Source: Patescibacteria group bacterium (GTDB lineage Bacteria > Patescibacteriota > Patescibacteriia > CAIXNZ01). From it: DNA of 64,000 bases. The translations under genes were made by a program, and so were the position numbers. Positions within the stretch are counted from its first letter, which is position 1. The number at the start of each line of letters is the position of its first letter. Shown in pieces: positions 1 to 64,000 of this stretch. A model generated the notes under the pieces. The model did not search any database and was not told the DNA's origin. It worked only from the letters and a program-made list of their open reading frames with translations. Where the stretch lies: assembly GCA_028714455.1 (NCBI GenBank), contig JAQTMG010000001.1, positions 568-64,567 of the forward strand. The letters are read 5' to 3'.

Positions 1-475
1 AATAATTTTCCACAAAACTATGGTCCTGAAATCCCCACCAAACTCCGTCAGCATTAATCACCTCTTTTTGCCACTTGACTAAATTATCAAATAAAAATTT
101 TTTTAAATTATTTTCTTCAATAAACCGAATCTTTGGTACCGGATAAGCTTTTTCCGCGCTGATTAGACTTATTTCGCTGATGGCTTTTTTTATTAAAGTT
201 TCTTTTTCTGCCAACTCTCGCTTAGATTGCTCTAAGATTTTTTCCAAACTCTCTGGTGGCAGAGGCACAAACTGCAAAGTTTTTCCGCCAAAATCTTCGG
301 AGATCAAGCCTTTAGCCAGCAACCCTTTGGCAATATGATATAAAGAGGCGCGTTTAAGTTTGGTTAAATTCGCTAAAACAGACGGTTTGGTTTTCCCGCT
401 TTTTAATAGAGCCAAATAAACTTGAATTTCCTTGTCATTGAGCCCCAATTTTTTTAACGTTTGGTTAATAGCCAT
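1..475 (-). CDS. TrmB-like winged-helix transcriptional regulator, 5'-complete, truncated at window edge
   Basis: Minus-strand ORF MAINQTLKKLGLNDKEIQVYLALLKSGKTKPSVLANLTKLKRASLYHIAKGLLAKGLISEDFGG... runs off the window start; N-terminal HTH typical of TrmB family; preceded by a perfect TTGACA-N17-TATAAT promoter. Confidence 0.5.
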   Translation of the reverse strand, partial: MAINQTLKKLGLNDKEIQVYLALLKSGKTKPSVLANLTKLKRASLYHIAKGLLAKGLISEDFGGKTLQFVPLPPESLEKILEQSKRELAEKETLIKKAISEISLISAEKAYPVPKIRFIEENNLKKFLFDNLVKWQKEVINADGVWWGFQDHSFVENY

Positions 476-493
476 AAATTAAATCAATATTTA

Positions 494-522
494 CATTATA
501 CACTGTTGTTCATATTTTGTCA
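494..522 (-). promoter_or_regulatory. sigma70-like promoter TTGACA-N17-TATAAT (minus strand) for the TrmB-like gene
   Basis: RC of 517-522 is TTGACA, RC of 494-499 is TATAAT, spacer 17 nt. Confidence 0.45.
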
Positions 523-541
523 ACACTTGTCCAACAATAAT

Positions 542-570
542 TGACAAAATGTATAATTTATTTTATACTA
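542..570 (+). promoter_or_regulatory. divergent promoter TTGACA-N17-TATACT for ORF 639
   Basis: TTGACA at 542-547, TATACT 17 nt downstream; followed by strong SD aaaaaggagg before ATG 639. Confidence 0.35.
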
Positions 571-638
571 CCCCATTAGTTAAGGAGTGGCCTAAATCCT
601 AAAAAAATCGTTCTTCAAAAATTAAAAAGGAGGAAAAA

Positions 639-1232
639 ATGAATACACAAGGATGGTTTGGCACTATTTCTAAAGATGGTTGGGAAACAATCGAAAAACC
701 TGGCTGGTTCGGTGAGAGAAAAAGAAATGCTTTGGCTGAATATGATCGACTTTATGGACAAGGCAACTGGCGTATTCGCCATCGCTTAGGTTCACGCCTA
801 ATTGATTTCTCGGAAGCCGTGCGAATTTATGAATTATGTTATGAATTACATTTTCTTAATCCTCATAGCAGATACCTTTGGCTTCAACTTTTCAAAGAAG
901 CTAGGGATGTTTGGACTGAACTAGAATCTGATGTTGAATCTGGCACTGACTATTTAATCCAAAAAGCTCCGGCGCCACATTACGAAGATATTGCCATTCG
1001 TATCATTTTGCAACGATATGATAGAAAATTCACTGGCAATAAGATGATACGTGTGCGCGCTGACAGCCCGGATGTAATAGGAGTCGCCTTGAGCTCAATC
1101 CACATACCATTTATACTCCCGGACTTCATTGAACCTGAAGCTCACGGTGTGCAATGGTGGAATCGTCATAGAGGCTCATTAGAGCATTTCTGGCATGCCA
1201 ATAAAGAATTGCAAATCAGGAGAAAAAAATGA
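639..1232 (+). CDS. hypothetical protein (197 aa)
   Basis: ORF with strong SD AAGGAGG 8 nt upstream; Trp/His-rich, no family recognised. Confidence 0.6.
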   Translation: MNTQGWFGTISKDGWETIEKPGWFGERKRNALAEYDRLYGQGNWRIRHRLGSRLIDFSEAVRIYELCYELHFLNPHSRYLWLQLFKEARDVWTELESDVESGTDYLIQKAPAPHYEDIAIRIILQRYDRKFTGNKMIRVRADSPDVIGVALSSIHIPFILPDFIEPEAHGVQWWNRHRGSLEHFWHANKELQIRRKK

Positions 1233-1525
1233 AAAAGCCTGCGCATGAAGTAATCTTGCAAGAATTAAAAAGACAATTTCGAATTTCTATTGAGCTAGAT
1301 AAAAAAATGGCAGATTGTAGAAAACGATTTAGAAATGATTCGCCATATCAAACAGAATCTGTTATTTCTTCAACGAAAATTTTGTTGCTTTTCCAACTTC
1401 TGATGAAAATCTATATCCCTCGAAAAGAAATTTCAGAAATAATTAAGGAGCTTCAAGAACTGCACTCAAAAACTGAAACTTTCGGAACCTTATTTATAGA
1501 ACTTATAAGAAATTTGTCCGAATAA
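1229..1525 (+). CDS. hypothetical protein (98 aa), translationally coupled (ATGA overlap)
   Basis: 4-nt overlap with upstream ORF; followed by terminator. Confidence 0.5.
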   Translation: MKKPAHEVILQELKRQFRISIELDKKMADCRKRFRNDSPYQTESVISSTKILLLFQLLMKIYIPRKEISEIIKELQELHSKTETFGTLFIELIRNLSE

Positions 1526-1530
1526 ACACA

Positions 1531-1556
1531 AGACCCGCTTTCGCGGGTCTTTTTCT
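1531..1556. terminator. bidirectional Rho-independent terminator
   Basis: gacccgc-tttc-gcgggtc hairpin followed by T-run; convergent genes on both sides. Confidence 0.6.
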
Positions 1557-3482
1557 TTATCTTTTTAACTTTCTTATCTCATCCCTAATCTCAATCGCTT
1601 TTTCAAAATCAAGGTTTTCGGCCGCGATTTGCATTTGAGTTTCCAGCTCCACGATCAAATCTTCAAGTGAATTAACTTTCTTCAAGTCAAACTTCTCGAT
1701 TTCCTTTTCAATCGTGGCTGGTTTTTCTTTAATGGTTTTAATAATAGAAGCCGGAGTTATATTGTGCTTTTCATTATATTCAACCTGAATCTTGCGGCGG
1801 CGATTTGTTTCGTCAATGGCTTCCTTCATAGAACCAGTCATTACATCCGCGTACATTAAAACTTTGGAATCAACATTACGAGCGGCACGACCGATTGTCT
1901 GAATTAAACTTCGGGCATCGCGCAAAAAACTTTCTTTGTCAGCGTCCAAAATTGCCACCAAACCAACTTCTGGAATATCCAAGCCCTCGCGCAATAAATT
2001 AATACCGACTATCACATCATATTTGCCCCTTCTTAAATCATGGATAATTTCAGTGCGTTCCAGAGTATCGACTTCAGAATGCAAATAGGTCACCAAAATA
2101 TCTTTTTTTAATAAATATTCAGTCAAATCCTCGGCCATTTTCTTGGTTAGGGTTGTGACCAAGGTTCTGTTGCCCATTTCTTTTGTCTTGAGAATTTCAT
2201 TTACCAAATCATCGAGCTGGCCTTCTGATTTTCTGACAAAAATTTCAGGATCAATCAAGCCAGTCGGTCTGATAATCTGCTCGACCACTTGTCCCGAATT
2301 TCTAACTTCATAATCGCTAGGTGTGGCCGAAGTATAAACTACATGTTTCATGTATTTTTCAAATTCATCAAAACGCAAGGGACGATTATCATAAGCCGAG
2401 GGCAATCTAAAGCCGTTATCAATCAAATTTTTCTTTCTAGTTTTATCACCAGCATACATGCCATGAAGCTGGGGCAGGGCCTGATGCGATTCATCTATAA
2501 TCAAAAGAAAATCTTTTGGAAAAAAATCTAAAAGTGTTTTAGGCGGTTCGCCAACTGCGCGGCCATCAAAATGTCTTGAATAATTTTCAATGCCTTTGCA
2601 ATAACCAAGTTCGCGAATCATTTCCATGTCGTATCGAGTTCTTTTTTCCAAACGATGCGCTTCCAGCATGGGCAGAGTCGGCAAAACTTCTTTTAGCTCT
2701 GCTTCAATTGATTTCAAAGCGCGCTCAATTGAATCTTTTGAGGTCATAAAAGGCGAAGCTGGAAAAATATCCAATTTTTTAATTTCTTCCAAAACTTTCA
2801 AATTAACCGGCTCAATCACTTTAATCCCTTCGATCTTATCGCCAGAAAAATTTATTCTGTAGATATACCGACCATAACCTTGAACTAAATCCAAAGTATT
2901 TCCTCGTACTCTAAAGCGCCCCGAGCGCAAATCAGTGTCATTGCGTTCAAATTGAGTGTGAACCAAATGTTTAATTAAATTTTCTCTGCCAAATTCCTGA
3001 CCAACCTTAATGGTAAAAATACTTTTGCTATATTCTTTGGGATCTCCCAAGCCATAAATACAAGAAACAGAAGCCACCACAATTACATCTTCGCGTGAGA
3101 CAACTGAAGCTGCCGCTTCCAGCCGATATTCTTCAATTTTTTCATTAATCTTAATATCTTTTTCAATATAGGTATCTGTTGAGGGAACATAACTTTCTGG
3201 CTGATAATAATCATAATATGAAATAAAATAGCAAACCTTATTGTCCGGAAAATATTCTTTAAACTCTTCGTAAAGCTGACCAGCCAAGGTTTTATTGTGC
3301 GCCAAAACAAGCGTGGGTTTTTGCACGCTCTGAATTAAGTTGGCCATGGTAAAAGTTTTGCCAGAGCCAGTTACACCCAAAAGAGTTTGCTGGGGAAACT
3401 TTTTGTAACCAGTTTCAAGTTCTTTAATTGCCTTGGGCTGGTCGCCAGTGGGCTTATAAGTTGTTTTAAGTTTAAATTTCAT
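1557..3482 (-). CDS. uvrB: excinuclease ABC subunit B
   Basis: 641 aa; N-terminal MKFKLKTTYKPTGDQPKAI, Walker A GVTGSGKT, helicase motifs, C-terminal UVR domain AIEIRDEIRKL. Confidence 0.95.
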   Translation of the reverse strand: MKFKLKTTYKPTGDQPKAIKELETGYKKFPQQTLLGVTGSGKTFTMANLIQSVQKPTLVLAHNKTLAGQLYEEFKEYFPDNKVCYFISYYDYYQPESYVPSTDTYIEKDIKINEKIEEYRLEAAASVVSREDVIVVASVSCIYGLGDPKEYSKSIFTIKVGQEFGRENLIKHLVHTQFERNDTDLRSGRFRVRGNTLDLVQGYGRYIYRINFSGDKIEGIKVIEPVNLKVLEEIKKLDIFPASPFMTSKDSIERALKSIEAELKEVLPTLPMLEAHRLEKRTRYDMEMIRELGYCKGIENYSRHFDGRAVGEPPKTLLDFFPKDFLLIIDESHQALPQLHGMYAGDKTRKKNLIDNGFRLPSAYDNRPLRFDEFEKYMKHVVYTSATPSDYEVRNSGQVVEQIIRPTGLIDPEIFVRKSEGQLDDLVNEILKTKEMGNRTLVTTLTKKMAEDLTEYLLKKDILVTYLHSEVDTLERTEIIHDLRRGKYDVIVGINLLREGLDIPEVGLVAILDADKESFLRDARSLIQTIGRAARNVDSKVLMYADVMTGSMKEAIDETNRRRKIQVEYNEKHNITPASIIKTIKEKPATIEKEIEKFDLKKVNSLEDLIVELETQMQIAAENLDFEKAIEIRDEIRKLKR

Positions 3483-4111
3483 TTTTTATCAGCTATTAAA
3501 ATAATAAATTTGCTACTAAATCTATAAGGAATTTTTGCCTTAACAATTTCTGGGCGAACTTCGGATTCATAAATCTTAACCCTATAATTTTTAAAAAGTT
3601 TTTTAAGAATATTTTTGGCTTCCTGTAATTTATAAAGTGGTTCCTTGCCAATCTTAATAAATTTACCAGCAAAAGAGATTCTTTTTAAATCAGTAGCAAA
3701 ATCTATTATAACCCTTCCATTCTTATTTAAAACCCTGTCTATTTCTCTAAATACTTTCGGTAAAATTTTTCTTGGCAGAAGATGTAGGGTACCGGTGCAA
3801 AAGACACCATCAAAATAATTATCTTTAAAAGGAAATTTTTTAGTAATATCAAAAACCCTAATCTTTAATTTTGACTTATACTTAGTCGGGGTATTACTCC
3901 TCAATTTATTCAAAGCGCCCTTGTCAACGTCCGAAGCAATGACAAAATCTACCTTTTTCAATAGATTTAAATTGTAACGACCGTCGCCGCCTGCCAGATT
4001 AAGCCATCTACCTTTAATTTTAGTCTCTTCCAAAAACTTAAGGGTATCTTTATCACCCTTACCCCAAATGGATTTTCTTTTATTCTCAATTGTTTTAAGT
4101 TTAAATTTCAT
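3479..4111 (-). CDS. class I SAM-dependent methyltransferase
   Basis: 210 aa; motif LNLAGGDGRY, FDGVFCTG; start overlaps uvrB; shares 22-nt start-region duplication with uvrB. Confidence 0.75.
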   Translation of the reverse strand: MKFKLKTIENKRKSIWGKGDKDTLKFLEETKIKGRWLNLAGGDGRYNLNLLKKVDFVIASDVDKGALNKLRSNTPTKYKSKLKIRVFDITKKFPFKDNYFDGVFCTGTLHLLPRKILPKVFREIDRVLNKNGRVIIDFATDLKRISFAGKFIKIGKEPLYKLQEAKNILKKLFKNYRVKIYESEVRPEIVKAKIPYRFSSKFIILIADKK

Positions 4112-4855
4112 TTATTTTTTATTGTCATTCTTGCAAACCATAATATAATCTCCGTATTGTGATTCAATATCGGGCCAGGTCTTAACCACCTCGACATTGC
4201 CAAAATATTTATTAAAAATAGGCAACCGTTTTTTCAATGAAGTTTTATACTCGTTCTTCATCACATCATTATGCAAAATATCTACGGTGGCTGCAATGAC
4301 ATCATCTGGAGCGCCATTTTTGATAGTTTCCACTAAATATTCATATCCCAATTTAGCAGCTGCGATTTTTCTTTCTTTCTCGTTGGCATAATCATCAATA
4401 TGACAGTCGGAAATTATTACTAACCCGTCTGGCTTAACCATGTCCGCGATTCTGGCAATTGCCCGATCCTGTTTTTCGTATACAATATGATGAATTGAGC
4501 CCGTGCAGATAACTACATCAAAGAGTTGCTGCGGTTGCCATGAAAGAGTATCTCCTACTTCAAAACTAATCTTAGGATATTTCTCTTTAGAAAAACTGAT
4601 ATATCTTTCATCCAAATCAACGCCCACAAGTTTAAGGTCACCTCTCTTGTCTGATATTTGGCCAAGCAAATATCCTGGCCCGCACATTATGTCCAGCAAA
4701 GTGCCATTTTTCGGCGCTTGAGAATTTATAATTTCTAGCACTTTTTCAAGCGACTTTTTATAGGGCATATAGAGCAACTCCAGCTCATAAATTTTTGACT
4801 CGGGTAGTTCTTTCATATAATTTGGATTATTTATTTGACACCTCAATTTTACCAT
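4112..4855 (-). CDS. class I SAM-dependent methyltransferase
   Basis: Motif I LLDIMCGPGYLLGQ, DVVICTGSIHH; ORF-track N-terminal extension (to 5047) reads through two tRNA genes and is rejected; start at MVKLRCQ (4855) or MKELPES (4816). Confidence 0.7.
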   Translation of the reverse strand: MVKLRCQINNPNYMKELPESKIYELELLYMPYKKSLEKVLEIINSQAPKNGTLLDIMCGPGYLLGQISDKRGDLKLVGVDLDERYISFSKEKYPKISFEVGDTLSWQPQQLFDVVICTGSIHHIVYEKQDRAIARIADMVKPDGLVIISDCHIDDYANEKERKIAAAKLGYEYLVETIKNGAPDDVIAATVDILHNDVMKNEYKTSLKKRLPIFNKYFGNVEVVKTWPDIESQYGDYIMVCKNDNKK

Positions 4856-4867
4856 TTTACACCAAAA

Positions 4868-4898
4868 ACAAAAAACCGTCCAGATTGAACGGTTTGAA
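4868..4898 (-). terminator. terminator after tRNA pair (minus strand)
   Basis: accgttcaatctggacggt hairpin followed by TTTTTGTTTTT on minus strand. Confidence 0.5.
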
Positions 4899-4902
4899 TT
4901 TA

Positions 4903-4978
4903 TGGAGCGGGGAGCGGGAGTCGAACCCGCAACACCCAGATTGGAAGTCTGATACTCTGCCAATTGAGTTACCCCCGC
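4903..4978 (-). tRNA. tRNA-Gly (anticodon UCC), CCA encoded
   Basis: Manual cloverleaf: acceptor GCGGGGG/TCCCCGC, D-stem ACTC/GAGT, anticodon loop CTTCCAA, T-arm GCGGG-TTCGACT-CCCGC. Confidence 0.85.
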
Positions 4979-4998
4979 CCTAAAGAACGAATGTTTGT

Positions 4999-5075
4999 TG
5001 GTCGGGCTGGTGGGACTCGAACCCACGATCTCTTGGTCCCAAACCAAGCGCGATAGCCAGCTTCGCTACAGCCCG
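4999..5075 (-). tRNA. tRNA-Pro (anticodon UGG), CCA encoded
   Basis: Manual cloverleaf: acceptor CGGGCTG/CAGCCCG, anticodon loop TTTGGGA, T-arm GTGGG-TTCGAGT-CCCAC. Confidence 0.85.
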
Positions 5076-5220
5076 ACCCGTTAATTAAGGATTGTAGCAT
5101 AAATTAGTCAAGCTGTCAATGGGGCGGAATAGTAACTTTTAATTATTCACAAATTATTGACAAGAGAGAAAAAAGGCGCTAAGATAAAATATCAAAATAG
5201 AACCTTAACAAGGAGGTAAA

Positions 5221-5772
5221 ATGGCCAGCGAGAATAAAGAGCCTGTTAGCCTGCCAGTGTATAAGACCAAACCCGAATTCTTACTAACGTTATGGGACGT
5301 TAAATCCAGACATCTACAATTATTGCGTGATGCCGTACCCGTAGCGTTTCTCTCGCCCTCAAAAAGAAAAATACCGTTGTATAGTCGAGACCAATGCGAA
5401 CAAATCGATATAATCGGAGAACACGAGGGCTTACCCATCTATTGGAAAAAACCCGACGGACTATTTACCGAGTCAGATTTAAAGAAGATGGGATTTAAAT
5501 TAGTAGCCCAGGCCAAACCTACCGGCGTCATCAAATATGAGTTCGCACGAATGGGTAATTATCTCTACCCGATATCGCAATCAATCCCCAGGCTTAAACA
5601 TAAACATCTGACTAAATTCGAACGTATACTTTGGGCGGCGGATATCGAGTCGGATCTAAAAAATCTAAAACAGAGGGAAGTTGCAGAAAAATATGGCTGT
5701 TCTCTAAAGCTGGTGTCTAAACTGAAAAAAACATTTCAAAGGCTAAATCAAGGGAGAGAGGCTAGCGTTTAA
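5221..5772 (+). CDS. hypothetical protein with C-terminal HTH-like segment (183 aa), GC-elevated
   Basis: Strong SD aacaaggaggtaaaATG; C-terminal KQREVAEKYGCSLKLVSKLKK resembles an HTH; GC clearly higher than flanks. Confidence 0.6.
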   Translation: MASENKEPVSLPVYKTKPEFLLTLWDVKSRHLQLLRDAVPVAFLSPSKRKIPLYSRDQCEQIDIIGEHEGLPIYWKKPDGLFTESDLKKMGFKLVAQAKPTGVIKYEFARMGNYLYPISQSIPRLKHKHLTKFERILWAADIESDLKNLKQREVAEKYGCSLKLVSKLKKTFQRLNQGREASV

Positions 5773-5774
5773 AA

Positions 5775-5805
5775 CAAAATCCCTCCGCGCCGCGGAGGGA
5801 TTTTT
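5775..5805. terminator. bidirectional Rho-independent terminator
   Basis: ccctccgcg-ccg-cggaggg hairpin followed by T-run. Confidence 0.6.
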
Positions 5806-5820
5806 CTATTTTTAGAATTT

Positions 5821-6114
5821 CTATTTGTTCTCTAATTCGATGCCAATTCCGCCAATCCAGCCAGCCACTAGGTTATAAAGCCAAGCGACGATTGCGCCGG
5901 AAATAAAACCGCCAATGCCGTACATAATCGGCATAAGAATGATGGCAAACAAACCGCCTCCCATCATGCCCCAACCGCCCTGGTCACCCAGCATACCTGA
6001 AATGCCGGCACCGACTAAGGCGAAAAGGATTCCCAGGACAAGTCCCAGAATTACGCCCAGTAAACCTTCGACTTTTGCGACTGAAAGTACATCCAGACTT
6101 TTGATTTTTGTCAT
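5821..6114 (-). CDS. glycine-zipper small membrane protein (GlsB/YeaQ/YmgE-like?)
   Basis: 97 aa, Gly-rich hydrophobic repeats GxxxG; family assignment tentative. Confidence 0.55.
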   Translation of the reverse strand: MTKIKSLDVLSVAKVEGLLGVILGLVLGILFALVGAGISGMLGDQGGWGMMGGGLFAIILMPIMYGIGGFISGAIVAWLYNLVAGWIGGIGIELENK

Positions 6115-6202
6115 AGATTTTGGTTAATTATATTCCACCCCCATTATAACAAAAAAAGAAAAAACCGTCACTTTCGTGACGGTTTGAACGCTTAATCTTG
6201 TC

Positions 6203-6547
6203 CTATACATTGAGGTTGGTGATAACCTTCTCCTTTATGGGAACCTCTTTGGGAATTTCCTCGTCTGCATAATAGAATTCGAGTTCCTCTTGAGACAAGG
6301 ACTCTCTGATGCTCGGCGACAAAGAGGCGGGTTGAATTATCTCGCCTTTTTCCCTGGCCAACTCTGCTTCCTCACGCGATTCATAGACCTGGTTTCCAGA
6401 AGTACGCGGGATGCAAAAGCGCTTGAGAAACGGGCTGTTATCAGCAAACAGCTCAAACACAAAGTCTTTTGCTTCCTGACCATGAGGGAATATCTTCTCC
6501 AATTTTCCACCATCTCTGTACATCACCACGTAAGTGTAATCGGGCAT
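6203..6547 (-). CDS. hypothetical protein (114 aa), last gene of GC-rich small-protein operon
   Basis: Strong SD aaaaggaggccaaaATG; acidic C-terminus; YTYVVMYRDGG segment weakly resembles the IPH-motif paralogs upstream. Confidence 0.55.
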   Translation of the reverse strand: MPDYTYVVMYRDGGKLEKIFPHGQEAKDFVFELFADNSPFLKRFCIPRTSGNQVYESREEAELAREKGEIIQPASLSPSIRESLSQEELEFYYADEEIPKEVPIKEKVITNLNV

Positions 6548-6560
6548 TTTGGCCTCCTTT

Positions 6561-6722
6561 TCATTCAGCCCAAAGTCTGTACCAGTTTCCGTCTTTTGTC
6601 AACGCGTATCTTCTAAGTCCTTTTGTCAGTTTTGCCACCAATTCTTTACAAAACGGAGCTCCCACGCTTAATGCCCAGAAGCTCGGTTTTTGCAAATTCT
6701 CAAATTTGACCTTTCTGGCCAT
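6561..6722 (-). CDS. small ORF (53 aa) MARKVKFENLQKPSFWALSVGAPFCKELVAKLTKGLRRYALTKDGNWYRLWAE
   Basis: Not in ORF track (<60 aa); strong SD gaggagggtaaaATG; fills gap between flanking operon genes. Confidence 0.4.
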   Translation of the reverse strand: MARKVKFENLQKPSFWALSVGAPFCKELVAKLTKGLRRYALTKDGNWYRLWAE

Positions 6723-6723
6723 T

Positions 6724-7083
6724 TTACCCTCCTCTTCGCTGGCTCATGGCGATTGACAGAATTTCCTCGGGCTCCATGTCAAAGTCCGGCGGTAAGGGCT
6801 TGCCGTTTTGCGACATCATCACCTGTTCGAGCGAATCATGAGGAATCAACAAAATGGTGTACTCCCTTCCCGTTGACCTCTCAAAAGAGCAGACCTCGTC
6901 ATTCAGGCGGATGATCGTTCTCTCCACTTCTGAATCAATGTGCCAAGATCCAAATCTTGGCGGCGTAGTCTCGCCCTTACGCCTCGCTTTCATGGCCAAA
7001 GCCAAGATTTGTTCGGCAGGCGTGGAATTATCATTGGCCAAAAACGCCGTTGACCGACATAACGATTCTTTCATCGGCCGCAT
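6724..7083 (-). CDS. small hypothetical protein, paralog B (IPH-motif family); true start probably 6993 (MKARRK..., 89 aa)
   Basis: Core HIDSEVERTIIRLNDEVCSFERSTGREYTILLIPHDSLEQVMMSQNG aligns with paralog A; 5' part of the long ORF overlaps paralog A in another frame. Confidence 0.5.
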   Translation of the reverse strand: MRPMKESLCRSTAFLANDNSTPAEQILALAMKARRKGETTPPRFGSWHIDSEVERTIIRLNDEVCSFERSTGREYTILLIPHDSLEQVMMSQNGKPLPPDFDMEPEEILSIAMSQRRGG

Positions 7084-7207
7084 GAGGAATAAAAAGAACT
7101 GCGTACTCGTTACCTGATTTCCCAGAAAACTTTTTGATTCCTTCGTTCAGCTCAAGCAACGCCCCGCTCACGCCTTCATCAATATGCAACGAATCATTTT
7201 CTCCCAT
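7031..7207 (-). CDS. small hypothetical protein, paralog A (58 aa; MGENDSLHIDEGVSGALLELNEGIKKFSGKSGNEYAVLFIPHAADERIVMSVNGVFGQ)
   Basis: Start at internal ATG 7207 with SD aaaaaggagggttcaaaATG; the ORF-track start 7264 lies inside the promoter. Confidence 0.5.
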   Translation of the reverse strand: MGENDSLHIDEGVSGALLELNEGIKKFSGKSGNEYAVLFIPHAADERIVMSVNGVFGQ

Positions 7208-7236
7208 TTTGAACCCTCCTTTTTGTATTTGTTGAC

Positions 7237-7264
7237 ATTTTATAAGTTTATGGCAAAAAGTCAA
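7237..7264 (-). promoter_or_regulatory. promoter TTGACT-N16-TAAAAT for the small-protein operon
   Basis: RC of 7259-7264 is TTGACT, RC of 7237-7242 is TAAAAT. Confidence 0.4.
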
Positions 7265-7339
7265 GAAAAATCATTTGTCACAGCCAAAAAATTATCATAT
7301 AATTAAATAAGGGATTTCGCCCTCTTTTATTTTTACTAT

Positions 7340-7395
7340 GAGCCATGAGCTCGAAGCACGGAGCTCTAAGCCCTAAGCCCAGAGCTCGAGGCCTT
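7340..7395. repeat. tandem heptamer array, 8 units (GAGCCAT GAGCTCG AAGCACG GAGCTCT AAGCCCT AAGCCCA GAGCTCG AGGCCTT)
   Basis: Strict 7-nt periodicity directly upstream of the smc start codon; member of dispersed RAGCYCN family. Confidence 0.65.
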
Positions 7396-7400
7396 CCAAT

Positions 7401-10085
7401 ATGTTTTTAAAAAAATTAGAAATTCAGGGTTTCAAATCTTTTGCCAATAAGATTGTTTTGGAATTTCCAGAAAAAGCCAAAAACACCAGGGGTATCACGG
7501 CTGTGGTCGGTCCAAATGGCTCGGGCAAGTCAAATACGGCCGATGCCATCCGCTGGGCTTTGGGCGAACAGAGCATCAAGATGCTGCGCGGCAAAAAAAG
7601 CGAGGATGTCATCTTTACTGGTTCTGACAAGAAAGCGCGCATGGGTTTTGCCGAGGTTTCTTTATTTTTGGATAATCACGATAAATCGGCTGACATTGAT
7701 TATGAAGAATTAATTATTACGCGCCGCGTCTACAGAAACGGCGACAGCGGATATCTTATCAATAACGCCAAGGCGCGTCTGGCTGACATTCAGTTGCTTT
7801 TAGCCAAAGCCAATTTTGGCCAGCGCAGTTATTCCATCATCGGCCAAGGCATGGCTGATTCTGTTTTGTCTGCTTCACTCCAAGAGAGAAAAGAACTTTT
7901 TGATGAGGCAGTCGGTGTTCGCCAGCTGCAGATTAAACGCGAACAGGCGCTCAATAAATTTAAAGCAACCCGAGACAATCTGGCGCAGACGGCAGTTACT
8001 CTGTCAGAAATAGAACCGCGAATAAGATCGCTTACCAGACAGGTAAAAAAACTGGAGAAGCGCGAAGAGTTTGAAAAAGAGCTAAAAGTCATTCAGCTTG
8101 ATTACTTCGCCCAGATCTGGCAGCGGCTGGAAAAAAACCAAAAAGACATAGAAATTAAAAAAAATGAGCTGGATAAAACCGCGTCTTCTTTAAGTGAGAA
8201 AATTCAGATCATCGAAAGCAAAATTAATGAATCATCGGCAGAGAGTTCGCGCCAGGTTCTTTTTGAAAAAATCCAGAACGAATATAATAATTTGATTTTG
8301 CAAAAAAATTCTCTTTTACGCGACCAGACGATTTTGAAAGCCAAGTTGGATGTGGAATTTGAGAAGCAGGGCCAGGGCAATGTGGTCTGGCTCAAAAACA
8401 GAGTCGAGGAAATCCAAAATCAGATTACCAATCACAAGCAGCAACTTTCGGAGATTGAAGACCTGATCAAAAAAGAACAAACCAATTTAAAAAATAAAGA
8501 AAACAATTTTGAATCAATCAACAAGCGCTTGGAAAATGTTAGAACAGAATTAAACCAAATCAAGGGTTCTGACAGTCAGCCTTTTGAGGGAGAAAAAGAG
8601 CTGGAAGCGATTTTTGAGCTGCAACAAGATCTGGTCAACAAACTTCTGAAGGTTGAAAATATTGAAGAACTGAAAGAGCTAAAAAATCAGGCGCGAGAAG
8701 TTTCGCAAAAACTTTCTGTCTACCTGGAAAAATTAAAAAGTGTAAAAAAACAAGGTGCTGATAATCTTTTTAATCTGCAAAACCAGCTGGAAGCCTTGAG
8801 CAAGGAAAAAAATGACTTGAGCTTGGAAATTTCCCAGTTCAAATTAAACCTGAATATAAAAAATGAAAAAATCACCTCGCTCAATCAGGAAATCACCAAG
8901 CTAAATTCGGAAATTGAAAAAATCAATCAGGAAATTTCCTTGAGCCAGGTTAAAAATGACAAAAAAGAATTTACCAGCCAGGTTGAAAAACAAATTAAAG
9001 AAGCCGAGACAAAAATTTCTGATCTAGACAAAAAAATCAGCGAACAGGCAGCCAAAATTTCTGACTTTAACAAAGATGAACAGGGTAAAAAAGAAAAATT
9101 AATTGAATTGCAGAAGGAATTTCAGGAAAAACTTAATCAGCTTAGCCAGCTTAACCAAAAAATTAGTCAGTTTGATATTGAGCTGGCCAAATATTCAACT
9201 CGCAAGGAGGATATTGAAAGCGAAATCAGGCAGGAAAAACTGGAGTTAGCCACAATTTCAAAACATCGAGCCGAAAAAGAGCTGGATGAGAATGCCGCCA
9301 GCGAACAGATTCAATATCTCAAGAGGCAAATGGAAATAATCGGCGGCATTGATGAAGAGACTCAAAAAGAATACACGGAAATCAAAGAGCGCTATGACTT
9401 TTTAAAAACGCAGTCCGAAGATCTGGAAAAAGCCATTAGTTCGGCTGAAAAAATCATTGAAGAACTCGATCGCACAATCAAGGAACAGTTTGACAAAGCC
9501 TTTAAAGAAATCAACAAGGAATTCCAAAAATATTTCCGAGTACTTTTCAACGGCGGTCAAGCCGAATTGATTAAAGTTAGCGTGGATGAAATAAAAAAAG
9601 AAGAGAAAGAAGAGAAAGAGGGGGAAGAAGGCAAAGAAGGAGCAGAGGAAGAGTCGGGCGTTTTGGCCCAGGCCGAAAAATTTGTGGAAAAATTAAAGCA
9701 AAAAGAAAAAGAGAGTTACGCGGGTATTGAAATTAAAGCCGTGCCGCCTGGCAAAAAAGTAAAGTCAATAAATATGCTTTCTGGCGGCGAGCGAGCCCTC
9801 ACTTCAATCGCCTTAATTTCGGCTATTATCGCCAATAATCCTTCGCCCTTTGTCGTGCTTGATGAAGTTGACGCGGCTCTGGACGAAGCCAATTCGGAAA
9901 GGTTTAGTTATATTATTGAAGAGCTGGCCCAAAAAACTCAATTCATTGTCATTACTCATAACCGTGTGACCATGCACAAAGCCGATGTACTTTACGGCGT
10001 GACTATGGGCGACGACGGCGTTTCTAAATTACTTTCAATCAAACTGGCCGACGCCGAGGATATGGTTGGCTCGGTCAGAGGTTAA
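7401..10085 (+). CDS. smc: SMC-like chromosome segregation ATPase (894 aa), apparently hinge-less
   Basis: N-terminal Walker A VVGPNGSGKSN, long coiled coils, C-terminal signature LSGGERALTSIAL, Walker B VVLDEVDAALD, D-loop; no recognisable glycine-rich hinge in the middle. Confidence 0.85.
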   Translation: MFLKKLEIQGFKSFANKIVLEFPEKAKNTRGITAVVGPNGSGKSNTADAIRWALGEQSIKMLRGKKSEDVIFTGSDKKARMGFAEVSLFLDNHDKSADIDYEELIITRRVYRNGDSGYLINNAKARLADIQLLLAKANFGQRSYSIIGQGMADSVLSASLQERKELFDEAVGVRQLQIKREQALNKFKATRDNLAQTAVTLSEIEPRIRSLTRQVKKLEKREEFEKELKVIQLDYFAQIWQRLEKNQKDIEIKKNELDKTASSLSEKIQIIESKINESSAESSRQVLFEKIQNEYNNLILQKNSLLRDQTILKAKLDVEFEKQGQGNVVWLKNRVEEIQNQITNHKQQLSEIEDLIKKEQTNLKNKENNFESINKRLENVRTELNQIKGSDSQPFEGEKELEAIFELQQDLVNKLLKVENIEELKELKNQAREVSQKLSVYLEKLKSVKKQGADNLFNLQNQLEALSKEKNDLSLEISQFKLNLNIKNEKITSLNQEITKLNSEIEKINQEISLSQVKNDKKEFTSQVEKQIKEAETKISDLDKKISEQAAKISDFNKDEQGKKEKLIELQKEFQEKLNQLSQLNQKISQFDIELAKYSTRKEDIESEIRQEKLELATISKHRAEKELDENAASEQIQYLKRQMEIIGGIDEETQKEYTEIKERYDFLKTQSEDLEKAISSAEKIIEELDRTIKEQFDKAFKEINKEFQKYFRVLFNGGQAELIKVSVDEIKKEEKEEKEGEEGKEGAEEESGVLAQAEKFVEKLKQKEKESYAGIEIKAVPPGKKVKSINMLSGGERALTSIALISAIIANNPSPFVVLDEVDAALDEANSERFSYIIEELAQKTQFIVITHNRVTMHKADVLYGVTMGDDGVSKLLSIKLADAEDMVGSVRG

Positions 10086-10099
10086 TAAAAATATAAAAA

Positions 10100-10128
10100 A
10101 GAGAGCCGACATTCAGCTCTCTTTTGCT
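10100..10128. terminator. bidirectional terminator
   Basis: agagagc-N9-gctctct hairpin followed by T-run. Confidence 0.6.
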
Positions 10129-10132
10129 TTAT

Positions 10133-10528
10133 CTATTCGACTTTACTCCCAAATTCCTCATCGGCCGTGTCTCTTTCAGCCGCTTTCTTGGTTTTGTGAA
10201 TAACTTTGTCAATGTGATTGGCTGGAGCATAAATAGTAAAAAGCTTCATTGAGCTTTTACCAGTGTTCACAAAGTTGTGTCTGGTGCCCGGAGTAACCAC
10301 CACCACATCACCTTTTACTACTGGCGATTCCACGCCATCCAAAATCGCCTTGCCCTCGCCCTTTAAAAAAATCAAAGTCTGTTCAACATGGGCATGTGTC
10401 TCTTCGCCGATATCCCCGCCCTTAGGGATACTCATGACGACCAACTGGCTCTTGGCACCGGTAAAAAGAACCTGTCTGAAAAATTTATTCTTCTTGGTCG
10501 CGCTGATAATGTTTGTCTGGAAAGACAT
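10133..10528 (-). CDS. cupin domain protein
   Basis: 131 aa; G(X)5HXH-like motif EETHAHVEQTLIFLKGEG, PGTRHNFVN. Confidence 0.75.
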   Translation of the reverse strand: MSFQTNIISATKKNKFFRQVLFTGAKSQLVVMSIPKGGDIGEETHAHVEQTLIFLKGEGKAILDGVESPVVKGDVVVVTPGTRHNFVNTGKSSMKLFTIYAPANHIDKVIHKTKKAAERDTADEEFGSKVE

Positions 10529-10576
10529 AAAAATTTTTTAATAATTAAAGGCGCGACCAAAGCCGCGCCTTTTATA

Positions 10577-10789
10577 TTATGATTGTATTGTCGTTTCCTT
10601 TTTGCTTCGGCTAAAAACGTAAAGGTAAAGAATATCCAGAATGCCAATTGTATTGACTACCAGCAAAACGATAAACCACCACTCCTCTTTGCGTCTGGCT
10701 GATTTCCAAAGAGCCAGGCCTTTCCAAATCGTTGACCAGATTAGCACGAGAACTAAAACCCACTGGTTTTGTAATAAAAATTGTTCCAT
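10577..10789 (-). CDS. small membrane protein (70 aa)
   Basis: Two hydrophobic helices, Trp-rich; hairpin terminator aaggcgcg...cgcgcctt at 10536-10562. Confidence 0.45.
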   Translation of the reverse strand: MEQFLLQNQWVLVLVLIWSTIWKGLALWKSARRKEEWWFIVLLVVNTIGILDILYLYVFSRSKKETTIQS

Positions 10790-10812
10790 AAATTTTTTTA
10801 ATTAATTATTTG

Positions 10813-12810
10813 TTAAAGTAATAATCCCACTATCAGTAATGCCACGATATTTAAAATCTTAATCATCGGGTTTATAGCTGGACCAGCCGTATCTTTATAA
10901 GGATCGCCGACTGTATCGCCGGTAACCGCGGCCTGATGGGCGAGTGAACCTTTGCCGCCAAAATTTCCTTCTTCAATATATTTCTTGGCATTATCCCAGG
11001 CACCGCCGCCGCTGGTCATGGAAATGGCCACGAAAATGCCGGTGATGATCGAACCGAGAAGCAAGCCGCCGAGAGCTTTGATACCTAAGAATGGAGTGAA
11101 GCCAACTATAATTGGCACTAAAATAGGAATGAGAGCAGGCACGATCATTTCCTTAATGGCTGATTTCGTCACGATATCAACGGCCTTGCCATAATCCGGC
11201 TTTTGCGTGCCCTGCATGATGCCAGGCATTTCTCTGAATTGACGCCTGACTTCTTCCACGACTTTGCCGGCCGCGCGTCCAACCGCCTGCATGGCAAAAG
11301 CGCCGAAGTAATAAGGCAAAAGACCGCCAATCAGCAAGCCGATTAAAACTTTGGGGTCATCAATCAAAAACTTTGCCCCCTCGCCAATGGCATGAGTGTA
11401 ATCGGCAAATAAAACTAAAGCGGCCAAAGCAGCCGAAGCAATGGCATAGCCCTTGGTCACGGCTTTTGTAGTATTACCAACCGCATCAAGAGGATCAGTC
11501 ACGTTTCTGACTTCCTCTGGCAATTCTGCCATTTCAGCGATACCTCCAGCGTTATCAGTAATTGGTCCGTAGGAATCAATTGTCACTATAATACCGGCCA
11601 TTGAAAGCATGGCCATGGCGGCGACAGCGATACCATAAAGTCCGGCAAAAGAATAGGCGCCCAAGATAGCAGCTGAAATAACAATGATTGGCCAGGCCGT
11701 AGATTTCATGGAAACGGCCAAGCCTGCGATTATATTTGTGCCGTGTCCGGTTACCGAGGCCCTAGCAATATCTTGCACCGGCTTATAAGATTTTGAAGTG
11801 TAATATTCGGTAATTATCACGATCGCCGCCGTAACCAAGAGACCAATCAAAGAACAAAAATATAAATTATTGACCGAATATTTATCATTGGTGCCGAGCA
11901 ACCATTTTGTCACGGGATAAAACACGACAGCGGAAATTAGACCAGCCGAAATTAGACCTTTGTACAAAGCGCCCATGATATTTTTTTTGCTGCCCAGCCG
12001 GATAAAGAAACTGCCGATAATAGAAGCAATAATAGAAACAGCGCCCAGAGCTAATGGATAATAAATAACGCTTGAGATATTGCCGAAAATCAACGAGCCC
12101 AAAAGCATGGCGGCAATAGCCGTCACGGCATAAGTTTCAAAAAGATCAGCGGCCATGCCAGCGCAGTCGCCAACATTGTCTCCAACATTATCAGCGATCA
12201 CGGCTGGATTTCTCGGATCATCTTCCGGAATCCCCGCTTCGACTTTACCGACCAAATCAGCTCCCACGTCAGCGGCCTTAGTGTAAATACCGCCGCCGAG
12301 CCTGGCAAAAATGGAAATAAGCGAACCGCCAAAAGCCAGACCGATCATGGGTCTGACGTCGTTAGTGAAAAGATAAAAAATAACCAAACCCAAAAGTCCG
12401 AGGCCGACAACCAAAAAACCCGTTACCGAACCTCCCATGACAGCGACTTTAAGCGCTGATTTAAGTCCTGACTTGGCCGCTTCGGCCGTTCTGACATTGG
12501 CTCTGACCGAAACATTCATGCCGATATAACCGGCTAACGCCGACAAAACCGCGCCCAGTAAAAAACCAAGGGCCGTAATAATTCCCAGGCCAGGAGTTAC
12601 TGAAATCAAAATAAATAAAACTGCTGCCACGATGGCGATGGTCTTATACTGTCGATTTAAATAGGCCTTGGCGCCCGACTGGATCGCCTTAGCTATTTCT
12701 TTCATTTTATCACTGCCTTCTGGCATTTTAATGATCAATCTCACAAGGATCAGGCCATAAGCAATGGCCAAAATCGCCGAGACCAAAACAAAAATCACGG
12801 TCAAGTTCAT
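10813..12810 (-). CDS. hppA: membrane-bound H+/Na+-translocating pyrophosphatase
   Basis: 665 aa polytopic; [40 protein letters not shown] motifs. Confidence 0.95.
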
Positions 12811-12923
12811 AGTTTTCTTAATTAATTCTTATTAATATTTAATGGTTGAATTTGTTTTTAGCTAAGATAAGGTCTATTACAGTAATATTTTATCTTTTTG
12901 CCGATTTTCTGTCAATTTAATGG

Positions 12924-12952
12924 GTTGACCGAGCTCGACTCCTTTGTTATAA
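12924..12952 (+). promoter_or_regulatory. promoter TTGACC-N17-TATAAT
   Basis: Exact spacing 17; drives ~110-nt structured leader of the LysM/M23 gene. Confidence 0.55.
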
Positions 12953-13065
12953 TGTTTCTATATTAACTTCGTCTGTTTTTAGGCGTTTTTGGCCGACTGC
13001 ATGCAAAAACGTTCGGCAGACGAGGGGAGTAGAAAAATATTAAAAAATCAATAAAACAATTATCA

Positions 13066-14361
13066 GTGCGCGCTCTGCTTACTGTTATAAAAGGCTTTAC
13101 CCTAATCATAAAGTCCTTTTTTAATTTGCTTCAGCCCCTGGCTGCTCCGTTGCGCTGGTTCTTCGGAATATTTTTTAAATTCATCATAGTCGGCATTTAT
13201 CGCTTATATTTTTATATAAAAAAAATATTTAGAAAAATTTTGCCCGAAAACGTATCGAGGCCAATTTATGTTTTTATAAATAAATACAGCCCCCACATCT
13301 TTATAGTGATTCTGACTGTCGCGGTCAGCTTCTCCAACCTTTTCGCCACGAACACCGGAGCACAAATTTTTGGCGAAAAAAGTATTCTTTATGCCATGGC
13401 GACTGGCAGCGACTACGAAGATCAGTATATAGAAGAAAGCATTGATTCTGCCGCGCCACAAATACAAACTAATTATATGGGGACCGAAAAAAACGCTGTC
13501 TCGGGCAGCCAAAATATATCGGCGGGCACGGAACCCGAAAGCATCGCTTCAATCAGCGGTCTGGGCGCCATTCTAAAACCAGAGATTTCCTCGATGGAGG
13601 CTGCCCAGAGATTTCGCGATCAACCAATTGAATATATCGTTAAGGCCGGCGACACGGTCAGCACCATCGCTGAAGAATTTGAAATTACGGACGAGACGAT
13701 TATGTGGCAAAACAATTTGAGTGCCACTAGCTTGATCAGACCGGGGCAAAAATTAGTGATCCTGCCGATCAATGGCGTTGCTCACACCGTTGTCAAAGGC
13801 GACACGCTGGCCAGTATCGCCAAGAAATATAAGGCGGATCAGCAGAAAATTATTGATTATAACAAATTAGCCGACGTAAATGACATCTCAATTGGAGAAC
13901 TTTTGGTTATTCCAGAGGGACAACCCTATCGTCCGCCGATCGCTCCCACTCGCCTTGCTCCAATTCAACAAATCTTTGAGCAACCGGCTCCGGTCGTACC
14001 GGGCCAGATGGTCTGGCCAAACGGCTGCCACCGCATAACCCAATACTTTAAGTGGAATCACACGGGCGTTGACATCGCCTGCCCATTAGGCACGCCGATA
14101 CGCGCGGCAGAAGATGGAGTTATTAAGGCTGTTCACTATTTGAATACGGGCTACGGCCATTCTGTGGATATTGATCATGGTAACGGCAAAATGACCAGAT
14201 ACGGCCACATGACAACCATCTACGTTAAAGAGGGCGAAAGCGTGAAAGCCGGACAAGCCATCGGTTTGGAGGGCTCAACTGGCAAATCAACCGGCCCCCA
14301 TCTGCATTTTGAAGTACGTTTCTGGGGCAAGGTCTACAATCCACTCAACTATGTAAAATAA
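13066..14361 (+). CDS. LysM-repeat M23 family peptidase (GTG start)
   Basis: N-terminal TM segment, two LysM domains (YIVKAGDTVSTIAEEF, HTVVKGDTLASIAKKY), M23 motifs HTGVDIA, GSTGKSTGPHLHFEV. Confidence 0.85.
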   Translation: MRALLTVIKGFTLIIKSFFNLLQPLAAPLRWFFGIFFKFIIVGIYRLYFYIKKIFRKILPENVSRPIYVFINKYSPHIFIVILTVAVSFSNLFATNTGAQIFGEKSILYAMATGSDYEDQYIEESIDSAAPQIQTNYMGTEKNAVSGSQNISAGTEPESIASISGLGAILKPEISSMEAAQRFRDQPIEYIVKAGDTVSTIAEEFEITDETIMWQNNLSATSLIRPGQKLVILPINGVAHTVVKGDTLASIAKKYKADQQKIIDYNKLADVNDISIGELLVIPEGQPYRPPIAPTRLAPIQQIFEQPAPVVPGQMVWPNGCHRITQYFKWNHTGVDIACPLGTPIRAAEDGVIKAVHYLNTGYGHSVDIDHGNGKMTRYGHMTTIYVKEGESVKAGQAIGLEGSTGKSTGPHLHFEVRFWGKVYNPLNYVK

Positions 14362-14364
14362 AAA

Positions 14365-14392
14365 AGAAGAGGTCGCCCCCGGCCTCTTTTTT
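14365..14392 (+). terminator. Rho-independent terminator
   Basis: agaggtcg-cccc-cggcctct followed by T6. Confidence 0.6.
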
Positions 14393-14404
14393 AATTGGAT
14401 AAAA

Positions 14405-14464
14405 GTTGAGGGTTTAGAGTTGAGAGCTCGGCTAAAATTTAACTCCCAACTCTCGACTCTCAAC
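14405..14464. repeat. heptamer-family repeat / inverted repeat (GAGGGTT TAGAGTT GAGAGCT ... CTCCCAA CTCTCGA CTCTCAA)
   Basis: 7-nt periodicity on both arms; arms are reverse complements (agagttgagag / ctctcaactct). Confidence 0.5.
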
Positions 14465-15974
14465 GATTAAACCTGTATTGCAGCGCCTCGGCGACATTTT
14501 GAATTCTTATTGCTTCGCTGCCCTCTAAATCGGCAATTGTCCTGGCCAGTTTTAAAATCCTGTGATAGGCTCTCGCCGAAAGATGAAATTGATTAACGGC
14601 ATTTTTGAGAAGTTCCGAGCACTGATTGTCTACAACACAAAATTGTTTAATCTCCTGCGGCCGCATTTCGCTGTTATACATTATTTTAAAATCTTTAAAT
14701 CTTTCTTTTTGTTTTTCTCTGGCCGCCTCAATCCTTTTTCTAATTTGCTCCGACTCCTCGGCGACCTTTTCCGTGGTCAATTTTTCAAAACTCAAACGCG
14801 GCACCTCAACGTGCAAATCAATACGATCCAAAATCGGACCAGAAACTTTTTTTTGATATTTAATTATCTGATAAGGCGTACAGGTGCAGTGCCTTTCCGA
14901 ATCGCTGGCGTAACCGCAGGGGCAGGGATTTTGGGCGGCGATCAAAATAAAACGCGCCGGATAACCTAGAGTTCCGGATGCTCTGGAAATTACTACTGAA
15001 CCGTCTTCCATGGGCTGGCGCAAATTTTCCAAAACCAGGCGCGAAAATTCGGAAAACTCGTCAAGAAACAAAACTCCCCGATGAGCCAAGCTGATTTCTC
15101 CCGGCCTCGGTATCCTGCCGCCGCCAACCAACGAAACTGCCGAAGAAGAATGATGCGGAGAACGAAAAGGACGCTTTTTTATGAGCGACTGATTGTGCGG
15201 CAAAAGTCCGGCCACACTGTAAATCTTGGTCACCTCTAAAATTTCCTCCAAAGTCATTTTGGGCATAATCGAAGAGGCCGCCTTAGCGAGTAGTGTCTTG
15301 CCAGAACCTGGCGGGCCGCTCATCAAGACGTTGTGTCCGCCAGCCATGGCGATTTCCAGCGCCCGCTTAACATGCTCTTGGCCCGCGATATAAGCCATGT
15401 CATATTCAATCTCATCCTCATTAAAATCAATCGGATTCTCTCTTTTATAAGAGCTAATCAATTCTTTGCCCAATAAATGGTTCATCACTTCCATGAGATT
15501 TCTGGCCGGCAAAACATTGATTCCTTCAATTAAAGCCGCCTCTTCAGCATTGATCCATGGCAAAAAAACATTTTTAAACTTATTTTCTTTGGCAAAAATA
15601 ACCGCCGGCAAAATTCCATTGGTATGCCTCAAATTCCCATCAAGTGAAAGTTCTCCAATAAATAAACAATCGGCAAGGTTTAGATTTGATTCAAAAGAAT
15701 TAAGCAGGATGCCAACCGCCATGGCCAGATCAAAGGCCACGCCTTCTTTTTTTATGTCAGCGGGTGCTAAATTAACCACAATTTTTTTTAAATACGGATA
15801 ATCATAGCCGCAATTTTTTATGGCCAGACGCGTTCTTTCTCTCGCCTCTTGAACTGCCGTATCACCCAGACCAACAATAAAAAAATCCGGCTTGCCATTA
15901 GAGACATCCGTCTCTACCTCAATCAATTTGGGATTCAGGCCGATGACCGCGCACGAATTTAATTTAGTTAACAT
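14460..15974 (-). CDS. comM: YifB/ComM family Mg-chelatase-like AAA+ ATPase
   Basis: 504 aa; Walker A GPPGSGKT, C-terminal Mg-chelatase ChlI domain. Confidence 0.9.
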   Translation of the reverse strand: MLTKLNSCAVIGLNPKLIEVETDVSNGKPDFFIVGLGDTAVQEARERTRLAIKNCGYDYPYLKKIVVNLAPADIKKEGVAFDLAMAVGILLNSFESNLNLADCLFIGELSLDGNLRHTNGILPAVIFAKENKFKNVFLPWINAEEAALIEGINVLPARNLMEVMNHLLGKELISSYKRENPIDFNEDEIEYDMAYIAGQEHVKRALEIAMAGGHNVLMSGPPGSGKTLLAKAASSIMPKMTLEEILEVTKIYSVAGLLPHNQSLIKKRPFRSPHHSSSAVSLVGGGRIPRPGEISLAHRGVLFLDEFSEFSRLVLENLRQPMEDGSVVISRASGTLGYPARFILIAAQNPCPCGYASDSERHCTCTPYQIIKYQKKVSGPILDRIDLHVEVPRLSFEKLTTEKVAEESEQIRKRIEAAREKQKERFKDFKIMYNSEMRPQEIKQFCVVDNQCSELLKNAVNQFHLSARAYHRILKLARTIADLEGSEAIRIQNVAEALQYRFNR

Positions 15975-16035
15975 ATTTAAATTCTATCATCTTCCTGCAA
16001 ATAAAAAAATCGCACAATAATTCTGTGTATTCGAA

Positions 16036-17118
16036 TTAACCGATCTTTTGTGCGACCAAAATGATTATATCGTGTTTATGAGGTTTCCCGTGATAATCTT
16101 GCTTAATATAATTTTTGTATTCCAATATTCTCCACCCTTTATAAAAATTCTTTAATTCCTCGGGCTCGAAAAAATGTAACTGGCGGTTTTTCTTAAAAGC
16201 ATAGTCCTTGGTAGTAAAAACAGAAATTAAATTTATTCCATTTATTGCAGTGTGCGATTGAATCTTCAAAATCAATTTTGATAAATCTTCTCTCTTAATA
16301 AGATGCAAAACGGCCGTGCTTATAATAACATCGTAATTTTCATTAAACTCAAAATTGTTTGCGTCTACGGTAAATGTTTTTATTTGTAGATTTCTTTCGT
16401 GGGCGGAATTTTGTAGTCTGACGATTGCTTCTTCTGAAATATCGATGCCCGTTACCTCAAATCCTTCCTCGGCTAAAAATATAGCATTTCTCCCTTCCCC
16501 ACAACCAACATCCAGCACCCTTCCTTTTTTTATATAACCCGGAATCTTCACAACGTATTCATTGGGTACATTTCCCCACAAACATTTATTAAGCCTGTAG
16601 GCAGAGTTAATTTTGTTTTGATCTAAAAAAATTGATTCTCGATTTGTTTTAAATCCTTCGACAAAAAATATTATTACTCCAACAACAATCATGGCATCGG
16701 CCAGATTAAAAACAGGCCAGATAAATACATTGATATAGTCAATCACAAACCCAAAAATCAAACGGTCAATAAAATTACTCAAAGCACCCAAAATAATTAA
16801 GGAGACAGAAAATACTTGCCAAAGATTGCCCAAAATTAAATCGCGCCACCAAAGGTAACCCAAGACAATCAGGATTAAAAAAATAAAAACCATAATTACT
16901 GATTGGGGCAGCGGCAAACCGAAAGCTAAATTTAAATTAGTAAAAAAACCAATCTGCAGCAAACCATTAAAAAAATAAAATCCCGACTGCGGGATTTTAT
17001 TTAATATCAAATAATATTTTATAAATGATTCGAGGGCAAAAAATATTGTCGGAATTAAGAGGATTAAAATTATCTTTTTTGCCCCTTTCATTATTGGCTG
17101 CTTAATTTTTCTTTGCAT
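16036..17118 (-). CDS. lspA: fusion: lipoprotein signal peptidase II (N-term) + class I SAM-dependent methyltransferase (TehB-like, C-term)
   Basis: N-terminal ~160 aa polytopic with LspA signature FIDRLIFGFVIDYINVFIWPVFNLADAMIVVG; C-terminal VLDVGCGEGRNAIFLAEEGFEVTGIDISEEAI methyltransferase motif I. Confidence 0.75.
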   Translation of the reverse strand: MQRKIKQPIMKGAKKIILILLIPTIFFALESFIKYYLILNKIPQSGFYFFNGLLQIGFFTNLNLAFGLPLPQSVIMVFIFLILIVLGYLWWRDLILGNLWQVFSVSLIILGALSNFIDRLIFGFVIDYINVFIWPVFNLADAMIVVGVIIFFVEGFKTNRESIFLDQNKINSAYRLNKCLWGNVPNEYVVKIPGYIKKGRVLDVGCGEGRNAIFLAEEGFEVTGIDISEEAIVRLQNSAHERNLQIKTFTVDANNFEFNENYDVIISTAVLHLIKREDLSKLILKIQSHTAINGINLISVFTTKDYAFKKNRQLHFFEPEELKNFYKGWRILEYKNYIKQDYHGKPHKHDIIILVAQKIG

Positions 17119-17459
17119 TCAACGCAAGAACTGGAAGCGGGTCGCGCCAGTAAGCGTTCTTCGGGAATTTCATTGCCGCAATAATTGCACTTGCCGTATT
17201 TTCCCTTCTCGATTTTTTCCAGCGCCTTATTAATATCGCGCAAAGTTGTTTCCAGGGAAAATTCGATTGATAAATTATCAGTGTATTCTGCGATCTCGCC
17301 AGCATTTTCATCTTCTTTATCGCCATAGTCAGGAAATTCCGAACGATAATTATCTTTAATGTGTTCGTCTTTTTTAGCAAAACCAGCCAATTCGTTTTCG
17401 ATTTGGCTTTTTCGTTCCAATAAATCCTTCTTTATTTTTTCTAAAATTTCTTTCTTCAT
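17091..17459 (-). CDS. DksA/TraR family C4-type zinc finger protein
   Basis: 122 aa; C-terminal CNYCGNEIPEERLLARPASSSCVEC. Confidence 0.75.
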   Translation of the reverse strand: MKKEILEKIKKDLLERKSQIENELAGFAKKDEHIKDNYRSEFPDYGDKEDENAGEIAEYTDNLSIEFSLETTLRDINKALEKIEKGKYGKCNYCGNEIPEERLLARPASSSCVECKEKLSSQ

Positions 17460-17559
17460 AAATATGCCTAATCAATCATAAATTAAGTATACGATAAGTA
17501 ATATTTATTATAAAGACAATATTAAAATAAATCAAGAGTTCGTGTCAAGGCAAATAAAA

Positions 17560-17755
17560 AAGGTCGACTAGATCCAATTATATTTTAATTTATGATCTGT
17601 CGACCTTTATGTCGACTTATCTGGTTGGTGTCGCCCTAGGCGAGCAGCCAACACGTATGAAAAAGTCGTGTTGATTCTCGTGGAGCAATGTAGAATCATA
17701 CTTCTCACCGTTCTTTGGTTAGTTTGGCTAACCAATGTTGTTTTGTTTTTGTTTT
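17560..17755 (+). ncRNA. candidate structured ncRNA (SRP-RNA-like domain IV motif?) ending in intrinsic terminator
   Basis: No ORF across a 570-bp gap; nested perfect hairpin AAAGGTCGAC...GTCGACCTTT; hairpin CGACT-...GTTGG-TGT-CGCC-CTAG-GGCG-AGCAG-CCAAC-...AGTCG whose 3' side AGCAGCCAA matches SRP RNA helix-8 motif; terminator ttggttag-tttgg-ctaaccaa plus T-run at 17715-17755. Confidence 0.3.
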
Positions 17756-18031
17756 ATGGAACACTCCAAGTTGTTCCTTAAAAACAGTGGGAAGCGAGGA
17801 AATATAGCCAATCTTAGCCAATTAGCTAGATGTCCTCATAAATTCTTTTTTATTGTACATCATCATTATACCATTATACATAAATTTCGTCAACCTTAGG
17901 CTGGGTATAAGTACAAAAAATAGCTAATTATAGCCATTAAATTAGCAGAGATGTATTGAGTGGCGACAAATTCTATTTTCTTAAATTAAGTAATAATCGA
18001 ATTATTATCCCCACATTATCCCCATAACATT

Positions 18032-19522
18032 TTATTCTAATATTAGCGAAAATAAACCACTTTGCTCACCTAAATTTAGGCTATTTATTAGGCCAGAAAA
18101 ATCACCATAATAAGACAATAATTTATCGCTAATTGTTATATTTGTGCTTAGATTAGCTATTTTATCAACATCTGCGCTTACTAGGCCCATTCCCGAACCT
18201 AAATTATTTAATAATTCCAAAGAATTAGACAAAATTAATCTCTTTCCGCTTATATAATAGCCAAATTCAATCTTACTATTGCTTAATACTCTCGTTTTAT
18301 TATCTTCGCCAGCATTCTCAAATTGCTGATTAGCCGTTCTGAAGATTTGCGTAATGTAAGTGCCATCAACTAAACGCTTCTGAACCTCTTTAGAGCCCTC
18401 GACGGCAAAGGCGTTAATAACTATCTCCTCAAGCTTGCTCAATTTCGCTGGCAGATCAGCCACCCTCTCTATTTCCGTGGCCACCAGATATTTATTGCCA
18501 GGGTAAGAGACAATTTGGGTACGCTGGTTAAACAGGGGTAAAATGTCATTTTGCCAGTCCATATTCAATATGCCTTTTGAATATTCCATGTTCTTAAAAA
18601 TCTGGCTGTAAAAATCAGGCGCTAGGCTATTTAAGCTGTTAAGCGTCTTAATCAGCTTGTTGCTGCCTGATTCAAATTCCAGGTTATAAAAAAAATCAGC
18701 TGGCACGTTGGCAAGCAAAGCTTGCCTGGAAAAATTATTGCTGCCAAAATTACTCAAGACGATTTTTCGGCCAGCGCTATTTATGCCCAGATACAGATCC
18801 GCCGCCTTGCCCTCTCTCAAGGAAAGCAGGAGTAATTTAAATCTTAAATCGGTTAGCTGGCTGTAGTGACTGGCCAATTTTTCTAAATTTACATACATCT
18901 TGCCGATGTTTGGCTTGAGTTTATCCAAATTCATTGACACGCCAAGACTTTGGGCCAATGAATTTTCTTCCTGATTTCGAACGCTAATCACTTTTGTAAT
19001 CGCATCGGCAGAAGAGGCTAGGACTAAAATATTTTTATTTAAAAAATCATTTTCTAAATACGCGTAATTTAAGTTTTGCGCACTTAGCCAGGCTTCATCC
19101 GGCTTTTTGCTTAAGTCAAAGAATATTAGATAGTCAAAATTGTAAAAATCATCATCGCTTTTGGGAATAATAGCCAGTGCCATGTTTTCTCCCACCCATT
19201 TATTCAAAATGTTTGTATCCAGGTTGGCCAGACCGTATTTTTGTTTCAAGGCTGTTAAAATATTCTCAATAAACCCCTGGTCATTAAAACGCGCTGTATT
19301 AAATGACGCGTACAAAATCGCCTCGCCCGGCACATATCTGATCATCCGGTCTTTATTAAAATAAAAATTAAAATATAAAATGATGGCAACTAAAACCAGC
19401 AAAATTAAAATTATGCCAAAAATCGAACCGATGATTTTAATCGATCGAGCGTTCATTTTTATCTTGGCTAAAATTAGAAGCCAAATTTGCCTAAATTTGA
19501 ATTGCCAATTATTCATATACAC
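18032..19522 (-). CDS. hypothetical membrane-anchored protein (496 aa)
   Basis: N-terminal TM helix then large extracytoplasmic domain; no family recognised. Confidence 0.6.
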   Translation of the reverse strand: MYMNNWQFKFRQIWLLILAKIKMNARSIKIIGSIFGIILILLVLVAIILYFNFYFNKDRMIRYVPGEAILYASFNTARFNDQGFIENILTALKQKYGLANLDTNILNKWVGENMALAIIPKSDDDFYNFDYLIFFDLSKKPDEAWLSAQNLNYAYLENDFLNKNILVLASSADAITKVISVRNQEENSLAQSLGVSMNLDKLKPNIGKMYVNLEKLASHYSQLTDLRFKLLLLSLREGKAADLYLGINSAGRKIVLSNFGSNNFSRQALLANVPADFFYNLEFESGSNKLIKTLNSLNSLAPDFYSQIFKNMEYSKGILNMDWQNDILPLFNQRTQIVSYPGNKYLVATEIERVADLPAKLSKLEEIVINAFAVEGSKEVQKRLVDGTYITQIFRTANQQFENAGEDNKTRVLSNSKIEFGYYISGKRLILSNSLELLNNLGSGMGLVSADVDKIANLSTNITISDKLLSYYGDFSGLINSLNLGEQSGLFSLILE

Positions 19523-19612
19523 ATTCTATCATAAATCTATTATAATTATGCTATAATCCAATTTAACCGATAAATCCATTAAAATATTTTTACTAATAAT
19601 TAAGTAGATTTT

Positions 19613-20392
19613 ATGAAAAAAAGATTAGTTACTTATCTGGCCCTAATTCTAATTTTGTTTCCTTTAATTTCTGCGAGTGCCCAGACTGCCGCGACTTACA
19701 AGCAAGATTGGTTCAGCGCCCAGCAGTCAAGAATAGCAGGTGAAAAAGCGCACAACCAGGCCGTGCTCGACTACGCCGCGAATAAAACACCGGAAAATGA
19801 TCAGAGGGTTATTGAAACGACTAAAGCCCTGCTTAACTCGGCTCTTGATGAAGCCGCCGCCTGGCTAAATTGGAAAAATTCAGAAGCCAAAGAAAGCCCG
19901 GAAGTCCCCGACTCAATTAAAGCCAGCATCCAAGCTGATGTCAACACGAATCTCGCCAAGATTAACAGCTTGCGCACCGAAGTGAACGCCATAAAAAACA
20001 GGCTTGACGCCGGTGTTGTCTTTTTAAAAATGGTTGGCGCCTATGCGGGCTTATTGGCTGACGTGGCCAGAAACACCGGCGCCATGTGGGTTTATATTGG
20101 CAACGAGCGAATCAACACGGCCTCGAATTTTGAAACCCAGCTTCGGGCAGCCGCTGAAAAAATAGGAAATAATTCTGATATCATAAGCAAATTGGATTTA
20201 GCCAAATCAGAAATAAATCTGGCCAAAAGTAAAGTTGACCTGGCCGAAGCGGCCTATAAAAAAGTGGCTGTGCCTGGCACACCCTTAATCAAATTCGCCG
20301 AGGGCAATAATGATCTGACGCAGGCTAAAACAAACCTGCTCAACGCGCAAGCCCAGCTCCTGGCTGCTTTTAATTTAATAATCGCTAAATAA
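19613..20392 (+). CDS. secreted hypothetical protein (signal peptide)
   Basis: MKKRLVTYLALILILFPLISASAQ signal peptide; Ala/Asn-rich helical; extended -10 TGcTATAAT upstream at 19549-19557. Confidence 0.6.
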   Translation: MKKRLVTYLALILILFPLISASAQTAATYKQDWFSAQQSRIAGEKAHNQAVLDYAANKTPENDQRVIETTKALLNSALDEAAAWLNWKNSEAKESPEVPDSIKASIQADVNTNLAKINSLRTEVNAIKNRLDAGVVFLKMVGAYAGLLADVARNTGAMWVYIGNERINTASNFETQLRAAAEKIGNNSDIISKLDLAKSEINLAKSKVDLAEAAYKKVAVPGTPLIKFAEGNNDLTQAKTNLLNAQAQLLAAFNLIIAK

Positions 20393-20397
20393 AATCT

Positions 20398-20652
20398 ATG
20401 AAAAAAATATTAATAATTTCAACGCTGACACTGCTTGTGGCGATAATTTTAAGCGGCTGCGCTCCTCAAACAAACCAAACCAATACAAATAATTCTGCTG
20501 TGAATAAAAATGCTCCAACCACCAATCAGGAAGTTAACACGAATGAACCAACGCAGAAAACCGAACTCAACATAAATAAAGCGGATCTGGACAAATTAAA
20601 AGCCGATATCAACAAAATGGAATTTGAAAATATAAATGGATTTTCACAATAA
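20398..20652 (+). CDS. small lipoprotein (84 aa)
   Basis: Signal peptide with lipobox LSGC; terminator ggcga-tcgtaag-tcgcc plus T-run at 20654-20690. Confidence 0.6.
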   Translation: MKKILIISTLTLLVAIILSGCAPQTNQTNTNNSAVNKNAPTTNQEVNTNEPTQKTELNINKADLDKLKADINKMEFENINGFSQ

Positions 20653-20795
20653 TCAAAAAGGGGCGATCGTAAGTCGCCTCTTTTTTTATTGACAAATTTT
20701 TCTGTAGTGTTAAGGTATAAGCGATTGGCAAACGCCAATCTTGTCCCTGAAAAGGGATAAAAAATTCTTTGAAAAAAGAAAAAGGAGGCAGGAAG

Positions 20796-21563
20796 ATGGG
20801 AAAGGAAACGAGAGGCGAGGCTATGTCAAGGATACTGGAAAGATATTCGGGCAAAAAAATCGAATGGGCGCTCAAGGATTGCATCCAATCCGTGTTGGAC
20901 AAGAAAGATAACTACCTTAGGCAAATCGTCCAACGTATGTGCGGGCCTGACATTAACACGGTCTCCGAAATAACATTGGCCATATTTATCTTGGACGTTG
21001 CCAACAGAAAAGAGTGGCTGGATCTTTTGATGCGGATACTTGAATCTGAAGATGGCTCGATTTTCATAGAAATGAATCTTGAACACATCAGCCAGAACTT
21101 TTATTTCGGGGTATGTCTGGGCATATTTAAGATCGCTAACGAACTGACAGAACATCATGCCAATAAAGAAGAGGATGATTTTTTAATCGCCATACCTGAA
21201 ATAATCTACGAGATAATTACTTCTCATGGTTGTCTTCTTAACAAGACACGACGTGTACTTTCAAACATAAACAGCTGCTTTTCGCCTGGAGAGAGCAACG
21301 AGTTCAGAAGCGCTCTGACAAAGGAAATCTATAGGTATATGCGGTGGTATAGGCAATATAAAGATGAGGGGGGATTGATACAAAGTAAGATGGACCCGCG
21401 AAGAATCATGGAAAAAATGGGAAACCCTGACAAGCTCTGGAGAGAGGTAGACAAGTACAACATCGGAGGTTTAATCCTGGACCAAATCTGCTATGCCATC
21501 TTTGGGGATTCAGATCTCGAAGAGCGCGTGCAGGCGATTCACTGTCTGGTCATGCATAAGTAA
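20796..21563 (+). CDS. hypothetical protein (255 aa from ATG 20796), GC-elevated
   Basis: Perfect SD aaaaaggaggcaggaagATG; ORF-track TTG start at 20769 rejected; followed by terminator. Confidence 0.6.
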   Translation: MGKETRGEAMSRILERYSGKKIEWALKDCIQSVLDKKDNYLRQIVQRMCGPDINTVSEITLAIFILDVANRKEWLDLLMRILESEDGSIFIEMNLEHISQNFYFGVCLGIFKIANELTEHHANKEEDDFLIAIPEIIYEIITSHGCLLNKTRRVLSNINSCFSPGESNEFRSALTKEIYRYMRWYRQYKDEGGLIQSKMDPRRIMEKMGNPDKLWREVDKYNIGGLILDQICYAIFGDSDLEERVQAIHCLVMHK

Positions 21564-21565
21564 AA

Positions 21566-21600
21566 AACGCCAAGAGGCGATCAGCTGATCGCCTCTTTTC
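21566..21600. terminator. bidirectional terminator
   Basis: agaggcgatc-agc-tgatcgcctct hairpin flanked by A/T runs. Confidence 0.6.
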
Positions 21601-21620
21601 TATTTATAACAATTTGTAAC

Positions 21621-23855
21621 TTAATATCTTTTTCTGCCAAAACCACCATGGCCGCCGCGGCCGCCTCGATCTTCTCTTGGTCGGCGCGGACCTCGGTCGT
21701 CAAAACCGCCGCCTGGAGCTGGGACTGGTTTTTTGCCGCCTTCGATCAGAGAAAGATTGACTCGGCCCTGTGAATCAATTTCATCAACTTTAACTTTTAC
21801 CTCATCGCCGAGGTTCAGGACATCTGTAACTCTGGCGATTCTAAACGGCGCCATTTTTGAAATATGAATCATGCCGTCTTTGCCAGGCAAGACCTCCACA
21901 AAAGCGCCAAAGTCCATGATGCGCACAACTTTGCCATTATAAATTTCACCAACCTCAACCTCTTTCACAATATCCTTAATCCACATGACGGCTCTGGTTG
22001 CCATTTCAGAATTATTGGAAGTGACCATAACCTGACCGGTTTGTTCAACATCTATTGTTACGCCTGTCTCATCAATAATTTTATTGATCATCTTGCCGCC
22101 TGGGCCAATAACATCCTTGATTTTTTCAGGGTCGATAAAGAAACTGGTAATACGCGGCGCAAATGGCGATAAATCAGGTCTTGGTTTATCAATAACTTTG
22201 GACATCTCTTCAAGCACCTGGTTCAAAGCCTTTCTGCCCTGGCTCAAAGTTTCTTCAACCATTTTAATTGTTAAACCATCTGACTTGGTATCCATTTGAA
22301 TAGCTGTAATACCGTCTTTGGTGCCAGTGATTTTGAAATCCATGCCACCCGGACCATCTTCAAGATCTTGAAGATCGGTAATAATCTTGTATTTGCCGCT
22401 GCCATCAGTAGCTAAACCGAGAGCAATGCCAGCGACTGGATTTTTTATTGGCACGCCAGCATCCATCAGAGCCAGAGTTGAACCGCAAGTAGAAGCCATT
22501 GAGCTGGAACCATTTGAGCCCAGCGTTTCAGAAACAACTCGGATCGTATATGGAAAATTTTCTTTACTTGGTAAAACCGAAACCAAGGCTTTTTCAGCTA
22601 AGGCGCCGTGGCCAATTTCTCGACGACCCAATCCACGCATTGGCTTTACTTCTGCGACAGCAAAGGGCGCGAATGTATAATGATGCATGTATCTTTTTTC
22701 ACCGACTTCTTCCATACTTTCCAGAACCTGCGCTTCACCTGGCCCGGCCAAAGTCACGACCGAGAGAACCTGGGTTTCGCCTCTCTGAAATAAACCGCTG
22801 CCATGCAGGCGTTTAAAAATTCCTACCTCAAATGAAAGCGGCCTTATCTGATCAACTTTGCGTCCATCAACGCGAGCGCCAGTTTCCACAATGGCAGCTG
22901 AAGTTTTTTGCTCAATCATTTTTACCGACTCGATAATAACCTGATCAATCAACTCATCCTCATAACCTTTTTCAGTCAGCATCTTATGAAGTTCATTGGT
23001 CAATTCGTGCAAACCGTGTTTGCGTAATGCTTTGGTTGGCCGAACTTCATCAAGCAAATATGGCTTAACTTTTTCGCTGACAAATTTTTCAGCGATATCA
23101 AGCATTTCTTTTCTAATTTTCAATGTCTCTTCTGTTTCGTGAGGCATTAAATCCAAAACATTTAATTTATCCCTGCCTGCTTCTCTGACAACTTCATTGA
23201 TTAATCCAACAATGTCGCCCAGGGCTTTTTGGCCAAATTTAAAGGCCTCAAAAACGGTCTTATCTGGTACCTGTTTGGCTTCGGCTTCGATCATAATGAT
23301 TTTGTCTTTTGTGCCAGCCAATGTCAGTTCCAAATCACCTTCATTCAATTGAGCTACGGTTGGGTTCAAAATAAACTCGCCGTCTTTTTGGCCGATATTA
23401 ATTCCAGCCAACGGACCATTCCAGGGAATATTAGAAATAGCCAGTGCGGCTGAAGCAGCAATCAAGCCAACAATCTTTGATGGATTTTCTCCATCAACTG
23501 AAAGCACGGTCAAAATAACCTGCACTTCATTTCTAATCTCTTCGTTAAAAAGAGGTCTAATGGCGCGATCAATCATGCGTCCGTTTAATACTGCTTCATC
23601 GCCAGGTCTAGTATCTCTTTTAATAAACTTAGAACCTTTGATGCGACCTGCCGCATAAAGTCGTTCTTCAAATTCCACGGTCAATGGGAAGAAATCAATG
23701 CCCTCTCTAGTTTCCCGCGAAATTACGGCCGTAGCCAAAACAACCGTATCGCCATATGATACGGTCACGCTGCCATTGGCCTGATTAGCCAATTTGCCTG
23801 TCTCTATTTTGAGAGTCCGGCCAGCGATTTCCTTTTCAAATCGTAAAACTTCCAT
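21621..23855 (-). CDS. pnp: polyribonucleotide nucleotidyltransferase
   Basis: Two RNase PH domains, KH and S1 domains, Gly/Arg-rich C-terminal tail; start taken at MEVLRFEKE with SD AAGGA. Confidence 0.95.
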   Translation of the reverse strand: MEVLRFEKEIAGRTLKIETGKLANQANGSVTVSYGDTVVLATAVISRETREGIDFFPLTVEFEERLYAAGRIKGSKFIKRDTRPGDEAVLNGRMIDRAIRPLFNEEIRNEVQVILTVLSVDGENPSKIVGLIAASAALAISNIPWNGPLAGINIGQKDGEFILNPTVAQLNEGDLELTLAGTKDKIIMIEAEAKQVPDKTVFEAFKFGQKALGDIVGLINEVVREAGRDKLNVLDLMPHETEETLKIRKEMLDIAEKFVSEKVKPYLLDEVRPTKALRKHGLHELTNELHKMLTEKGYEDELIDQVIIESVKMIEQKTSAAIVETGARVDGRKVDQIRPLSFEVGIFKRLHGSGLFQRGETQVLSVVTLAGPGEAQVLESMEEVGEKRYMHHYTFAPFAVAEVKPMRGLGRREIGHGALAEKALVSVLPSKENFPYTIRVVSETLGSNGSSSMASTCGSTLALMDAGVPIKNPVAGIALGLATDGSGKYKIITDLQDLEDGPGGMDFKITGTKDGITAIQMDTKSDGLTIKMVEETLSQGRKALNQVLEEMSKVIDKPRPDLSPFAPRITSFFIDPEKIKDVIGPGGKMINKIIDETGVTIDVEQTGQVMVTSNNSEMATRAVMWIKDIVKEVEVGEIYNGKVVRIMDFGAFVEVLPGKDGMIHISKMAPFRIARVTDVLNLGDEVKVKVDEIDSQGRVNLSLIEGGKKPVPAPGGGFDDRGPRRPREDRGGRGGHGGFGRKRY

Positions 23856-23940
23856 AAGTTTTCCTTTCTTGCTGGCCAACATACTTCTGAATTGTTTGTG
23901 AAAAACAATTTCAGCTTGTCTGCCGGTCAGCTTATAATAA

Positions 23941-24621
23941 TTATTTTATAAATTTAAAGCTTTTTTCCATTTCGGGGTCATATCCCACAATAGTCATGCC
24001 AGTTGAATCTAATAATTCTGCACTTTTTGAAAATGAATAATCCATTCCCATATTCCATGTTGCAACTTTTTTGACTCCAGGATTATAAATAAAGCCCATT
24101 GCCCAATTGATATAGCATTTTGATTCATCTAGATCTTTCCCATCGTACTTGTAAGTTACATCAAAGTCATCATTACCTCTGGGTATCAATTTTTCTATCT
24201 CACAAGTATCATAAAAATTTTCTTTAAAAATATTTTGCAGCTGATCAAGCGTTTCCACATTTTGATAAATACTTATTTCCCAGATACCGTCCCAGTATTT
24301 AAATTCGCCATTGCAAAAATGACCAATTGCTATTTTATTGCCGATTTCTTCAACTCTTACTTCGGCCATACCGTCATATTTGCACTGCCATTCCCATGTG
24401 CGCGATTCTTCGGGCAAATCAATAGAAAATCCTAATTTATTATTAACATATCTTTGCCAGCCATTTCCTAGCTTAATTATTTGAGTTTCTGGTTTAACTG
24501 AATTATCATCTGATTTGGCGAATTGTATTTTAGGTAATAAATTGGTAAAAAAATAATATCCAAATATGCCAATCAAAATAACAATTATTAAAATTGCGCG
24601 ATAAATATTTACTTTTTTCAT
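23941..24621 (-). CDS. hypothetical membrane-anchored protein (226 aa)
   Basis: N-terminal TM helix; Trp/Tyr-rich extracytoplasmic domain. Confidence 0.6.
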   Translation of the reverse strand: MKKVNIYRAILIIVILIGIFGYYFFTNLLPKIQFAKSDDNSVKPETQIIKLGNGWQRYVNNKLGFSIDLPEESRTWEWQCKYDGMAEVRVEEIGNKIAIGHFCNGEFKYWDGIWEISIYQNVETLDQLQNIFKENFYDTCEIEKLIPRGNDDFDVTYKYDGKDLDESKCYINWAMGFIYNPGVKKVATWNMGMDYSFSKSAELLDSTGMTIVGYDPEMEKSFKFIK

Positions 24622-24630
24622 AAAACAAAT

Positions 24631-25149
24631 TTATCTTCTTCTTTTACCTGTAGTCATCAGATACTTACTCGGACTTGCTCCCAAATCAGTGTAATCATCA
24701 GCTACTTCAATAAGCTTGCTTGATGTACTCTTGGCAAAAGATATCACTTCAACAAGACAACCTTTATTTTCTCGCAAATAATTAACGAGCGAAATAAAAT
24801 CGCCATCGCCAGTCACCAAAACAACTACATCTAATTTGTCAGCCATTTTAATGGCATCAACGGCCATGCCTACGTCCCAGTCGGCCTTCTTGGCGCCGCC
24901 TGGAAAAATCTGCAAGTCCTTTACTTTAACTTCAAAACCCTGTTTCTCCAGTGTCTCCAAAAACTTTTTTTCTTCTCCACTTGGAGAAATGATAGCGTAA
25001 ACAACCGCTCTAATTAATTTTCTGCCAAAAACTGCGGTTTTCAAAAGTTCCTGAAAATTAACATTGGCCTTGTACAAATTCTTGGCCGAGTGATACATGT
25101 TTTGGACGTCGACGAAAATGCCGACTCTTTGTTCTTTGTGTTTTATCAT
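24631..25149 (-). CDS. NYN domain (LabA-like, PIN-like) protein
   Basis: VGIFVDVQNMYHS ... VLVTGDGDF motifs. Confidence 0.75.
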   Translation of the reverse strand: MIKHKEQRVGIFVDVQNMYHSAKNLYKANVNFQELLKTAVFGRKLIRAVVYAIISPSGEEKKFLETLEKQGFEVKVKDLQIFPGGAKKADWDVGMAVDAIKMADKLDVVVLVTGDGDFISLVNYLRENKGCLVEVISFAKSTSSKLIEVADDYTDLGASPSKYLMTTGKRRR

Positions 25150-25162
25150 ATTTTTACTGCTT

Positions 25163-25199
25163 TGAGCTTAGAGCTCTGAGCTCAGGGCTCATAGCCCAT
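25163..25199. repeat. tandem heptamer array (GAGCTTA GAGCTCT GAGCTCA GGGCTCA TAGCCCA)
   Basis: 7-nt period, lies in the 5' leader of the NYN gene (minus strand). Confidence 0.6.
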
Positions 25200-25207
25200 T
25201 ACCAAAC

Positions 25208-25232
25208 TAAAACCCCGGCGGGCGGGGTTTTA
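25208..25232 (-). terminator. rpsO terminator
   Basis: aaaaccccgcccgccggggtttt on minus strand. Confidence 0.6.
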
Positions 25233-25235
25233 GTG

Positions 25236-25511
25236 TTATTCTGCGACTTTAAGTTTTAAACTTTTTAATAGTTTTTCGTAACCTTCTAAATTTTCCCTCT
25301 TCAGATAAGTCATTAATTTTTTTCTCTCCTGGACTTTTTTTATCAAGCCAAGGCGAGATGAATAATCATGCTTGTGATTTTTCATGTGTTCGGTCAACGA
25401 TTTAATTTCCTGCGTCAGAATCGCGATCTGCACCTCGGCCGAACCAGTGTCCTTGTCGTGCAGCCGAAACTTTTTAATAATTTTGTCCTTCTCTTCCTTT
25501 GTTAATGCCAT
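25236..25511 (-). CDS. rpsO: 30S ribosomal protein S15
   Basis: MALTKEEKDKIIKKF...GLIKKVQERKKLMTYLKR; start at ATG 25511 with SD. Confidence 0.9.
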   Translation of the reverse strand: MALTKEEKDKIIKKFRLHDKDTGSAEVQIAILTQEIKSLTEHMKNHKHDYSSRLGLIKKVQERKKLMTYLKRENLEGYEKLLKSLKLKVAE

Positions 25512-25729
25512 AAAGCATCCTTTCAATTGCGCTTATCCAAGATAGATTTGGCAAATCTAACCGAGAAAACGCCTTACTTTGTTAATTATTAGCATAATAA
25601 CACTCAAAAGTAATGATGTCAAGGCAAGGTAAGATACTAATATACTAATACTATACTAATTTACGAATTTTCTTCCCTGGACAATTCGTATATTCGTAAC
25701 TCTAAAAATTTGTTAAACTCAATTAAGTA

Positions 25730-25758
25730 TTGACGTGTTTCTATTAATTTGTTTAAAT
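25730..25758 (+). promoter_or_regulatory. promoter TTGACG-N17-TTAAAT for ncRNA candidate
   Basis: Exact 17-nt spacer; no ORF downstream. Confidence 0.45.
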
Positions 25759-25764
25759 GCGAAC

Positions 25765-25987
25765 AAGCGTAGAAACAGTACGGCGACTCGTGCCCATCTA
25801 AACACGAGGAAAGGGTTCGACTCCCTTTGACTGGCTTTACAAGGAGCTTTTATCTGCCGAGAATAGTTGGGAGGCAATGAATCCCGGTTTTCGGACTGGG
25901 TGGAGCCGAATCTGGAATACCAACCGGATAAAAGACCTTGGCAAGTTCTGCGCTAGGGGGAGAGTGCCACAACCTCTCCCTTTTTTC
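25765..25987 (+). ncRNA. candidate ~220-nt structured ncRNA (identity unresolved; short RNase P / tmRNA-like motifs)
   Basis: 630-bp gap without ORFs; promoter upstream; strong terminator GGGGAGAG-N9-CTCTCCC plus T6 at 25957-25987; hairpin GTTTCTA...TAGAAAC; motifs CGAGGAAAGGGTTCGACTCCC (cf. RNase P CR-I GAGGAAAG; tRNA-like T-arm) and GAATCCCGGTTTTCGG (cf. RNase P P4 3' strand GAACCCGGCTTATCGG). Confidence 0.4.
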
Positions 25988-25999
25988 TTTTCTAAAAAT

Positions 26000-26028
26000 T
26001 TGTCAAAATTGCTTAAGTGTCGTAAAAT
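26000..26028 (+). promoter_or_regulatory. promoter TTGTCA-N17-TAAAAT upstream of xerC/D
   Basis: Hexamer spacing 17. Confidence 0.4.
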
Positions 26029-26062
26029 AATGACTATAAGATAATAAGAGCTACAAGAGCTA

Positions 26063-26150
26063 AATGCCCATAGGCCTAAATGTTTCTCTCGGCCTATTAG
26101 CCTATAGTTCTTCTAGTCGTATAGCTCTTATAGCTCCTATATAACAAAGA
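26063..26150. repeat. degenerate AGAGCT / TAGCTC repeat block in xer 5' leader
   Basis: aagagctacaagagctaaatgcccataggcct...tatagctcttatagctcctat; related to heptamer family. Confidence 0.4.
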
Positions 26151-26156
26151 GTTTAA

Positions 26157-27101
26157 ATGGAAAAATCAAAGTTACAAAATTTAATCCGCGAGTTTCTCGA
26201 ATATCTCGAGATCGAAAAAGGCCGTTCCCGGATGACCATCAGAAATTATGAATTTTATTTACTGCGTTTTTTAACTTGGTCAAATTTTAAAAATCCAGAA
26301 CAAATCACCAGCGACACGGTGCGCAATTATCGGCTCTGGTTAAATCGCCAGAAAGATTCGACTGGACAATTTTTAAAGAAAAATACGCAAAACTATCACT
26401 TAATCGCCTTGCGCGCCTTTTTAAAATATCTGGCTAAGCGCGATATTAAGACTTTGCCGCCGGAAAAAATTGAATTAGCCAAAATGCCAGACCGCCAGAT
26501 TGAATTTTTAGAAGGTTTTGATTTGGAAAACTTTATGGAAGCGCCAATGAAAGTTGAAGAACCGGAAATAATAAGATTGCGTGACAAATCAATTTTAGAA
26601 ACCTTGTTTTCAACCGGACTTCGTGTGTCAGAACTTTCCAATTTAAAAAAAGAGGTTGTTAATTTAAATAAAGATGAATTCACGGTCCGCGGCAAGGGTT
26701 CAAAGCTGCGCGTTGTTTTTCTTTCCAACCAAGCTAAATATTGGCTGAAAAAATATCTGGAAGCGCGAAAAGACATGTCGCAATTTCTATTTACCAATCA
26801 CGACAAAGCCGGTAACAAAAGAAATAAAAAGGGTGATGACAAACCTTTGACGCCGCGCAGTATTCAAAGAATCGTGGAAAAATATGCCAAGGTCGCGGGC
26901 ATCACCAAAAAAATCACGCCCCATGTCCTGCGACATTCTTTTGCCACTGATTTATTAATCAACGGCGCGGATATTCGTTCTGTCCAATCAATGCTGGGCC
27001 ATTCCAGCATCACCACGACTCAAATTTATACGCACATTACAGACAGGCAACTACGCGAAGTGTATAAAAATTTTCACGGCAAGAGAAGAAGAAAGGAATA
27101 A
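26157..27101 (+). CDS. xerC: tyrosine recombinase XerC/XerD family
   Basis: N-terminal core-binding domain; C-terminal RHSFATDLLINGADIRSVQSMLGHSSITTTQIYTHI with catalytic Y. Confidence 0.85.
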   Translation: MEKSKLQNLIREFLEYLEIEKGRSRMTIRNYEFYLLRFLTWSNFKNPEQITSDTVRNYRLWLNRQKDSTGQFLKKNTQNYHLIALRAFLKYLAKRDIKTLPPEKIELAKMPDRQIEFLEGFDLENFMEAPMKVEEPEIIRLRDKSILETLFSTGLRVSELSNLKKEVVNLNKDEFTVRGKGSKLRVVFLSNQAKYWLKKYLEARKDMSQFLFTNHDKAGNKRNKKGDDKPLTPRSIQRIVEKYAKVAGITKKITPHVLRHSFATDLLINGADIRSVQSMLGHSSITTTQIYTHITDRQLREVYKNFHGKRRRKE

Positions 27102-27149
27102 TACAATCTATCACATAATACAGACCGTACCCTGGGGTGCGGTTTTTTA

Positions 27150-27191
27150 AAAAAGAAAAACCCCTCACCTTTTCTTTGAAAAGGTGAGGGG
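27150..27191 (-). terminator. terminator of the short RFLAIRK paralog (minus strand)
   Basis: cccctcacctttt-N5-aaaaggtgagggg followed by T-run on minus strand. Confidence 0.55.
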
Positions 27192-27207
27192 TAAGTGTTC
27201 AAATACC

Positions 27208-27456
27208 TTACTTGCGAATGGCCAGGAACCGCCAACTGCCAAGCCACTTACTGTCAACATTGTTCCAGTAGAGGTTGAGCTTGCGCTTGCCATCATTGAA
27301 GACCAGGCACGGACAGTTACGATTGCCGTTGTCATTGACCCAGACCGAGCCGAGATTATACAGAATACCGCCAAAGCCACTGCCCATTGAGTACTCTCTG
27401 GACTGTATTTTATGCGGGAGCATCCTCCCTTGATATTCTGTACCAAGTATTTTCAT
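27208..27456 (-). CDS. short paralog (83 aa; possible pseudogene/remnant) of the C-terminal Cys/Trp-rich domain, ...WRFLAIRK
   Basis: GSVWVNDNGNRNCPCLVFNDGKRKLNLYWNNVDSKWLGSWRFLAIRK aligns with C-terminus of 27682..28296; GC-rich; own extended -10 promoter and ~150-nt leader. Confidence 0.45.
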   Translation of the reverse strand: MKILGTEYQGRMLPHKIQSREYSMGSGFGGILYNLGSVWVNDNGNRNCPCLVFNDGKRKLNLYWNNVDSKWLGSWRFLAIRK

Positions 27457-27581
27457 TTTTAGAAATACCAAATGTATGCTAAGCCAAGACGTGTCCTGAC
27501 CTATTCTAACGAATTTAGTATTCTAGATTTCAACCGCCCAAAGCCGTGACCGTGGGCTGATTCGTTTACTATCCATAAAAA

Positions 27582-27626
27582 ATTATAGCACAAAAAAAAC
27601 ACCGCGCAGATATTATCCACGCGGTG
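27582..27626 (-). promoter_or_regulatory. terminator of upstream paralog (caccgcg-N13-cgcggtg + T8) overlapping extended -10 TGcTATAAT
   Basis: Seen on minus strand between the two paralogs. Confidence 0.45.
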
Positions 27627-27681
27627 ATATGATTTGCAAGTGTCCAAGTGCCAAGAGCTCAAGGTTCCAAGAATCCAAGAA

Positions 27682-28296
27682 CTACTTGCGGACGGCCAAG
27701 AAACGGCAACAGGCACCCCAATGACCGTCACCACCGAACCAATAGAGGAAGAGCTTGCGCTCGCCATCAGTGAAGTTCAGGTACGGACAGCTACGATTGC
27801 CGAAGGCATCGACCCAGACCGAGCCGAGAGCGACGATCGGAAACTCCCGTTGAACATCCGGGTTGGCCGCTCCAAAGGCGAGCAGGTGTTCAATGCTAGC
27901 CGGCTTAAGACCCAGACCGTCAAGATGCGCCAGCGCTTCTTTGGTCGTAGCGTCTTTGTTGAGATGAACCAGAACCAATTCGGCTTCTTGCTGACCGACG
28001 CCCTGGACAGGAAAGTGCTTGTCGCTGATGTCGTCATTGACCCAGGCATATTTGCCGAGCTTGATCATCTCGGTGAGCGTCTTGCCGTAGTCCACGACCA
28101 CTCTGTAGGTGTCGCTGGCTTTTTGCCGGCCGAACATGATCAGTTCGGCAACCTGCTTGACCAACTTGCTGTCAGTGAGCAGGCGGTGCAGATCGTCGTC
28201 GCCGCCGCCCAATTCCAGGACGGCATTTGTGATCGCTTGCATTATGGACCACATTTTGCCGGCGGCCTTCAAAAACTCGCTTTTCTTTCTTGCCAT
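27682..28296 (-). CDS. hypothetical protein (204 aa) with C-terminal Cys/Trp-rich domain ...HWGACCRFLAVRK, GC-rich
   Basis: Strong SD aaaggaggatttgacaATG; the mirror-image plus-strand ORF 27634..28323 lacks ATG/SD and is rejected. Confidence 0.6.
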   Translation of the reverse strand: MARKKSEFLKAAGKMWSIMQAITNAVLELGGGDDDLHRLLTDSKLVKQVAELIMFGRQKASDTYRVVVDYGKTLTEMIKLGKYAWVNDDISDKHFPVQGVGQQEAELVLVHLNKDATTKEALAHLDGLGLKPASIEHLLAFGAANPDVQREFPIVALGSVWVDAFGNRSCPYLNFTDGERKLFLYWFGGDGHWGACCRFLAVRK

Positions 28297-28532
28297 TGTC
28301 AAATCCTCCTTTGTCGCGCTTAGCGACTCCAGTGGCTTGCCCCTTGCTTTGACTTTCAAGGCCTAAGGCTTGCCAAGTATGCTTTCATACTATCATACTT
28401 TTATAATTTTGTCAATGATAACGATTCAAAAATTAGCTAATATTAAATAAATAAATTTTTTAGCTATCTTTAGACAATAAATCCAGGCAAAGTTGACTAA
28501 GACCAAAATTTTTGCTAAACTATATTATAATA

Positions 28533-28567
28533 TAGCTCTGGGCTCGGAGCTTTGAGCTTAGAGCTTT
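28533..28567. repeat. tandem heptamer array (TAGCTCT GGGCTCG GAGCTTT GAGCTTA GAGCTTT)
   Basis: 7-nt period. Confidence 0.6.
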
Positions 28568-28650
28568 TTAAATAAAACATTCTAAAATTGTTCCGAAGGG
28601 ATGCCTTTGGCATAAATTGTAAATTGAGAATTGTAAATTGTTTCAGACTC

Positions 28651-28729
28651 CGTAGTTTCCGCCAGAGGCGGACCACGAATCGAGCTTTGCTCTGGTTCGT
28701 GGCAATGGATATCAAAAAATTAACACCTG
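28651..28729 (+). repeat. tRNA-Arg-associated leader element, copy A (identical to copy B at 60670-60752)
   Basis: CCGTAGTT + TCCGCCAGAGGCGGA hairpin + CCACGAA-N16-TTCGTGG hairpin + CAATGGATA (tRNA D-loop sequence) + TCAAAAAATTAACACCT, directly abutting tRNA-Arg 5' end. Confidence 0.7.
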
Positions 28730-28801
28730 TCCTCGTAGTTCAATGGATAGAACAAGAGCCTTCTAAGCTCTGGATTGGGGTTCGATTCCTCACGGGGACA
28801 T
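28730..28801 (+). tRNA. tRNA-Arg (anticodon UCU), no encoded CCA
   Basis: Acceptor GTCCTCG/CGGGGAC, D-arm GTTC-AATGGATA-GAAC, anticodon arm AGAGC-CTTCTAA-GCTCT, T-arm TGGGG-TTCGATT-CCTCA. Confidence 0.85.
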
Positions 28802-28906
28802 CAGTGGTTCTCGGCCAAAGGCTGATCCGCCTCTGGCGGAGATTCCTGGCGGGGTCATAAGGAGATTCGAGTTTCGTGCAAGAGCAAGAGAAATAAAAAT
28901 AAAAAT

Positions 28907-29251
28907 ATGTTTGATTTTGAAAAACTTGAAGTTTATAAAAAAGCCAAAAATATAAATGTTGAAATTTCGGAATTTTTAAAATCTGCAAATGTAGATATTT
29001 TCCTGAATAATCAGTTGAAAAGAGCTTCGTTAAGCATATTATTGAATATTGCGGAAGGTAGCGGTAGATCAACAAAAAGAGATAAAAGAAATTTTTTTGT
29101 CATTGCTCGCGGTTCGGTCTTTGAGTGCACTTCAATTTTTGATCTATTATTCACAGAGAAAGAAATTGAAATTGAAAAATATAATTATTTTTACAATCAG
29201 CTTGAAGAGATTTCAAAAATGCTATACGGTCTAATCAAAACTCATGAATAA
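28907..29251 (+). CDS. four-helix-bundle protein (23S rRNA intervening-sequence / Avd-like family)
   Basis: 114 aa; KLEVYKKA...LKRASLSILLNIAEGSGRSTKRDKRNFFVIARGSVFECTSIFDLL pattern of TIGR02436-type proteins; flanked by inverted GCAAGAG-rich repeats (28883-28895 / 29256-29280). Confidence 0.75.
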   Translation: MFDFEKLEVYKKAKNINVEISEFLKSANVDIFLNNQLKRASLSILLNIAEGSGRSTKRDKRNFFVIARGSVFECTSIFDLLFTEKEIEIEKYNYFYNQLEEISKMLYGLIKTHE

Positions 29252-29288
29252 ACTCTTGCTCGTATCTCTCGTCTCTTGCTGATATCAT

Positions 29289-29360
29289 GGCGGGTATAGT
29301 TTAACGGTAGAACAGCGGGTTGTGGTCCCGTTGGCCTGGGTTCAACTCCCAGTACTCGCC
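29289..29360 (+). tRNA. tRNA-His (anticodon GUG) with encoded G-1, no CCA
   Basis: G-1 pairs with discriminator C73; acceptor GCGGGTA/TACTCGC; anticodon loop TTGTGGT; T-arm CTGGG-TTCAACT-CCCAG. Confidence 0.85.
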
Positions 29361-29444
29361 CTGTACAATTCACCTCTAAGGAAAAAAGAGTCGAATTTCC
29401 GACGGGGATAAAGTTTTGACAATTTAATTCACTTATCAAAAAAC

Positions 29445-29645
29445 ATGAACGGAAAAATCAAAAGATTGACTGATAAAGGTTTTGGCTTCATCGCTTCCGA
29501 TGAAACTCCAGACAAAGATGTCTTCTTCCATTCCAGCGCGCTGGTCGGAGTCGGTTTCGCCGACTTGAGAGAAGGCGACGCCGTGACATTTGACACCGAG
29601 GATTCGGAAAAAGGTCCTCGCGCCGTCAACGTGAAACGCGTCTAA
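29445..29645 (+). CDS. cspA: cold-shock protein (CSD)
   Basis: MNGKIKRLTDKGFGFIASDETPDKDVFFHSSAL (RNP1/RNP2 motifs); terminator cccgtataaatgcggg at 29661-29690. Confidence 0.9.
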   Translation: MNGKIKRLTDKGFGFIASDETPDKDVFFHSSALVGVGFADLREGDAVTFDTEDSEKGPRAVNVKRV

Positions 29646-29774
29646 GATTATCGTCAAATGTAAAACCTCCCGCATTTATACGGGAGGTTTTATAGTAAAA
29701 AAATCGGCACATTCTCTAATTTTTTTATTTTGAATAGTTTGCTATAATTTAAATGTTAAATATTAAATAAATCT

Positions 29775-30263
29775 ATGAAAAAATTCTTATTCATCGCTGT
29801 TCTTTTAGCCACGCTCACGGCGGGTTGCAGTCTTACTCCAACAAATCAGAACCAACCGCCAGTGAACCAAGTTAGCGAAACTACTGTCAGTTTCCTGGTG
29901 TCGCCAGATGCCTACACAAAATACTGTAACGGCGCTGACATGGATAGCGCTGGTTATAAGAAATCATTGACTAAACTCGAGACGCAAACTGTGCCGGGAA
30001 ATTTAACAACTGCGGAAATCGCCAAAGAGGCGGTTATTTTGGCTTCGAAAGAATCAACTCTTGAAACCATAACGGGCAATCAGCCCGATTTTATAAAAAT
30101 AGTAGATGATACCGCTTACATTATACCGATTGAGGGCTGGGCAGGAGTTTCAATCTTTATGTGCGCCTGGCAACCGCTCGTGGAAACGAATCTTTTGCAA
30201 TTTTCCGAAATTAAAAATGTTGTCTGGGTAAATAATGCGCAACAATGGGCCGCTTTGAAATAA
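29775..30263 (+). CDS. lipoprotein, hypothetical (162 aa)
   Basis: Signal peptide with lipobox LTAGC; terminator ggggctcgcttcgcgagcccc at 30284-30312. Confidence 0.6.
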   Translation: MKKFLFIAVLLATLTAGCSLTPTNQNQPPVNQVSETTVSFLVSPDAYTKYCNGADMDSAGYKKSLTKLETQTVPGNLTTAEIAKEAVILASKESTLETITGNQPDFIKIVDDTAYIIPIEGWAGVSIFMCAWQPLVETNLLQFSEIKNVVWVNNAQQWAALK

Positions 30264-30378
30264 TTAAAAATTGATAAATAGAAAAAGGGGCTCGCTTCGC
30301 GAGCCCCTCTTGATTTAAAATCCTATTTTTTTAAGTATCTAGTCTTTTATCAGCTAGAACGAAGCGGAACTAACCGAT

Positions 30379-32247
30379 TTGAAAAAAATCAAAAAATGTT
30401 TCATAATTGTATATATGAATTATCTATTACTCATAATTTCAAATCTGCTCGATTTGATCTTGCTAATCTTGCTGATTGTCTTGATAATCGGCATTTTTCA
30501 ATTGACAAAATCTCTTAAAAGAGAGTATGGGCTTATTCAGAAATTGAGAGTTGCCCCGAAGCTGATTGCGGCAAAACCGGATAAAATTTTCGAACAGCAC
30601 GTTGACCGAGATCTCAACGGCACGTTTTTGGCTTCCTACAACAAACATAAAGAGTCTAGCAAATTAATTAAACGCTTAATGGCCGGCACCGCGGCTTTTT
30701 TGGCCATCAAGCTAGTGGTGGTGAGTTTAATCTTTCTCCAGATCCCGAAGCCGAGCGATGCCCAGTCAAAATACTATTCCGCGCTTTACATGGCCAGCAC
30801 CTTTAACACGTTTACTAAAGGAACTTATACGCTTGCTCAATGGGATAACGATGGAATTGATTTAAAACCGGGCCAGCTTGATGGAAATTACATATCCGTA
30901 CCCATCGGCAGCGCAAATGCCATCAGTCAGTGGAAAAATCTTTCTTTCAAAACAGACCGCCCTTATGGACAGGCGCCGATTCTGAAAAATCTGATTGCGA
31001 CCTGGCCGCTTAACTCGCTCAACCAGTGTGCGGAAGCAAAATCCAAGTACACGTGCGCGGTCCAGGACGTCGTCCTAGCTGACGGGATATATGAAACCGA
31101 CGCTTACCGTTTCGATGGCTTCAGGTCAACAGTCAAAATAGAACAAAATGTTTCTCCCGCTGGTTCTTTCACTGTCGCGGCCTGGATCAGACCCGCCCAG
31201 TTTATTTTAAACGGCAATGAAAACCAAAACTATACGATTTTCGCCAAGGCTTACGGCGATTACACGGCCAAAACACCTTATGCTTTCAGATATCAATTAT
31301 TTTTCGGCATCAGAAACGGCAGTCTAACACTGCAATATTGGTCCGATACTAACCCCGAGCATTGGGTCAAGGTTCAAAACAACAAATTTAATTTTGACGC
31401 CGACCGCTGGTATCACGTTGCCGGGATTTACGACGCTACCAATAAGTCGCTTGAACTTTATATAGACGGCATTGAGCAATCCAATGTGCTCATAGACTAC
31501 GATGGAGGCAAAATCGACCATGCCCCCAACTTTAAAGAAAATCTGCCCAGCTGGATCGGCAGTTCCGCTTTCAGATGGACTGACGGGCAAGAAAAATCCG
31601 TCGATGTTTTTAATGGCACGATCGATCACGTTGTACTTGCTAATTCTGTCATGCCGCTAAACGACATCAGAAATCTGGTATATTCGGCCGGAAGAATAAT
31701 ATTTCAAGTACGTACCGGCGATACTCTGCCGCTGAACGGAATATTTTTTGGTCCAAAAGGCGACCCAACCCAATTTTTCACTAATTCAACTGCCAACGAC
31801 TTATCTTTCTTGCCTTCGAGCAAATACCTGCAGTATATGTGCTATTTAAGCAGACCCGATACGAATTTTAATCCTAAACTGGTTAATATCTACATTGATT
31901 ACTTGACGATGGAACAAGAGTCCGATTTCCAAATTTCTTCGGTTAACGGAGTAAATAACGGCTCAAATATTTCACGCGACCCCGTTAAAGAAAAGGAGGC
32001 TAACGATTTATTTTACAAATTCTTTGGCTATAAGCCGAAAAGCGAAGCCGATCAACAATTCGTTAATCTGCTCGCCTACGGGCAAGTGAGCAGTCGTAAT
32101 CTCACCCTGGAACAAAGCGGTCTGTCTGCTTTTGTTAAACATTACAAGCGCTTGCCAAAATCAGATCTGGACTGGCGCCTCGTCAGGGCGCTGGCTTATT
32201 GCCCGAAGGGAACAGAGCTCCTAAACGCCTGGCTCGGCAAAAAATAA
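30379..32247 (+). CDS. membrane-anchored LamG-like (concanavalin A-like lectin) domain protein
   Basis: N-terminal TM; central FTVAAWIRPAQ...NYTIFAKAYGD...WYHVAGIYDATNKSLELYIDGIEQ resembles LamG jelly-roll. Confidence 0.55.
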   Translation: MKKIKKCFIIVYMNYLLLIISNLLDLILLILLIVLIIGIFQLTKSLKREYGLIQKLRVAPKLIAAKPDKIFEQHVDRDLNGTFLASYNKHKESSKLIKRLMAGTAAFLAIKLVVVSLIFLQIPKPSDAQSKYYSALYMASTFNTFTKGTYTLAQWDNDGIDLKPGQLDGNYISVPIGSANAISQWKNLSFKTDRPYGQAPILKNLIATWPLNSLNQCAEAKSKYTCAVQDVVLADGIYETDAYRFDGFRSTVKIEQNVSPAGSFTVAAWIRPAQFILNGNENQNYTIFAKAYGDYTAKTPYAFRYQLFFGIRNGSLTLQYWSDTNPEHWVKVQNNKFNFDADRWYHVAGIYDATNKSLELYIDGIEQSNVLIDYDGGKIDHAPNFKENLPSWIGSSAFRWTDGQEKSVDVFNGTIDHVVLANSVMPLNDIRNLVYSAGRIIFQVRTGDTLPLNGIFFGPKGDPTQFFTNSTANDLSFLPSSKYLQYMCYLSRPDTNFNPKLVNIYIDYLTMEQESDFQISSVNGVNNGSNISRDPVKEKEANDLFYKFFGYKPKSEADQQFVNLLAYGQVSSRNLTLEQSGLSAFVKHYKRLPKSDLDWRLVRALAYCPKGTELLNAWLGKK

Positions 32248-32352
32248 CTTTGTCGCCAAACACTTTTTTACGTTTACCTCGCTGATTGACAGGCGTCTTT
32301 TTTTAATGTAAAATAAACTAACGACAAAAAATAAATAACCCAAATTGAATGT

Positions 32353-34179
32353 ATGAGTAAAACAATTTTAAAAAATTTTTTAGTATTTTTGATAATCTTT
32401 CTAGTCATCGCTGTGCTTTTTAGCACTTACTACGTGACAGCCGAAAAGCCGACCACCATCGGCCTTGAAAAAGTTGTCCAACAGTTAAACAACGGGGAAA
32501 TTTCACAAATCATTGTTAAGGGTGATCAGCTGGAAATAACCCAAACCAACGGCAAAAAGGAAGTCTCCAGCAAGGAAAGCACTGAATCGTTAAGCACGCT
32601 TTTAAAAAATTTCGGTGTCGAGGCGAATAAACTTCAAAATGTAAATATAGAGATCCAAAGTGGCGGTGACTGGAGCTTCTGGCTAACCACGATTTTGCCG
32701 TTTTTGATTCCTTTTATTTTAATCGTACTTTTTGTTTACTTCATGATGCGGCAGCTCCAAGGCGCCAACACCAAAGCTCTCTCCTTTGGCCAGAGTCAGG
32801 CAAGAGAAATTCAGCAAAAAGGAAAAGCAAAAATTACTTTTAAAGACGTAGCCGGTTGCAAAGAAGCCAAAGAAGAACTGACCGAGATAGTTGAATTTTT
32901 AAAAAACCCCCGCAAATTTACGCAGCTCGGCGCTAAAATACCCAAGGGCGTTCTTTTGATGGGCGCGCCTGGGACGGGCAAAACTCTACTGGCCAAAGCA
33001 GTGGCCGGCGAAGCCGACGTGCCGTTTTTTTCAATTTCAGGCTCTGAATTCGTGGAAATGTTTGTCGGTGTCGGCGCTTCCCGCGTACGTGATCTTTTCA
33101 AAAGAGCAAAAAAATCAGCGCCCTGTATAATTTTTATTGATGAGATTGACGCCGTCGGCAGACAAAGAGGAGCCGGCCTAGGCGGTTCGCATGATGAAAG
33201 GGAGCAGACACTCAACCAAATCCTGGTGGAGATGGACGGCATGGAGACAAAAATTAATGTCATTGTCATGGCCGCCACCAACAGGCCAGATGTTTTAGAC
33301 CCGGCGCTCTTAAGGCCAGGACGATTTGATCGTCGCGTTATTCTTGATCTGCCTGACATTAACGACAGAGAAGCGATTCTAAAAGTGCACGCCGAAAATA
33401 AACCGATTTCCAGAGAAACAGACCTGCGAAGAATCGCCGAAAGAACTCCTGGTTTTTCCGGCGCTGACTTAGCCAACCTGCTTAACGAAGCCGCGATTTT
33501 ATCGGCCAGACGCAATAAAAAAATAATTGAACAGGCGGAAATTTTTGAAAGTGTTGAAAAGGTTATGCTCGGCCCCGAAAGAAAAAGTCATATCTTAAAC
33601 GAAGCGGAAAAGAAAATAACCGCCTTCCATGAAGCGGGTCATGCCTTGGTCGCTCATGAACTGCCTCACGTCGACAGGGTACAGAAGGTTTCAATTATTT
33701 CACGCGGCCAGGCAGCCGGTTACACGCTCAAATTGCCCATAGAAGACAGGCATCTTCATTCGAGGTCAGAATTTATCGAAGAGCTGTCTGTCTTACTCGC
33801 CGGCTTTGTCGCCGAAAAAGAAATCTTTGGCGAAGTCACCACTGGCGCTTCCAGCGACTTGAGAACCGCCACCGAGTTGGCCAAGAGCATTGTCACGGAA
33901 TACGGCATGGACGAAAATATCGGTCCGCGCACCCTGGGCGAGCGCGAAGAACTAATCTTTTTGGGTAAGGAGATTCACGAGCAGAGGGACTACAGCGAAA
34001 AAACAGCCGAGAGGATTGACCAGAGCATAAGCGCGCTTATCTCTTCGGCCCAGCTCACCGCCAAAAACATCATAATTAAAGACAGAAAGCAGCTAGAAAA
34101 AATCGTCAACGAACTCATCAAGAAAGAGACTCTGGAGAAAGAAGAATTCGAAGCGCTTTTCCCCAAAACCAAAAAATAA
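32353..34179 (+). CDS. ftsH: ATP-dependent zinc metalloprotease FtsH
   Basis: Two N-terminal TM helices, AAA Walker [19 protein letters not shown] zinc motif. Confidence 0.95.
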
Positions 34180-34225
34180 AGAAAATAACTTATTTTTAAA
34201 ACCCCCGCGGCGCGGGGGTTTTAGA

Positions 34226-34254
34226 TTGAGTAAGAAAGCGAAATATTGTATAAT
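34226..34254 (+). promoter_or_regulatory. promoter TTGAGT-N17-TATAAT followed by 24-bp operator-like palindrome (34280-34303)
   Basis: Perfect palindrome AATTTATCAAT-ct-ATTGATAAATT between -10 and RBS of the 34319 gene. Confidence 0.45.
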
Positions 34255-34318
34255 ACTAATAGGCAAAATCAAAATAAAAAATTTATCAATCTATTGATAA
34301 ATTAGAAAGGGAAAAAAT

Positions 34319-35374
34319 ATGGACATCACCTACAGAGCAATTTTAAAAAATGCTCTACGCGTTGTTTGGAAAAATAAAATTCTCTGGTTTTTCGGCATCT
34401 TCGCCTCGTTCCTGACTTTCGGCGGAGTCTACGAAATAATCATCGGCCAGATCAACCTGTTCAGAAACAGAGAGATTTTATATAACTCCGTTTTGAATCT
34501 CTATTCCAATCAGAGCTTGTTTTTAAACAAAAATATCTATTTTCTCAATCTGCTTTCCTCTGACAGCAGTGCCTATATATATTTTATTTTAGCCGCCGTT
34601 TTGGTGCTGTTTTTTTTCTGGTTTGCCTTCGTCTCCCAGATTTTTATCATAAAGTCTTCTTATCTGCTGTACAGAAAAAAAATCATGGAGACCAAAAAAA
34701 TATTTCATCAGAGCACGACAAAATTCTGGCCGGTCCTGGGGATTAACATCATAGTTAAACTGATTCTGTACGCCGGCTTTATCGCCTTCAGTTTGCCGCT
34801 CTTCTTCTCGCTTTATACCAATCAAATAAATAACGTGACGGCGGCCAGTATTTTTCTCTTTGTGCTTTTTACTCTGTTGGCGATCTTTCTGGAATTTATA
34901 AACGCCTATGCCACCAACTTTGTGGCCGTTAAAAATCATCCGATGATCGAGGCTGTAAAAGAGAGCTGGCGGCTTTTTGCCAAAAACATCACGATCAGTC
35001 TTGAAATCGCGCTAATACTTTTTGTCTTGAAGATAGTTGCTCTCATTATTATTTTTTCTCTCTTTTTCTTATTGCTAATGCCGCTTTCTTTATATCTATT
35101 CGCTTCGCTGGGCCTGAATTCACCGGCTAATTTCGTACTGGCCATCTCGCTCATCGTGCTGGCCTTTACCCTCATTTCTGTTTTTATAAATTCATTTTTT
35201 GCCGCTTTTTCTCTCTCTACCTGGGCGATTACTTTTGCTAAACTGTCCGAGGAATCAATGATGAGCAAACTGGCTCGCGTGGCCAGAAAAATCCCCGCTA
35301 TCTTAAGAAGAAGCGCGATAAACAAAATCAACGGTGTGAAGAAGCTAGGTGCTAGAAAAAAAATAAAAAAATAA
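34319..35374 (+). CDS. polytopic integral membrane protein, hypothetical (351 aa)
   Basis: 6-8 hydrophobic helices; basic C-terminal tail. Confidence 0.6.
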   Translation: MDITYRAILKNALRVVWKNKILWFFGIFASFLTFGGVYEIIIGQINLFRNREILYNSVLNLYSNQSLFLNKNIYFLNLLSSDSSAYIYFILAAVLVLFFFWFAFVSQIFIIKSSYLLYRKKIMETKKIFHQSTTKFWPVLGINIIVKLILYAGFIAFSLPLFFSLYTNQINNVTAASIFLFVLFTLLAIFLEFINAYATNFVAVKNHPMIEAVKESWRLFAKNITISLEIALILFVLKIVALIIIFSLFFLLLMPLSLYLFASLGLNSPANFVLAISLIVLAFTLISVFINSFFAAFSLSTWAITFAKLSEESMMSKLARVARKIPAILRRSAINKINGVKKLGARKKIKK

Positions 35375-35394
35375 CGTCTCGTTATTGACTAATT

Positions 35395-37140
35395 ATGGCT
35401 GACCAAAAAGAGGAAAACGAAGTAAAGGGAATCGAGGAATTGATTTCTGAAAGTAAAAAAAACGCCACCCCAAAAATTTCTGAAAAAAAGGTGGCGGAAG
35501 TGTTTGAAGAGAAAATGGGGAAAATCAGGATTCAAGAACTTGAGGCGGTCGCTCAAAAAGAAGCGGCTTCTCTTGGCTATTCCTACATAAACCTAGTCGG
35601 TTTTCCAATCAACAGTGAATCAATAAACAGTATTCCCAAAGATACGGCGCTTAAACAAAAAGTTGTCTGTTTCGTTAAAACCGATGAGGGGGTGAAAATC
35701 GCTTCCACTAATCCTGCCAACCCCAAACTCAAAGAAATTCTCGACACTCTAATCAAAGACACCTTCACCGGCAAGGGCGAAATTTTTCTTACCTCGGAAA
35801 ATAGCTTGCAGAGTGCCATAAAATTATATGAAAAATTTCCACCAGCCCGAGAATTCGTGGCCGGCGTGCAGATTACCGGGGAAGAGCTAACTGCTCTTAA
35901 AAAAGAGCTCAAAAATTTCGGCATACTCAACGCCCGACTCAACGAAGAAAAAAATATTACTCAAGTTATCAAGATATTGCTGGCCGGCGCCCTGCAGTCA
36001 GAGGCCTCGGACATCCATATCGAAACAGAGGAGAACAAAATAACGATTCGCTACAGAATTGACGGCGTTTTGCACGTTGTCGCCACCATGCCGAAAAAAA
36101 TCTGGGACTTGCTTGATTCTCGAATCAAGACAATCGCCGGCCTGATGATAAACGTTACTGAAAAACCGCAGGACGGGCGCATCACCATGATCATGAAAGA
36201 GACGGGCAATCTCGAAATCCGCGTTTCTACTCTGCCGACCGCCTACGGTGAAAGTATTGTCATGCGTTTATTAAGTTCAAAAATCGCCAGTCTGAAATTT
36301 GAAGATCTGGGCCTGCGCGGCAAATCTTATGAGGATCTAAAAAAACAAGTCGAGCGGCCGACTGGCATGATTATCACGACCGGTCCGACCGGTTCTGGCA
36401 AAACCACCACTCTTTACGCTATCTTGAGCAAGCTAAATAATCCCGAGACAAAAATCATTACGCTCGAAGACCCCATTGAATATAAACTCGAGGGCATTGC
36501 CCAGAGCCAGATCGACCACGATAAAGGCTACTCATTTGCCTCGGGCTTGCGTTCAATCTTAAGACAGGACCCTGACATTATCATGGTTGGCGAGTTGCGC
36601 GACCTGGAGACGTGCGAGGTCGCCGTTCAAGCGGCCCTGACCGGTCACGAAGTTGTCTCCACGTTGCACACCAATGACGCGGCCGGCGCCATTCCCCGCT
36701 TTCTTTCAATGGGCGTTAAACCATATTTATTAGCCCCATCGTTAAACGCCGTCATCGGCCAGCGCCTGGTCAGGAAGATCCATGATAAATGCAAAATAGA
36801 AGCCAAGCCAGAACCCGAACAGCTGGCCAAGATCAAGGAAATTCTGGAAAAACTGCCGCCAAATTCTGGCTACAAAATAGATCTCAATAAATTGAAATTT
36901 TACCGCGGCCAGGGTTGCGATGGATGCAATCACATTGGCCTAAAAGGCAGAATCGGTATTTATGAAATATTCACTCTTAACGCTGACATAGAGAAAGAAA
37001 TACTCGGTGGCAAAACTTCCGAATACAGGATGGCCGAACTCGCCTTTGCCGAGGGCATGATCACCATGGCCCAGGACGGCTTGCTCAAGGCCCTTGACGG
37101 CATCACCACAATCGATGAGGTCTTTAGAGTCGCCGAATAG
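35395..37140 (+). CDS. pilB: type II/IV secretion system ATPase (PilB/GspE family)
   Basis: N-terminal GSPII_E N domain, Walker A TGPTGSGKTTT, Asp/His boxes, tetracysteine CDGCNHIGLKGR. Confidence 0.9.
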   Translation: MADQKEENEVKGIEELISESKKNATPKISEKKVAEVFEEKMGKIRIQELEAVAQKEAASLGYSYINLVGFPINSESINSIPKDTALKQKVVCFVKTDEGVKIASTNPANPKLKEILDTLIKDTFTGKGEIFLTSENSLQSAIKLYEKFPPAREFVAGVQITGEELTALKKELKNFGILNARLNEEKNITQVIKILLAGALQSEASDIHIETEENKITIRYRIDGVLHVVATMPKKIWDLLDSRIKTIAGLMINVTEKPQDGRITMIMKETGNLEIRVSTLPTAYGESIVMRLLSSKIASLKFEDLGLRGKSYEDLKKQVERPTGMIITTGPTGSGKTTTLYAILSKLNNPETKIITLEDPIEYKLEGIAQSQIDHDKGYSFASGLRSILRQDPDIIMVGELRDLETCEVAVQAALTGHEVVSTLHTNDAAGAIPRFLSMGVKPYLLAPSLNAVIGQRLVRKIHDKCKIEAKPEPEQLAKIKEILEKLPPNSGYKIDLNKLKFYRGQGCDGCNHIGLKGRIGIYEIFTLNADIEKEILGGKTSEYRMAELAFAEGMITMAQDGLLKALDGITTIDEVFRVAE

Positions 37141-37141
37141 C

Positions 37142-37170
37142 TTGACATAATACTTAACGCGTGCTAAGAT
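37142..37170 (+). promoter_or_regulatory. promoter TTGACA-N17-TAAGAT
   Basis: Consensus -35, exact spacing; precedes SD GGGAGG and ATG 37200. Confidence 0.5.
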
Positions 37171-37199
37171 TTTTTATCAAGGACAGAGGGAGGTAAAAA

Positions 37200-37391
37200 A
37201 TGACAAAGGCAGTTGCGGAAGATCTGCACGAAAGAAGGGTAAAAAAAATAATCAAAAAAGGAGTAGCCGAGATGAAGGATGGGAAGACAGCCGTCTTCCG
37301 AGTGAGCGAGCTTATCGCGGCCGAAACAAATCATCTCAAGGCGAAAGATGACGCAAGAAGAAGGAAACAAAAAAAAGAAGCTCTTAGCTAA
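37200..37391 (+). CDS. small basic protein (63 aa), hypothetical
   Basis: Strong promoter + SD; perfect palindromic terminator AAGAAGCTCTTAGCTAAGAGCTTCTT at 37370-37398. Confidence 0.5.
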   Translation: MTKAVAEDLHERRVKKIIKKGVAEMKDGKTAVFRVSELIAAETNHLKAKDDARRRKQKKEALS

Positions 37392-38175
37392 GAGCTTCTT
37401 TCTTTATTCTGTTTAATATTTCTTGGTATCTATCTTGAAAATCTTTATATTTTTCTTTTTTAAACTTGGACTGCTTTGCCAACAAATCAATATTGTCAAT
37501 AATCTTCTGGAGCTGGTCCGTAACTTCTTTCTCCACCGATTCCCTGACTTTTTCTAATTCCGTTTCCTCTGTCAGACTTAATTCTTTATGCTCCTTGATT
37601 TTTAGCATAAGATCCTGCATCTTGAGCGCGGCCTCGGAGCTCAAAACAACGGCGATTTTCGGCAGTTCAATTCTGCCCTTAATATCGCTGGCCTGATCTT
37701 CGAAATATTTTAAGCGGCCGAGTTCGCCTCGGCGCAAAAAATTCAGGATATTTTCGCGCTTAGCATTTATCACCTCGTAATCAGTCGAGGTCGTAACGTC
37801 AACGCCCAGATACAGCGGCTTGTCTTTCTCGTCAAGACGCAGAACAAAATCAATGCCATTTTTTATGTCGTCATATTCGCTGGTCGGCAAAACTTCAATC
37901 CCCTCGGCTATCCATTCAGCCTCATAAATTCCCTCCATAATCACTGATTCGCCGACAATGGCCGTCTCGCCTCGGGCCGCAAATTTCTCCTTAAGCTTTT
38001 CAATCTCCTCGGAATCAGCCGCGATTTCCTTGGCCGGATAAACATCAGAGAAATTTTTTATCTTGGGTTTTAATTTGTTCCATTCCGCCTGAATTTTTTC
38101 TAAAAAATCAGGGTTGTTGCTCGCACCTTCTTTTCGATTTATTTCACCGATGGCTATTTCCTCTATATTTTTCAT
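37384..38175 (-). CDS. hypothetical protein (263 aa), acidic/coiled-coil
   Basis: ORF with typical codon usage; no family recognised. Confidence 0.55.
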   Translation of the reverse strand: MKNIEEIAIGEINRKEGASNNPDFLEKIQAEWNKLKPKIKNFSDVYPAKEIAADSEEIEKLKEKFAARGETAIVGESVIMEGIYEAEWIAEGIEVLPTSEYDDIKNGIDFVLRLDEKDKPLYLGVDVTTSTDYEVINAKRENILNFLRRGELGRLKYFEDQASDIKGRIELPKIAVVLSSEAALKMQDLMLKIKEHKELSLTEETELEKVRESVEKEVTDQLQKIIDNIDLLAKQSKFKKEKYKDFQDRYQEILNRIKKEALS

Positions 38176-38227
38176 ATCATTTTATAGAATAATTTATAAT
38201 TAATCATAGCATTTTTTTAGCCAAAAG

Positions 38228-38668
38228 TCAATGCCTAACTACTAAAAATTCTCTGCCGTTTCTTGTCGTTTTTATTTTTAGCCAGATAACTTTTTTAAAT
38301 TTTTTTAAATAATTTTTAATCTTATCCGCCCATTCAATCACCACGACGCTATTTGGGTTATTTAAATATTCTTCAAGCCCTAAATAAAATAATTCCTGCG
38401 GCTCATCAAGCCGATAACAATCTACGTGAATTAAGGCTCTGAGCCCCGAGCTCTGAGCCCCGAGCTCGTATACCTTCATCAAAACAAAAGTCGGGCTGGT
38501 GATGTGTTTTTTAATTCCAAACGCATGACCAAGAGCTTGCGCAAAAGTCGTCTTGCCCGCGCCCAAATCGCCTTCCAGCGCCAAAATCTCCCCGCCCTTC
38601 AACTTTTCGGCAATCTTGGCGGCGATCTTGGTAGTATCTTGTTCTGATTTTGAAATGATTGTTTTCAT
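38228..38668 (-). CDS. tsaE: tRNA t6A biosynthesis ATPase TsaE
   Basis: P-loop GDLGAGKTTFAQ, SPTFVLMKVYE...HVDCYRL; contains in-frame heptamer array (ELGAQSSGLRAL). Confidence 0.85.
   Translation of the reverse strand: MKTIISKSEQDTTKIAAKIAEKLKGGEILALEGDLGAGKTTFAQALGHAFGIKKHITSPTFVLMKVYELGAQSSGLRALIHVDCYRLDEPQELFYLGLEEYLNNPNSVVVIEWADKIKNYLKKFKKVIWLKIKTTRNGREFLVVRH
38435..38467. repeat. heptamer array inside tsaE coding sequence (GGCTCTG AGCCCCG AGCTCTG AGCCCCG AGCTCGT)
   Basis: Same RAGCYCN family; encodes a short insertion relative to canonical TsaE. Confidence 0.55.
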
Positions 38669-38696
38669 AATAGTTCATGAGAAAGAGGGGATGATG

Positions 38697-38803
38697 GGCG
38701 AAAAAAGCCTTTGTCTCGTACTGTCATCCTGAGCATAGTCGAAGGATCCATAACATCATGGATTCCTCTCTGCGCTCGGAATGACAAAGGCTTTTTTCGC
38801 CCT
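38697..38803. repeat. 107-bp intercistronic hairpin element with perfect 20-bp inverted arms GGGCGAAAAAAGCCTTTGTC
   Basis: Arms 38697-38716 and 38784-38803 are exact reverse complements; 67-nt spacer is itself near-palindromic; lies between tsaD and tsaE (same strand). Confidence 0.6.
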
Positions 38804-38956
38804 ACCAAAATTCTCAATTCTATATTCTATGTCTATATTCTAAGATTCCAAATAACAAACAAATAGTAATTTCCAAGCACTAAATTATAAACGCGTTTAT
38901 TATTTATAATTTATTATTTTGAATTTGTTTGGGTTTTGGTGCTTGCGATTTGGTCA

Positions 38957-39997
38957 TTATAGTTCTAGATTTGGTTCCACTTTAATCGTTTTCCACGCCT
39001 CATAAAAATTCTTCGGTTTATCTTTATATTCGAAGTAAGCGGAAATGGCCACCATCAAGGCATTGTCAGTTGTCATATTTAATTCTGGTTGAAAAAATTT
39101 TACGCCTTTTAATTCCAAATCAATCTTTTCTGCCAATTGTTTTCTTAATTCCTTGTTCGCTGCCACACCACCGCCCAACAAAATAGATTTGACCCCATAT
39201 TTTTTAGCGGCCTCAATTGTTTTTTTCACTAAAACATCGACGCAGGCCTGCTGAAAAGACGCGCACATTTTTCTCACATTTTCTTTGTCTTTGAATTGCT
39301 CCCACTCCCACTCATTTTTCACAGCCGTTTTTAAACCAGAAAAAGAAAAATCAAAATCGCCCGAGTTAATCATGGGTCTAGGCAGCTTATAAAATTCTTT
39401 GTCTGCATTTTCTGCTTTTTCTGAAATAATTGGACCGCCTGGATAACCAAGCCCTAAAATTTTCGCCACCTTATCAAAGGCCTCACCCACCGCGTCATCT
39501 CTTGTCTGACCAACTGTTTTAAAATTATTTTCATCTTTCATGGAAACTAACATGGTGTGCCCGCCCGAAACAACCAGGCACATAGCTGGATATTTTATTT
39601 TAACTAAACTACCCGATTCGCCCTCAACCAAATTTGCCAAAATATGCGCCTTCATATGATCAACCGGAATCAGGGGCTTTTGCCAAACCAAAGATAGGGT
39701 TTTGGCAGTTTCAATGCCGACAATCAATGAAGTAATTAAACCCGGACCATAAACCACGCCAATGGCCTCAATATCTTTTGGACTAACTTTTGCCTTGACC
39801 ATGGCTTTTTCCAAAAGTGGCAAAAGATTATCCAGATGTTTTCTGGCTGCGATTTCCGGCACCACCCCGCCATATTTTTTAAATATGTTGACTTGCGAAG
39901 AAACTAAATTCGCCAAAACTCTAAACTTATCGCCTTTAATTTCTAATAAAGCGACTCCGGTCTCGTCACATGAACTTTCAATGCCTAAAATTAACAT
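38957..39997 (-). CDS. tsaD: tRNA N6-adenosine threonylcarbamoyltransferase TsaD
   Basis: MLILGIESSCDETGVALLE..., HxxGH-like metal site, Kae1/Gcp fold. Confidence 0.95.
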   Translation of the reverse strand: MLILGIESSCDETGVALLEIKGDKFRVLANLVSSQVNIFKKYGGVVPEIAARKHLDNLLPLLEKAMVKAKVSPKDIEAIGVVYGPGLITSLIVGIETAKTLSLVWQKPLIPVDHMKAHILANLVEGESGSLVKIKYPAMCLVVSGGHTMLVSMKDENNFKTVGQTRDDAVGEAFDKVAKILGLGYPGGPIISEKAENADKEFYKLPRPMINSGDFDFSFSGLKTAVKNEWEWEQFKDKENVRKMCASFQQACVDVLVKKTIEAAKKYGVKSILLGGGVAANKELRKQLAEKIDLELKGVKFFQPELNMTTDNALMVAISAYFEYKDKPKNFYEAWKTIKVEPNLEL

Positions 39998-40145
39998 AAT
40001 TGGTTTATTGGTATATTTGTTTATTAGTTAAATGGTATCGTTAAAATGCTATTTTTTCAAGATTGCGGAAAGAGTGAAATCAAGGTAGAATTAAATTACG
40101 AAACATTAAGACGTTCATTTCTACTTTAAATATTATGATAATAGA

Positions 40146-40610
40146 ATGGAACATATCTCTAAAAAAACGACGCAGAATATTAGTGATGCCTTGAGAGAAA
40201 TTGGCGAACTTTCAAGTGTATTCTATTTATACTATTATTTTAACGACAAAGGCTGGTCAGTATACAGAAATTATGACGAGAAGGGTTATGATATATTGTT
40301 GTTTAATGAAAAAACGGGCGAAAAAAGAAAGATAGAAGTAAAGACCAGGCAAAGACTAATCAGCTCTGCAAGTAACAAAAATAAAAATACACATTTTACT
40401 TTAACAGAATTGGAAAAAAATGAAGCAGATTTTTTAATAGGATTCTGGTTTGAATACAATATGTTTTTCATAGTTCCAACTTCAAAATTAATGGAAACCA
40501 AATCAAATGACAAAAAACTATATAAATTCATAGTATCACTTGATAAAGATAATAAACCCGATGAAAACTCCGGGAAATATCTGGGTAATTGGGGGGATGT
40601 AATAAAATAA
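40146..40610 (+). CDS. hypothetical protein, possible PD-(D/E)xK nuclease fold; very AT-rich
   Basis: GYDILLFNEKTGEKRKIEVKTRQ fits D...E.K pattern; weak. Confidence 0.5.
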   Translation: MEHISKKTTQNISDALREIGELSSVFYLYYYFNDKGWSVYRNYDEKGYDILLFNEKTGEKRKIEVKTRQRLISSASNKNKNTHFTLTELEKNEADFLIGFWFEYNMFFIVPTSKLMETKSNDKKLYKFIVSLDKDNKPDENSGKYLGNWGDVIK

Positions 40611-40615
40611 TAAAT

Positions 40616-41095
40616 ATGGATGATGAAAATTTTATGGAAGAAGCGCTCAAAGAGGCAAAAGTCGCTTTGAGCGAAGGTAACTGGCCGATAGGCTGTGTTA
40701 TTGTGCTTGATGGTAAAATTATCTCTCGTGCGCATAATCAAGTTTATTCAAAAAAAGATAAGTTGGCTCATGCAGAAATGATCGCGCTCCAGCAGGTCAA
40801 GGAAATTTTACACGAAAATAAAGGTAAAGCGATTTTGTACACAACCTATGAACCATGCCCGATGTGTTTTGGCGCTTCGGTTTTAAACAGGATAAAAAAA
40901 GTTGTTTGCGGAATTGATTTAGATAATAGCGGCGCCATGTATTTTCGAGATAATCTTCCGCTTCTTTTCAAACAAGAAAAATTTTCATTAGAATTTAAGA
41001 CCGGCGTTCTTGCGAAAAAGTGTCATGAAGTTTTTATTCAAGGCGAGCCTACTAAAAAATTAATTGCGAATGATTTAATCAAAAAAGTTTTATGA
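40616..41095 (+). CDS. tadA: tRNA-specific adenosine deaminase (CDA family)
   Basis: HAEMIAL and PCPMC zinc-binding motifs; start at ATG 40616 (ORF-track upstream extension rejected). Confidence 0.85.
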   Translation: MDDENFMEEALKEAKVALSEGNWPIGCVIVLDGKIISRAHNQVYSKKDKLAHAEMIALQQVKEILHENKGKAILYTTYEPCPMCFGASVLNRIKKVVCGIDLDNSGAMYFRDNLPLLFKQEKFSLEFKTGVLAKKCHEVFIQGEPTKKLIANDLIKKVL

Positions 41096-42366
41096 ACAAA
41101 AATTCAAATTCAAACGGCCAAAATTTTTCTGGCCTCGGAATCGCACCTGCTTTACTAGATACAATCGCCAGATTAAATTTTAAAACTCCCACACCAATAC
41201 AACGCCAGGCCATCCCAATCGCCTTGCAAGGAAAGGATTTGGTTGGCGTGGCACAGACAGGCACGGGCAAAACCATGGCCTTTGGTCTACCAATGATTCA
41301 GCGCTTGCAACAAGTGAGCGGCCAGGGATTAATTGTTTTACCTACTCGAGAACTAGCAGCCCAAGTTGATGAGGCCTTGCGTAAAGTTGGCGGCAGGGCG
41401 GGCTTACGCACAGCACTCTTAATCGGCGGCGCTTCAATTTATATTCAAATCCAGACGCTTAAACGCCAACCTCACATCATTATTGCCACGCCAGGCCGTC
41501 TCAATGATCATCTTCAGCAAAAAACTCTGTCGCTTAAAAATGTTAAAATTGTTGTCCTTGATGAAGCCGACCGCATGCTGGATATGGGCTTTGCGCCGCA
41601 GATAAAAAAAATCTTTCAAGAACTGCCTGCCCAAAGACAAACCATGCTTTTTTCCGCCACCATTCCGCCGGAAATTATGAAAATGGCCACCAATTACATG
41701 AAACTGCCCATCAGAATAGAAGTCGCGCCAACCGGCTCAATTGCCGAACACTTAACTCAAGAAATTTTTATTATTCCCAAACCCGATAAGACTCGCTTGG
41801 TGGATAAACTTTTACAGCAATATCTTGGCCCCACACTTATTTTTACCAGGACAAAATATGGCGCCAGGAAATTAACACGAGCCATTCGCGACATGGGCCA
41901 TGCGGCAGCCGAGATTCATTCTGACCGCACTCTTTTTCAGCGCAAAGACGCACTGGCTGGATTTAAGTCTGGCAAATATCGTGTTTTAGTCGCCACTGAC
42001 ATTGCTTCGCGCGGCATTGATGTCAGTAATATTGAACTGGTAATTAATTATGATTTACCAACTAATACCGAAGATTATGTTCATCGCATTGGTCGCACAG
42101 CTAGAGCCGGGGTGAGCGGGCATGCTATTTCTTTAGCGACCCCAGACCAGCGCAAAGAATTGCACGCCATTGAACGACTAATCAAAAAAAATATACCAAT
42201 CTCCCCCGTACCAATTCTTCCTCCAGTGCGACAACCTAAATTCAAACCAATCAGCCAGCCAAGTCCTGAAAAATGGGCGCGGCCACAGGGCTCGAATTTC
42301 GCCCGTCCCAGACGCCCATTTCGCCATCAGAGGCAGAGAAATAGACAAAGACAAAATTTTCGATAA
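41092..42366 (+). CDS. DEAD-box ATP-dependent RNA helicase
   Basis: Q motif, AQTGTGKT, DEAD (VLDEADRMLDMGF), SAT, HRIGRTAR; basic C-terminal tail. Confidence 0.9.
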   Translation: MNKNSNSNGQNFSGLGIAPALLDTIARLNFKTPTPIQRQAIPIALQGKDLVGVAQTGTGKTMAFGLPMIQRLQQVSGQGLIVLPTRELAAQVDEALRKVGGRAGLRTALLIGGASIYIQIQTLKRQPHIIIATPGRLNDHLQQKTLSLKNVKIVVLDEADRMLDMGFAPQIKKIFQELPAQRQTMLFSATIPPEIMKMATNYMKLPIRIEVAPTGSIAEHLTQEIFIIPKPDKTRLVDKLLQQYLGPTLIFTRTKYGARKLTRAIRDMGHAAAEIHSDRTLFQRKDALAGFKSGKYRVLVATDIASRGIDVSNIELVINYDLPTNTEDYVHRIGRTARAGVSGHAISLATPDQRKELHAIERLIKKNIPISPVPILPPVRQPKFKPISQPSPEKWARPQGSNFARPRRPFRHQRQRNRQRQNFR

Positions 42367-42381
42367 ATAAAATTAAAATTT

Positions 42382-43227
42382 ATGTCCAAACCAGAAAAAA
42401 TTAAATCAGCACTAAATCAGCCCGAGGGCCTGGAAATGTATTTTGCGCCTGAAGTGGCGAAAAAGTTTGCCGAATTGGAACAAAATGAAAAAAATTTCAG
42501 AGTCGCGCAAATCGTAGACAAAATCTTGATGACAGAAACTGCTGAAATGAAGAATCCTCTTCGTGCCGTTGAGCTTGGCGCCGGCGCCCATCCTGACAGA
42601 TATGATGAATTTTTCAAAAAATTACTTTCAGAACCAAAAGGCCAAATTGATTGGGTTGATGTCTCCCCCCATATGCTAGACCTGGCTAAAAAATATATTG
42701 GTAATGAAAAATACAAAGATAGAAATGAAGTGGTTAAATTTATTCAGAGTGATGTCTTTGAGTATCTGCGCAATTTGAAAGACGATGAACTTGACCTGGC
42801 GATTATAAAATATACTCTGGATTATCTCAAAGATCTTAAATCGTTATTTGAACTATTGGCTAAAAAATTAAAACAAGGCGGCAAGCTCGTGGCCACGGTC
42901 GGTAAACTAAATCCTGAACTTAAAAGTTTCTCAACCAATGCCAGATATTTATATAATGGCAGACAATTTCCAGATGACGAGATGCGGATTCTAAAAGACG
43001 GCGATACTTACACAGTCAAATTTTTTAAAGTCTCGGGCGACCCAAAATCAGGTTATCTGGAAGGCGCCGAAGCACTTGAATATTTTCACTCGGCAGAAAA
43101 AATAAAAGAATATGCTGAAAATGCGGGTCTTGAAATATTTCTTGGAGATTGGAAGGATTTTGTCGATAAAAATAAACAGGGCAGTGAAAAAATGGATCAA
43201 GATATATTGGTGCTGACGAAAAAATAA
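42382..43227 (+). CDS. class I SAM-dependent methyltransferase
   Basis: Motif I VELGAGAHPDR; acidic motif II. Confidence 0.65.
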   Translation: MSKPEKIKSALNQPEGLEMYFAPEVAKKFAELEQNEKNFRVAQIVDKILMTETAEMKNPLRAVELGAGAHPDRYDEFFKKLLSEPKGQIDWVDVSPHMLDLAKKYIGNEKYKDRNEVVKFIQSDVFEYLRNLKDDELDLAIIKYTLDYLKDLKSLFELLAKKLKQGGKLVATVGKLNPELKSFSTNARYLYNGRQFPDDEMRILKDGDTYTVKFFKVSGDPKSGYLEGAEALEYFHSAEKIKEYAENAGLEIFLGDWKDFVDKNKQGSEKMDQDILVLTKK

Positions 43228-43487
43228 AAAGGGCTTTTAAACAAGCCCTCAATTATCAGTGGCGTGGACCCATATATCTCCAGGTCTGGAATGAACCTTT
43301 GGAGAAACGGCGCTAGCGTAAATAACCAGATGGTTAATTTATCTTTGCGCCAACCCTGTCTTATGACGGGCGCCGACATTCCTTGCTATGGAATCTAAAC
43401 CACTGACAAAATTAACTTACCAAAGACTCATTAAACTGTCAAGAATAAAAAAGTCCTTTGATATTATCGCGGGACTTGGGCGGCTTA

Positions 43488-43628
43488 GGGCCGATAGAGA
43501 CCGGCCGTGAGCAAATAGGTATAATCGCACAGAACGGACTGCCACAGCGGCCTTGGCCAATGAGACCCGAAAGAGGTTATTGATGGAGCCGTCGCAAAAC
43601 CCTTGAACCGTTGCCACAGTTTTTTCAT
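43488..43628 (-). CDS. small ORF (46 aa, Trp-rich) in GC-rich non-coding block
   Basis: Strong SD aaaggaggacttttcATG; terminator agtcc-N15-ggact + T-run downstream (minus strand); not in ORF track. Confidence 0.3.
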
Positions 43629-43995
43629 GAAAAGTCCTCCTTTACTTTGTTGATGTTAATATATTGAAATTAATTCGATAAGTCAAGCTTGACTTTTGTT
43701 ATATTTTAGCTTATTATAATAGTAATCCCGAAAGGGATTTTGTTTTTTGAGAATAGGTATTAGGTAATAGTTATTAGGAAATGGAATAAATTTCTTATCG
43801 CCAATACCTATTGCCAAATACCCAATATCCAGCACACCGCCTTCGTCCCGAACTATATCTCGCTTTGCTCAATAAGTTCGGGATAAATCTAATGGTTAGC
43901 CATAGTCCGCCGAAGCACGAAGTGCGAAGGCGGAGACACCGCGCTTTTCCGCCAGAGGCGGACCCGCCTACGGCGGGCAATGCGGTTAAATAAAT

Positions 43996-44250
43996 ATGTA
44001 TTATTTATATATTTTAAAAAGTTTAAAAGACGAAGGATATTATATTGGAATTACAGATAGCACCCTAGATCGACTCAAGGAACATAATCAGGGCAAGGTA
44101 AGATCGACAAAAAGTCGCAGACCATTTATCCTAAAATATTCTGAAAATTATAATACAAAAACTGAAGCAAGAGAAAGAGAGATTCAGCTGAAAAGAAACT
44201 GCAAAATCCGCAAAGAACTTTTACTAAAACTGAAATTTAGTGTTAAATAA
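43996..44250 (+). CDS. GIY-YIG nuclease family protein (84 aa)
   Basis: MYYLYILKSLKDEGYYIGITDSTLDRLKEHNQG — GIY-YIG motif. Confidence 0.8.
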   Translation: MYYLYILKSLKDEGYYIGITDSTLDRLKEHNQGKVRSTKSRRPFILKYSENYNTKTEAREREIQLKRNCKIRKELLLKLKFSVK

Positions 44251-44257
44251 ATATCAC

Positions 44258-44329
44258 GCCGCCATCGTCTAATGGTTAGGACACCGCGCTTTCAATGCGG
44301 TAATCGGGGTTCGATTCCCCGTGGCGGTA
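44258..44329 (+). tRNA. tRNA-Glu (anticodon UUC), no CCA
   Basis: Acceptor GCCGCCA/TGGCGGT (G1.U72), D-arm GTCT-AATGGTTA-GGAC, anticodon arm CCGCG-CTTTCAA-TGCGG, T-arm CGGGG-TTCGATT-CCCCG. Confidence 0.8.
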
Positions 44330-44578
44330 CTTGTCCACAGTTGTCATTCTTTCAGTTGAATTTTTCCCCCGAAAAATTCTAACATCATTTGCCAGGCAGT
44401 ACTATTAAAAACCCCGCGACTATCTCGCGGGTTTTTTATTCTTGACAAAATTAAAAAATTTTGTTAAAATAATCTATCGTTCATTGATAAAAAAGACTGT
44501 TTAAACAGTTTTAATAAATATAAATAAAAGATTTTGTGATGGGTGCCAAAACGCATTCCTAGCCATAAGGAGGAACTG

Positions 44579-46933
44579 ATGCTGAATTTAACTGCCAAAT
44601 CCGAAGGTAACAGACCGCCCTTACCTATTGCCGATTTCAGACAAAAAATAATTCGGACCGTTACCGAAAATCAAGTCACGATCATTACGGCCGAGACAGG
44701 CGCCGGCAAAAGCACGCAAGTACCCCAATATCTGTTAAGCCAGGGTCTTTCAGTAATCATCACCCAGCCACGGCGCATAGCCGCACGCACTATTTCCGCC
44801 CGAGTAGCCCAAGAATACGGCTGCGAACTCGGCACGGTCATCGGCTACCGCACCGCCTTTGAGCGACGCGATTCGCCGGAGACCAGATGTCTCTTTTGTA
44901 CTGATGGCCTAGAACTCGTGCGCGAACTCCACTATTCCAGACTGCCCGATGTTCTGATTATTGATGAGGTGCACGAGTGGAATCTCAACATCGAGACGCT
45001 GGCGGCCTGGTCAAAGAAGCAACTGGCTGAAAATCCCGGCTTCAGGGTCGTGATTATGAGCGCGACGCTTGAAGCGAAACGACTCTCGGAATTCTTTAAC
45101 AACGCCCCAGTCATCTCCGTGCCTGGCGTGCTCTACCCGATTGAGGTTAGATTGCCCAAATTTGGCGACCTAATCGGCGAGATAGCCGATCTGGCCGGAG
45201 AAAAACGCAACGTGCTGGTCTTTCTACCCGGCAAGCAAGAAATTCGCAAAATGATCGAGGAGCTCGAGCAGCTGAATCTTGAGGCAATTATTCTGCCCTT
45301 GCACGGCGAATTGGAGCCGGACGAACAGGACAAAGTATTCAAAAAATATCCCTTGCCTAAAATTGTCGTCGCCACTAACGTGGCTCAAACCAGCCTCACT
45401 ATTGAGGACGTCGACGCAGTCGTTGATTCTGGGCTTGAGCGACGTATCGAAACAAGGGACGGCATTGAGGGCCTCTATTTAAGAAGGACTTCCGAAGCCG
45501 ACGATACCCAGAGAAAGGGTCGCGCCGGCCGCTGTCGCCCTGGCATCTACATCAACTGCTACGACGGCCAAGATGAACAGCTTGAATTCCCAAAGGCGGA
45601 AATACAACGCGTCCGACTTGATCAGATGGTTTTGCGTCTGGCCATCATCGGCTTTGACGCAACCGAGCTGGAATTTTTTCACCAGCCGAAAAAAGCCATG
45701 CTGCTTGAAGCCAAAAAGTGTCTACACGCACTAGGTGCGATTGACGCAAACGAGAAAGTAACGCGCATCGGCCGAGAAATGGCTCATCTACCAGTCTCGG
45801 TCAATTTCGCGCGCATGATCATCGAAGCCGTCAACCTGAACGTGGTCGGCCCGGTGATTACCATTGCCGCCTGTCTCGAAGTTGACGGCATCACCGACAG
45901 CAAAAAGTTGGCCCTCTGGCAATCGCTCACCGAAGAAAATGAATCAGATTTACTCGCGCAACTTGATGTCTATAACAAAGCCATCAATTTCAGCGACAAA
46001 GAAGAACTGGCAGCCAGAGGCATTCGCGTGAAATCGTTTTATCGAGCCATAGAGATTCGCAGAAAGCTTTGCGAGACTCTAATTAACATGGCCAGGGGCA
46101 AAAGGATCTTTATTGATTTCAACTCTCCCGGCGACAAGCAAAAAATCTTGAACGCCTGCATCCCTGGACTGGTCGACCACCTCTATCGGATCAACGACTA
46201 TGGCCTGTGCAAAAACGGCGATCAGATAAATAGAGTTCTTAACCGAAATTCAGTGCTTGGCGGAAAAGGGGGCTGGATCGTCGGTCTTCCTCTGGACCTA
46301 GAAACCAGAAACAGGGACGGCATCGTGACCAAAAATCTGGTTACCATGGCCACCCGAGTTGATCCTTCGGTTCTGGCTGACCTGGCTCCGCACCTTTTCA
46401 GCGTCAGAAAGGAGATTTGTCTTTCGCCTTACGGAGGATTTTTGGTAATCGAACACTTAAACTTCGGCTCCCAAGAATTACCGCCAAGGGAAAAGCAAAT
46501 TTTTGACTGGAACGAACTAATAAGAGAACATCTGCCCGCGGACATGACGGCAGAGCAGCTAAAGAACCAATTCATCAGAGAACAACTAGAATCGGAAAAC
46601 TACTTTAGAACACGCCGTTTTGAAGAAAGACCGATTCAAGAAACCTTGGACATAATCAAGCCATTTGAATTTGGCAGGGATCCCACAACCGGCGAAGCGC
46701 TTAAGGCGTTTCCTGGCTTTGCGAGAAAATTCGATTCCGCCGTTTATTATGAATTGAAATATTATTTATCAAAAGAAGAGGCGGACAAATCTACTGCCGA
46801 AGCGCTTGGTTCCGGCAAATGGACCAAAAAGGATAAACGCTGGTGGGAATGTCCGGATGGACACACCACCAGAGCGTCCAAAAACGCCCCCGAAGTCGTC
46901 TGCGATACCTGCAGAGCACGACACAAGATCTAA
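44579..46933 (+). CDS. DEAH-box (HrpA/HrpB-like) ATP-dependent helicase with C-terminal zinc ribbon; GC-rich
   Basis: Walker A TAETGAGKST, DEVHEW, SAT, HA2/OB regions; C-terminal CPDGH...CDTCRARH; start at ATG 44579 with SD ataaggaggaactgATG. Confidence 0.85.
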   Translation: MLNLTAKSEGNRPPLPIADFRQKIIRTVTENQVTIITAETGAGKSTQVPQYLLSQGLSVIITQPRRIAARTISARVAQEYGCELGTVIGYRTAFERRDSPETRCLFCTDGLELVRELHYSRLPDVLIIDEVHEWNLNIETLAAWSKKQLAENPGFRVVIMSATLEAKRLSEFFNNAPVISVPGVLYPIEVRLPKFGDLIGEIADLAGEKRNVLVFLPGKQEIRKMIEELEQLNLEAIILPLHGELEPDEQDKVFKKYPLPKIVVATNVAQTSLTIEDVDAVVDSGLERRIETRDGIEGLYLRRTSEADDTQRKGRAGRCRPGIYINCYDGQDEQLEFPKAEIQRVRLDQMVLRLAIIGFDATELEFFHQPKKAMLLEAKKCLHALGAIDANEKVTRIGREMAHLPVSVNFARMIIEAVNLNVVGPVITIAACLEVDGITDSKKLALWQSLTEENESDLLAQLDVYNKAINFSDKEELAARGIRVKSFYRAIEIRRKLCETLINMARGKRIFIDFNSPGDKQKILNACIPGLVDHLYRINDYGLCKNGDQINRVLNRNSVLGGKGGWIVGLPLDLETRNRDGIVTKNLVTMATRVDPSVLADLAPHLFSVRKEICLSPYGGFLVIEHLNFGSQELPPREKQIFDWNELIREHLPADMTAEQLKNQFIREQLESENYFRTRRFEERPIQETLDIIKPFEFGRDPTTGEALKAFPGFARKFDSAVYYELKYYLSKEEADKSTAEALGSGKWTKKDKRWWECPDGHTTRASKNAPEVVCDTCRARHKI

Positions 46934-46939
46934 AACAAG

Positions 46940-46978
46940 GCCCCACCTGGTTTAAATGACTGGGTGGGGCCTTTTACT
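46940..46978 (+). terminator. Rho-independent terminator
   Basis: ggccccacc-N12-ggtggggcc + T-run. Confidence 0.6.
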
Positions 46979-47065
46979 ATCAATATTGGCCAAATCGCTA
47001 AAATTTTGTTAATATTTCATTTATTTACAAAAGCCTGTCAGTAAAAAGCTGGCAGGCTTTTAATA

Positions 47066-47094
47066 TTGACAATATCGTTAAAATGTGCTATAAT
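47066..47094 (+). promoter_or_regulatory. consensus promoter TTGACA-N17-TATAAT (with TGc extension)
   Basis: Both hexamers perfect. Confidence 0.6.
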
Positions 47095-47123
47095 CGAAGT
47101 TCTAGAATTAATAAATTGAATTT

Positions 47124-47618
47124 ATGACGCTTAACACAATATTAGTAAAATTAGCCAAAATCAGCCAAAAATTTATTGAAAAATCTGTTTTAATCGCACT
47201 TATTTTTGCTATATTATGGCAGTTTGCCCTCCCGAGATTAACATCTTTGGCCGCTTTTAGTCAGGCCGAAGCAGCCAATCAGCAGATTCAGGGCTTAATC
47301 GCCGAGCTAGGCAAACCAAGGGTAGTTACTGTGCCTGTGACGGCTTACAATAGCTTGCCAAACCAGACAGACAGCACCCCGTGTGAAACCGCCAACGGCT
47401 TTGATCTCTGTGAAAATAACAGACAAAACGTCATCGCCGCCAACTTCTTGCCTTTTGGCACAAAAGTCAGATTTCCCGATTACGACCCAAATACCATCTA
47501 TACTGTTCAGGACAGAATGAACGCGCGCTACGCTTATCGCGCCGATATCTGGATGAAGACTAAGGGCGAGGCATTTACCTTTGGCTTTCGCAATCTGAAA
47601 ATGGAAATTTACGAATAA
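47124..47618 (+). CDS. 3D-domain (MltA/YuiC-like) cell-wall protein
   Basis: N-terminal TM; TAYNSLPNQTDSTPCETANGFDL...FGTKVRF...TVQDRM...ADIWM. Confidence 0.7.
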   Translation: MTLNTILVKLAKISQKFIEKSVLIALIFAILWQFALPRLTSLAAFSQAEAANQQIQGLIAELGKPRVVTVPVTAYNSLPNQTDSTPCETANGFDLCENNRQNVIAANFLPFGTKVRFPDYDPNTIYTVQDRMNARYAYRADIWMKTKGEAFTFGFRNLKMEIYE

Positions 47619-47669
47619 AGATAATCACAGGACCGCTCTTTCCGAGGGCGGTTTTGTGTTATAATGTAA

Positions 47670-48185
47670 TTGATGATAAAGATAAATCAAACGGCTCTTG
47701 TCTATCTTTTATCTAAAAATCTTAAAGTTAAAAGACCATTATTTATTTTCGTTGCAATTTACATTGCAATTTTTTGTTGCCCGTTTGTGACTACTCACGC
47801 TGACTACTTTCCGACCTCTGAAAGCGACCTGACCAGGATCCAAAAAGAAGTCTCTTTTTCACTAAAACAAACGCCAGAAATTAAAAAAGTTTTTGTCACG
47901 GCCTATTCCAGCACCGTGGGTGAGACAGACGACACGCCCTGCATTAGCGCTAACGGTTATGATTTATGCAAGCATAATTCTGAAAATGTGGTCGCCTGTA
48001 ATTTCTTGCCCTTTGGCGCTAAAGTCATCTTTCCGCAACTTGATCCAAACAAATATTACACCGTTGTCGACCGCATGCAAAATATATTTGACGACAGAAT
48101 TGATATCTGGAAAAAAACGCATAAAGACGCGGAAAAATTTGGTATCAAATATTTAAAAGTTGAAATTTACAGAGACAATCAATGA
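47670..48185 (+). CDS. 3D-domain protein, tandem paralog
   Basis: VTAYSSTVGETDDTPCISANGYDL...FGAKVIF...TVVDRM...IDIWK. Confidence 0.7.
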   Translation: MMIKINQTALVYLLSKNLKVKRPLFIFVAIYIAIFCCPFVTTHADYFPTSESDLTRIQKEVSFSLKQTPEIKKVFVTAYSSTVGETDDTPCISANGYDLCKHNSENVVACNFLPFGAKVIFPQLDPNKYYTVVDRMQNIFDDRIDIWKKTHKDAEKFGIKYLKVEIYRDNQ

Positions 48186-48925
48186 AACTGCGCTACAAAA
48201 GTAAAGCGTTTTTAAAGGGACTGATTGTTTTTATCGCTGTTTCCTTTTTTATGCTCTCACAGATTGTTTCTGTGATTTTTTATAATAAGCCGGCGCAAAG
48301 CTTACTGGTGGATTTTGTCCTGGCGATAATCGGCTCGATAATCATCGCCGAGATTGTCTTGAATCTGATTGGCAAGAAAGAAAAACAACTGGACAAAGAA
48401 GTTGAGCAACTGATTGACGCCTACCAATACATCGGCAACGTCAATCGTAAGATTGATTCCCTGCTAGAGATGGACATCTCCTATCTGGATCACTCAAAAA
48501 ATCACTCAAAAAATGAAACGGCCATGGATATTTTTCGCCGTCTAGCCTCTTTGCTCTCGCCAGAGTATGGCTGTCTTAATCTCACCGAGCCATTCAATCT
48601 AAAATATTGCATCGGTACAAAAAATAATAATGAGTTGGGCCGACCCGTTGAGATTTTAAAAAACGTTAATGGTTCGACTTTCAAATATAGCGAGAGAACC
48701 GAAGACCAGGAATATTTTAAAGAGCAATTCGGAGATAATGTTTTAAAAAAATATTCCTTTCTGATTAAACCAGTCTACATGCATGACAAAGATATCGGTT
48801 TTATGTTTTTAATTTTTCGCAAAAATCAGCGCCTAGAAGAAAGGGACTTCAATATTATCAAAATCTTCTCCTTCTACATCGCGCTCAACTACACCTTCAA
48901 GCCCGATTTCTCCATGCTTAAATAA
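48182..48925 (+). CDS. hypothetical membrane protein (247 aa)
   Basis: ATGA overlap with upstream gene; two N-terminal TM helices. Confidence 0.55.
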   Translation: MKLRYKSKAFLKGLIVFIAVSFFMLSQIVSVIFYNKPAQSLLVDFVLAIIGSIIIAEIVLNLIGKKEKQLDKEVEQLIDAYQYIGNVNRKIDSLLEMDISYLDHSKNHSKNETAMDIFRRLASLLSPEYGCLNLTEPFNLKYCIGTKNNNELGRPVEILKNVNGSTFKYSERTEDQEYFKEQFGDNVLKKYSFLIKPVYMHDKDIGFMFLIFRKNQRLEERDFNIIKIFSFYIALNYTFKPDFSMLK

Positions 48926-49100
48926 CTTGAATTTTTAAAAAAATTAAGCTAAAATAAAGAAAACTTACCATTGGTAAGTTTTTCTATTGCAACATTGGGT
49001 TCGGCTTGAAAGCCCAGCCTAAGTAAGCATCGCACTGATCGTATTTTTAGCATAATCTAATTTTCACGAAATGAAGCATGAATACATAAACTTGCAACTG

Positions 49101-49133
49101 GGCCACTTAGCCAAGCAGTAAGGCAAGGATCTG
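49101..49133 (+). pseudogene. degenerate 5'-half copy of tRNA-Cys
   Basis: GGCCACTTAGCCAAGCAGTAAGGCAAGGATCTG vs genuine GGCCTGATAGCCAAGTGGTAAGGCGAGGGTCTG 20 nt downstream. Confidence 0.5.
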
Positions 49134-49153
49134 TCTGCCTACGCAATTTCTGC

Positions 49154-49225
49154 GGCCTGATAGCCAAGTGGTAAGGCGAGGGTCTGCAAAACCCTTATTC
49201 GTGGGTTCGATTCCCACTCAGGCCT
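49154..49225 (+). tRNA. tRNA-Cys (anticodon GCA), no CCA
   Basis: Acceptor GGCCTGA/TCAGGCC, anticodon arm AGGGT-CTGCAAA-ACCCT, T-arm GTGGG-TTCGATT-CCCAC. Confidence 0.85.
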
Positions 49226-49344
49226 AATTCAATTCCTTGCCCAGCACCTCTTTGGTGCTAGGCCATAGTGGCCTCAAGAAAGCCCCGCGGTGCGGGGTTT
49301 TTTGATGGTAAATTAACCAAAAAAGTGATAAAATTAAGAAAAAC

Positions 49345-49989
49345 ATGGCTAAAACAAATCCAAACATTACAACCATTTACTTTGTCAGGCACGCCAAAAC
49401 CAATAACCCGCACCGTATCGTTAAGGGCTGGTTGCCTGGCTTTAAATTGACCAGCATAGGCAAAAAAGAAGTCGCCAGGCTGGCTAATTATCTACGGAAT
49501 AAACCCATTAAATATATTTTCTGCAGCCCGCTTCTTCGAGCCAAACAAACCGCGCAAGTCATTCATAAAAGTTTACCGAACGCAAAATTGATTCCAGATA
49601 AGCGACTAATAGAATGGCTGACTGCCTGGCAAGGCAAGACAATCAAACAAGTTCAAGCCGACCCAAAAATGCAGTGGTCAGTATATTATTCTAACCCTTT
49701 AAAATTCTGGACTGGCCAAGGTCAGACGGCCCAACAAATAGTTAAGAATCTGCTTTCATTCACAAAAATGACAATCAAAAAATATCCTAACCAGGAAATC
49801 GTCGCCGTCTCCCACGGCGACCCGATTAAACTGTTGCGCTGTTATTTAGAGACTGGGAAAATAAGTAAAAAATTCGTTGGCTATAAATGCAGCCAACCTT
49901 CAATCACGGCCTTTATTTTTAATAATGGAAAATATAAAAAAACGCTTTACAAAAGTTATATCAAAAATCAACCTTATTTCACCCAATAA
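49345..49989 (+). CDS. histidine phosphatase family protein (phosphoglycerate mutase-like)
   Basis: IYFVRHAKTNN catalytic RHA/G motif, C-terminal SHGDPI. Confidence 0.7.
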   Translation: MAKTNPNITTIYFVRHAKTNNPHRIVKGWLPGFKLTSIGKKEVARLANYLRNKPIKYIFCSPLLRAKQTAQVIHKSLPNAKLIPDKRLIEWLTAWQGKTIKQVQADPKMQWSVYYSNPLKFWTGQGQTAQQIVKNLLSFTKMTIKKYPNQEIVAVSHGDPIKLLRCYLETGKISKKFVGYKCSQPSITAFIFNNGKYKKTLYKSYIKNQPYFTQ

Positions 49990-52757
49990 TGCCAAAAGCT
50001 AAACAAAAATTTATTCTCATTGACGGGAACGCCATTGTTCACCGCGCTTTTCACGCTCTGCCGCCTTTTAAAACTAAGGAAGGCGAATTAGTCAACGCGG
50101 TTTATGGTTTCACCACCATATTTTTAAAAGCCCTGCGCGAAATCAAACCGCAATACGCGGCTGTCACTTTTGATAAGGCTAAAAAAACCTTTCGCAACGA
50201 TTTATATCCCGAGTACAAAGCCACCCGAGTTAAGGCACCGCAGGAACTTTATGATCAGATTCCTAAAATAAAAGAACTGCTCAAACTTTTTAACATACCG
50301 ATTTATGAAATCGAGGGGTTTGAGGCTGACGATGTCATCGGCACCATCAGTCATCTCAAGGGCGTTGACCGGCCAGACATTAAAACCGTAATCGTCACCG
50401 GCGACCTGGACACGCTCCAGCTAGTTGATGACAACACCGAAGTTTTCTCGCTCAAGCGCGGCGTTTCAGACACAATTATCTATGACGAAAAAACCGTTTC
50501 CCAAAGATACGAAGGTTTAAAACCCGACCAACTTATTGATTTTAAAGCGCTCAAGGGCGATCCTTCTGACAATATCCCGGGGGTAAAAGGCATCGGCGAC
50601 AAAACTGCCATCACGCTTCTCAACGAATTTAAGACCCTGGAAAATCTTTACAAAAATATCAACAGCCAAAAAATAACGGAATCTGTCAGAAAAAAATTGA
50701 TTGAACACAAAGATGAGTCCTTTTTGAGTAAAAAATTGGCCACCATTGTACTGGATGTGCCCATCAAATTTGAATTGGAAGACGCAAAAATTAAAAGTTA
50801 TGACAAGCAGGCAGTCATGGAACTTTTTAGAAAGTTTGCTTTCACCAGTTTGATCAATAAATTACCTCCCGAACTCGGGCGACCCGAGGCTGTTATGGTG
50901 AGCTTAGTCGAACCATCAGCCGAGGATAAAATCGTAAAGTTCAATTATCGACTAATAAAAACCGAAGTAGAGCTTGATAAACTAATCGCCGATTTAAATA
51001 AACAAAAAATAATCGCTTTTGACACCGAAACAACGGGATTAGATCCTTTTAGTGTTCAGATTCTGGGCGTTAGCTTTTCCTGGAAGGGTGGCGAGGCTTA
51101 TTACGTACCCGTCGCCGAAATTAAGGGCGAAGGCTTGTTTGAAAATATAAAAATCAAAGAAGACTGGCTTAATAAATTAAAGCCTATTTTAGAAAATCAA
51201 AATATTAAAAAAATCGGCTTTAACGTCAAATACGATTCAGAAGTCATGAGTAATTATGGAATCGAGGCCAAACCTCTATCCTTTGACCCCATGGTCGCTG
51301 ATTATTTATTAAGTCCGGGCATCAGGTCGCACGGCATTGATAATCTCTCCTTCACCGAATTCGGCCATCAAAAAATATCTTTTGACCAGCTCACTGGCGA
51401 AGGCAAAAATAAAATTTCCATTACCCAGGTGCCCCTAGAAAAATTATCTTATTATTCTTGTGAAGACGCTGATTTCGCTTTTCGTCTCTACGAAGTTTTA
51501 GAAAGTAAGCTAAAAAAAGAAAAGCTGGCAGAACTGTTTGAAAAAATAGAAATGCCGCTAATTCCGGTTCTGATTGAAATGGAAAAAAACGGCGTCTTGA
51601 TTGATTCTGCCTATCTCAAAAAATTTGACAAAGAATTAAAAGAGAAAATAAATCAGGTCTCCAAAAAAATCCACAAACTGGCTGGCGATAAATTTAACAT
51701 CTCCTCACCCAGTCAGCTGAAAGAAATTCTGTTCACCAAGCTTCAAATCTCAACCCAGGGCATTGGCCGAACCAAGACTGGCTTTTCCACGGCGGCCGGC
51801 GAATTGGAAAAATTAAAAGGCAGGCACGAAATAATTGATTATATCTCCAAATATCGCGAGCTGACTAAACTGCAAACGACTTACGTTGATTCACTGCCGC
51901 AACTGGTCAATAAAAAAACCGGCCGCGTGCACACCAGTTTTAATCAGACAATTACTGCCACGGGCCGTTTATCTTCTTCAAATCCAAATCTGCAAAATAT
52001 TCCCATCAAAACTAAATTGGGCAACAAAGTGCGCCGCGCTTTTATCGCCGAGAAGGGCAATAAGATTCTCTCGGCCGATTATTCGCAAATCGAATTAAGA
52101 ATCGCGGCCTCCATCTCCGAAGATAAAAATATGATTGACGCTTTTAAACGCGGCGATGACATTCACACCATTACCGCGGCCAAGATAAATGACGTAAAGC
52201 CGGAAGAAGTAACCAAAGAAATGCGCAGCCGCGCCAAGGCCGTTAATTTTGGCGTGCTTTATGGTATGGGCTCGAATGGCCTAGCTCAAAGAACGGGCAT
52301 CTCTCGCGAACGCGCCCAGGATTTTATCGCTAAATATTTTCAGGCCTTTCCCAAAATCAGAGAATATGTAAATGAAACAAAAGATTTTGTTTATAAAAAT
52401 GGCTATGTGGAAACTTTATTTGGTCGCAAGCGCTATTTGCCTGATATTCATTCTGGCGTGCCCAATATCGCGGCCACGGCCGAGCGCATGGCCATCAACA
52501 TGCCTATCCAAGGCACGGCCGCTGACTTGCTTAAACTGGCCATGATAGAAATCCACAAAAAACTTGCAGATGTTTCACCCAGATCAAAATTGATTATTCA
52601 AGTTCACGATGAATTGGTCTTTGAAGTGCCTGAAAAAGAAATAAAAAAAGTCGCCGGCTTTGTCAAAGAGACCATGGAAAGCGTCCATAAATTCAAATGT
52701 CCAATTTTAGCAGAAGTGGAGGTTGGAGACAATTGGGGTGAATTGGAAAAAATATAA
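49989..52757 (+). CDS. polA: DNA polymerase I
   Basis: 5'-3' exonuclease, 3'-5' exonuclease and polymerase domains (motifs A DYSQIELR, B, C QVHDEL). Confidence 0.95.
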   Translation: MPKAKQKFILIDGNAIVHRAFHALPPFKTKEGELVNAVYGFTTIFLKALREIKPQYAAVTFDKAKKTFRNDLYPEYKATRVKAPQELYDQIPKIKELLKLFNIPIYEIEGFEADDVIGTISHLKGVDRPDIKTVIVTGDLDTLQLVDDNTEVFSLKRGVSDTIIYDEKTVSQRYEGLKPDQLIDFKALKGDPSDNIPGVKGIGDKTAITLLNEFKTLENLYKNINSQKITESVRKKLIEHKDESFLSKKLATIVLDVPIKFELEDAKIKSYDKQAVMELFRKFAFTSLINKLPPELGRPEAVMVSLVEPSAEDKIVKFNYRLIKTEVELDKLIADLNKQKIIAFDTETTGLDPFSVQILGVSFSWKGGEAYYVPVAEIKGEGLFENIKIKEDWLNKLKPILENQNIKKIGFNVKYDSEVMSNYGIEAKPLSFDPMVADYLLSPGIRSHGIDNLSFTEFGHQKISFDQLTGEGKNKISITQVPLEKLSYYSCEDADFAFRLYEVLESKLKKEKLAELFEKIEMPLIPVLIEMEKNGVLIDSAYLKKFDKELKEKINQVSKKIHKLAGDKFNISSPSQLKEILFTKLQISTQGIGRTKTGFSTAAGELEKLKGRHEIIDYISKYRELTKLQTTYVDSLPQLVNKKTGRVHTSFNQTITATGRLSSSNPNLQNIPIKTKLGNKVRRAFIAEKGNKILSADYSQIELRIAASISEDKNMIDAFKRGDDIHTITAAKINDVKPEEVTKEMRSRAKAVNFGVLYGMGSNGLAQRTGISRERAQDFIAKYFQAFPKIREYVNETKDFVYKNGYVETLFGRKRYLPDIHSGVPNIAATAERMAINMPIQGTAADLLKLAMIEIHKKLADVSPRSKLIIQVHDELVFEVPEKEIKKVAGFVKETMESVHKFKCPILAEVEVGDNWGELEKI

Positions 52758-52834
52758 TCGAAAAAAGCTGGCTCCGATAAGCCAGTTTTTGATTTGAAAA
52801 ATAAAGGCCCCGTACGTGGTACGGGGCCGTTTGA

Positions 52835-53902
52835 TTATTTATTCAGTTCATCATAAAAAGCTCTCAGCACGAGAACGCCGCCGGAATTGTAATTCAATTC
52901 GCCGGGGCCCGCGAAGCTGGACGGTATTCCTGGCGCGTGCTCTTCCAAAAACCAATCGCGAGCTAAGCCGAACCACAAGCCATAGCCATTGGAAATATTA
53001 TTTGATAAATGGCCATTGGATGGCTTGAACTTTTTCATGTTTTCTGGGTAAAGAACAAGTTCCAAGTGGTTCGATCGCGGCGTGTTCTGCCACACATTCC
53101 TATTGTTCAAAATGTATTTCCAATGATAAGTAGGAATAGCAACCGACCAACAGGCCATATTCTCCTGTTCTTTTCTGCTAAAGTACTTCATGGATTCGTT
53201 CGGCTGACCAGAAAACTTCAACAGAAAATCGCACAAGACAAAATCTTTATGGCTTTCTCCGGCGTAAGGATTATGAAATCCTTCACATAAACAGTGGTAA
53301 CGTCCTGGGTCACCACAAAATCCAGCTGACTGGATCTTTGAAAAATCATTTTCACGTTTAAATAACGACCCGAGAGAATGCCTAACGAGCATTTCCCTAT
53401 CCATCCTGAACCTTCGTCCAGCGAAAGAGGACTCTGATTTTTCTGTCATAAAGCACGGCACAGAAGTAAAAACATCTGGCGCATATTCGGCATCCCAGTC
53501 GCAACAATGCGTGTATTCCACAAACCTGAGAAGAAGCAGAGTTTTTTTCGCCTCCATCATGACAAAGGTAAAATGCTTCAAATCAGTTATCGGCTCTTTT
53601 TCGCCAGGCAACGGGATTCCCCTAGTCAGCGATGCCGTGAGTGTTTGCAATGCATAAAGATGTCCATCTCGCTTTAGCTTAGCCATCAGGTTGCCGACAA
53701 TTCTCCAATCAGCGTGATAACCATCAAGATGCCGACAAAAATCACTGGGATTTTCAGACAATTCAACAAAACGCAGGGGTCCCAGATTGGCATTACCCTG
53801 TGTTTTTTCACCTCTTTGCCTTAGCCGCGCAAAGGCTTGATTACCTGCCAGTTTCTTCAAAAGCATCTCGTACTGTTTCCCTTCGGGCAATTGTTCGGTC
53901 AT
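52835..53902 (-). CDS. hypothetical Cys/His/Trp-rich protein (356 aa), GC-rich singleton
   Basis: SD aaaaggaggattaaaATG; flanked by hairpin terminators (52760-52800, 52804-52830); no family recognised. Confidence 0.6.
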   Translation of the reverse strand: MTEQLPEGKQYEMLLKKLAGNQAFARLRQRGEKTQGNANLGPLRFVELSENPSDFCRHLDGYHADWRIVGNLMAKLKRDGHLYALQTLTASLTRGIPLPGEKEPITDLKHFTFVMMEAKKTLLLLRFVEYTHCCDWDAEYAPDVFTSVPCFMTEKSESSFAGRRFRMDREMLVRHSLGSLFKRENDFSKIQSAGFCGDPGRYHCLCEGFHNPYAGESHKDFVLCDFLLKFSGQPNESMKYFSRKEQENMACWSVAIPTYHWKYILNNRNVWQNTPRSNHLELVLYPENMKKFKPSNGHLSNNISNGYGLWFGLARDWFLEEHAPGIPSSFAGPGELNYNSGGVLVLRAFYDELNK

Positions 53903-53963
53903 TTTAATCCTCCTTTTAACCAAACTCTCCGAAGCACATGCTCCAAGGAGCATGCTGTATCAT

Positions 53964-54007
53964 CAGGCAAACCATTTGCCTGAAAATGTTTCCCTGGGGA
54001 AACATTT
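53964..54007. promoter_or_regulatory. two adjacent perfect hairpins/palindromes (CAGGCAAA-cc-ATTTGCCTG; AAATGTTTCCC-tgg-GGAAACATTT) in the leader of the 53902 gene
   Basis: Seen directly; possible operator or attenuator. Confidence 0.3.
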
Positions 54008-54118
54008 AACACATTTTAGTGCTGATACGATTTCAAGGAACTCTAATTTAATAAATTACACTCTATTCTAAATTTTGTCAAGAAAAAAACTGATCAATGA
54101 CCAGTCAAATTAAGTTGC

Positions 54119-54175
54119 GCGGGAAGAAATCCACATTTGTTTTTTCGGGATTCTTCCCGCACGCTTTTTTGTCGA
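54119..54175 (+). terminator. orphan Rho-independent terminator (gcgggaagaat-N22-attcttcccgc + T6)
   Basis: No annotated plus-strand gene upstream; may end an sRNA. Confidence 0.4.
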
Positions 54176-54426
54176 AACCTCCATTCCGACATATTTCAGT
54201 ATAGCATATTTTTATGGTCTTGTCAACACTTTCATTAGTGCTATATTTGAGATAAAATAAAGATACTACTTAAGCGGTTTTTTACATTTTGTGCATATTC
54301 AAACGATATCCTACAAAATTACGAAACCGCTACAAATTTACGAAAAAGTTATTTTGTATATTTTGTAGATTAATTTGAAGTTTCGTTTAGTATTTAAAGA
54401 ACAACGCACCAAGCGCAAATACTCGT

Positions 54427-55398
54427 ATGATCATATTCCTATTCGGTGAAGATACTTACCGCTCAAGTCAAAAACTGGAAGAGCTGAAAGCCAAGTTTAA
54501 TCGCGAAGTTGATTCAAGTGGCATGAACCTCGTCTCGCTGGACGGCGCTAAACTTAAATTTGAAGAATTTAATCAGCAAGTCAAGGCCTCGCCTTTTTTG
54601 GCGCGCAAAAGAATGGTTATCATTAAAAATTTAATTTCAGAAAATAAATCAAAAGAAATTCAAAAAGAAATAGTGGAATTACTCAATGAGGAATGGAAAA
54701 ATAATAAGGATGATAATATTATAATTTTTTGGGAAAATATCTCGGCGCCAAGGTCAGCTTCGAAAGACGCGCTCTGGAAACGTCTGGCCAAAGAAAAATA
54801 TGCGCAGGAATTTGAGCCGTTAAAACCGAATCAAATCAGCGCCTGGGCGGAAAAAGAGATTAAGGAGCGCGGGGGAAAAATCGACAGAGCAGCCGCCAAT
54901 TTAATAGGCGCGCTGGTCGGCAATGATTTGTGGCAGCTATCCAACGAGCTGGAAAAATTACTCAATTATTCTTCGGCCAAAAATATCACCAGTAAAGACG
55001 TGGAAAACTTGGTCAAGGCCAAATTTGACGACAATGTTTTTAATCTGGTTGACGCGCTGGGTAATAAAAATAAAAAGCTCGCCTTAAAACTAATGTCAGA
55101 CCAATTCAGTCTGGGCAGTAACGAGCTGGAACTGCTGGGCATGCTCATCTGGCAATTTCGGATTTTGCTGCTCATCAAAGATCAACAGCGAGGAAAGCCA
55201 AACCTCTCCCAGGCCGAGGCCGCCAAAAAACTAGGCATTCATCCTTTTGTGGCGCTAAAATCTTTAGAACGAGCCAGAAATTTTACCCTGGAGCAATTGA
55301 AAAATATTTACAGCCAGCTTCTAAATATCGATTTAAAAATCAAAACCAGCGCCACTAAACCTCGGTTACTTTTCGATTTACTAATCGCTCAAATTTAA
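54427..55398 (+). CDS. holA: DNA polymerase III delta subunit
   Basis: 323 aa; N-terminal IIFLFGED..., C-terminal helical domain typical of HolA. Confidence 0.75.
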   Translation: MIIFLFGEDTYRSSQKLEELKAKFNREVDSSGMNLVSLDGAKLKFEEFNQQVKASPFLARKRMVIIKNLISENKSKEIQKEIVELLNEEWKNNKDDNIIIFWENISAPRSASKDALWKRLAKEKYAQEFEPLKPNQISAWAEKEIKERGGKIDRAAANLIGALVGNDLWQLSNELEKLLNYSSAKNITSKDVENLVKAKFDDNVFNLVDALGNKNKKLALKLMSDQFSLGSNELELLGMLIWQFRILLLIKDQQRGKPNLSQAEAAKKLGIHPFVALKSLERARNFTLEQLKNIYSQLLNIDLKIKTSATKPRLLFDLLIAQI

Positions 55399-55410
55399 AA
55401 GAAAAGGCTC

Positions 55411-55791
55411 TCATAAGAGAGCCTTTTTGATTGCGTTAGAAAGTTCCTGGGTTTCGAACGGTTTGTCCAGGAAGATTACTCCTTCCGGCAACGACGGTCT
55501 TCCTGCTCCTGAAGTCAAAATCACCTTCAGATCCGGAGCGATTTTTTTTACTTCTTCAACCAGCCCCAACCCGGTCAGGCCAGGCCTTGTCCTGGTTCCC
55601 AAAATGTTCCCGGTGATTAAGAGGCTGAAAAAAGACGGGTCCGACTCGATTAGCGTCATGGCTTCCTTGGCGCTGTTGACAGAGATAATCGAATTCGAAC
55701 CGATCCCCAGTATCAGCCTCAACAACCTTGAAACGGCCGAGCAGATGTCTTCTCGATCGACTAAAAGGACCTTCAGATTCTTTTTATCCAT
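55411..55791 (-). CDS. single-domain response regulator (CheY-like receiver)
   Basis: 126 aa; LKVLLVDRED..., conserved T/K positions; bidirectional terminator 55398-55435. Confidence 0.65.
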   Translation of the reverse strand: MDKKNLKVLLVDREDICSAVSRLLRLILGIGSNSIISVNSAKEAMTLIESDPSFFSLLITGNILGTRTRPGLTGLGLVEEVKKIAPDLKVILTSGAGRPSLPEGVIFLDKPFETQELSNAIKKALL

Positions 55792-55878
55792 TTTCCCTCC
55801 TTTATCGTTTGATAATTTAGCTTATCACCAAAATCCAAAACTGTCAAGCAATAAAACACCCCGCTACGCGGGGTTATT

Positions 55879-56163
55879 TTATTTCTTTTCAACCACCTGA
55901 CTGCCCCTCTTGTGATACTTAATCAATCGTGAAAGCTTGCGCGCGGCCGTGTTTTTCTTAATCACGCCTTTTTGGGCTGCCTTATCAATGCTTTTTTGCG
56001 CTTGTCTAATTAAGGTTTCGACATCTTTAGCGGCTTTTTTGCTATCAATATCTTTTCTAATTTTCTTTAATAGAGTTTTTAAATCCTCGCGGATTTTGGT
56101 ATTGCGCTCTAGATGTCTTTTAGTCTTTCTTAGGGCTTCTTTGGCTTGCTGTTTAATTGGCAT
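55879..56163 (-). CDS. rpsT: 30S ribosomal protein S20
   Basis: MPIKQQAKEALRKTKRHLERNTKIRE...; terminator caccccgctacgcggggtt at 55851-55878. Confidence 0.9.
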   Translation of the reverse strand: MPIKQQAKEALRKTKRHLERNTKIREDLKTLLKKIRKDIDSKKAAKDVETLIRQAQKSIDKAAQKGVIKKNTAARKLSRLIKYHKRGSQVVEKK

Positions 56164-56208
56164 ACTATTTAATTATGAAATATGAATTATGAATTAGATT
56201 TGATTTAA

Positions 56209-56236
56209 AAAGCTCTAAGCTCATGGCTCAAAGCTA
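56209..56236. repeat. tandem heptamer array (AAAGCTC TAAGCTC ATGGCTC AAAGCTA) in rpsT leader
   Basis: 7-nt period. Confidence 0.55.
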
Positions 56237-56278
56237 AATATATAAAAATGATAGCAAATAATAATTCCTTGGTCAAGC

Positions 56279-57310
56279 TCAAGCCTGCGGCTTATCAATT
56301 TCCAGTGTTTCTATTTTGCTTTCTTTACCCGTAATTTTAGTCACGTCCTTATCAACCTTCTTAAATTCTTTGTAGGCCGTGTTATACATATTTACCGTGG
56401 TAGACAAGTTATCCCCCATTTTCTGCATATACTGGTCATAGGCCATGAGATGTTTTTGCAAATCTTCGACTCGCTCCCTAATCTCCTGCGCCGATTTTTC
56501 AATCTGTAACGCTTTCAGGCCCTGTAACACCGTCTGCAGATAGGCGAAAAATGATGTTGGCGAAGTTATAATCACGTGTTTGTCCTTGAAAGCATATTCG
56601 ATCAAATCCCTAGTATTAACTTTGACGGCGCCAACTTGGTTAATAAGCAAATCATAGTAAATACCCTCTGACGGAATAAACATAAAAGCAAAATCCATTG
56701 TTTTCTCGCTTGGCCTGATATATTTAGCCGTCTCGTCAATTCTATTTTTTAAATCCTGCTTAAATTGTTTTTCCAATCTTTCGCGCGCAACCGCGTCTTT
56801 TTCTTCCACGATTTTGTTATAATTTTCCAATGAAAATTTGGAGTCGATGGGGATTATTTTATCTTTGACAAAAATAACCGCGTCAACGATTTCCCCGTCC
56901 TTAAATTTATATTGCATCTGATAAGAAGCCGGCGGCAAAACATTTTTCAACAATGTGTCCAGAAAATATTCTCCCAAAATACCGCGTTGTTTGGGATTGG
57001 TTAAGATATTTTCCAGGCCCTGCATCTGCTCGGCAAAGCTCACGATCTGCTTATTGGTTTCTCCCAGTTTGGTTAATTTATCGGTTACCTCGGAAATAAT
57101 TTTGGCGCTCTGGCCAAATTGCTGCTGAATCGTTTGATGAGTATTGGCCAAGCCATCGCCAAGCGATTTTTGAATCTCATTGATTTGATTTTGCAGCATT
57201 AACATGGCCTGATCGTCCCTTTTCCCGCCAGAAACTTTATTCAGCATAAAAAACACGGCCGCAAAGCCGGCAATGACCAAAATCAAAATTATAACTAAAA
57301 ATATTTCCAT
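56279..57310 (-). CDS. rmuC: DNA recombination protein RmuC
   Basis: N-terminal TM, coiled coil, C-terminal RmuC nuclease-like domain. Confidence 0.85.
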   Translation of the reverse strand: MEIFLVIILILVIAGFAAVFFMLNKVSGGKRDDQAMLMLQNQINEIQKSLGDGLANTHQTIQQQFGQSAKIISEVTDKLTKLGETNKQIVSFAEQMQGLENILTNPKQRGILGEYFLDTLLKNVLPPASYQMQYKFKDGEIVDAVIFVKDKIIPIDSKFSLENYNKIVEEKDAVARERLEKQFKQDLKNRIDETAKYIRPSEKTMDFAFMFIPSEGIYYDLLINQVGAVKVNTRDLIEYAFKDKHVIITSPTSFFAYLQTVLQGLKALQIEKSAQEIRERVEDLQKHLMAYDQYMQKMGDNLSTTVNMYNTAYKEFKKVDKDVTKITGKESKIETLEIDKPQA

Positions 57311-57355
57311 AATTCTTGTTGAATTATTTTAACACCAAGAAGCTAAAAGCACAAA

Positions 57356-57637
57356 TTATTCAGTCAGCTCCTTGACCTCTTTCTCGCCTTTGATCAGCTC
57401 CGCCGCCTGTTCCTCGTCTAGGCGCACCAAAAGCGCTTGAAACTCGCCGACATGCGTCTTCTCCTCTTTGGCAATGTCTTGTAACACGGCTTTTACCTTA
57501 TCGCTCTGCGCCAGCTCGGCCATCTGCTCGTAAAGATTGACGGCGTCGAGCTCGGCAATCAGACCGGCGCGCAAAATCTCCCGATCAACCGCGTCCTGGT
57601 TGACTTTAGCCAAATTGATTGGAATTTGTGACATCAT
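57356..57637 (-). CDS. ferritin-like (EncFtn / rubrerythrin-like) small protein
   Basis: 93 aa; AELDAVNLYEQ ... DIAKEEKTHVGEFQALLVRL di-iron ligand pattern. Confidence 0.55.
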   Translation of the reverse strand: MMSQIPINLAKVNQDAVDREILRAGLIAELDAVNLYEQMAELAQSDKVKAVLQDIAKEEKTHVGEFQALLVRLDEEQAAELIKGEKEVKELTE

Positions 57638-57643
57638 AAATTT

Positions 57644-60223
57644 TTATATATCAAATTTTTTATAAAGTATTCTTTTGGCGATCTCGGCCGCTGCGTAATA
57701 GAAAATCAGCACAAAGAAAATCATGATCAAAACGCTTATCGGCATATTGGTGAAGCCGAAAAAACTTCGACCAAAGCTCGTATAGGTAATAAACAAGGCA
57801 AAGGCGACAACCAGAAACACCGCGATAAACAAAGATTTGCTCGGCCGGCTTTTGTAAAACGGTAATTTGCTGCGCAAGAAAAAAATCACGATGATTTGAG
57901 AAAATGTCGATTCGACAAACCAAGCCGTCCTGAACAAATCAATACTGGCTCTAAAAATAAAAATCAGAAAACCGATCGTGATCAAATCGAAGATTGTACT
58001 GATGGGTCCGAAATAAAGCATGAATCGCGAAATAAGTTTGATGTTCCAGCGCTTTGGCTTTCTGACAAATTCATCGTCAACATTATCAGTGGAAATGGTC
58101 AGCATCGACATGTCGCTCAAAAAATTATTTAACAAAATCTGCGAAGGCAATAAGGGCACGAAAGAAAACCAGAAAGAAGAAAGCGCAACAGTCATCATGT
58201 TGCCATAATTAGAACTCACGGTGTTCAAAATATATTTGGTGATATTGCCAAAAGTTTTTCTGCCTTCGGTTATACCTTCGGCCAAAACCCTCAAGCTTTT
58301 TCGCAGCAAAATAATATCAGCCGCCTCTTTGGCAATACTGGTGCCGGTGTCAACTGAAATGCCCACGTCCGCGGCCTTAAGAGCTGGCGCGTCATTAACA
58401 CCGTCGCCTAAAAACCCAACAATGCGGCCTTCCTTGTTCAGACTCGTAACTATTTTAAATTTTTGTTCGGGCGTGGTACGCGCGAAAATATTATATCTAT
58501 GACTATATTCTTCAAACTGCTGCGGATTTAATTTATCAAGATCTTCGCCCAAAATTATTTTATTTTCAACAATCGACAAGCCAACTTCCGAACATATCTT
58601 TTGAGTCACGACGGCGCTATCGCCGGTGATAATTTTTATGTCCACGCCCAGCTCGTTAAATTTACGCAAAGCCTCCTTGGCCGTCTGCTTGGCCGGGTCC
58701 AAAAATAACAGGAAGCCGACCAATGTTAAGTCCTTTTCATCAACAACTTCGGCCGCCTCTTTTTTTATTTGTTTTTTGGCCACGGCAATCACGCGATAGC
58801 CGCTCTTTTCATAATTTACCACTCGTTCATTAAATTCCGCTTTTAGCTTGGCATCTAGGCTTCTCTTCTCGCCTGATATCTCAATATTAGTGCTTACTGA
58901 TAAAACTGACTCGGGCGCGCCTTTGACTAAAAGATCTAGTCTATCCCCGTCTTTGGTCACAGAACTCTGCCTCTTTCTCTCAAAATCAAACTCTATTTTA
59001 TCCAGACAAACCATTTTACCCAAAACCAGCTCCAGTTGCTTTACGCCTTCGTTATCCCAGATAGCTTTATCGAGTGGGTTGGTGAAAACCTTGTGCTTGG
59101 CTTTTATATCAGCTGAATTGCAAATAAGTCCGTAGAGTAAAATCTTACTATCCCGCTGGCCATTCCAATCTATGTAATCAATTAAAGAAATTTTCCCTTC
59201 GGTCAAGGTGCCTGTCTTGTCACAGCAAAGTGTATCAATGTTGCCAAGATCTTCCACGGAAATCAAACGCTTAATAATTACCATTTTTTTGGACATTCTC
59301 ACGGCGCCGGAAGAAAGAGCAATCGTAATAACCAGAGGTAGTAATTCTGGCGTTATGCCGACGGCCAGGGCCAGGGAAAAAAGTAAAAAATCAATTATAC
59401 TTTTTCCTAAAAGCACATTGCCCAAAAAAATAAAGACGGCCATTGATAAAATGACCTTGAGTAAAAAATTACTAAATTTTTTGATATTTTTTTGAAAGTC
59501 CGTTTCGTTTTTTTCCTGCAGATATTTTGAGGTCTCGCCAAAAAAAGTATTCTTGCCTGTTGCCACGACCACGCCGTTGCCAGAACCGCTGGAAACAGAA
59601 GTCCCCATAAAAGCCATGTTATGCAAATACTGCGGCACGGAATATTGTTTAGAGACCACAGTCACCTCTTTTAAAACTGGCAATGATTCTCCAGTTAAAA
59701 CCGATTCATCTGTTGTCATGTCCTTTAATTCAATCAATCTAATATCAGCCGGGATTACATCGCCGATATCTAGATAAACAATGTCGCCGGGTACTAACTC
59801 TTTTGAATCAATTTCAGCAACCTGCCCGTTTCTTAAAACACGCACTTTTAGAGTTAAATATTTTTTCAACGCCTGTAAAACTTTTTCAGCTCTATATTCT
59901 TGAAAAAAACTTAAACCCGCGCCAAGAAAAACCATCAGCAAAATAACCGCCGCGCTAAGATGTTCTCCCAAAAAAAAGCTGACTACCGCAGCCACGGCCA
60001 GAATCAGCACTAATGTACTTTTAAATTGTCTAGCAAATATTTCCCAGACTCTTATCTTCTCTCTTTCTTCAATCGCATTTTTGCCATAGCTTAAAATTCT
60101 GGCCTGGACATCTTTTGTGGTCAGCCCGCTCGTACTCGTATTTAAAAAACTAAGCACTTCCTTTATTGGCAGCGCCCAGATTATCGGTTTTTCTTTAGCT
60201 ATTTGTACCTTGTCATCCGCCAT
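57644..60223 (-). CDS. cation-transporting P-type ATPase (MgtA/Ca-ATPase-like, type II/III)
   Basis: LCCDKTGTLTEGK phosphorylation motif, TGES, GDGVNDAPALKAADVGIS, 10 TM helices. Confidence 0.9.
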   Translation of the reverse strand: MADDKVQIAKEKPIIWALPIKEVLSFLNTSTSGLTTKDVQARILSYGKNAIEEREKIRVWEIFARQFKSTLVLILAVAAVVSFFLGEHLSAAVILLMVFLGAGLSFFQEYRAEKVLQALKKYLTLKVRVLRNGQVAEIDSKELVPGDIVYLDIGDVIPADIRLIELKDMTTDESVLTGESLPVLKEVTVVSKQYSVPQYLHNMAFMGTSVSSGSGNGVVVATGKNTFFGETSKYLQEKNETDFQKNIKKFSNFLLKVILSMAVFIFLGNVLLGKSIIDFLLFSLALAVGITPELLPLVITIALSSGAVRMSKKMVIIKRLISVEDLGNIDTLCCDKTGTLTEGKISLIDYIDWNGQRDSKILLYGLICNSADIKAKHKVFTNPLDKAIWDNEGVKQLELVLGKMVCLDKIEFDFERKRQSSVTKDGDRLDLLVKGAPESVLSVSTNIEISGEKRSLDAKLKAEFNERVVNYEKSGYRVIAVAKKQIKKEAAEVVDEKDLTLVGFLLFLDPAKQTAKEALRKFNELGVDIKIITGDSAVVTQKICSEVGLSIVENKIILGEDLDKLNPQQFEEYSHRYNIFARTTPEQKFKIVTSLNKEGRIVGFLGDGVNDAPALKAADVGISVDTGTSIAKEAADIILLRKSLRVLAEGITEGRKTFGNITKYILNTVSSNYGNMMTVALSSFWFSFVPLLPSQILLNNFLSDMSMLTISTDNVDDEFVRKPKRWNIKLISRFMLYFGPISTIFDLITIGFLIFIFRASIDLFRTAWFVESTFSQIIVIFFLRSKLPFYKSRPSKSLFIAVFLVVAFALFITYTSFGRSFFGFTNMPISVLIMIFFVLIFYYAAAEIAKRILYKKFDI

Positions 60224-60464
60224 ACATATCCAAATAATTGTAAAAGTGAATTATTTCTGTTATTATTAACTAAAAATTACGGGAATATTTTGTATTCCGC
60301 AGCTGCTATACTAATTATATACGTTTATTGATAGGTAATAAAGTTAATAAGTTCCAGTATCATCATGGAATTAAATGCGCATATTTCTGTTTTATGTTTA
60401 TATAGCGACACATATTTTTAACTAAAATTAGATAAAAATTGTAATTTAGGCATATTTTAATCAT

Positions 60465-60488
60465 AAATTGTTTCACGTGAAACAATTT
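60465..60488. promoter_or_regulatory. 24-bp perfect palindrome AAATTGTTTCACGTGAAACAATTT
   Basis: Seen directly; candidate operator upstream of tRNA cluster. Confidence 0.35.
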
Positions 60489-60548
60489 TCATGTTTTTGA
60501 AAACAATATATATAAATTTCCCGACTGGATTTGAACAATATCAAATTC

Positions 60549-60600
60549 GAGGGCCAAGAAATATATAGCCCTCGGGCAGATACAAGTTTATGTATAATTA
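60549..60600. repeat. ~50-bp repeat unit (GGCCAAGA...GGGCAGATACAAGTTTATGTATAATT), copy 1
   Basis: Paralogous to 60852-60890 and 60897-60935; inverted copies at 60655-60676 and 60990-61008. Confidence 0.6.
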
Positions 60601-60669
60601 GCAATAATCGTATTTAACGTTAAATCGATAAGTGCGATTATAATTCAGGCCTTACGCAGACTTGTATCT

Positions 60670-60752
60670 GCCCTCGTAGTTTCCGCCAGAGGCGGACCAC
60701 GAATCGAGCTTTGCTCTGGTTCGTGGCAATGGATATCAAAAAATTAACACCT
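60670..60752 (+). repeat. tRNA-Arg-associated leader element, copy B (100% identical to copy A core)
   Basis: GCCCTCGTAGTT (tRNA nt 1-12) + 45-nt double hairpin + CAATGGATA (D-loop) + TCAAAAAATTAACACCT, then the complete tRNA. Confidence 0.7.
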
Positions 60753-60824
60753 GCCCTCGTAGTTCAATGGATAGAACAAGGGACTCCTAAGCCTTAGATG
60801 GTGGTTCGATTCCTCCCGAGGGCA
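60753..60824 (+). tRNA. tRNA-Arg (anticodon CCU), no CCA; two stem mismatches
   Basis: Acceptor GCCCTCG/CGAGGGC perfect; D-arm identical to tRNA-Arg(UCU); anticodon loop CTCCTAA; A31.G39 and T51.T63 mismatches. Confidence 0.6.
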
Positions 60825-60851
60825 TTAAATTGTGTATAATTGGCCAAGATA

Positions 60852-60935
60852 AAAAAGGGGCCAGCCCAGATACAAGTTTGTGTGTAGGCCTAAGAAAATG
60901 GGCCTGCCCCGATAAAAGTTTATGTGAAAAATAGT
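60852..60935. repeat. repeat units 2 and 3 (..CCCAGATACAAGTTTGTGTGTAGG.. / ..CCCCGATAAAAGTTTATGTG..)
   Basis: Direct repeats after tRNA-Arg; unit 3 is inverted partner of the sequence abutting tRNA-Ala. Confidence 0.55.
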
Positions 60936-61002
60936 TTTATGCATTGTTTGTATTGCGTACGAAAAAATACGCTTCAAACATTGAGCACACAGACTTTTAT
61001 CG

Positions 61003-61075
61003 GGGCCGCTAGCTCAGCTGGTAGAGCGCTTCCATGGCATGGAAGAGGCCAGGGGTTCAAGTCCCCTGCGGTCCA
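61003..61075 (+). tRNA. tRNA-Ala (anticodon GGC), no CCA
   Basis: G3.U70 identity pair; D-arm GCTC-AGCTGGTA-GAGC; anticodon arm CTTCC-ATGGCAT-GGAAG; T-arm AGGGG-TTCAAGT-CCCCT. Confidence 0.8.
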
Positions 61076-61140
61076 AAGCGAAATTAACATAAAATTGCTC
61101 AAAGTATAAACGGGCCTGCCCGCCAAAGCTTTGCGAAGGC

Positions 61141-61214
61141 GGGCAATTAGCTCAGCTGGTTAGAGCGTACGATTCACATTCGTAAGGTCACTGGTTCAAT
61201 TCCAGTATTGCCCA
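61141..61214 (+). tRNA. tRNA-Val (anticodon CAC), no CCA
   Basis: Acceptor GGGCAAT/ATTGCCC; anticodon arm TACGA-TTCACAT-TCGTA; T-arm ACTGG-TTCAATT-CCAGT. Confidence 0.8.
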
Positions 61215-61216
61215 AT

Positions 61217-62290
61217 ATGTCATTATCAATAGGCATTGTCGGTTTGCCCAATGTTGGCAAGTCCACAATATTCAATTCATTAACGCGCCAAAAGGTGGAT
61301 AGCGCCAATTATCCATTTTGCACCATCAACCCCAATGTTGGCTGTGTTAAGGTACCGGATTCTCGTTTAGATCAGCTAACAGTGATGTCAAAATCCGAAA
61401 AAACCATTTATTCGACCATGGAGTTCATTGATATCGCTGGCCTAGTACGAGGAGCTCATAAAGGCGAGGGGCTTGGCAACCAATTCTTGACTAATATTAG
61501 AGAAACTAGTGCTATTTGTCATATTTTGCGACACTTCGTTAACCCAAATATCGTCCATGTTGAGAATAGAATTAACGCCAAAGACGACTTGGACATTATA
61601 AATATTGAATTAATAATGGCTGATTTGCAGCAGATCAATAAAAAGCTGGAGTCTCGAAAAGACACTGATTTATCAGAACTCAAGCCGTTATTACAAAAAG
61701 TTAAAATTAACCTTGAGAATAATGCGTTAATAAAAGATCAGGATCTTACCGAAGATGAGTTAACCTTGCTTAAGCAATTCAATTTTTTAACTTCTAAGCC
61801 CTGTCTTTATGTTTTTAATGTAGCCGAAATTGATATAAACAAAACTCCGGAACAAATTTTAAAAGAAGCTAATTTGAATCTAGACCCCAAAAAAGTTATT
61901 ATAGTTTGTGGCAAAATGGAAGAAGAACTTTCGCAACTTCCAGAGAATGAAGTGAAAGAATATTTACAAAATTTAAATATTTCACAGACCGGTCTGGAAA
62001 AAATGATTATTGCCGGCTATAAATTATTGAATTTGATTTCCATGTTAACGACTGGGCCGAAAGAAACCAGGGCCTGGGAACTGATAAATGGCCTGAAAGC
62101 GCCTCAAGCGGCCGGCAAAATCCACACGGATTTTGAAAAAGGTTTTGCGCGAGTAGAAGTAATCAACTGGAAAACATTATTGGATTGCGGCAGCTGGACC
62201 AACGCCAAGGAAAAAGGATTGATTAGAATTGAAGGCAAAGAATATCTGATGAAAGACGGCGACACTGTTGTTTTTCATTTTTCCGATTAA
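61217..62290 (+). CDS. ychF: ribosome-binding ATPase YchF (Obg family)
   Basis: MSLSIGIVGLPNVGKSTIFN, C-terminal TGS domain; start at ATG 61217 (ORF-track TTG 61208 overlaps tRNA). Confidence 0.9.
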   Translation: MSLSIGIVGLPNVGKSTIFNSLTRQKVDSANYPFCTINPNVGCVKVPDSRLDQLTVMSKSEKTIYSTMEFIDIAGLVRGAHKGEGLGNQFLTNIRETSAICHILRHFVNPNIVHVENRINAKDDLDIINIELIMADLQQINKKLESRKDTDLSELKPLLQKVKINLENNALIKDQDLTEDELTLLKQFNFLTSKPCLYVFNVAEIDINKTPEQILKEANLNLDPKKVIIVCGKMEEELSQLPENEVKEYLQNLNISQTGLEKMIIAGYKLLNLISMLTTGPKETRAWELINGLKAPQAAGKIHTDFEKGFARVEVINWKTLLDCGSWTNAKEKGLIRIEGKEYLMKDGDTVVFHFSD

Positions 62291-62422
62291 ACACAAAAAG
62301 TAATCTGAACGCATAGAATATATCTCGAGAGAATAAAATTTTAAAAACAGCAGCGACAATCAGTTTTTTATTAAAAAATACCGCCACCTTTGTGACGGTA
62401 TTTATATTTAGAAAAATTTAAA

Positions 62423-63604
62423 TTATTTTTTCATAAATACGCAAATTTCCCTGTAAATATGCTGTTTTTCGCGTGAGTAAATAAGTTGTTCTTTGTTGAC
62501 TTTTTCAAAACCCAGATCAAATAATTCATCAAAAATATTTAATTCCGCTAAGTTGCTGCCTAATTTAAAAATTGGAAACACAATTACAATCTTGCCTGAT
62601 GGTTTTAAAATTTTAGCAAATTGTTTAAAAGCATCTAAATACAATTGTTTCAAGCTATTTATAATTTTATTTATTTCGTTTTGATTTTCTCTACCGTTTA
62701 AAGCTGGCCCGAGATATGGTTCCGTAATAATGGCATCGATAACAGGGGATTCAAATTCGGCTGATAGATTTTTCACATCAACTTTACTTATTTTTATATT
62801 ATCAATATCCAAACCAAATCTTTCTTTTAACCAATTTATATTTGTGATTGAATTTTCAACTGCTTTATCGTTCGAATCAAAACCAAATAATTTTTTATAA
62901 CCGAGAAATAATGCTTCTTGTAAAATAGTTCCGGAACCGCAAAACGGATCGACAATAATTGCTTCGCTTTTTAATTCAGCCAAGTTTATCATCATGCGCG
63001 CCAGTTTTGGCGGCAACATGCCCGAGACATCGTCGCGGCCTGGCCGCGTAAAATCTCTGGCGCCAAATTCTTCAAATTCTTGCACGGCCATCGTCTGACC
63101 AAAAATAATCTCATCTTTTTTTATAAAAAAACAAATTTCCGCGCCATTTTGTAAAAGCTTATTTTTTTTGACAATCACTGATGAAAGCTCTTTTTCTTTG
63201 GAGACAACATATCTGGAGCTGATATCTTTTTCCTTTAGCTTTCTCTTGATTTCCATAGCAATCGGCAATAATTGCCTCTGGTATGTGCCCAAATGAACTT
63301 CAGGCGATAGGGAATATAAGCTAAAGCCATAATAGGCTTTGCCTTCTTCGACCTTAAATAAATCTATGAATTTATCCTCAAATCTGGCCAAATTTGATAT
63401 TTTACCTAAAATTAGCCCAATTTTGATAGTTCCCCCCAGTCGCTTATTAACCGTTTGTACATCAAGTTCCTTATCTGTCTCAATTATATATATATTATCT
63501 CTAAATTCTATGTTCTTTATTCTATATTCTAAAAACTCCGAGACGGCGTTAATCTCGGCTTTGGATAAAATCGGATTTTTACCTAATATGAAAAAGTATT
63601 GCAT
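62423..63604 (-). CDS. THUMP-domain RNA (guanine-N2) methyltransferase (Trm14/RlmL-like)
   Basis: Motif I DPFCGSGTILQEA, motif IV ITEPYLG; start at ATG 63604 preceded by TTGAAA-N17-TATGAT promoter; ORF-track TTG extension rejected. Confidence 0.75.
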   Translation of the reverse strand: MQYFFILGKNPILSKAEINAVSEFLEYRIKNIEFRDNIYIIETDKELDVQTVNKRLGGTIKIGLILGKISNLARFEDKFIDLFKVEEGKAYYGFSLYSLSPEVHLGTYQRQLLPIAMEIKRKLKEKDISSRYVVSKEKELSSVIVKKNKLLQNGAEICFFIKKDEIIFGQTMAVQEFEEFGARDFTRPGRDDVSGMLPPKLARMMINLAELKSEAIIVDPFCGSGTILQEALFLGYKKLFGFDSNDKAVENSITNINWLKERFGLDIDNIKISKVDVKNLSAEFESPVIDAIITEPYLGPALNGRENQNEINKIINSLKQLYLDAFKQFAKILKPSGKIVIVFPIFKLGSNLAELNIFDELFDLGFEKVNKEQLIYSREKQHIYREICVFMKK

Positions 63605-63825
63605 ATATATATTATCTAAATCATATCGTAAAAATCTGTACTTTTCAAGGATTGCTTTAGGACGATTTTTTGCTATAATTAAGGCAAACGGAACTATATC
63701 ACGCAACTCATTTCTAATACTAAATCATGTGTCAAATCAGCAAAGTATGTGCTAGAAATGAGTTATATGGAATGCTGAAACTACGGCTACACTTTTAAAA
63801 AACATTTTAAATTTATTTAAATTTT

Positions 63826-64000
63826 ATGATAAAAAATTATTGCCGACACGAGTGGGAAAAACACACTAACGTAAAAGCTGGCGGTATACCATCTACTTAC
63901 TTATGCAAAAAGTGCAATTCCATCATGACTGCGGCTGAGGTTTTCCAACTCGAGGCGCTTGAAAATCTAACCGGTTTTCAAAGGTGGTTGTCAATCTTAG
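63826..64000 (+). CDS. partial ORF at window edge (MIKNYCRHEWEKHTNVKAGGIPSTYLCKKCNS...), possible zinc-ribbon protein
   Basis: Open to window end; CxH...CKKC; no SD. Confidence 0.2.
   Translation, partial: MIKNYCRHEWEKHTNVKAGGIPSTYLCKKCNSIMTAAEVFQLEALENLTGFQRWLSIL

What the first reader, a model, noticed from the sequence alone, without database searches (positions are those of the whole stretch)
27150..28360. GC-rich (>50%) paralog pair with Cys/Trp-rich C-terminal RFLA(V/I)RK domain between xerC/D and tRNA-Arg
A 204-aa protein (27682-28296, strong SD) and a downstream 83-aa truncated paralog (27208-27456, own extended -10 promoter and long leader) share GSVWV-x3-GNR-x-CP-x-L-x-F-x-DG-x-RKL-x-LYW-x7-W-x4-RFLA-x-RK. 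Composition is far from the host's, and both mirror-image plus-strand ORFs are open because of the GC bias. The pair sits between a tyrosine recombinase gene and the tRNA-Arg that carries the duplicated leader, the classic layout of a small integrated element, with the short copy possibly a decayed duplicate or a separately expressed C-terminal domain (e.g. immunity/toxin module).
Basis: partly seen in the sequence, partly recalled or inferred. Interest (0 to 1): 0.6.

Follow-up and report, generated by a model that had tools for sequence, protein, structure and literature searches.

The report
DGR variable gene with orphan template
The "paralog pair" is the hypervariable end of a gene and the non-coding template copy that a diversity-generating retroelement (DGR) uses to rewrite it; the system is already known to be common in these tiny bacteria, and in this copy the reverse transcriptase is missing and the template looks like a recombinant relic.

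Summary
A 204-aa minus-strand gene (27682-28296, 56% GC) and a downstream 147-bp copy of its 3' end (27209-27355, 80% identical) exist as described.

They are not protein paralogs. The gene belongs to a very large Patescibacteria family of DGR target proteins with a C-type-lectin-like fold. In 37 of 84 related loci it is followed by a template repeat (TR), an antisense avd gene and a reverse transcriptase (RT). The short copy sits where the TR sits. It lies behind the same promoter and a roughly 225-nt structured leader RNA with strong covariation that has no Rfam match.

The "83-aa ORF" is non-coding. The Cys and Trp residues lie at variable positions. The high GC is a trait of the whole family.

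This locus is anomalous. There is no avd or RT in the 64 kb. Only 17 of 30 repeat mismatches fall on template adenines, against 85-100% in most intact relatives. The copy's 3' part carries a stop codon, flank and terminator of the kind that follows a variable region.

I read it as a TR x VR recombinant: an orphaned, probably inactive DGR cassette. The integrated-element and toxin-immunity ideas are not supported. This is a known kind of system and of modest interest.

The parts
28387..28415 (-). Promoter-like site of the target gene (TTGACA-17-TAGTAT, TG-extended)
   Evidence: Consensus scan. This is a pattern match only.
27682..28296 (-). DGR target (variable protein) gene, 204 aa. It has an N-terminal three-helix segment and a C-type-lectin-like domain (residues about 58-204).
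   Evidence: Identical to NCBI protein PHC97_00170. The family has 8246 representatives at the 50%-identity cluster level. In 37 of 84 loci homologs are followed by avd and RT. AF2 pLDDT is 88 for the full protein and 94.6 for the domain. The only fold matches with TM 0.40-0.48 are C-type lectin-like domains, and they are weak (E >= 0.14). Third-codon-position excess supports the minus frame.
27683..27829 (-). Variable region (VR1), the 3' end of the target gene (residues about 156-204). Variable sites begin at D163.
   Evidence: 147-bp repeat with the short copy. Against the consensus of the four closest canonical TRs, 22 of 28 differences lie at template adenines.
27640..27681 (-). Post-VR flank with CTTGG repeats (TTCTTGGATTCTTGGAACCTTGAGCTCTTGGCACTTGGACACTTG)
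   Evidence: Similar CTTGG-rich flanks follow the VR stop codon in most related loci. Its function was not tested; it may be a target-recognition element.
27600..27626 (-). Hairpin plus T-run after VR1 (CACCGCGTGGATAATATCTGCGCGGTG), the target-gene terminator
   Evidence: Terminator scan. Nearly identical in L003. At the same position other loci have different hairpin sequences followed by a T-run.
27582..27590 (-). Extended -10 element TGCTATAAT, the putative promoter of the template RNA
   Evidence: Read from the sequence. The position and motif are conserved in most of the 27 aligned loci.
27356..27574 (-). Structured 5' leader of the DGR template RNA (8 helices)
   Evidence: Alignment of 25 loci: 50 pairs, 96.4% of cells paired, 41 pairs with changes on both sides, covariation 0.688 against 0.284 in shuffles (0 of 500) and 0.09-0.20 when partners are slid. 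The window copy keeps 49 of 50 pairs and scores 180.7 bits with the family profile. No Rfam match.
27209..27355 (-). Template-repeat-derived copy (the "83/87-aa paralog"). It is non-coding and probably a chimera of a TR 5' part and a VR-type 3' part.
   Evidence: It occupies the TR position behind the conserved leader. Asn-codon-rich. 17 of 30 mismatches to VR1 are at its adenines (p = 3e-5). All 13 non-A mismatches lie 3' of nt 40, and the first 40 nt show 5 of 5 at A. It has lost 11 of 39 canonical TR adenines, all at nt >= 42. It keeps an in-frame TAA stop like a VR.
27150..27208 (-). VR-type 3' flank (TAAGGTATTTGAACACTT), a 15-bp hairpin (27160-27192, ACCCCTCACC...GGTGAGGGGT) and a T-run
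   Evidence: Terminator scan. The hairpin is nearly identical to the one that follows the VR stop codon in L008 and L010, and similar to the post-VR hairpin of RT-linked L006. The motif TCTYTTTATTCTC plus short hairpin that follows most canonical TRs is absent.
26157..27101 (+). Neighbour: xerC/D-type tyrosine recombinase, convergent with the cassette. It occupies the place where avd and RT sit in intact relatives.
   Evidence: Pfam Phage_integrase, E = 2e-43. Syntenic and 83% nt-identical in Falkowbacteria L002.

Best explanation
The locus is a cassette of a Patescibacteria-type (clade 2) diversity-generating retroelement that has lost, or never received, its enzymatic half.

The 204-aa gene encodes a DGR variable protein: a short helical N-terminus and a C-type-lectin-like domain whose last ~45 residues are the variable region (VR).

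The short "paralog" is not a gene. It is the template-repeat position of a separately transcribed non-coding RNA, made up of a promoter, a ~225-nt structured leader, the TR and a hairpin.

In intact relatives, the Avd-RT complex encoded immediately downstream copies this RNA into cDNA, miscopying adenines, and the cDNA replaces the VR. These steps are inferred from the Bordetella phage paradigm and from the adenine-only VR/TR differences seen in the relatives.

In this window avd and RT are absent. The copy's 3' part, stop codon, flank and terminator are of the VR type. It therefore most likely arose by homologous recombination between a TR and a VR, either by gene conversion into this syntenic target locus or by a deletion. 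The cassette is probably no longer able to template mutagenesis, and the target gene is frozen in its last variant unless a DGR elsewhere in the genome acts on it.

The confidence given is for the whole package. For the DGR VR/TR identification alone it is about 0.9, for "orphaned and inactive" about 0.6-0.65, and for the chimera origin about 0.55.
For: Shown:
- Homolog P0016 lies next to bAvd and RVT_1 genes.
- Of 84 loci, 37 have avd on the minus strand and RT on the plus strand directly downstream. All 24 loci that have a TR-like second hit and enough flank carry both; the window is the only exception.
- In those loci typically 85-100% of VR/TR mismatches are at TR adenines, for example 21/21, 25/25 and 21/21 (lowest 12 of 18); the residual non-A ones were not mapped.
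- The window spacer, promoter, leader and TR start are 87% identical to complete DGR L003. A 1-nt indel there breaks the "ORF".
- The leader shows strong covariation.
- The window repeat has 17 of 30 mismatches at A (binomial p = 3e-5). The first 40 nt show 5/5 at A. The 13 non-A mismatches all lie 3' of nt 40, and 7 of them are at sites where all four closest canonical TRs have A.
- The short copy ends with TAA and a flank and hairpin matching post-VR flanks of L008, L010 and L006, instead of the canonical TR 3' motif.
- No RT or Avd was found by tblastn anywhere in the 64 kb.
- The gene is a mosaic. Its 5' end is closest to the syntenic ortholog L002. The stretch 28200-27840 is mostly 93-98% identical to the RT-linked target L006 (a dip to 68-78% around 28080-28020), while housekeeping flanks are only 78-83% identical. 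This points to recombination among cassettes.
- Other decayed cassettes exist: L059, L081, L041 and L055.
- The domain fold is C-type-lectin-like.

From the literature: DGR clade 2 is restricted to Patescibacteria, is cell-encoded, and has targets without recognisable domains (PMC8144416). Flanking RNA envelops RT-Avd in the Bordetella phage DGR (bioRxiv 10.1101/2023.10.23.563531).
Against: - The leader is fully intact: 49 of 50 pairs, and a profile score as high as RT-linked copies. The promoter and a terminator are also present. This fits either a very recent event or continuing selection, meaning use by an RT elsewhere.
- Only 64 kb of a 193-kb contig, in a multi-contig MAG, could be searched, so the absence of RT from the genome is not shown.
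- The chimera model rests on about 60 nt of flank similarity and on a modest statistic: 11 of 39 losses at A sites against 10 of 92 changes at non-A sites (Fisher p = 0.02).
- A partial leader/3'-flank duplex remains (-5.4 kcal/mol, which is background level rather than zero).
- The C-type-lectin assignment has no significant E-value (best 0.14).
Confidence: 0.7

Rival explanations
1. The cassette is still active in trans. An avd-RT pair located elsewhere in the genome uses this local leader-TR RNA, or its own TR, to diversify VR1. The unusual 3' end would then be a tolerated variant.
For: - The leader structure and profile score are indistinguishable from RT-linked copies.
- The promoter and terminator are intact.
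- The adenine bias is significant, and the first 40 nt show only adenine mismatches.
- VR1's own flank and hairpin are of the type seen in complete DGR L003.
- In the related Falkowbacteria MAG one RT-linked cassette coexists with at least three other family members on other contigs.
- Non-adjacent DGR targets are known (PMC5758913).
Against: - 13 of 30 mismatches are not at adenines, whereas most RT-linked relatives have 0-6.
- The canonical motif and covarying duplex partner 3' of the TR are replaced. Duplex energy is at the non-cognate background level.
- Every other TR found is immediately next to avd and RT.
- No RT was found within 27 kb and 36 kb on either side.
- No RT at least 74% identical to L003's comes from this MAG among the database hits shown. 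This is weak evidence, because only 120 hits are listed.
Confidence: 0.17
2. One reading: two protein paralogs, one full-length and one truncated or separately expressed C-terminal domain such as toxin and immunity, carried on a small element integrated between a tyrosine recombinase gene and tRNA-Arg.
For: - An 87-aa ORF is open.
- It has its own promoter.
- GC is far above the window mean.
- A recombinase gene and tRNA genes flank the pair.
Against: - The ORF frame upstream of the repeat is not conserved: an indel and stop codons occur in L003.
- There is no Shine-Dalgarno sequence before either start codon.
- The upstream part is conserved as base-paired RNA.
- Gene order is conserved in Falkowbacteria, with xerC 83% identical.
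- No att-like repeat was found.
- The GC excess is family-wide, in 79 of 81 loci.
- No defence-type or phage family hits: the PHROGs, Pfam and NCBIfam scans were all empty.
Confidence: 0.02
3. The short copy is simply an old TR that decayed by ordinary point mutation after deletion of avd and RT, with no recombination with a VR involved.
For: - Deletion-type decay is seen elsewhere: in L059 and L081 the leader is fused to RT fragments.
- Non-adenine mismatches are what drift would produce.
Against: - Drift should also have hit the adjacent leader, which is intact.
- Changes relative to canonical TRs are enriched about threefold at adenines and are confined to nt >= 42.
- The in-frame stop, flank and hairpin match post-VR sequences of other targets rather than degraded TR flanks.
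Confidence: 0.1
4. The + strand ORF (27634-28323, 229 aa) is the real gene and the minus-strand reading is spurious.
For: The ORF is open over 690 nt.
Against: - Thousands of homologs conserve the minus-frame protein.
- The AF2 model of the minus-frame protein is confident.
- Substitutions between homologs peak at minus-frame codon position 3, which corresponds to + frame position 1 (161/131/323).
- An AGGAGG sits before the minus-strand ATG.
Confidence: 0.01

Closest known systems
Patescibacteria/CPR diversity-generating retroelements (DGR clade 2 of Roux et al. 2021, PMC8144416; the "CPR set" of Wu et al. 2018, PMC5758913)
   Same: - The same target protein family, which in 37 of 84 loci lies next to RT genes 56-100% identical to one another at protein level, and to avd.
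- The VR is at the C-terminus.
- Relatives show adenine-specific VR/TR differences.
- The targets are cellular, small, and lack recognisable Pfam domains.
   Different: - This locus has no avd or RT.
- Its TR-position copy has a VR-type 3' end and many non-adenine mismatches. It is a remnant or orphan, not a complete element.
Bordetella phage BPP-1 DGR (mtd VR, avd, TR, spacer RNA, brt)
   Same: - The logic is the same: a VR at the 3' end of a C-type-lectin-fold gene, a nearby Asn-codon-rich TR, adenine mutagenesis, Avd plus RT, and a hairpin downstream of the VR.
- RNA on both sides of the TR is needed. A duplex between sequences upstream and downstream of the TR is described for many DGRs (bioRxiv 10.1101/2023.10.23.563531) and covaries here.
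   Different: - In these CPR cassettes the TR RNA appears to be its own transcription unit, with promoter, leader, TR and hairpin.
- avd is antisense, between the TR and RT.
- The large structured RNA domain lies 5' of the TR. In BPP-1 a spacer 3' of the TR has this role (the RT-10 motif of PMC5737381).
- There is no sequence or Rfam similarity.
C-type-lectin-fold DGR variable proteins (Mtd, TvpA, archaeal AvpA, TaqVP)
   Same: - The predicted domain has an alpha/beta topology whose only meaningful structural matches are C-type lectin-like domains.
- The variable residues cluster in the C-terminal strands and loops.
   Different: - No sequence-level or significant Foldseek match to any solved DGR variable protein.
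- It would be a divergent sub-type, as Roux et al. anticipated for CPR targets.
Non-adjacent or remote DGR targets and degenerate DGR cassettes
   Same: Family members without a neighbouring RT are common: 47 of 84 loci. Truncated cassettes also occur, namely L041, L055, L059 and L081.
   Different: Here a complete leader plus a TR-like repeat is retained next to the target without the enzymes. No other locus examined showed this configuration.

Membership tests
Diversity-generating retroelement (complete, functional) | A DGR-clade reverse transcriptase encoded near the TR | tested here: not met
   tblastn with the L003 RT found nothing in the 64-kb window. xerC occupies the position where RT and avd lie in 24 of 24 relatives. 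The rest of the genome could not be searched.
Diversity-generating retroelement (complete, functional) | A TR/VR repeat pair whose differences fall (almost) only on TR adenines | tested here: inconclusive
   17 of 30 mismatches are at adenines (p = 3e-5), but 13 are not. The first 40 nt show 5 of 5 at A. Relatives mostly show 85-100% at A.
Diversity-generating retroelement (complete, functional) | An accessory Avd gene | tested here: not met
   No match to the clade's Avd in the window. A PF05635 four-helix-bundle gene at 28907-29251 is only a distant superfamily relative. It is syntenic in a genome whose DGR has its own avd.
Diversity-generating retroelement (complete, functional) | TR-flanking RNA elements: an upstream/downstream duplex and a stem-loop just 3' of the TR | tested here: inconclusive
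   The upstream leader is intact. The canonical 3' motif and hairpin are replaced by VR-type sequence. Duplex energy is -5.4 kcal/mol, against a cognate mean of -7.9 and a non-cognate mean of -5.0.
DGR target (variable) protein family of Patescibacteria | Homology to proteins that sit in complete DGR cassettes with the VR at their C-terminus | tested here: met
   E-values of 1e-104 to 1e-17 to family members. 37 of 84 loci have avd and RT directly downstream. The VR coincides with the last ~49 codons.
DGR target (variable) protein family of Patescibacteria | A C-type-lectin fold carrying the VR | tested here: inconclusive
DGR target (variable) protein family of Patescibacteria | A hairpin and recognition flank downstream of the VR | tested here: met
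   A CTTGG-rich flank and a 12-bp hairpin plus T-run follow VR1 and are nearly identical to those of complete DGR L003. Function is inferred, not tested.
Integrated mobile element (tyrosine integrase plus tRNA attachment site) | Direct repeat of the tRNA 3' end (attL/attR) bounding the insert | tested here: not met
   The only direct repeat of at least 30 nt in 25900-29500 is the VR/TR pair. No copy of the tRNA-Arg end was found.
Integrated mobile element (tyrosine integrase plus tRNA attachment site) | Presence or absence polymorphism relative to related genomes, and a foreign composition specific to this genome | tested here: not met
   The same gene order is present in Falkowbacteria. The GC excess is shared by 79 of 81 family loci. 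Parts of the gene are nevertheless 93-98% identical across species, so the cassette does recombine or transfer, but not through this integrase-tRNA route.
Toxin-immunity or two-gene paralog module | Both ORFs conserved as proteins | tested here: not met
   The short ORF's N-terminal half is leader RNA. Its frame is broken in L003 and it is conserved through compensatory base-pair changes.

The most novel reading that the evidence does not exclude
The ~225-nt leader, the TR and the 3' hairpin form a previously uncatalogued structured RNA class. It would be the autonomous template RNA of Patescibacteria DGRs, with the RT/Avd-binding scaffold placed 5' of the template rather than 3' as in the Bordetella phage.

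The window's perfectly preserved but enzyme-less copy would be maintained because it still works with an avd-RT pair encoded elsewhere. That would make it a DGR whose template is physically unlinked from its reverse transcriptase. Alternatively, TR x VR recombination of this kind could be a regular route by which DGR cassettes spread to new target loci.
Probability: 0.15. Interest if true: 0.6.

Novelty: new member of a known kind. Interest (0 to 1): 0.35.

Why it matters
For genome annotation, this shows how a DGR template repeat can pass for a small "paralogous" ORF. It also shows that the odd GC content, the open mirror ORFs and the Cys/Trp-rich tail are by-products of a hypermutation cassette, not signs of an integrated island.

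For DGR biology, the locus is a natural example of how cassettes fall apart or move. The gene is a mosaic of a resident target and an RT-linked target. The template copy carries a VR-type end. The enzymes are gone while the RNA scaffold is untouched.

The by-product with the most potential value is the strongly covarying leader RNA shared by CPR DGRs. It has no Rfam match. It could guide biochemical work on how these minimal DGRs prime and delimit cDNA synthesis.

Tried and rejected
- Pfam, PHROGs and NCBIfam scans of both ORFs found nothing.
- A profile search of PDB sequences returned only noise (OspC3 and AVR3a4, E > 0.2).
- Rfam found nothing on the leader or repeat, either in the window or in four complete relatives. 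It gave only sub-threshold sRNA/miRNA-like hits on the terminator hairpin.
- A search for RT, Avd, a second target or a second leader in the whole window found none.
- I tried to place the MAG itself. The exact protein look-up returned only a 1.5-kb Logan contig (L004). The MAG is not among the GTDB representatives scanned. The rest of the genome therefore could not be examined.
- I tested whether the Falkowbacteria TR (L006) explains the VRs of that genome's other family members. By eye it does not do so cleanly (about 9 non-adenine differences for L005), so trans-diversification in that relative is not demonstrated.
- I first described L008 and L010 as RT-less. Their contigs end just after the hairpin, so their linkage is unknown.
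- A narrow-window duplex calculation made the window look like the worst case (-1.7 kcal/mol). A wider window gave -5.4, which is background level. I use the more cautious figure.
- The metal-binding or disulfide idea was rejected because the Cys positions are hypervariable.
Full report
**1. What is there**

On the minus strand there is a 204-aa ORF (ATG 28296 to stop 27682-27684, preceded by AGGAGG). About 210 nt downstream lies a second ORF, 27208-27471, of 87 aa from TTG or 83 aa from ATG 27456.

Their C-terminal 51 residues are 57% identical (E = 1e-17). At DNA level this is a 147-bp ungapped direct repeat, 27683-27829 against 27209-27355, with 79.6% identity. It is the only substantial direct repeat in 25900-29500.

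The gene has 55.9% GC in a window of 40.8%. The exact spacing is LYW-x6-W.

**2. The clue from relatives**

The 204-aa protein is identical to an NCBI hypothetical protein of a Patescibacteria MAG. It has many homologs in Falkowbacteria, Buchananbacteria, Komeilibacteria, Parcubacteria and other CPR groups, none with a Pfam domain. A profile search finds 8246 cluster representatives.

The Buchananbacteria homolog P0016 lies directly upstream of a bAvd gene and an RVT_1 gene. Together these identify a diversity-generating retroelement.

A scan of species-representative genomes gave 80 further loci. In 37 of the 84 loci held, a minus-strand avd and a plus-strand RT lie immediately downstream of the target gene. 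In the 24 loci that show a second, C-terminal-only match and have enough flank, the order is always the same: target/VR, a spacer of about 330 nt, the repeat, then antisense avd and RT.

In those loci typically 85-100% of repeat differences (lowest 12 of 18) fall on adenines of the downstream copy, for example 21/21, 25/25 and 21/21. This is the signature of DGR mutagenic retrohoming. The downstream copy is thus the template repeat (TR), and the 3' end of the gene is the variable region (VR).

This matches published descriptions of DGR clade 2, which is restricted to Patescibacteria, is cell-encoded, and has targets lacking recognisable domains (PMC8144416; see also PMC5758913).

**3. The short "paralog" is RNA, not protein**

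From the VR stop codon to the start of the repeat, the window is 87% identical to the complete DGR of L003. Shared features are:
- the CTTGG-rich flank;
- the hairpin CACCGCGTGGATAATATCTGCGCGGTG plus T-run;
- the extended -10 element TGCTATAAT;
- a ~225-nt leader beginning GGATAGTAAAC.

A 1-nt indel in L003 puts stop codons into the frame of the "87-aa ORF". Neither start codon has a Shine-Dalgarno sequence.

Across 25 loci the leader folds into eight helices. Of 50 pairs, 96.4% of cells are paired and 41 pairs show changes on both sides. The covariation score is 0.688, against 0.284 in shuffles (0 of 500) and 0.09-0.20 when partners are slid.

The A-rich stretch just before the conserved ACTTGG pairs with a U-rich motif immediately 3' of the TR. 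This long-range duplex also covaries: cognate mean -7.9 against non-cognate -5.0 kcal/mol, permutation p < 1e-4. It resembles the upstream/downstream duplex described for many DGRs (bioRxiv 10.1101/2023.10.23.563531).

No Rfam family matches the leader in the window or in four complete relatives.

**4. The protein**

AlphaFold2 with the family alignment gives pLDDT 88 for the whole protein and 94.6 (pTM 0.90) for residues 58-204.

Foldseek finds no significant match. The top hits, and the only ones with TM 0.40-0.48 (probability up to 0.80), are C-type lectin-like domains: BDCA2, rhodocetin, NKR-P1B, DCIR, CLEC12A and LOX-1. In the viral library the top hits are UL45 and a poxvirus C-type lectin. 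This fits the rule that DGR VRs sit in C-type-lectin folds, but it is not proof.

The only invariant residues are S159, W193 and R198.

Differences between homologs peak at the third codon position of the minus frame (161/131/323). The 229-aa + strand ORF is therefore an artefact of composition.

**5. What is unusual here**

(a) There is no avd or RT in the 64 kb. A convergent xerC gene lies where they should be.

(b) Only 17 of 30 repeat mismatches are at adenines of the short copy. This is still non-random (p = 3e-5). The first 40 nt show 5/5 at A, whereas the remaining 107 nt show 12 at A and 13 at non-A. Seven of those 13 are at sites where all four closest canonical TRs have A.

(c) Relative to those TRs, the short copy has lost 11 of 39 adenines, all at nt >= 42, against 10 changes at 92 non-A sites (p = 0.019).

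(d) Most canonical TRs end ...CGCAAGT followed by TCTYTTTATTCTC, a 7-11-bp hairpin and a T-run. The window copy instead ends CGCAAG-TAA-GGTATTTGAACACTT, followed by the hairpin ACCCCTCACCTTTTCAAAGAAAAGGTGAGGGG. This is an in-frame stop, flank and terminator of the kind that follows VRs in L008, L010 and L006.

(e) The leader-to-3'-flank duplex is at background strength.

(f) Even so, the leader keeps 49 of 50 pairs and scores as high as RT-linked copies.

**6. Interpretation**

The short copy is best read as a chimera: leader plus TR 5' end joined to a VR-type 3' end, produced by homologous recombination between a TR and a VR.

The target gene itself is a mosaic:
- Its promoter and first ~100 nt are closest to the syntenic Falkowbacteria ortholog L002 (75-90% identity).
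- The stretch 28200-27840 is mostly 93-98% identical to that genome's RT-linked target L006 (a dip to 68-78% around 28080-28020).
- The VR flank and promoter are closest to L003.
- Housekeeping neighbours are only 78-83% identical.

One scenario that fits is gene conversion of a resident, RT-less target locus by a complete cassette, with the right-hand crossover in the TR/VR homology. Deletion of avd and RT between a TR and a downstream VR is an alternative. Both are inferred, not shown.

Deletion-type remnants occur in other genomes, namely L059, L081, L041 and L055. The intact leader argues that the event is recent, or that an RT elsewhere still uses the RNA.

**7.

- The gene order 23S-IVP, target, xerC, S15, NYN, PNPase is conserved in Falkowbacteria.
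- No att-like repeat exists.
- Target genes exceed their flanks in GC in 79 of 81 loci, by 13.5 points on average.
- The integrated-island and toxin-immunity readings are therefore not supported.

**8. Verdict**

This is a known kind of system, a Patescibacteria DGR, present here as an enzyme-less and probably defunct cassette with a recombinant template copy.

My confidence in the DGR VR/TR identification is about 0.9. My confidence in "orphaned and inactive" is about 0.6-0.65, and in the TR x VR chimera origin about 0.55. Interest is modest. The covarying leader RNA is the most reusable by-product.

Noticed in passing
window 27356-27574 (minus strand); L003 5785-6011 and 23 other loci (alignment A3): The ~225-nt leader upstream of the template repeat is a strongly covarying, eight-helix RNA shared by CPR DGRs. 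It is absent from Rfam 15. The A-rich segment before ACTTGG also forms a covarying duplex with the U-rich motif 3' of the TR.
   Followed up: yes
81 loci of the family (for example L001-L013) and window 27682-28296: Target genes of this family are systematically more GC-rich than their genomes: mean 56% against 43%, higher in 79 of 81 loci. The excess covers the non-variable N-terminal two thirds as well. The cause is unexplained; frequent transfer, adenine avoidance or RNA/DNA structural constraints are all possible.
   Followed up: partly
window 28907-29251 (+), between tRNA-Arg 28728-28802 and tRNA-His 29290-29361: A 114-aa PF05635 "23S rRNA intervening sequence" four-helix-bundle protein. 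From my own knowledge, not tested here, this is the superfamily to which DGR Avd proteins belong. It has no similarity to the clade's own Avd. It is 95% nt-identical to the syntenic Falkowbacteria copy, although neighbouring housekeeping genes are only 78-83% identical.
   Followed up: partly
window 28658-28675 and 28823-28840: An 18-nt inverted repeat (TCCGCCAGAGGCGGACCA / TGATCCGCCTCTGGCGGA, 94% complementary) brackets tRNA-Arg(TCT). It could form a long stem enclosing the tRNA precursor.
   Followed up: no
window 27640-27681; the same position in most of 27 loci: Short CTTGG / CCTTGG repeats follow the VR stop codon, before the terminator hairpin, in many CPR DGR targets. They may be a target-recognition (IMH-like) element.
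   Followed up: no
L059 600-1270; L081 4466-4761; L041 4585-4780; L055 4666-4764: Other genomes carry decayed cassettes: a leader fused directly to RT fragments (TR and avd deleted), or leader remnants without RT. DGR erosion appears common in CPR genomes.
   Followed up: partly
L002 1052-1207 (Falkowbacteria P0002): The syntenic ortholog carries an in-frame 78-nt tandem duplication inside the C-type-lectin-like domain (230 aa instead of 204). It has no leader or TR between its stop codon and xerC.
   Followed up: no
L008 and L010 (Falkowbacteria contigs JAFGMD010000024 and JAFGMD010000037): Two different family members share an identical ~100-nt 3' flank and hairpin. Both contigs end just after it, which suggests a repeated downstream sequence that broke the assembly.
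   Followed up: no
record titles of L007, L009, L016, L019 and others: Several MAGs carrying this CPR-specific cassette are titled "uncultured Gammaproteobacteria" or "Candidatus Saccharibacteria". Their gene content looks Patescibacteria-like, so these labels are probably placeholders or mis-assignments.
   Followed up: no

What the first reader, a model, noticed from the sequence alone, without database searches (positions are those of the whole stretch)
28651..28801. Identical ~80-nt structured element fused to the 5' end of two different tRNA-Arg genes
The 79-83 nt immediately upstream of tRNA-Arg(UCU) (28651-28729) and tRNA-Arg(CCU) (60670-60752) are 100% identical, although the two tRNAs differ and lie 32 kb apart in an AT-rich genome. 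The element begins with the first 12 nt of the tRNA (GCCCTCGTAGTT; only CCGTAGTT in copy A). It then contains two GC-rich hairpins (CCGCCAGAGGCGG; CCACGAA-N16-TTCGTGG), then CAATGGATA (the tRNA D-loop sequence), then TCAAAAAATTAACACCT, and only then the intact tRNA. This reads like the 5' 21 nt of the tRNA with a 45-nt insert in the D-loop, left as a partial duplicate. It is the footprint expected of a small site-specific mobile element (or integrative-element att remnant) targeting the shared D-arm of tRNA-Arg genes, or of a conserved processed 5' leader RNA.
Basis: seen in the sequence. Interest (0 to 1): 0.75.

Follow-up and report, generated by a model that had tools for sequence, protein, structure and literature searches.

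The report
Ghost tRNA pieces split by hairpin inserts
The repeated 80-base element is the leftover front end of an older tRNA-Arg gene, split by a small GC-rich double-hairpin insert and sitting in the leader of the working tRNA; it is one case of a widespread, apparently undescribed habit of CPR bacteria of breaking tRNA genes with hairpin inserts while a working copy persists beside or inside the broken one.

Summary
28651-28756 equals 60675-60780 (106 nt, one mismatch), covering 78 nt upstream plus the first 28 nt of each tRNA-Arg. The element is a "ghost": tRNA-Arg positions 1-12, a 45-nt hairpin insert at 12/13, positions 13-21, then a 17-nt spacer and the intact tRNA.

It is neither Arg-specific nor unique. 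Ghosts also flank tRNA-Glu (with a GIY-YIG nuclease gene), tRNA-Cys and the 3' side of tRNA-Arg(UCU) in this window.

A pattern scan of species genomes found 27 loci, about 20 labelled CPR. Many show an intact tRNA-Arg nested inside a complete but interrupted outer tRNA-Arg, up to three deep, bracketed by complementary arms (CCTGCCCGCC...GGCGGGCAGG).

The 30-nt double hairpin (TCCGCC-NNN-GGCGGA, twice) lay in tRNA or ghost-tRNA sequence in at least 21 of 22 cases found in 324 kb, always with one polarity.

Close relatives show empty, partly deleted and decayed sites, so the element is dispensable.

Best reading: fossils of tRNA-gene disruption by a mobile palindromic module, with the gene kept intact by duplication or replacement, and recent ectopic copying between the two Arg loci. 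The mobilising enzyme is unknown. I found no published description.

The parts
28493..28521 (+). Conserved sigma-70-like promoter of the tRNA-Arg(UCU)-His unit (TTGACT-17-TAAACT). Everything from here to 28728 is therefore leader.
   Evidence: Promoter scan. The same promoter lies directly upstream of tRNA-Arg(UCU) in L073, L075 and L027.
28646..28657 (+). Locus A, 5' ghost exon 1: GACTCCGTAGTT, positions 1-12 of the ancestral tRNA-Arg(UCU).
   Evidence: Identical to the 5' end of the real tRNA in L027 and L075. Pairs 7/7 with 28850-28856.
28658..28702 (+). Locus A, 45-nt insert at tRNA position 12/13: hairpin 1 TCCGCCAGAGGCGGA plus an enlarged hairpin 2 CCACGAA-N16-TTCGTGG.
   Evidence: Member of the double-hairpin family.
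28703..28728 (+). Locus A, ghost exon 2 (CAATGGATA, positions 13-21) plus a 17-nt AT-rich spacer. The spacer has the length and position of the left arm in nested loci, so it is inferred to be a decayed arm.
   Evidence: Homologous remnant in L075 and L027. In nested loci the spacer is the arm CCYGCCCGCC....
28729..28800 (+). Intact tRNA-Arg(UCU). Its first 28 nt belong to the block shared with locus B.
28802..28857 (+). Locus A, 3' ghost: CAGTGGTTC, then the insert TCGGCCAAAGGCTGA TCCGCCTCTGGCGGA at T-loop position 56/57, then GATTCCTGGCGGGGTCA (ancestral T-arm and acceptor 3' strand).
   Evidence: The same ghost is present in L075. 28826-28840 is the exact complement of 28658-28672.
60670..60681 (+). 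Locus B, 5' ghost exon 1: GCCCTCGTAGTT (tRNA-Arg positions 1-12).
   Evidence: Orthologous ghost in L001 and a decayed one in L002.
60682..60726 (+). Locus B, 45-nt insert identical to 28658-28702.
60727..60752 (+). Locus B, ghost exon 2 (CAATGGATA) plus the 17-nt spacer.
60753..60824 (+). Intact tRNA-Arg(CCU).
60566..60673 (+). Locus B, an older layer. A second-order ghost GCCCTC is followed by a stem GGGCAGATACAAGT (60574-60587) / ACTTGTATCTGCCC (60660-60673). The 3' arm of this stem runs into the ghost.
   Evidence: Read directly. This segment is absent from the orthologous L001 locus.
43836..43986 (+). Ghost of tRNA-Glu positions 1-43 in four exon pieces (43836-47, 43888-99, 43935-47, 43978-86). 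Three hairpin inserts separate them, including a canonical double hairpin at anticodon-loop position 35/36 (43948-43977).
43996..44250 (+). 84-aa GIY-YIG nuclease gene between the tRNA-Glu ghost and the intact tRNA-Glu (44258-44330).
   Evidence: Pfam PF01541, E=5.8e-14. The same ghost-hairpin / GIY-YIG / tRNA-Glu order is seen wherever homologue loci were inspected.
49100..49153 (+). Ghost of tRNA-Cys positions 1-34 (diverged from the real gene) plus the spacer TCTGCCTACGCAATTTCTGC, directly upstream of tRNA-Cys (49154-49225).
   Evidence: read directly.
61112..61140 (+). tRNA-Val leader: GGGC followed by CTGCCCGCCAAAGCTTTGCGAAGGC. This is the CCTGCCCGCC...GGCGGG hairpin, and its 3' arm overlaps tRNA-Val positions 1-4.

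Best explanation
The ~80-nt element is a dead fragment ('ghost') of an earlier tRNA-Arg gene. It consists of positions 1-12, a GC-rich palindromic double-hairpin module inserted at 12/13, positions 13-21, and a short decayed spacer. The working tRNA follows immediately.

It belongs to a CPR-wide family of events. Oriented palindromic modules sit at fixed positions of tRNA genes: 12/13, 21/22, the anticodon loop and 55-57. Two forms occur: the 30-nt double hairpin TCCGCC-NNN-GGCGGA x2, and longer cassettes bounded by CCTGCCCGCC...GGCGGGCAGG. A disrupted gene is seen only where an intact copy of the same tRNA survives next to it or inside it. That intact copy is a local partial tandem duplicate, a complete replacement tRNA nested between complementary arms, or, for tRNA-Glu, a GIY-YIG nuclease gene plus tRNA.

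Inferred steps, not shown:
- Recombination between the direct repeats trims nested forms to one-sided ghosts such as those in this window.
- The ghosts decay, or collect further hairpin modules.
- Because the ghost lies between the promoter and the tRNA, it is transcribed as a 5' leader and removed by RNase P. At locus A the 5' and 3' ghosts can form a 27-bp helix around the tRNA.
- The ghost has no required function.
- The 100% identity of the two copies comes from a recent ectopic copying event, either gene conversion or re-homing of the module, most likely from the Arg(CCU) locus into the Arg(UCU) locus. It covered the module, the spacer and the first ~28 nt of the tRNA.

The enzyme that moves the modules is not identified.
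For: Anatomy and identity:
-.

Other ghosts in this window:
- A 3' ghost lies downstream of tRNA-Arg(UCU). Its acceptor strand co-varies with the 5' ghost (GACTCCG/CGGGGTC, against the inner tRNA's GTCCTCG/CGGGGAC).
- More ghosts flank tRNA-Glu and tRNA-Cys, and tRNA-Val has a leader hairpin.
- (T/C)CCGCC-NNN-GGCGG(A/G) hairpins occur in the window only inside ghosts. All other GC hairpins look like terminators.

Breadth:
- The architecture scan of 185,579 species genomes gave 27 loci, about 20 labelled as CPR lineages and the rest mostly unclassified or doubtfully binned MAGs.
- In many of these loci the intact tRNA-Arg is nested in an outer tRNA-Arg.
- After removal of the insert, ARAGORN calls the rejoined outer pieces as tRNA, with the same anticodon as the inner gene, in L008, L031, L029, L013, L022 (outermost layer) and L004-Ala.
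- In L008 the outer and inner genes differ by compensatory pairs in three stems. They therefore diverged while both were functional, which points to a foreign replacement.
- Left and right arms are complementary: at most 1 of 200 shuffles did as well in 9 of 11 cases.

The double-hairpin module:
- 12 modules aligned: 100% of 144 cells paired, 8 of 12 pairs with compensatory changes, 0 of 500 shuffles as good.
- At least 21 of 22 modules found in 324 kb lie in tRNA or ghost contexts, all with one polarity.
- The same 30-nt module sits at 12/13 of Gly, Ile and Arg ghosts in unrelated metagenomes. In some of these the duplication includes 10 to more than 54 nt of upstream flank.

Frequency:
- 42 of 70 tRNAs in the fetched loci carry a copy of 10 nt or more of themselves within 250 nt, against 1 of 70 for shifted flanks. 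The sample is biased towards Arg and includes matches to neighbouring paralogous tRNAs. About 10 independent non-Arg cases were seen.

GIY-YIG link:
- In every GIY-YIG homologue locus where both flanks could be read (L059, L060, L063, L064, L066, L067) the order is ghost Glu, GIY-YIG, tRNA-Glu. Five of these six show the double hairpin at 35/36; in L067 the ghost runs into the annotated ORF.

Gain and loss at the orthologous sites:
- Locus B: present with a different hairpin 2 in L001, decayed in L002, absent in L004.
- Locus A: empty in L073, 5' ghost only in L027, 5' remnant plus 3' ghost in L075, both in the window.

Direction B to A:
- L002's hairpin 2 (CCACTTCATGG) resembles the window's.
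- The inner 5' strand at locus A (GTCCTCG) resembles B's (GCCCTCG), not the ancestral A strand GACTCCG.
Against: - No transposase or other mobilising enzyme was identified, and no clear fixed-length target-site duplication was seen.
- The perfect palindromy, the covariation and the fixed polarity relative to tRNA sense would also fit an RNA-level function, for example protection of the leader or a processing signal.
- The ghost exons are identical between the window and L001 (YchF 85% identical) although the spacers diverged. This needs gene conversion, re-insertion or selection to explain it.
- In GIY-YIG loci the ghost is 100% identical to the resident tRNA-Glu in three different genomes. 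This fits local duplication or homing co-conversion better than a foreign replacement, so more than one mechanism may be at work.
- The order of events (duplication first or hairpin first) is not resolved.
- There are no expression data.
- Many of the sequences used for the covariation count were chosen by eye as canonical modules.
Confidence: 0.62

Rival explanations
1. A functional, selected 5' leader. The ghost and hairpins would form a cis-acting RNA structure that guides pre-tRNA processing (an RNase III stalk as in rRNA operons, or RNase P presentation), or that stabilises or regulates the precursor.
For: - The ghost lies between a conserved promoter and the tRNA, so it should be transcribed.
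- Locus A folds into a 27-bp outer helix around the tRNA: MFE -104 kcal/mol, z = -7.2.
- The hairpin stems covary perfectly and have a fixed polarity relative to tRNA sense.
- The arms of nested cassettes abut the inner tRNA like a processing stalk.
Against: - Close relatives lack the element (L073, L004), have deleted half of it (L075) or let it decay (L002).
- The long helix at locus A needs the 3' ghost, which is absent in L027 and at locus B.
- Locus B folds only into two local hairpins, z = -2.9.
- Apart from palindromy, the sequences are not conserved: hairpin 2 differs completely between the window and L001.
- The same modules sit inside truncated tRNA pieces at three different loop positions.
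Confidence: 0.13
2. Attachment-site scars of integrative elements. A phage or island would have integrated into the tRNA gene through a tyrosine recombinase and later been lost, leaving partial tRNA repeats.
For: - Partial tRNA duplications are the classic footprint of tRNA-targeting integrases (general knowledge; Williams 2002).
- A tyrosine recombinase gene lies 1.6 kb upstream of locus A.
- The insertion points, in the anticodon loop and T-loop, are the sublocations such integrases prefer.
Against: - The recombinase is XerC/D-like. Its 91-92% identical orthologues sit in the same S15-Xer-tRNA-Arg-His-Csp context in relatives that have no ghost.
- The duplicated part is the 5' end, 17 nt from the intact gene.
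- Complete tRNAs are nested inside tRNAs, which reciprocal site-specific recombination does not produce.
- The hairpin module lies inside the ghost, not between the repeats.
- No viral contig carries the architecture, and the 26 viral hits to the junction motif are chance matches in coding DNA.
Confidence: 0.08
3. The hairpin inserts are a new kind of small bacterial tRNA intron, and the interrupted 'outer' genes are functional after excision and ligation, as with multi-intron and split tRNAs of archaea.
For: - Rejoined outer pieces fold as good cloverleaves with the right anticodon.
- The inserts sit at loop positions also used by non-canonical archaeal introns (general knowledge).
- An RNA-ligase-like gene (PF09511) lies near one nested locus, L004.
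Against: - In this window every outer gene is truncated. Locus B has only positions 1-21, locus A lacks 22-48, and Glu lacks the 3' third.
- The stems abut the junctions with no bulge-helix-bulge.
- There is always an intact copy of the same isoacceptor.
- Several outers carry four or more inserts plus deletions (L009).
- No splicing endonuclease is known in bacteria.
Confidence: 0.03
4. An artefact of metagenome assembly or binning, with chimeric joins of strain variants creating false partial repeats.
For: The window comes from a metagenome-assembled genome. Repeats near tRNAs are places where assemblies break.
Against: - The same architecture appears in dozens of independent assemblies, including a closed chromosome (CP181398.1) and single-cell genomes.
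- The junctions are precise and lie at fixed tRNA positions.
- Orthologous loci show graded states.
Confidence: 0.01

Closest known systems
Mitochondrial hairpin elements: double-hairpin elements of Allomyces (Paquin, Laforest and Lang 2000), yeast mitochondrial GC clusters, the GC-rich palindromes flanking tRNA genes in Neurospora mitochondria (Yin et al. 1981), and sponge repetitive hairpin elements. Known to me from the text and reference list of PMC2800124.
   Same: - Short GC-rich palindromic units in an AT-rich compact genome, often as two adjacent hairpins.
- No coding capacity.
- Presence/absence differences between close relatives.
- Association with tRNA genes and other structured-RNA genes.
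- No clear target-site duplication. For Allomyces an RNA intermediate was proposed for that reason.
   Different: - Those elements lie between genes or in variable rRNA regions. Here the modules sit at fixed positions inside tRNA-coding sequence.
- Here they are tied to partial or nested duplication of the tRNA.
- The hosts are free-living or episymbiotic bacteria, not organelles.
- Sequence homology was not tested and is not expected.
tRNA-targeting integrative elements (phages, islands) that rebuild the tRNA from a copy carried in attP.
   Same: - Insertion into a tRNA gene at loop positions.
- Function is restored by element-borne tRNA sequence.
- The displaced part remains as a pseudo-fragment.
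   Different: - Those elements are kilobases long, encode an integrase and duplicate the 3' part.
- Here the inserts are 30-120 nt and encode nothing, apart from the GIY-YIG case.
- Here the 5' part, the 3' part or the whole tRNA is duplicated, and tRNAs end up nested.
Disrupted tRNA genes of archaea and red algae: multiple non-canonical introns, split and permuted tRNAs (reviews PMC4033280 and PMC4390854, seen and not read in full).
   Same: - tRNA coding sequence is interrupted at D-arm, anticodon-loop and T-loop positions by short structured inserts that look related to one another.
- GC-rich complementary sequences lie next to tRNA halves.
   Different: - Those genes are functional and are processed at bulge-helix-bulge motifs by a splicing endonuclease and a ligase.
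- Here there is no such motif, the interrupted copy is redundant and usually truncated, and the organisms are bacteria.
Free-standing homing-endonuclease genes that insert into a host gene and bring a replacement for the displaced part. Examples are fungal mitochondrial GIY-YIG/LAGLIDADG ORFs with duplicated gene ends (Allomyces atp6, Paquin et al. 1994) and phage T4 SegB in the tRNA cluster. This rests on my own knowledge and on titles.
   Same: - The tRNA-Glu locus has the order [displaced gene part][GIY-YIG ORF][intact gene].
- That order is conserved across homologues and is tandemly iterated in L064.
   Different: - The target is a tRNA gene.
- The protein is only an 84-aa catalytic domain with no recognisable DNA-binding domain.
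- The displaced part carries a double hairpin in five of the six loci examined; in the sixth (L067) the ghost runs into the annotated ORF.
- Cleavage specificity is unknown.
Bacterial palindromic repeats: REP/BIME with RAYT transposases, and Rickettsia palindromic elements that insert into genes including RNA genes (my own knowledge).
   Same: Short hairpin-forming repeats, orientation-specific and multi-copy. They are presumably recognised as folded single strands.
   Different: - REPs are extragenic and associated with a RAYT gene. No such gene was seen here, although it was not searched for genome-wide.
- The specificity for tRNA positions and the coupled duplication are not features of REP or RPE.
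rRNA intervening sequences removed by RNase III, some carrying a PF05635 '23S rRNA IVS protein' ORF (my own knowledge of the family name and history).
   Same: - Extended helices are inserted at loop tips of a structured-RNA gene.
- A PF05635 ORF bracketed by an imperfect inverted repeat lies right next to locus A.
- The 27-bp helix at locus A would be an RNase III substrate.
   Different: IVS-containing rRNA still works in pieces. A tRNA cut in its D-loop, anticodon loop or T-loop would not, and here a separate intact tRNA does the work.

Membership tests
tRNA (Rfam RF00005) | Complete cloverleaf scoring above the gathering threshold | tested here: not met
   Only the downstream genes score (64.7 and 62.1 bits). 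The ghost regions give no tRNA hit even at E<=10. They are fragments (positions 1-21) split by an insert.
Integrative-element att scar (tyrosine recombinase, tRNA target) | Direct repeat of the tRNA 3' part at the far end of an island that carries its own integrase | tested here: not met
   The repeat is the 5' part, 17 nt from the gene. The only recombinase is an XerC/D-like orthologue in conserved synteny. There are no viral matches.
Group I intron in a Patescibacteria tRNA | Ribozyme core of about 200 nt or more (Rfam Intron_gpI), inserted in the anticodon loop of an otherwise single functional gene | tested here: not met
   The inserts are 30-45 nt. Rfam gives no hit at gathering threshold or at E<=10. 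The position here is 12/13 in the D-arm. The published survey (PMC13011429) reports no such elements.
Archaeal-type BHB intron / split tRNA | Bulge-helix-bulge at the exon-intron junctions, and an interrupted gene that is the only functional copy | tested here: not met
   The stems start directly at the junctions with no 3-nt bulges (read). An intact copy of the same isoacceptor is always present. The outers in this window are truncated.
Archaeal-type BHB intron / split tRNA | Splicing endonuclease and ligase present and acting on the transcript | not testable with these tools
   This needs whole-genome gene content and RNA data.
Hairpin repeat elements (mitochondrial double-hairpin elements, GC clusters, REP-like) | Short GC-rich unit folding into one or two perfect hairpins, recurring in many copies | tested here: met
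   There are 5 copies in the 64-kb window and 22 double modules in 324 kb of related loci. Pairing is 100% with compensatory changes.
Hairpin repeat elements (mitochondrial double-hairpin elements, GC clusters, REP-like) | Insertion polymorphism between close relatives (evidence of mobility) | tested here: met
   Locus A is empty in L073, has a module in L027, and has different sets in L075 and the window. Locus B differs across L001, L002 and L004. The same 30-mer occurs in ghosts of different tRNAs.
Hairpin repeat elements (mitochondrial double-hairpin elements, GC clusters, REP-like) | Cognate mobilising enzyme (for example a RAYT/Y1 transposase), or a defined target-site duplication | tested here: inconclusive
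   None of the roughly 15 window ORFs scanned encodes such an enzyme, and the whole genome was not available. The flanking direct repeats vary from 4 to more than 60 nt, so there is no fixed duplication.
RNase III processing stalk / rRNA-type intervening sequence | Long leader-trailer helix (about 20 bp or more) enclosing the mature RNA, conserved among relatives | tested here: inconclusive
   The helix is present at locus A (27 bp) and around nested tRNAs. It is absent at locus B and in L027 and L073. Cleavage cannot be tested.
Free-standing GIY-YIG homing endonuclease (tRNA-Glu locus) | GIY-YIG catalytic domain encoded next to, or within, the gene it targets | tested here: met
   PF01541, E=5.8e-14. 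An intact tRNA-Glu follows the ORF in 8 of 9 homologue loci (L065 ends at the ORF), 4-7 nt downstream in all but one (L062, ~20 nt); the six loci with readable upstream flank also show a tRNA-Glu ghost before the ORF.
Free-standing GIY-YIG homing endonuclease (tRNA-Glu locus) | Site-specific cleavage of the element-free allele, with immunity of the element-bearing allele | not testable with these tools
   This needs biochemistry. The intact inner tRNA keeps the full target sequence, so how immunity would work is unexplained.

The most novel reading that the evidence does not exclude
CPR bacteria harbour a previously undescribed class of tRNA-gene-specific insertion elements. These are oriented 30-nt double-hairpin modules and arm-bounded cassettes that carry a complete replacement tRNA or, for tRNA-Glu, a GIY-YIG nuclease gene. 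They would spread by breaking the resident tRNA gene and making their own copy indispensable, which is a gene-replacement drive acting on tRNA genes. The result is tRNA-in-tRNA nesting up to three deep and a fossil record of ghosts. The element in this window is one such fossil, recently re-copied between two tRNA-Arg loci.
Probability: 0.4. Interest if true: 0.85.

Novelty: new variant of a known kind. Interest (0 to 1): 0.72.

Why it matters
- tRNA genes are among the most conserved and essential genes, and CPR genomes usually hold one copy of each. A process that repeatedly breaks them, with a working copy always surviving beside or inside the broken gene, would be a new mode of selfish-element persistence in minimal genomes.
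- If the nested inner genes are foreign replacements, as the L008 stem differences suggest, this would be a route for horizontal replacement of tRNA genes.
- It has practical consequences. Ghosts and nested genes confuse tRNA annotation and completeness estimates for CPR genomes.
- The fixed insertion points and the strict polarity of a 30-nt module imply an enzyme or RNA-level mechanism that reads tRNA shape. Finding it would be of interest for nucleic-acid targeting.
- The parallel with mitochondrial double-hairpin elements suggests convergent colonisation of AT-rich reduced genomes by GC-rich hairpins.

Tried and rejected
- **Rfam.** At gathering threshold on the whole window, and at E<=10 on 28500-28920, only the tRNAs themselves match.
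- **Viral contigs.** The full architecture pattern gave 0 hits. The junction motif CAAYGGATACCYGCCYG gave 26 hits, all chance matches inside GC-rich phage coding DNA with no tRNA 5' part.
- **Metagenomes.** The exact 30-nt hairpin 2 gave 0 hits, so no near-identical strain was available for population comparison.
- **Island integrase.** Rejected, because the gene is a Xer orthologue in conserved synteny.
- **One long 15-bp hairpin instead of two hairpins.** Only 80.6% of cells pair, against 100% for two hairpins.
- **Promoter between ghost and tRNA.** None is possible in 17 nt. The promoter scan finds the conserved promoter upstream of the ghost at locus A but nothing convincing at locus B.
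- **GTAG before the hairpin as a REP/RAYT-type signal.** Dropped, because the Glu and T-loop sites lack it.
- **P-nucleotide-like palindromes made from flanking sequence.** Rejected, because the palindromes are unrelated to their flanks.
- **Literature.** Searches found no description of hairpin-split ghost tRNAs or nested tRNA genes in bacteria. Subscription journals are not covered by the library.
- **Chimeric 'outer' for locus A.** The version I rebuilt borrowed the inner gene's middle, so it is not evidence.
Full report
**Check of the observation**

The window holds nine tRNA genes, including tRNA-Arg(UCU) at 28729-28800 and tRNA-Arg(CCU) at 60753-60824. A base-by-base extension shows that 28651-28756 equals 60675-60780, which is 106 nt with one mismatch at tRNA position 2. 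The shared block is therefore 78 nt of upstream sequence plus the first 28 nt of both tRNAs.

The stated anatomy is right: positions 1-12, two hairpins, CAATGGATA, a 17-nt spacer, then the tRNA. One detail needs correcting. Copy A does not start with a truncated tRNA end. It starts with a different acceptor strand, GACTCCG.

**The thing is bigger than the finding**

- Just downstream of tRNA-Arg(UCU) lies a second fragment, at 28802-28857. It is a T-arm and acceptor 3' strand (…GGTTC | GATTCCTGGCGGGGTCA) split in the T-loop by two more hairpins. One of these is the exact complement of the upstream hairpin 1.
- GACTCCG upstream and CGGGGTC downstream pair 7/7, whereas the working tRNA between them uses GTCCTCG/CGGGGAC. 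The working gene thus sits between the two ends of an older tRNA-Arg. Folding 28640-28870 gives a 27-bp outer helix around a normal cloverleaf (-104 kcal/mol, z = -7.2).
- tRNA-Glu (44258) is preceded by a copy of its own positions 1-43 broken by three hairpin inserts. One insert contains the same TTTCCGCCAGAGGCGGACC 19-mer. An 84-aa GIY-YIG nuclease gene follows the ghost.
- tRNA-Cys (49154) is preceded by a diverged copy of its positions 1-34 plus a spacer beginning TCTGCC.
- tRNA-Val has a CCTGCCCGCC…GGCGGG hairpin running into its first four bases.
- A census of perfect GC-rich hairpins shows that the (T/C)CCGCC-NNN-GGCGG(A/G) type occurs only inside these tRNA fragments. The other hairpins are ordinary A…T-flanked, terminator-like ones.

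**Source and relatives**

YchF and Xer proteins identify a Patescibacteria (CPR) genome related to Falkowbacteria and Parcubacteria.

At the orthologous tRNA-Arg(CCU)-Ala-Val-YchF locus:
- L001 (YchF 85% identical) has the same architecture, with a slightly different hairpin 1, a completely different hairpin 2 and a diverged spacer.
- L002 (82%) has a decayed version (ATCCTCGCAGTT, weakened hairpins, CAACGGATA).
- L004 (74%) has nothing upstream of tRNA-Arg.

At the orthologous S15-Xer-tRNA-Arg(UCU)-His-Csp locus, a conserved promoter (window 28493-28521) is followed as below:
- L073 (Xer 92%): the tRNA directly, with no ghost.
- L027: a 5' ghost with a canonical double hairpin.
- L075 (Xer 91%): only the 13-21 remnant and spacer, plus the same 3' ghost as the window.
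- The window: both ghosts.

The element is therefore gained, lost and eroded among close relatives. It lies in the transcribed leader, because 17 nt leave no room for a promoter between it and the tRNA.

**A CPR-wide pattern**

I scanned one genome per species (185,579 species) for AGTT-N22-52-CAAYGGAT-N10-40-GTAGTTCAAYGGATAGAAC. This gave 27 loci. About 20 are labelled CPR, from many classes: Magasanik-, Kerfeld-, Peri-, Kaiser-, Doudna-, Falkow- and Saccharibacteria, and Paceibacterota. The rest are mostly unclassified or doubtfully binned MAGs. The set includes a closed chromosome and single-cell genomes.

Two forms recur:
- Ghost 1-12, then a double hairpin, then 13-21, then a spacer, then the tRNA.
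- Uninterrupted ghost 1-21, then a spacer beginning CCYGCCCGCC, then the tRNA.

Looking downstream shows that in many loci the intact tRNA is followed by a sequence complementary to the spacer, and then by the rest of the outer tRNA. The arrangement is outer 1-21 | left arm | intact tRNA | right arm | outer 22-76.

- After removal of the insert, ARAGORN calls the rejoined outer pieces as tRNA with the same anticodon as the inner gene. This holds for L008, L031, L029, L013, L022 (outermost layer) and the tRNA-Ala of L004.
- L022, a Saccharibacteria genome, is nested three deep.
- Left and right arms are complementary well beyond shuffled controls in 9 of 11 cases.
- In L008 the outer and inner genes differ in all three long stems by compensatory pairs. 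They therefore diverged while both were working genes, which means one of them is foreign.

**The hairpin module**

Twelve canonical modules from D-arm, anticodon-loop and T-loop sites align without gaps as two 6-bp stems with 3-nt loops. All 144 cells pair, 8 of 12 pairs show compensatory changes, and none of 500 shuffles reaches this. A single long hairpin fits worse. The sequences were picked by eye, which inflates the pairing percentage but not the diversity of stems.

An unbiased scan of all fetched loci (324 kb) found 22 adjacent double hairpins. At least 21 have tRNA sequence on both sides, at 12/13, 35/36 or 55-57. All have the same polarity relative to tRNA sense, with the purine-rich loop first and the pyrimidine-rich loop second.

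A metagenome search for GTAGTT plus hairpin 1 plus CCA found the same 30-mer at 12/13 in ghosts of tRNA-Gly(CCC), tRNA-Ile(GAU) and a tRNA-Arg whose working copy is clearly a different gene. In two of these cases the direct repeat extends 10 to more than 54 nt upstream of tRNA position 1, so some ghosts arise by local tandem duplication of DNA.

Overall, 42 of 70 tRNAs in the fetched loci carry a copy of 10 nt or more of themselves within 250 nt, against 1 of 70 when the flanks are shifted by 1.5 kb. The Arg loci were selected for this property and some hits are neighbouring paralogues. About ten independent non-Arg cases remain: Ala, Val, Ser, His, Pro, Gly and Phe.

**The GIY-YIG link**

Homologues of the window's 84-aa GIY-YIG protein (61-86% identical, all CPR) were traced to their contigs.

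- In all but one of the nine fetched loci an intact tRNA-Glu(UUC) follows the ORF; L065 ends at the ORF. It lies 4-7 nt downstream in every locus except L062 (about 20 nt).
- In all six loci whose upstream flank could be read, a tRNA-Glu ghost precedes the ORF. Five of them carry a canonical double hairpin at 35/36.
- One locus has two such units in tandem, and another also keeps a 3' ghost.
- In three genomes the ghost exons are identical to the resident tRNA-Glu, although tRNA-Glu differs between these genomes.

This is the arrangement expected of a nuclease gene that entered the tRNA gene and kept it working by duplication. It resembles homing-endonuclease ORFs in fungal mitochondria, which duplicate the displaced end of their host gene (my own knowledge). 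The Arg element looks like an ORF-less counterpart.

**How the identity of the two copies arose**

Both Arg loci already had ghosts before the window's lineage split from L027/L075 (locus A) and L001/L002 (locus B). Those ghosts have different hairpins and spacers. In the window, the segment from ghost position 6 to position 28 of the working tRNA is the same at both loci, while the ancestral acceptor GACTCCG survives just to the left at locus A.

L002's short hairpin 2 (CCACTTCATGG) resembles the window's hairpin 2. The working tRNA-Arg(UCU) now starts GTCCTCG, like locus B's GCCCTCG, instead of GACTCCG, with A71 restoring the 2:71 pair. This points to a recent ectopic copy from B to A. I cannot separate ordinary gene conversion from re-insertion of the same 83-nt unit, and both give the same product.

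**Mechanism, shown and inferred**

Shown:
- Ghosts are tRNA fragments.
- The modules are palindromic, position-specific, polar and restricted to tRNA or ghost sequence.
- Nested tRNAs exist and have complementary arms.
- Sites are polymorphic among relatives.
- The GIY-YIG gene is tied to tRNA-Glu ghosts.

Inferred:
- The modules are mobile.
- Insertion is tolerated only where a spare copy exists or arrives with the insert.
- One-sided ghosts derive from nested or tandem forms by recombination between the direct repeats.
- The ghost is transcribed and discarded.

Unknown:
- The enzyme.
- Whether insertion acts on folded single-stranded DNA or through RNA. The loop positions and the strict polarity fit either.
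- How the element-bearing allele would escape a nuclease.

**Comparison with known systems**

The closest structural analogues are the mitochondrial hairpin elements: Allomyces double-hairpin elements, yeast GC clusters and the Neurospora palindromes next to tRNA genes. The closest analogues in logic are tRNA-targeting integrative elements and homing-endonuclease ORFs that carry a replacement for what they displace. The closest analogues in appearance are archaeal multi-intron and split tRNAs.

The element fails the defining tests for a group I intron, a BHB intron and an att scar (see the membership table). A recent survey of tRNA introns in Patescibacteria does not mention it, and seven full-text searches found no description. 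I rate it a new variant of known kinds (hairpin repeats, and insertion with target restoration) rather than a new category. Bacterial tRNA-in-tRNA nesting appears to be new.

**Verdict**

The finding is real. It is correctly read as a split partial tRNA copy, but it is neither Arg-specific nor a functional leader. It opens onto a broad and little-known feature of CPR genomes. Interest 0.72.

Noticed in passing
window 43836-44330: tRNA-Glu ghost (positions 1-43, three hairpin inserts), then an 84-aa GIY-YIG gene flanked by the direct repeat GTTAAATAAATAT, then the intact tRNA-Glu. The same order is conserved in homologue loci from other CPR genomes, and in tandem in L064.
   Followed up: yes
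window 49100-49275: tRNA-Cys is preceded by a diverged copy of its own positions 1-34 plus a TCTGCC... spacer. It is followed by a degenerate T-loop/acceptor-like remnant (…TTCAATTCC…GTGGCCT).
   Followed up: partly
window 60906-61006 and 61112-61140: Leader stems run into the 5' ends of tRNA-Ala and tRNA-Val. For tRNA-Ala it is a 21-bp stem, GCCCCGATAAAAGTTTATGTG / CACACAGACTTTTATCGGGGC. For tRNA-Val it is a CCTGCCCGCC…GGCGGG hairpin. Both are preceded by a 4-5-nt copy of the tRNA start.
   Followed up: partly
window 60495-60669 and 60826-61002: About 175 nt on each side of the Arg(CCU) unit is absent from the orthologous L001 locus. This sequence contains three copies of a GGCC…CAGATACAAGTTTRTGT unit and a degenerate tRNA-Arg 3' end (…TTCGAGGGCCA at about 60546-60556).
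   Followed up: partly
window 28855-29282: A 114-aa PF05635 '23S rRNA intervening-sequence protein' (four-helix bundle) ORF at 28907-29251 is bracketed by an imperfect 30-nt inverted repeat. It is absent between tRNA-Arg and tRNA-His in L027, L073 and L075, so it looks like a separate small insertion.
   Followed up: partly
window 25813-25934: An intergenic fragment matches bacterial 23S rRNA positions 2127-2214 (the L1-stalk region) at 49.7 bits, E=5e-14, just under the Rfam gathering score. A tRNA T-arm-like GGGTTCGACTCCC lies next to it. The S15-Xer spacer of relative L073 is about 370 nt shorter, and no such fragment was noticed in it on inspection. This may be a ghost of an rRNA gene.
   Followed up: partly
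window 27102-28490: About 1.4 kb lies between the Xer stop codon and the tRNA promoter, where L073 and L075 have about 10 nt. It holds a 225-aa ORF on the minus strand with no Pfam or NCBIfam match, and a 147-nt direct repeat (27209-27355 and 27683-27829, 80% identical).
   Followed up: no
window 60468-60487; also L001, L002, L004: A perfect palindrome, TTGTTTCACGTGAAACAA, lies upstream of the tRNA-Arg(CCU) cluster and is conserved in all four genomes. It looks like an operator or a bidirectional terminator between rmuC and the tRNA cluster.
   Followed up: no
L022 (Saccharibacteria, minus strand, about 280-640), L008, L009, L031, L004 5277-5480: Complete tRNA genes are nested inside interrupted tRNA genes of the same anticodon, three deep in L022. 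The outer gene of L009 carries at least five separate inserts.
   Followed up: yes
L006 1-184, L028 about 860-1090, L025, L004 5540-5876: Ghost units occur as tandem arrays of 2-3 copies, each unit being a spacer plus a partial tRNA with a hairpin insert. This suggests repeated events or unequal crossing-over.
   Followed up: partly
L029 (Saccharibacteria), downstream of tRNA-Gly and tRNA-Phe: A different, longer insert family (~110 nt, ending CCTGGCTAYGTARTAGCC) precedes 3' ghosts starting at T-loop position 57 of two different tRNAs in one genome.
   Followed up: no
L002 1073-3165; L004 11441-12610: A TnpB/Cas12f-like gene with an adjacent Cas1 gene lies near the tRNA cluster in L002. A T4-type RNA ligase gene (PF09511) lies near the nested tRNAs in L004. 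No link to the ghosts was established.
   Followed up: no

Follow-up and report, generated by a model that had tools for sequence, protein, structure and literature searches.

The 14-mer CCGCCAGAGGCGGA is the core of a module in a miniature, polar, DNA-level double-hairpin insertion element. Copies of the hairpin favour the loops of pre-existing hairpins, and the one at 43949 belongs to a conserved composite cassette made of tRNA-Glu sequences and a GIY-YIG nuclease gene. The window, the whole 64-kb stretch of DNA that was analysed, contains four exact matches to the 14-mer, against about 8e-5 expected from its base composition.

Hairpins in the window

The exact matches are located at 28659-28672, 43949-43962 and 60683-60696 on the forward strand and at 28826-28839 on the reverse strand. 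The number of matches is still four when up to two mismatches are allowed, compared to 0.17 expected from shuffles of the window. A longer 17-mer, TTCCGCCAGAGGCGGAC, starts at 28657, 43947 and 60681. The recurrence of the motif beside tRNA genes, first noticed in a sequence-only reading of this DNA, is therefore real; the coordinates given there were 1-2 nt off, and the GC content of the window is 40.8% rather than about 37%. The same reading counted four separate occurrences. A single duplicated block of 164 nt (28638-28801 and 60662-60825) accounts for the two tRNA-Arg copies, however, so that there are three independent contexts.

The motif forms the core of a 15-nt hairpin, TCCGCC-AGA-GGCGGA, with a perfect stem of 6 bp. 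Related hairpins are found at 28811, 43906, 43963 and 61117. All eight family hairpins in the window have a tRNA gene within 352 nt, and the share of the window within 320 nt of a tRNA gene is 7.2%. Each of the eight is either located in the D, anticodon or T loop of a dead partial tRNA-gene copy or abuts tRNA-Val. The dead copies with family hairpins adjoin intact tRNA-Arg (two genes) and tRNA-Glu. What had been described as leaders of the tRNA-Arg and GIY-YIG genes are thus incomplete duplicates of the tRNA genes next to them, interrupted within a loop by the hairpin.

At the first tRNA-Arg locus, positions 1-12 of an outer dead tRNA-Arg copy (GACTCCGTAGTT, 28646-28657; features from here on are given on the forward strand) are followed by the motif hairpin (28658-28672), which is inserted in the D loop between positions 12 and 13 (GTT/CAA). 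The intact tRNA-Arg reads GTAGTTCAATGG at this point, uninterrupted. A second hairpin of 30 nt, from another family (CCACGAATCGAGCTTTGCTCTGGTTCGTGG, 28673-28702), is identical to 60697-60726. The dead copy then resumes (CAATGGATA, positions 13-21) and leads through a 17-nt spacer (together 28703-28728) to the intact tRNA-Arg(UCU) at 28728-28802, which was found by ARAGORN and scores 64.7 bits with Rfam. The 3' piece of the outer dead copy, GGTTC[..]GATTCCTGGCGGGGTCA, lies at 28806-28857. Its T loop holds two hairpins, a degenerate one (TCGGCCAAAGGCTGA, 28811-28825) and the motif in reverse (28826-28840).

At the second locus, a dead 5' copy of tRNA-Arg(CCU) (60670-60752) consists, in this order, of GCCCTCGTAGTT, the motif hairpin (60682-60696), the 30-nt hairpin (60697-60726), CAATGGATA and the 17-nt spacer. 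It is 100% identical to 28650-28728, despite the differing intact tRNAs. The intact tRNA-Arg(CCU) (60752-60825) is recognized by both the gene finder and Rfam.

The acceptor strand GACTCCG of the outer dead copy pairs with CGGGGTC at 28851-28857, and its 2:71 pair shows a compensatory change relative to the inner tRNA-Arg (GTCCTCG/CGGGGAC). In the predicted fold, 28646-28672 and the 3' piece, with their upstream and reversed downstream hairpins and the outer acceptor strands, form a helix of about 30 bp that encloses tRNA-Arg(UCU) (MFE -104 kcal/mol, z = -7.2). Such a helix would suit a functional RNA element, namely an RNase III-type processing site or a structure that stabilises the 5' end of pre-tRNA and GIY-YIG transcripts, maintained by selection on RNA structure. 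The tRNA-Pro gene at locus L201, enclosed by a 15-bp inverted repeat, would fit as well. However, the enclosing helix is predicted at one of the three window loci, with none at tRNA-Glu or tRNA-Arg(CCU), and the RNase III-type processing suggested earlier is only a prediction, for the tRNA-Arg(UCU) locus alone. With the further evidence presented below, we consider a function in RNA to be an unlikely alternative.

A four-helix-bundle '23S rRNA IVS protein' gene (PF05635, 1.1e-25; TIGR02436) is located at 28907-29251, inside an inverted repeat (28878-28890 / 29253-29279). A long flanking duplex is predicted around this gene, as it is around tRNA-Arg(UCU). PF05635 proteins are near hairpins at 2 of the 120 loci listed, and the proposed link between the hairpin and this protein is weak. 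The related hairpin at 61117-61145, TGCCCGCC-(13 nt)-GGCGGGCA, overlaps the first 5 nt of tRNA-Val with its 3' arm.

The dead 5' tRNA-Cys copy at 49101-49133 has no hairpin, which shows that partial tRNA copies exist independently of hairpins. In the hairpin-bearing contigs examined, partial copies adjoin 33 of 98 tRNA genes, and they are found beside 5 of 47 tRNAs that are distant from family hairpins. Partial copies without family hairpins would be expected if the hairpins were neutral debris, gathered at the word GTT/CRA by unconstrained dead tRNA copies that were left by integrases, recombination with incoming DNA or decayed cassettes. GTTCRA is indeed present in tRNA T loops, and the insertions are never in intact genes, as purifying selection would predict. 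On the other hand, the loops of the five copies without family hairpins hold hairpins of other families, and the window offers 1157 TTTVA sites, yet all eight family hairpins are confined to tRNA-derived DNA. Taken with the conservation of the tRNA-Glu locus (see below), these observations make an origin as debris very improbable.

Architecture and insertion of the element

Module 1 has the consensus TCCGCC-NNA-GGCGGA (15 nt). Module 2, CCNGCC-TNN-GGCNGG, usually follows directly, giving a 30-nt double hairpin. This family is widespread among uncultivated bacteria of many phyla, with at least 120 motif-bearing loci in genomes and at least 120 in metagenomes, all selected by the presence of the hairpin and nearly all from metagenome assemblies. 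The motif therefore represents a true repeat family. A chance recurrence is at odds with the count in the window. An assembly artefact might be suspected from the source of the data, but many laboratories and many assemblers have produced assemblies that contain the family, among them the closed chromosomes OY970292.1 and CP070655.1, and the cassette recurs in independent samples; we give almost no credence to either explanation.

The stem of hairpin 2 covaries, as the sequence-only reading had proposed to check. Its free pair is complementary in 126 of the 131 copies listed, switching between A-T (62) and C-G (62). A perfect 6-3-6 hairpin directly follows 30 of the 122 unconstrained motif matches listed, compared to none of 244 controls. 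The complementarity is Watson-Crick on either strand and G-U pairs are in no excess, which argues against an RNA element, as does the occurrence of copies in either orientation relative to transcription. With the Rfam covariance models, tRNAs alone pass the gathering threshold in the window, and nothing credible is found over the hairpin regions at E <= 1; the lack of an Rfam family also counts against a structured RNA. Our literature search, which extended to hairpin and tRNA features reported for candidate phyla, found no published description of the double-hairpin element or of the peptides that it encodes.

Proximity of the motif to tRNA genes is enriched about 5-fold in each of two independent samples. 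The earlier view that the motif is confined to tRNA, nuclease and IVS genes is too narrow, as about 95% of the double-hairpin copies listed from metagenomes have no tRNA closer than 50 nt.

The insertions are clean, in multiples of 15 nt and without target-site duplication. Comparison of filled dead copies with intact tRNAs reveals clean insertions of 30 or 45 nt. The junction has TT(T) on the 5' side and VA on the 3' side; among 131 listed copies, position -1 is T in 101, position -2 is T in 106 and position +2 is A in 89. For 11 of the 122 copies listed, the insertion is in a loop closed by an outer stem with 6 bp or more, against an expectation of less than one, and tRNA loops are among the insertion targets in many phyla.

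Several other identities were considered and rejected. A classical MITE does not fit, as target-site duplications are absent when filled sites are compared with intact tRNAs. For an intrinsic terminator the flanks are reversed, the T run being 5' of the hairpin and A being 3', and a terminator scan was negative at the hairpin sites. A phage origin is contradicted by the presence of just 2 matches among 2.9 million viral contigs. The copies are not a motif of the uptake-signal type either, because relative to homologues they are whole 30-nt insertions and not accumulated point mutations.

Many copies are translated. Among the double hairpins listed, 78 of 129 lie within stop-free spans of at least 70 codons, and two reading frames are favoured by 55 of these 78 coding copies. 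The encoded peptides are SAxGGPAxGW or PAxGGSAxGG. In-frame copies are found in RecG, DnaJ and GAPDH, and the 10-residue insert of RecG and GAPDH is missing in solved homologues. The RecG insert is present, variously decayed, in about 11 of 120 RecG proteins of the CPR (Patescibacteria), most of which have no insert. Abundance in coding regions, which the sequence-only reading would have taken as evidence against a positional signal, is thus a misleading measure, as the copies in coding DNA represent the same element, inserted in frame. An RNA-level mini-intron is unlikely because the strong frame bias of the coding copies implies translation, and the hairpin-bearing tRNA copies are truncated anyway. 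In-frame, frame-biased translation also speaks against an RNA processing site or stabiliser.

The element could instead be a REP/REPIN-like or IS200/IS605-derived miniature element, unrelated to the GIY-YIG gene, whose movement on single-stranded DNA depends on an HUH tyrosine transposase (RAYT or TnpA) supplied in trans. Insertion of a hairpin 3' of a short T-rich word, without target duplication, would be expected of such an element, and the preference for loops would correspond to single-stranded targets. In GC-rich contigs, moreover, the double hairpin is at the apex of larger palindromes ending in CCCTAC, the GTAG tag of REPs, and REPs are known within genes, often repair genes. However, the copies in Patescibacteria, including those in the window, have neither a GTAG nor a CGTC tag. 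The ends of IS200/IS605 elements need guide sequences, and 15-30 nt is too short to hold them. A weak search across 1.67 Mb of DNA with hairpins detected a single RAYT-like ORF, and it is a lead only. Mobilisation by such a transposase would also leave the tight and conserved association with the GIY-YIG cassette unaccounted for, and we judge it quite improbable.

The tRNA-Glu/GIY-YIG cassette

The cassette contains positions 1-35 of a tRNA-Glu copy, the double hairpin between positions 35 and 36, positions 36-44, the GIY-YIG gene and the intact tRNA-Glu, in this order. In the window, the dead 5' tRNA-Glu copy (positions 1-44) covers 43836-43986, with hairpin insertions at 43847-43882, 43906-43934 and 43948-43977. 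Of the 46 bases in its tRNA-derived stretches, 44 agree with the intact gene; as few as two substitutions beside three insertion sites would not be expected of neutral debris. The motif hairpin (43948-43962) is inserted in the anticodon loop (CTTT/CAA), and the partner hairpin CCCGCC-TAC-GGCGGG (43963-43977), whose stem covaries across the family, completes the 30-nt double hairpin. The gene at 43996-44250 encodes a stand-alone GIY-YIG nuclease of 84 amino acids in the UPF0213 class (PF01541, 5.8e-14), and it is bounded by a 12-nt direct repeat, TTAAATAAATAT (43986-43997 and 44243-44254). The intact tRNA-Glu(UUC) is located at 44258-44330 (gene finder and Rfam). The UPF0213 structures PDB 1ywl and 1zg2 match the protein at about 4e-7, and the similarity to SLX1 is faint. 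The matches cover the catalytic domain alone, and a separate DNA-binding domain is absent. A search for orthologous empty sites in close relatives yielded none, as the protein was recovered only in two short contigs of the same population and the nearest helicase homologue is 53% identical.

In a sample picked by similarity of the GIY-YIG protein alone, this layout is common to all six tRNA-Glu-linked lineages (62-100% identity). All six have the hairpin between positions 35 and 36, and in each the dead copy matches the local tRNA; the retention of this position is a further argument against debris. Between the window and locus L252, homology begins at the dead copy and stops at the 3' end of the tRNA, and the neighbouring genes are unrelated. 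The double hairpin and its flanks are identical at 51 of 51 positions while the ORF is 84% identical, and two other hairpins show compensatory changes. Complete conservation of the double hairpin between diverged cassettes is difficult to reconcile with debris; together with the compensatory changes, it would also be compatible with an RNA element. Locus L250 carries a tandem pair of cassettes; at L249, between the same flanks, there is a single one.

GIY-YIG is the top protein family near hairpins, at 12 of the 240 loci listed, and the usual separation is 17-94 nt. In at least nine contigs the hairpin is 15-31 nt upstream of the ATG of the GIY-YIG gene, a spacing that an RNA element could explain. 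The double hairpin does not keep one orientation relative to the ORF, as a fixed terminal repeat of the cassette would. Among the homologues examined, the GIY-YIG gene is always beside a tRNA or within an rRNA gene. One homologue is located within a 23S rRNA intervening sequence, which fits the earlier suggestion that these proteins are cargo of small elements in structured-RNA genes, and another, located upstream of tRNA-Gln, lacks both the dead copy and the hairpin. The interpretation proposed from the sequence is upheld in part. Hairpin and GIY-YIG gene are found together in the same place in the tRNA-Glu lineages, but most of the listed hairpin copies have no GIY-YIG gene nearby. No published description of a tRNA/GIY-YIG cassette was found in the literature.

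On balance, we favour a mechanism, deduced from these sequence arrangements, in which the hairpin and the nuclease belong to a homing cassette driven by the nuclease. The cassette would bring along a replacement tRNA segment, and the hairpin would occupy the junction or cleavage site. The GIY-YIG protein would be a free-standing homing-type nuclease, possibly structure-specific, that cuts naive tRNA genes in a loop. Repair of the break would be templated by the invaded allele, with the dead 5' copy serving as the left arm. The cassette would bring a fresh 5' tRNA segment, so that an intact tRNA is rebuilt and an intron would be unnecessary, and the recipient's own 5' part would become the new dead copy. 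A hairpin at the break position of the dead copy would destroy the target and interrupt the direct repeat, and would thereby stabilise the cassette. Solo hairpins could spread by copying into breaks that share short TTT / VA flanks, and the arrangements without an ORF that precede both tRNA-Arg genes may be derivatives of cassettes. Against homing, a DNA-binding domain is missing from the 84-aa protein. The intact tRNA of the invaded allele keeps the presumed target, so that immunity is unaccounted for, as is the identity of the stems across distant phyla.

More tentatively, and with rather more doubt than confidence, the cassette might represent an undescribed class of selfish element in Patescibacteria and other uncultivated bacteria. 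Such an element would combine a minimal, possibly structure-specific GIY-YIG nuclease, self-healing invasion of tRNA loops and a junction-protecting hairpin of 15/30 nt. The hairpin itself would be the smallest known autonomous-looking mobile module, spreading by break repair into hairpin loops and, in frame, into essential proteins across phyla.

If homing by replacement is correct, selfish DNA can colonise tRNAs, the most conserved and least tolerant of genes, without an intron, by means of its own replacement segment. It would account for the partial copies that adjoin roughly one in three tRNA genes of the contigs with hairpins surveyed here, and would point to a 30-nt element as the source of 10-residue inserts in core proteins (RecG, DnaJ, GAPDH) of many lineages. 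The large UPF0213 (YhbQ-like) GIY-YIG family would gain a testable role, and a compact nuclease-plus-target pair would be on offer for study. Such an element would bear on gene calling and tRNA annotation in candidate phyla, as well as on their phylogenetic alignments and protein-family models.

Comparison with known systems

We rate the hairpin and its cassette as a variant of REP-like palindromes and of free-standing homing endonucleases. REP/REPIN sequences with their RAYT proteins are short, GC-rich, dispersed palindromes tagged with GTAG or CGTC, often paired and sometimes in genes, notably repair genes (Di Nocera et al. 2013, PMC3733652). The present hairpins are likewise short, GC-rich, dispersed and often paired, and are sometimes in genes. 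Neither the window copies nor the majority of AT-rich copies bear the GTAG tag, while 7 of 11 palindrome-capping copies in GC-rich contigs have it. At 15 nt, the present modules are half as long as REPs; they have the same stems across many phyla and a defined TT(T)/VA junction, and are tied to tRNA remnants and GIY-YIG genes; no associated RAYT gene was seen in the weak search of 1.67 Mb. Hairpins, the absence of duplication and a T-rich 5' flank would fit an IS200/IS605 origin, but the element is too short for guide sequences, and no TnpA was identified here.

The Rickettsia palindromic elements, said to have been described by Ogata et al. in 2000, are reportedly about 100-150 nt long and found in one genus. 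They too are palindromic selfish DNA, located in frame in conserved protein genes and also in RNA genes. The present element is 30 nt long and occurs in many phyla, and its in-frame insertions in RecG, GAPDH and DnaJ are absent from orthologues.

Mitochondrial double-hairpin elements were reportedly described by Paquin et al. in 2000. Such organellar elements resemble the present one in being small GC-rich palindromes of AT-rich genomes that are mobile, merge and nest, and lie beside endonuclease ORFs and RNA genes without a known transposase. The mitochondrial GC clusters, double-hairpin elements and repetitive hairpin-forming elements are small palindromes of 30-80 nt with putative target duplications (PMC4478555, PMC2800124). 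They are organellar and longer, whereas the element here is bacterial and has no duplication.

SegB of phage T4, a precedent for the proposed homing, is a free-standing GIY-YIG homing endonuclease encoded in a tRNA cluster; its site includes the TpsiC stem-loop motif, and homing co-converts the flanking tRNA genes (PMC2330249). A GIY-YIG gene is beside tRNA genes in both systems. SegB is phage-encoded and has a DNA-binding region, whereas the 84-aa UPF0213 catalytic domain is chromosomal, and its gene is embedded in a partial tandem duplication of the presumed target with a hairpin at the junction. A Seg-like context is evident from the target-adjacent position of the gene, the unrelated flanks of the window and L252 cassettes, and the difference in copy number between L250 and L249.

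Integrative elements that target tRNA genes are kilobases long, encode an integrase and carry a replacement tRNA segment in attP, with the 3' part of the tRNA duplicated. A displaced partial tRNA copy and a rebuilt intact gene are common to both, but the unit here is about 350 nt, its duplication is mainly of the 5' part, and its cassette encodes no integrase. Intervening sequences of rRNA with PF05635 ORFs are excised by RNase III. They also have ORFs flanked by inverted repeats inside structured-RNA genes, and the PF05635 gene in the window is similarly repeat-flanked. Unlike rRNA, tRNA is intolerant of fragmentation, and the cassette in a tRNA gene would therefore bring a duplicated segment instead of relying on RNA excision.

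Hairpins and dead tRNA copies in the window

The GC-rich 14-mer CCGCCAGAGGCGGA is found exactly at 28659, 43949 and 60683 (forward strand) and at 28826 (reverse strand), in agreement with the four occurrences in the sequence-only reading. Base composition predicts ~8e-5 exact copies for the window. Allowing two mismatches gives no additional match (0.17 expected from shuffles). The full unit around the 14-mer is a 15-nt hairpin, TCCGCC-AGA-GGCGGA, and two of the four copies lie in one duplicated 164-nt block. Related hairpins are located at 28811, 43906, 43963 and 61117, and each of the eight family hairpins in the window has a tRNA gene within 352 nt. The source is a metagenome-assembled genome of Patescibacteria, with no close relative in the databases. 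An Rfam search of the window matches only nine tRNAs, and permissive thresholds give no credible match for the hairpin regions.

The same reading placed the motif in the leaders of tRNA-Arg and GIY-YIG genes. The position is correct, but the "leaders" are partial copies of the neighboring tRNA genes (dead copies), and the hairpins of the window are confined to them. Upstream of both tRNA-Arg genes, (G)CCCTCGTAGTT is followed by the motif hairpin, a 30-nt hairpin and CAATGGATA; this unit is tRNA positions 1–21, interrupted by 45 nt at the junction 12|13. Downstream of tRNA-Arg(UCU), GGTTC is followed by a hairpin, the reversed motif and GATTCCTGGCGGGGTCA, corresponding to the T loop and 3′ acceptor strand with a 30-nt insertion. 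The GIY-YIG gene (43996–44250, 84 residues) is preceded by positions 1–44 of tRNA-Glu with three hairpin sites, the motif and CCCGCC-TAC-GGCGGG being inserted in the anticodon loop, between positions 35 and 36. Compared with the intact genes, these insertions are clean, and no target is duplicated.

GACTCCG, the outer 5′ strand at the tRNA-Arg(UCU) locus, is complementary to the outer 3′ strand CGGGGTC, and the 2:71 pair of the outer strands differs from that of the inner tRNA by a compensatory change. The outer strands are therefore the termini of a single older tRNA-Arg gene, which a spacer and the new tRNA now divide.

Upstream of tRNA-Cys, a degenerate dead 5′ copy (49101–49133) lies 20 nt from the intact gene and has no hairpin insertion. 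A four-helix-bundle gene (PF05635, 28907–29251) is located between the dead tRNA-Arg 3′ piece and tRNA-His, bracketed by the inverted repeat GCAAGAGCAAGAG / CTCTTGCTCG...CTCTTGC (28878–29279); by analogy, this unit is like an rRNA intervening sequence transplanted to a tRNA operon spacer. A T-arm-like fragment (GGGTTCGACTCCC, 25740–25830), nearest to tRNA-Gly or the tmRNA 3′ end and not called by ARAGORN or Rfam, precedes a tyrosine integrase gene of the XerC/D type (26157–27101) by ~330 nt. A small element integrated beside the tRNA-Arg locus may have left this fragment as an att remnant. Two minus-strand ORFs without Pfam matches, located between the integrase and tRNA-Arg, contain a 147-nt direct repeat (27209–27355 and 27683–27829, 80% identity), which looks like a partial gene duplication. 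Upstream of both tRNA-Arg(CCU) and tRNA-Ala, the sequence GGCC..(N)..CAGATACAAGTTTRTGT is repeated (60552–60596, 60842–60886 and ~60900–60930). It is a candidate promoter or operator for this tRNA cluster and is not called by a sigma-70 scan.

The hairpin family and its insertion sites

The exact 17-mer is present at 120 or more loci in species-representative genomes (Patescibacteria, Omnitrophota, Planctomycetota, Lentisphaerota, Chloroflexota, Ignavibacteria, Bacteroidota and uncultured Proteobacteria), including two closed chromosomes. The degenerate double-hairpin pattern is found at at least 120 metagenome loci versus 2 viral contigs. In 126 of 131 double hairpins, the second stem's unconstrained pair consists of complementary bases (A-T 62, C-G 62). 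The loops are NNA in the first hairpin and TNN in the second. The left flank is TT(T), with T at −1 in 101 and at −2 in 106, and the right flank is VA, with A at +2 in 89. When the partner is left unconstrained, a perfect 6-3-6 hairpin directly follows the motif in 30 of 122 matches (0 of 244 controls) and precedes it in 1 of 122; the pair is thus polar.

Two features suggest an RNA role for the hairpins: a ~30-bp helix predicted to enclose tRNA-Arg(UCU), and a constant spacing between hairpin and ATG. Against this role, copies occur in both orientations, some are translated, and G-U pairs are not in excess, either in the stems of the 131 double hairpins or in the 122 unconstrained matches. 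Complementarity is preserved on both strands, a sign of selection or origin at the DNA level and not in RNA.

Of 129 hairpin copies, 78 lie in spans of 70 or more codons without a stop, and 55 of these are in the two frames encoding SAxGGPAxGW or PAxGGSAxGG. Inserts are found in RecG (LHGRM[PARGGSASGG]K), GAPDH (M[PARSGSASGG]KKIKIAVNGFGRIGR) and the G/F region of DnaJ (up to three copies), and the inserted residues are absent from solved RecG and GAPDH structures. About 11 of 120 Patescibacteria RecG proteins have the insert, at one common site and with varied decay, while most lack it. On the opposite strand, ATG|AAA start sites read TTT|CAT, the same target as the hairpin junction. Of 122 copies, 11 are in the loop of an enclosing stem of 6 bp or more (<1 expected), and the loop-sited copies include GTAG-tagged REP-like palindromes in GC-rich contigs. 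A RAYT/IS200-type mechanism fits in part, as the hairpin form is suitable and target duplication is lacking as expected, but the copies in the window and in Patescibacteria carry no tag, and no transposase was found apart from one RAYT-like ORF, a lead only, in 1.67 Mb of hairpin-bearing DNA.

Near tRNAs, the hairpins are about five times as frequent as elsewhere (15% versus 3% within 200 nt; 4.7% versus 1.0% within 50 nt in a second comparison). In many phyla, a hairpin near a tRNA nearly always lies within a partial duplicate of that tRNA, and the site is exactly the T loop (GTT|CRA), the anticodon loop or the D loop. Partial copies are found beside 33 of 98 tRNAs examined, 28 of 51 near a family hairpin and 5 of 47 not near one; these five have hairpins of other families in their loops. 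The window contains 1157 TTTVA sites, yet its hairpins are only in tRNA-derived DNA, so the targeting is not accounted for by this short word alone. The conservation of both position and sequence is at odds with pure debris. The hairpins form a family of miniature palindromic insertions that have a defined junction and favor loops.

In a second palindrome family that is also widespread, (G)CCCTTCGAC...GCTCAGGG(C), the loop is in some cases occupied by the double hairpin (loci L003, L004, L035, L103, L141, L148, L152, L153, L213 and L229). Dead tRNA copies carry a further family, CCCAGGGTTTATCCCTGGG, in their T loops (L074, L117). In locus L201 (~1080–1460), a 15-bp inverted repeat encloses an intact tRNA-Pro that lies inside an older tRNA-Pro, between positions 33 and 37 of the latter, and the D and T loops of the older gene carry hairpins; the arrangement reads as a tRNA nested in a dead tRNA.

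The GIY-YIG cassette

The proximity of GIY-YIG genes to the hairpins, pointed out earlier for the window, extends to other genomes. Among clustered ORFs within 1.5 kb of hairpins, the small GIY-YIG protein is the most recurrent family (12 loci, 17–94 nt away in 8); the insertion targets DnaJ and RecG rank below it. Nine or more unrelated contigs, selected for hairpin presence, have a 5′ tRNA copy with the hairpin in its last loop, then the GIY-YIG ORF, then the intact cognate tRNA (Glu, Asn, Ser, Leu, Pro or Ala). The tRNA copy with its hairpin is followed by segments of 6 to 11 nt and 6 to 17 nt, and then by the ATG.

Because these loci were selected for the hairpin, a second sample was collected by protein similarity to the window protein only, and the contigs were compared. 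All six tRNA-Glu lineages in this sample (proteins 62–100% identical) have the cassette layout: positions 1–35 of the local tRNA-Glu, TCCGCC-NNA-GGCGGA, a second hairpin, positions 36 to 43–53, the ORF and the intact tRNA. The junction is exactly TTT(T)|CA in all six, and the stem is constant while the loops vary. The hairpin is a conserved part of this cassette. One homolog lies upstream of tRNA-Gln without a dead copy. Another is encoded downstream of tRNA-Gly, and after it come a hairpin and a tRNA 3′ fragment that begins in the T loop. A further homolog (L261, ~560–1100) is within an intervening sequence of a 23S rRNA gene, in the domain IV region, flanked by the 20-bp inverted repeat CCCCTCACCAATTTTGGGTT / AACCCAAAATTGGTGAGGGG.

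Homology between the window and L252 begins at the dead copy and stops at the 3′ end of the tRNA, and the flanking genes are unrelated. The double hairpin and its flanks are identical (51/51), the ORF is 84% identical, and two other hairpins show compensatory stem changes. In L250 (750–1540), two identical cassettes, each of dead copy, hairpin and ORF, are in tandem upstream of tRNA-Glu, whereas L249, the same locus and flanks from a different sample, has one; this is a copy-number polymorphism. The GIY-YIG protein consists of a catalytic domain alone, belongs to the UPF0213 class and resembles SLX1 only faintly.

In L090 (6985–7567), a tRNA-Asn has a GIY-YIG ORF on each side, the upstream one with a dead 5′ copy carrying nested hairpins in its D loop and the downstream one followed by a dead 3′ piece.

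Proposed mechanism and related systems

We propose that the putative GIY-YIG nuclease cuts naive tRNA genes in a loop. Repair would use the invaded allele as template, with the dead copy as left arm; the sequence copied would comprise hairpin, ORF and a new 5′ segment of the tRNA. What had been the 5′ part of the recipient gene would turn into the next dead copy, which would explain why the dead copy always matches the local tRNA. The hairpin would destroy the target in the dead copy and break up a direct repeat otherwise able to delete the ORF. The identical ORF-less units at two tRNA-Arg genes may be derivatives spread between paralogs with a common D arm, and solo hairpins could be copied into breaks through TTT / VA microhomology. 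T4 SegB, a GIY-YIG homing enzyme recognizing the TpsiC motif of tRNA genes (PMC2330249), is a precedent. The weak points of this mechanism are that the intact tRNA is still a potential target, that hairpin orientation relative to the ORF varies, that most hairpins have no GIY-YIG gene nearby, and that stems identical across phyla are not accounted for.

No account of the motif, the encoded peptides or related descriptions was found in the literature searched, and there is a substantial chance that the tRNA-invading cassette represents a new mechanism. The known kinds nearest to the finding are REP/REPIN elements, Rickettsia palindromic elements, mitochondrial GC clusters and double-hairpin elements, and Seg-type homing endonucleases.
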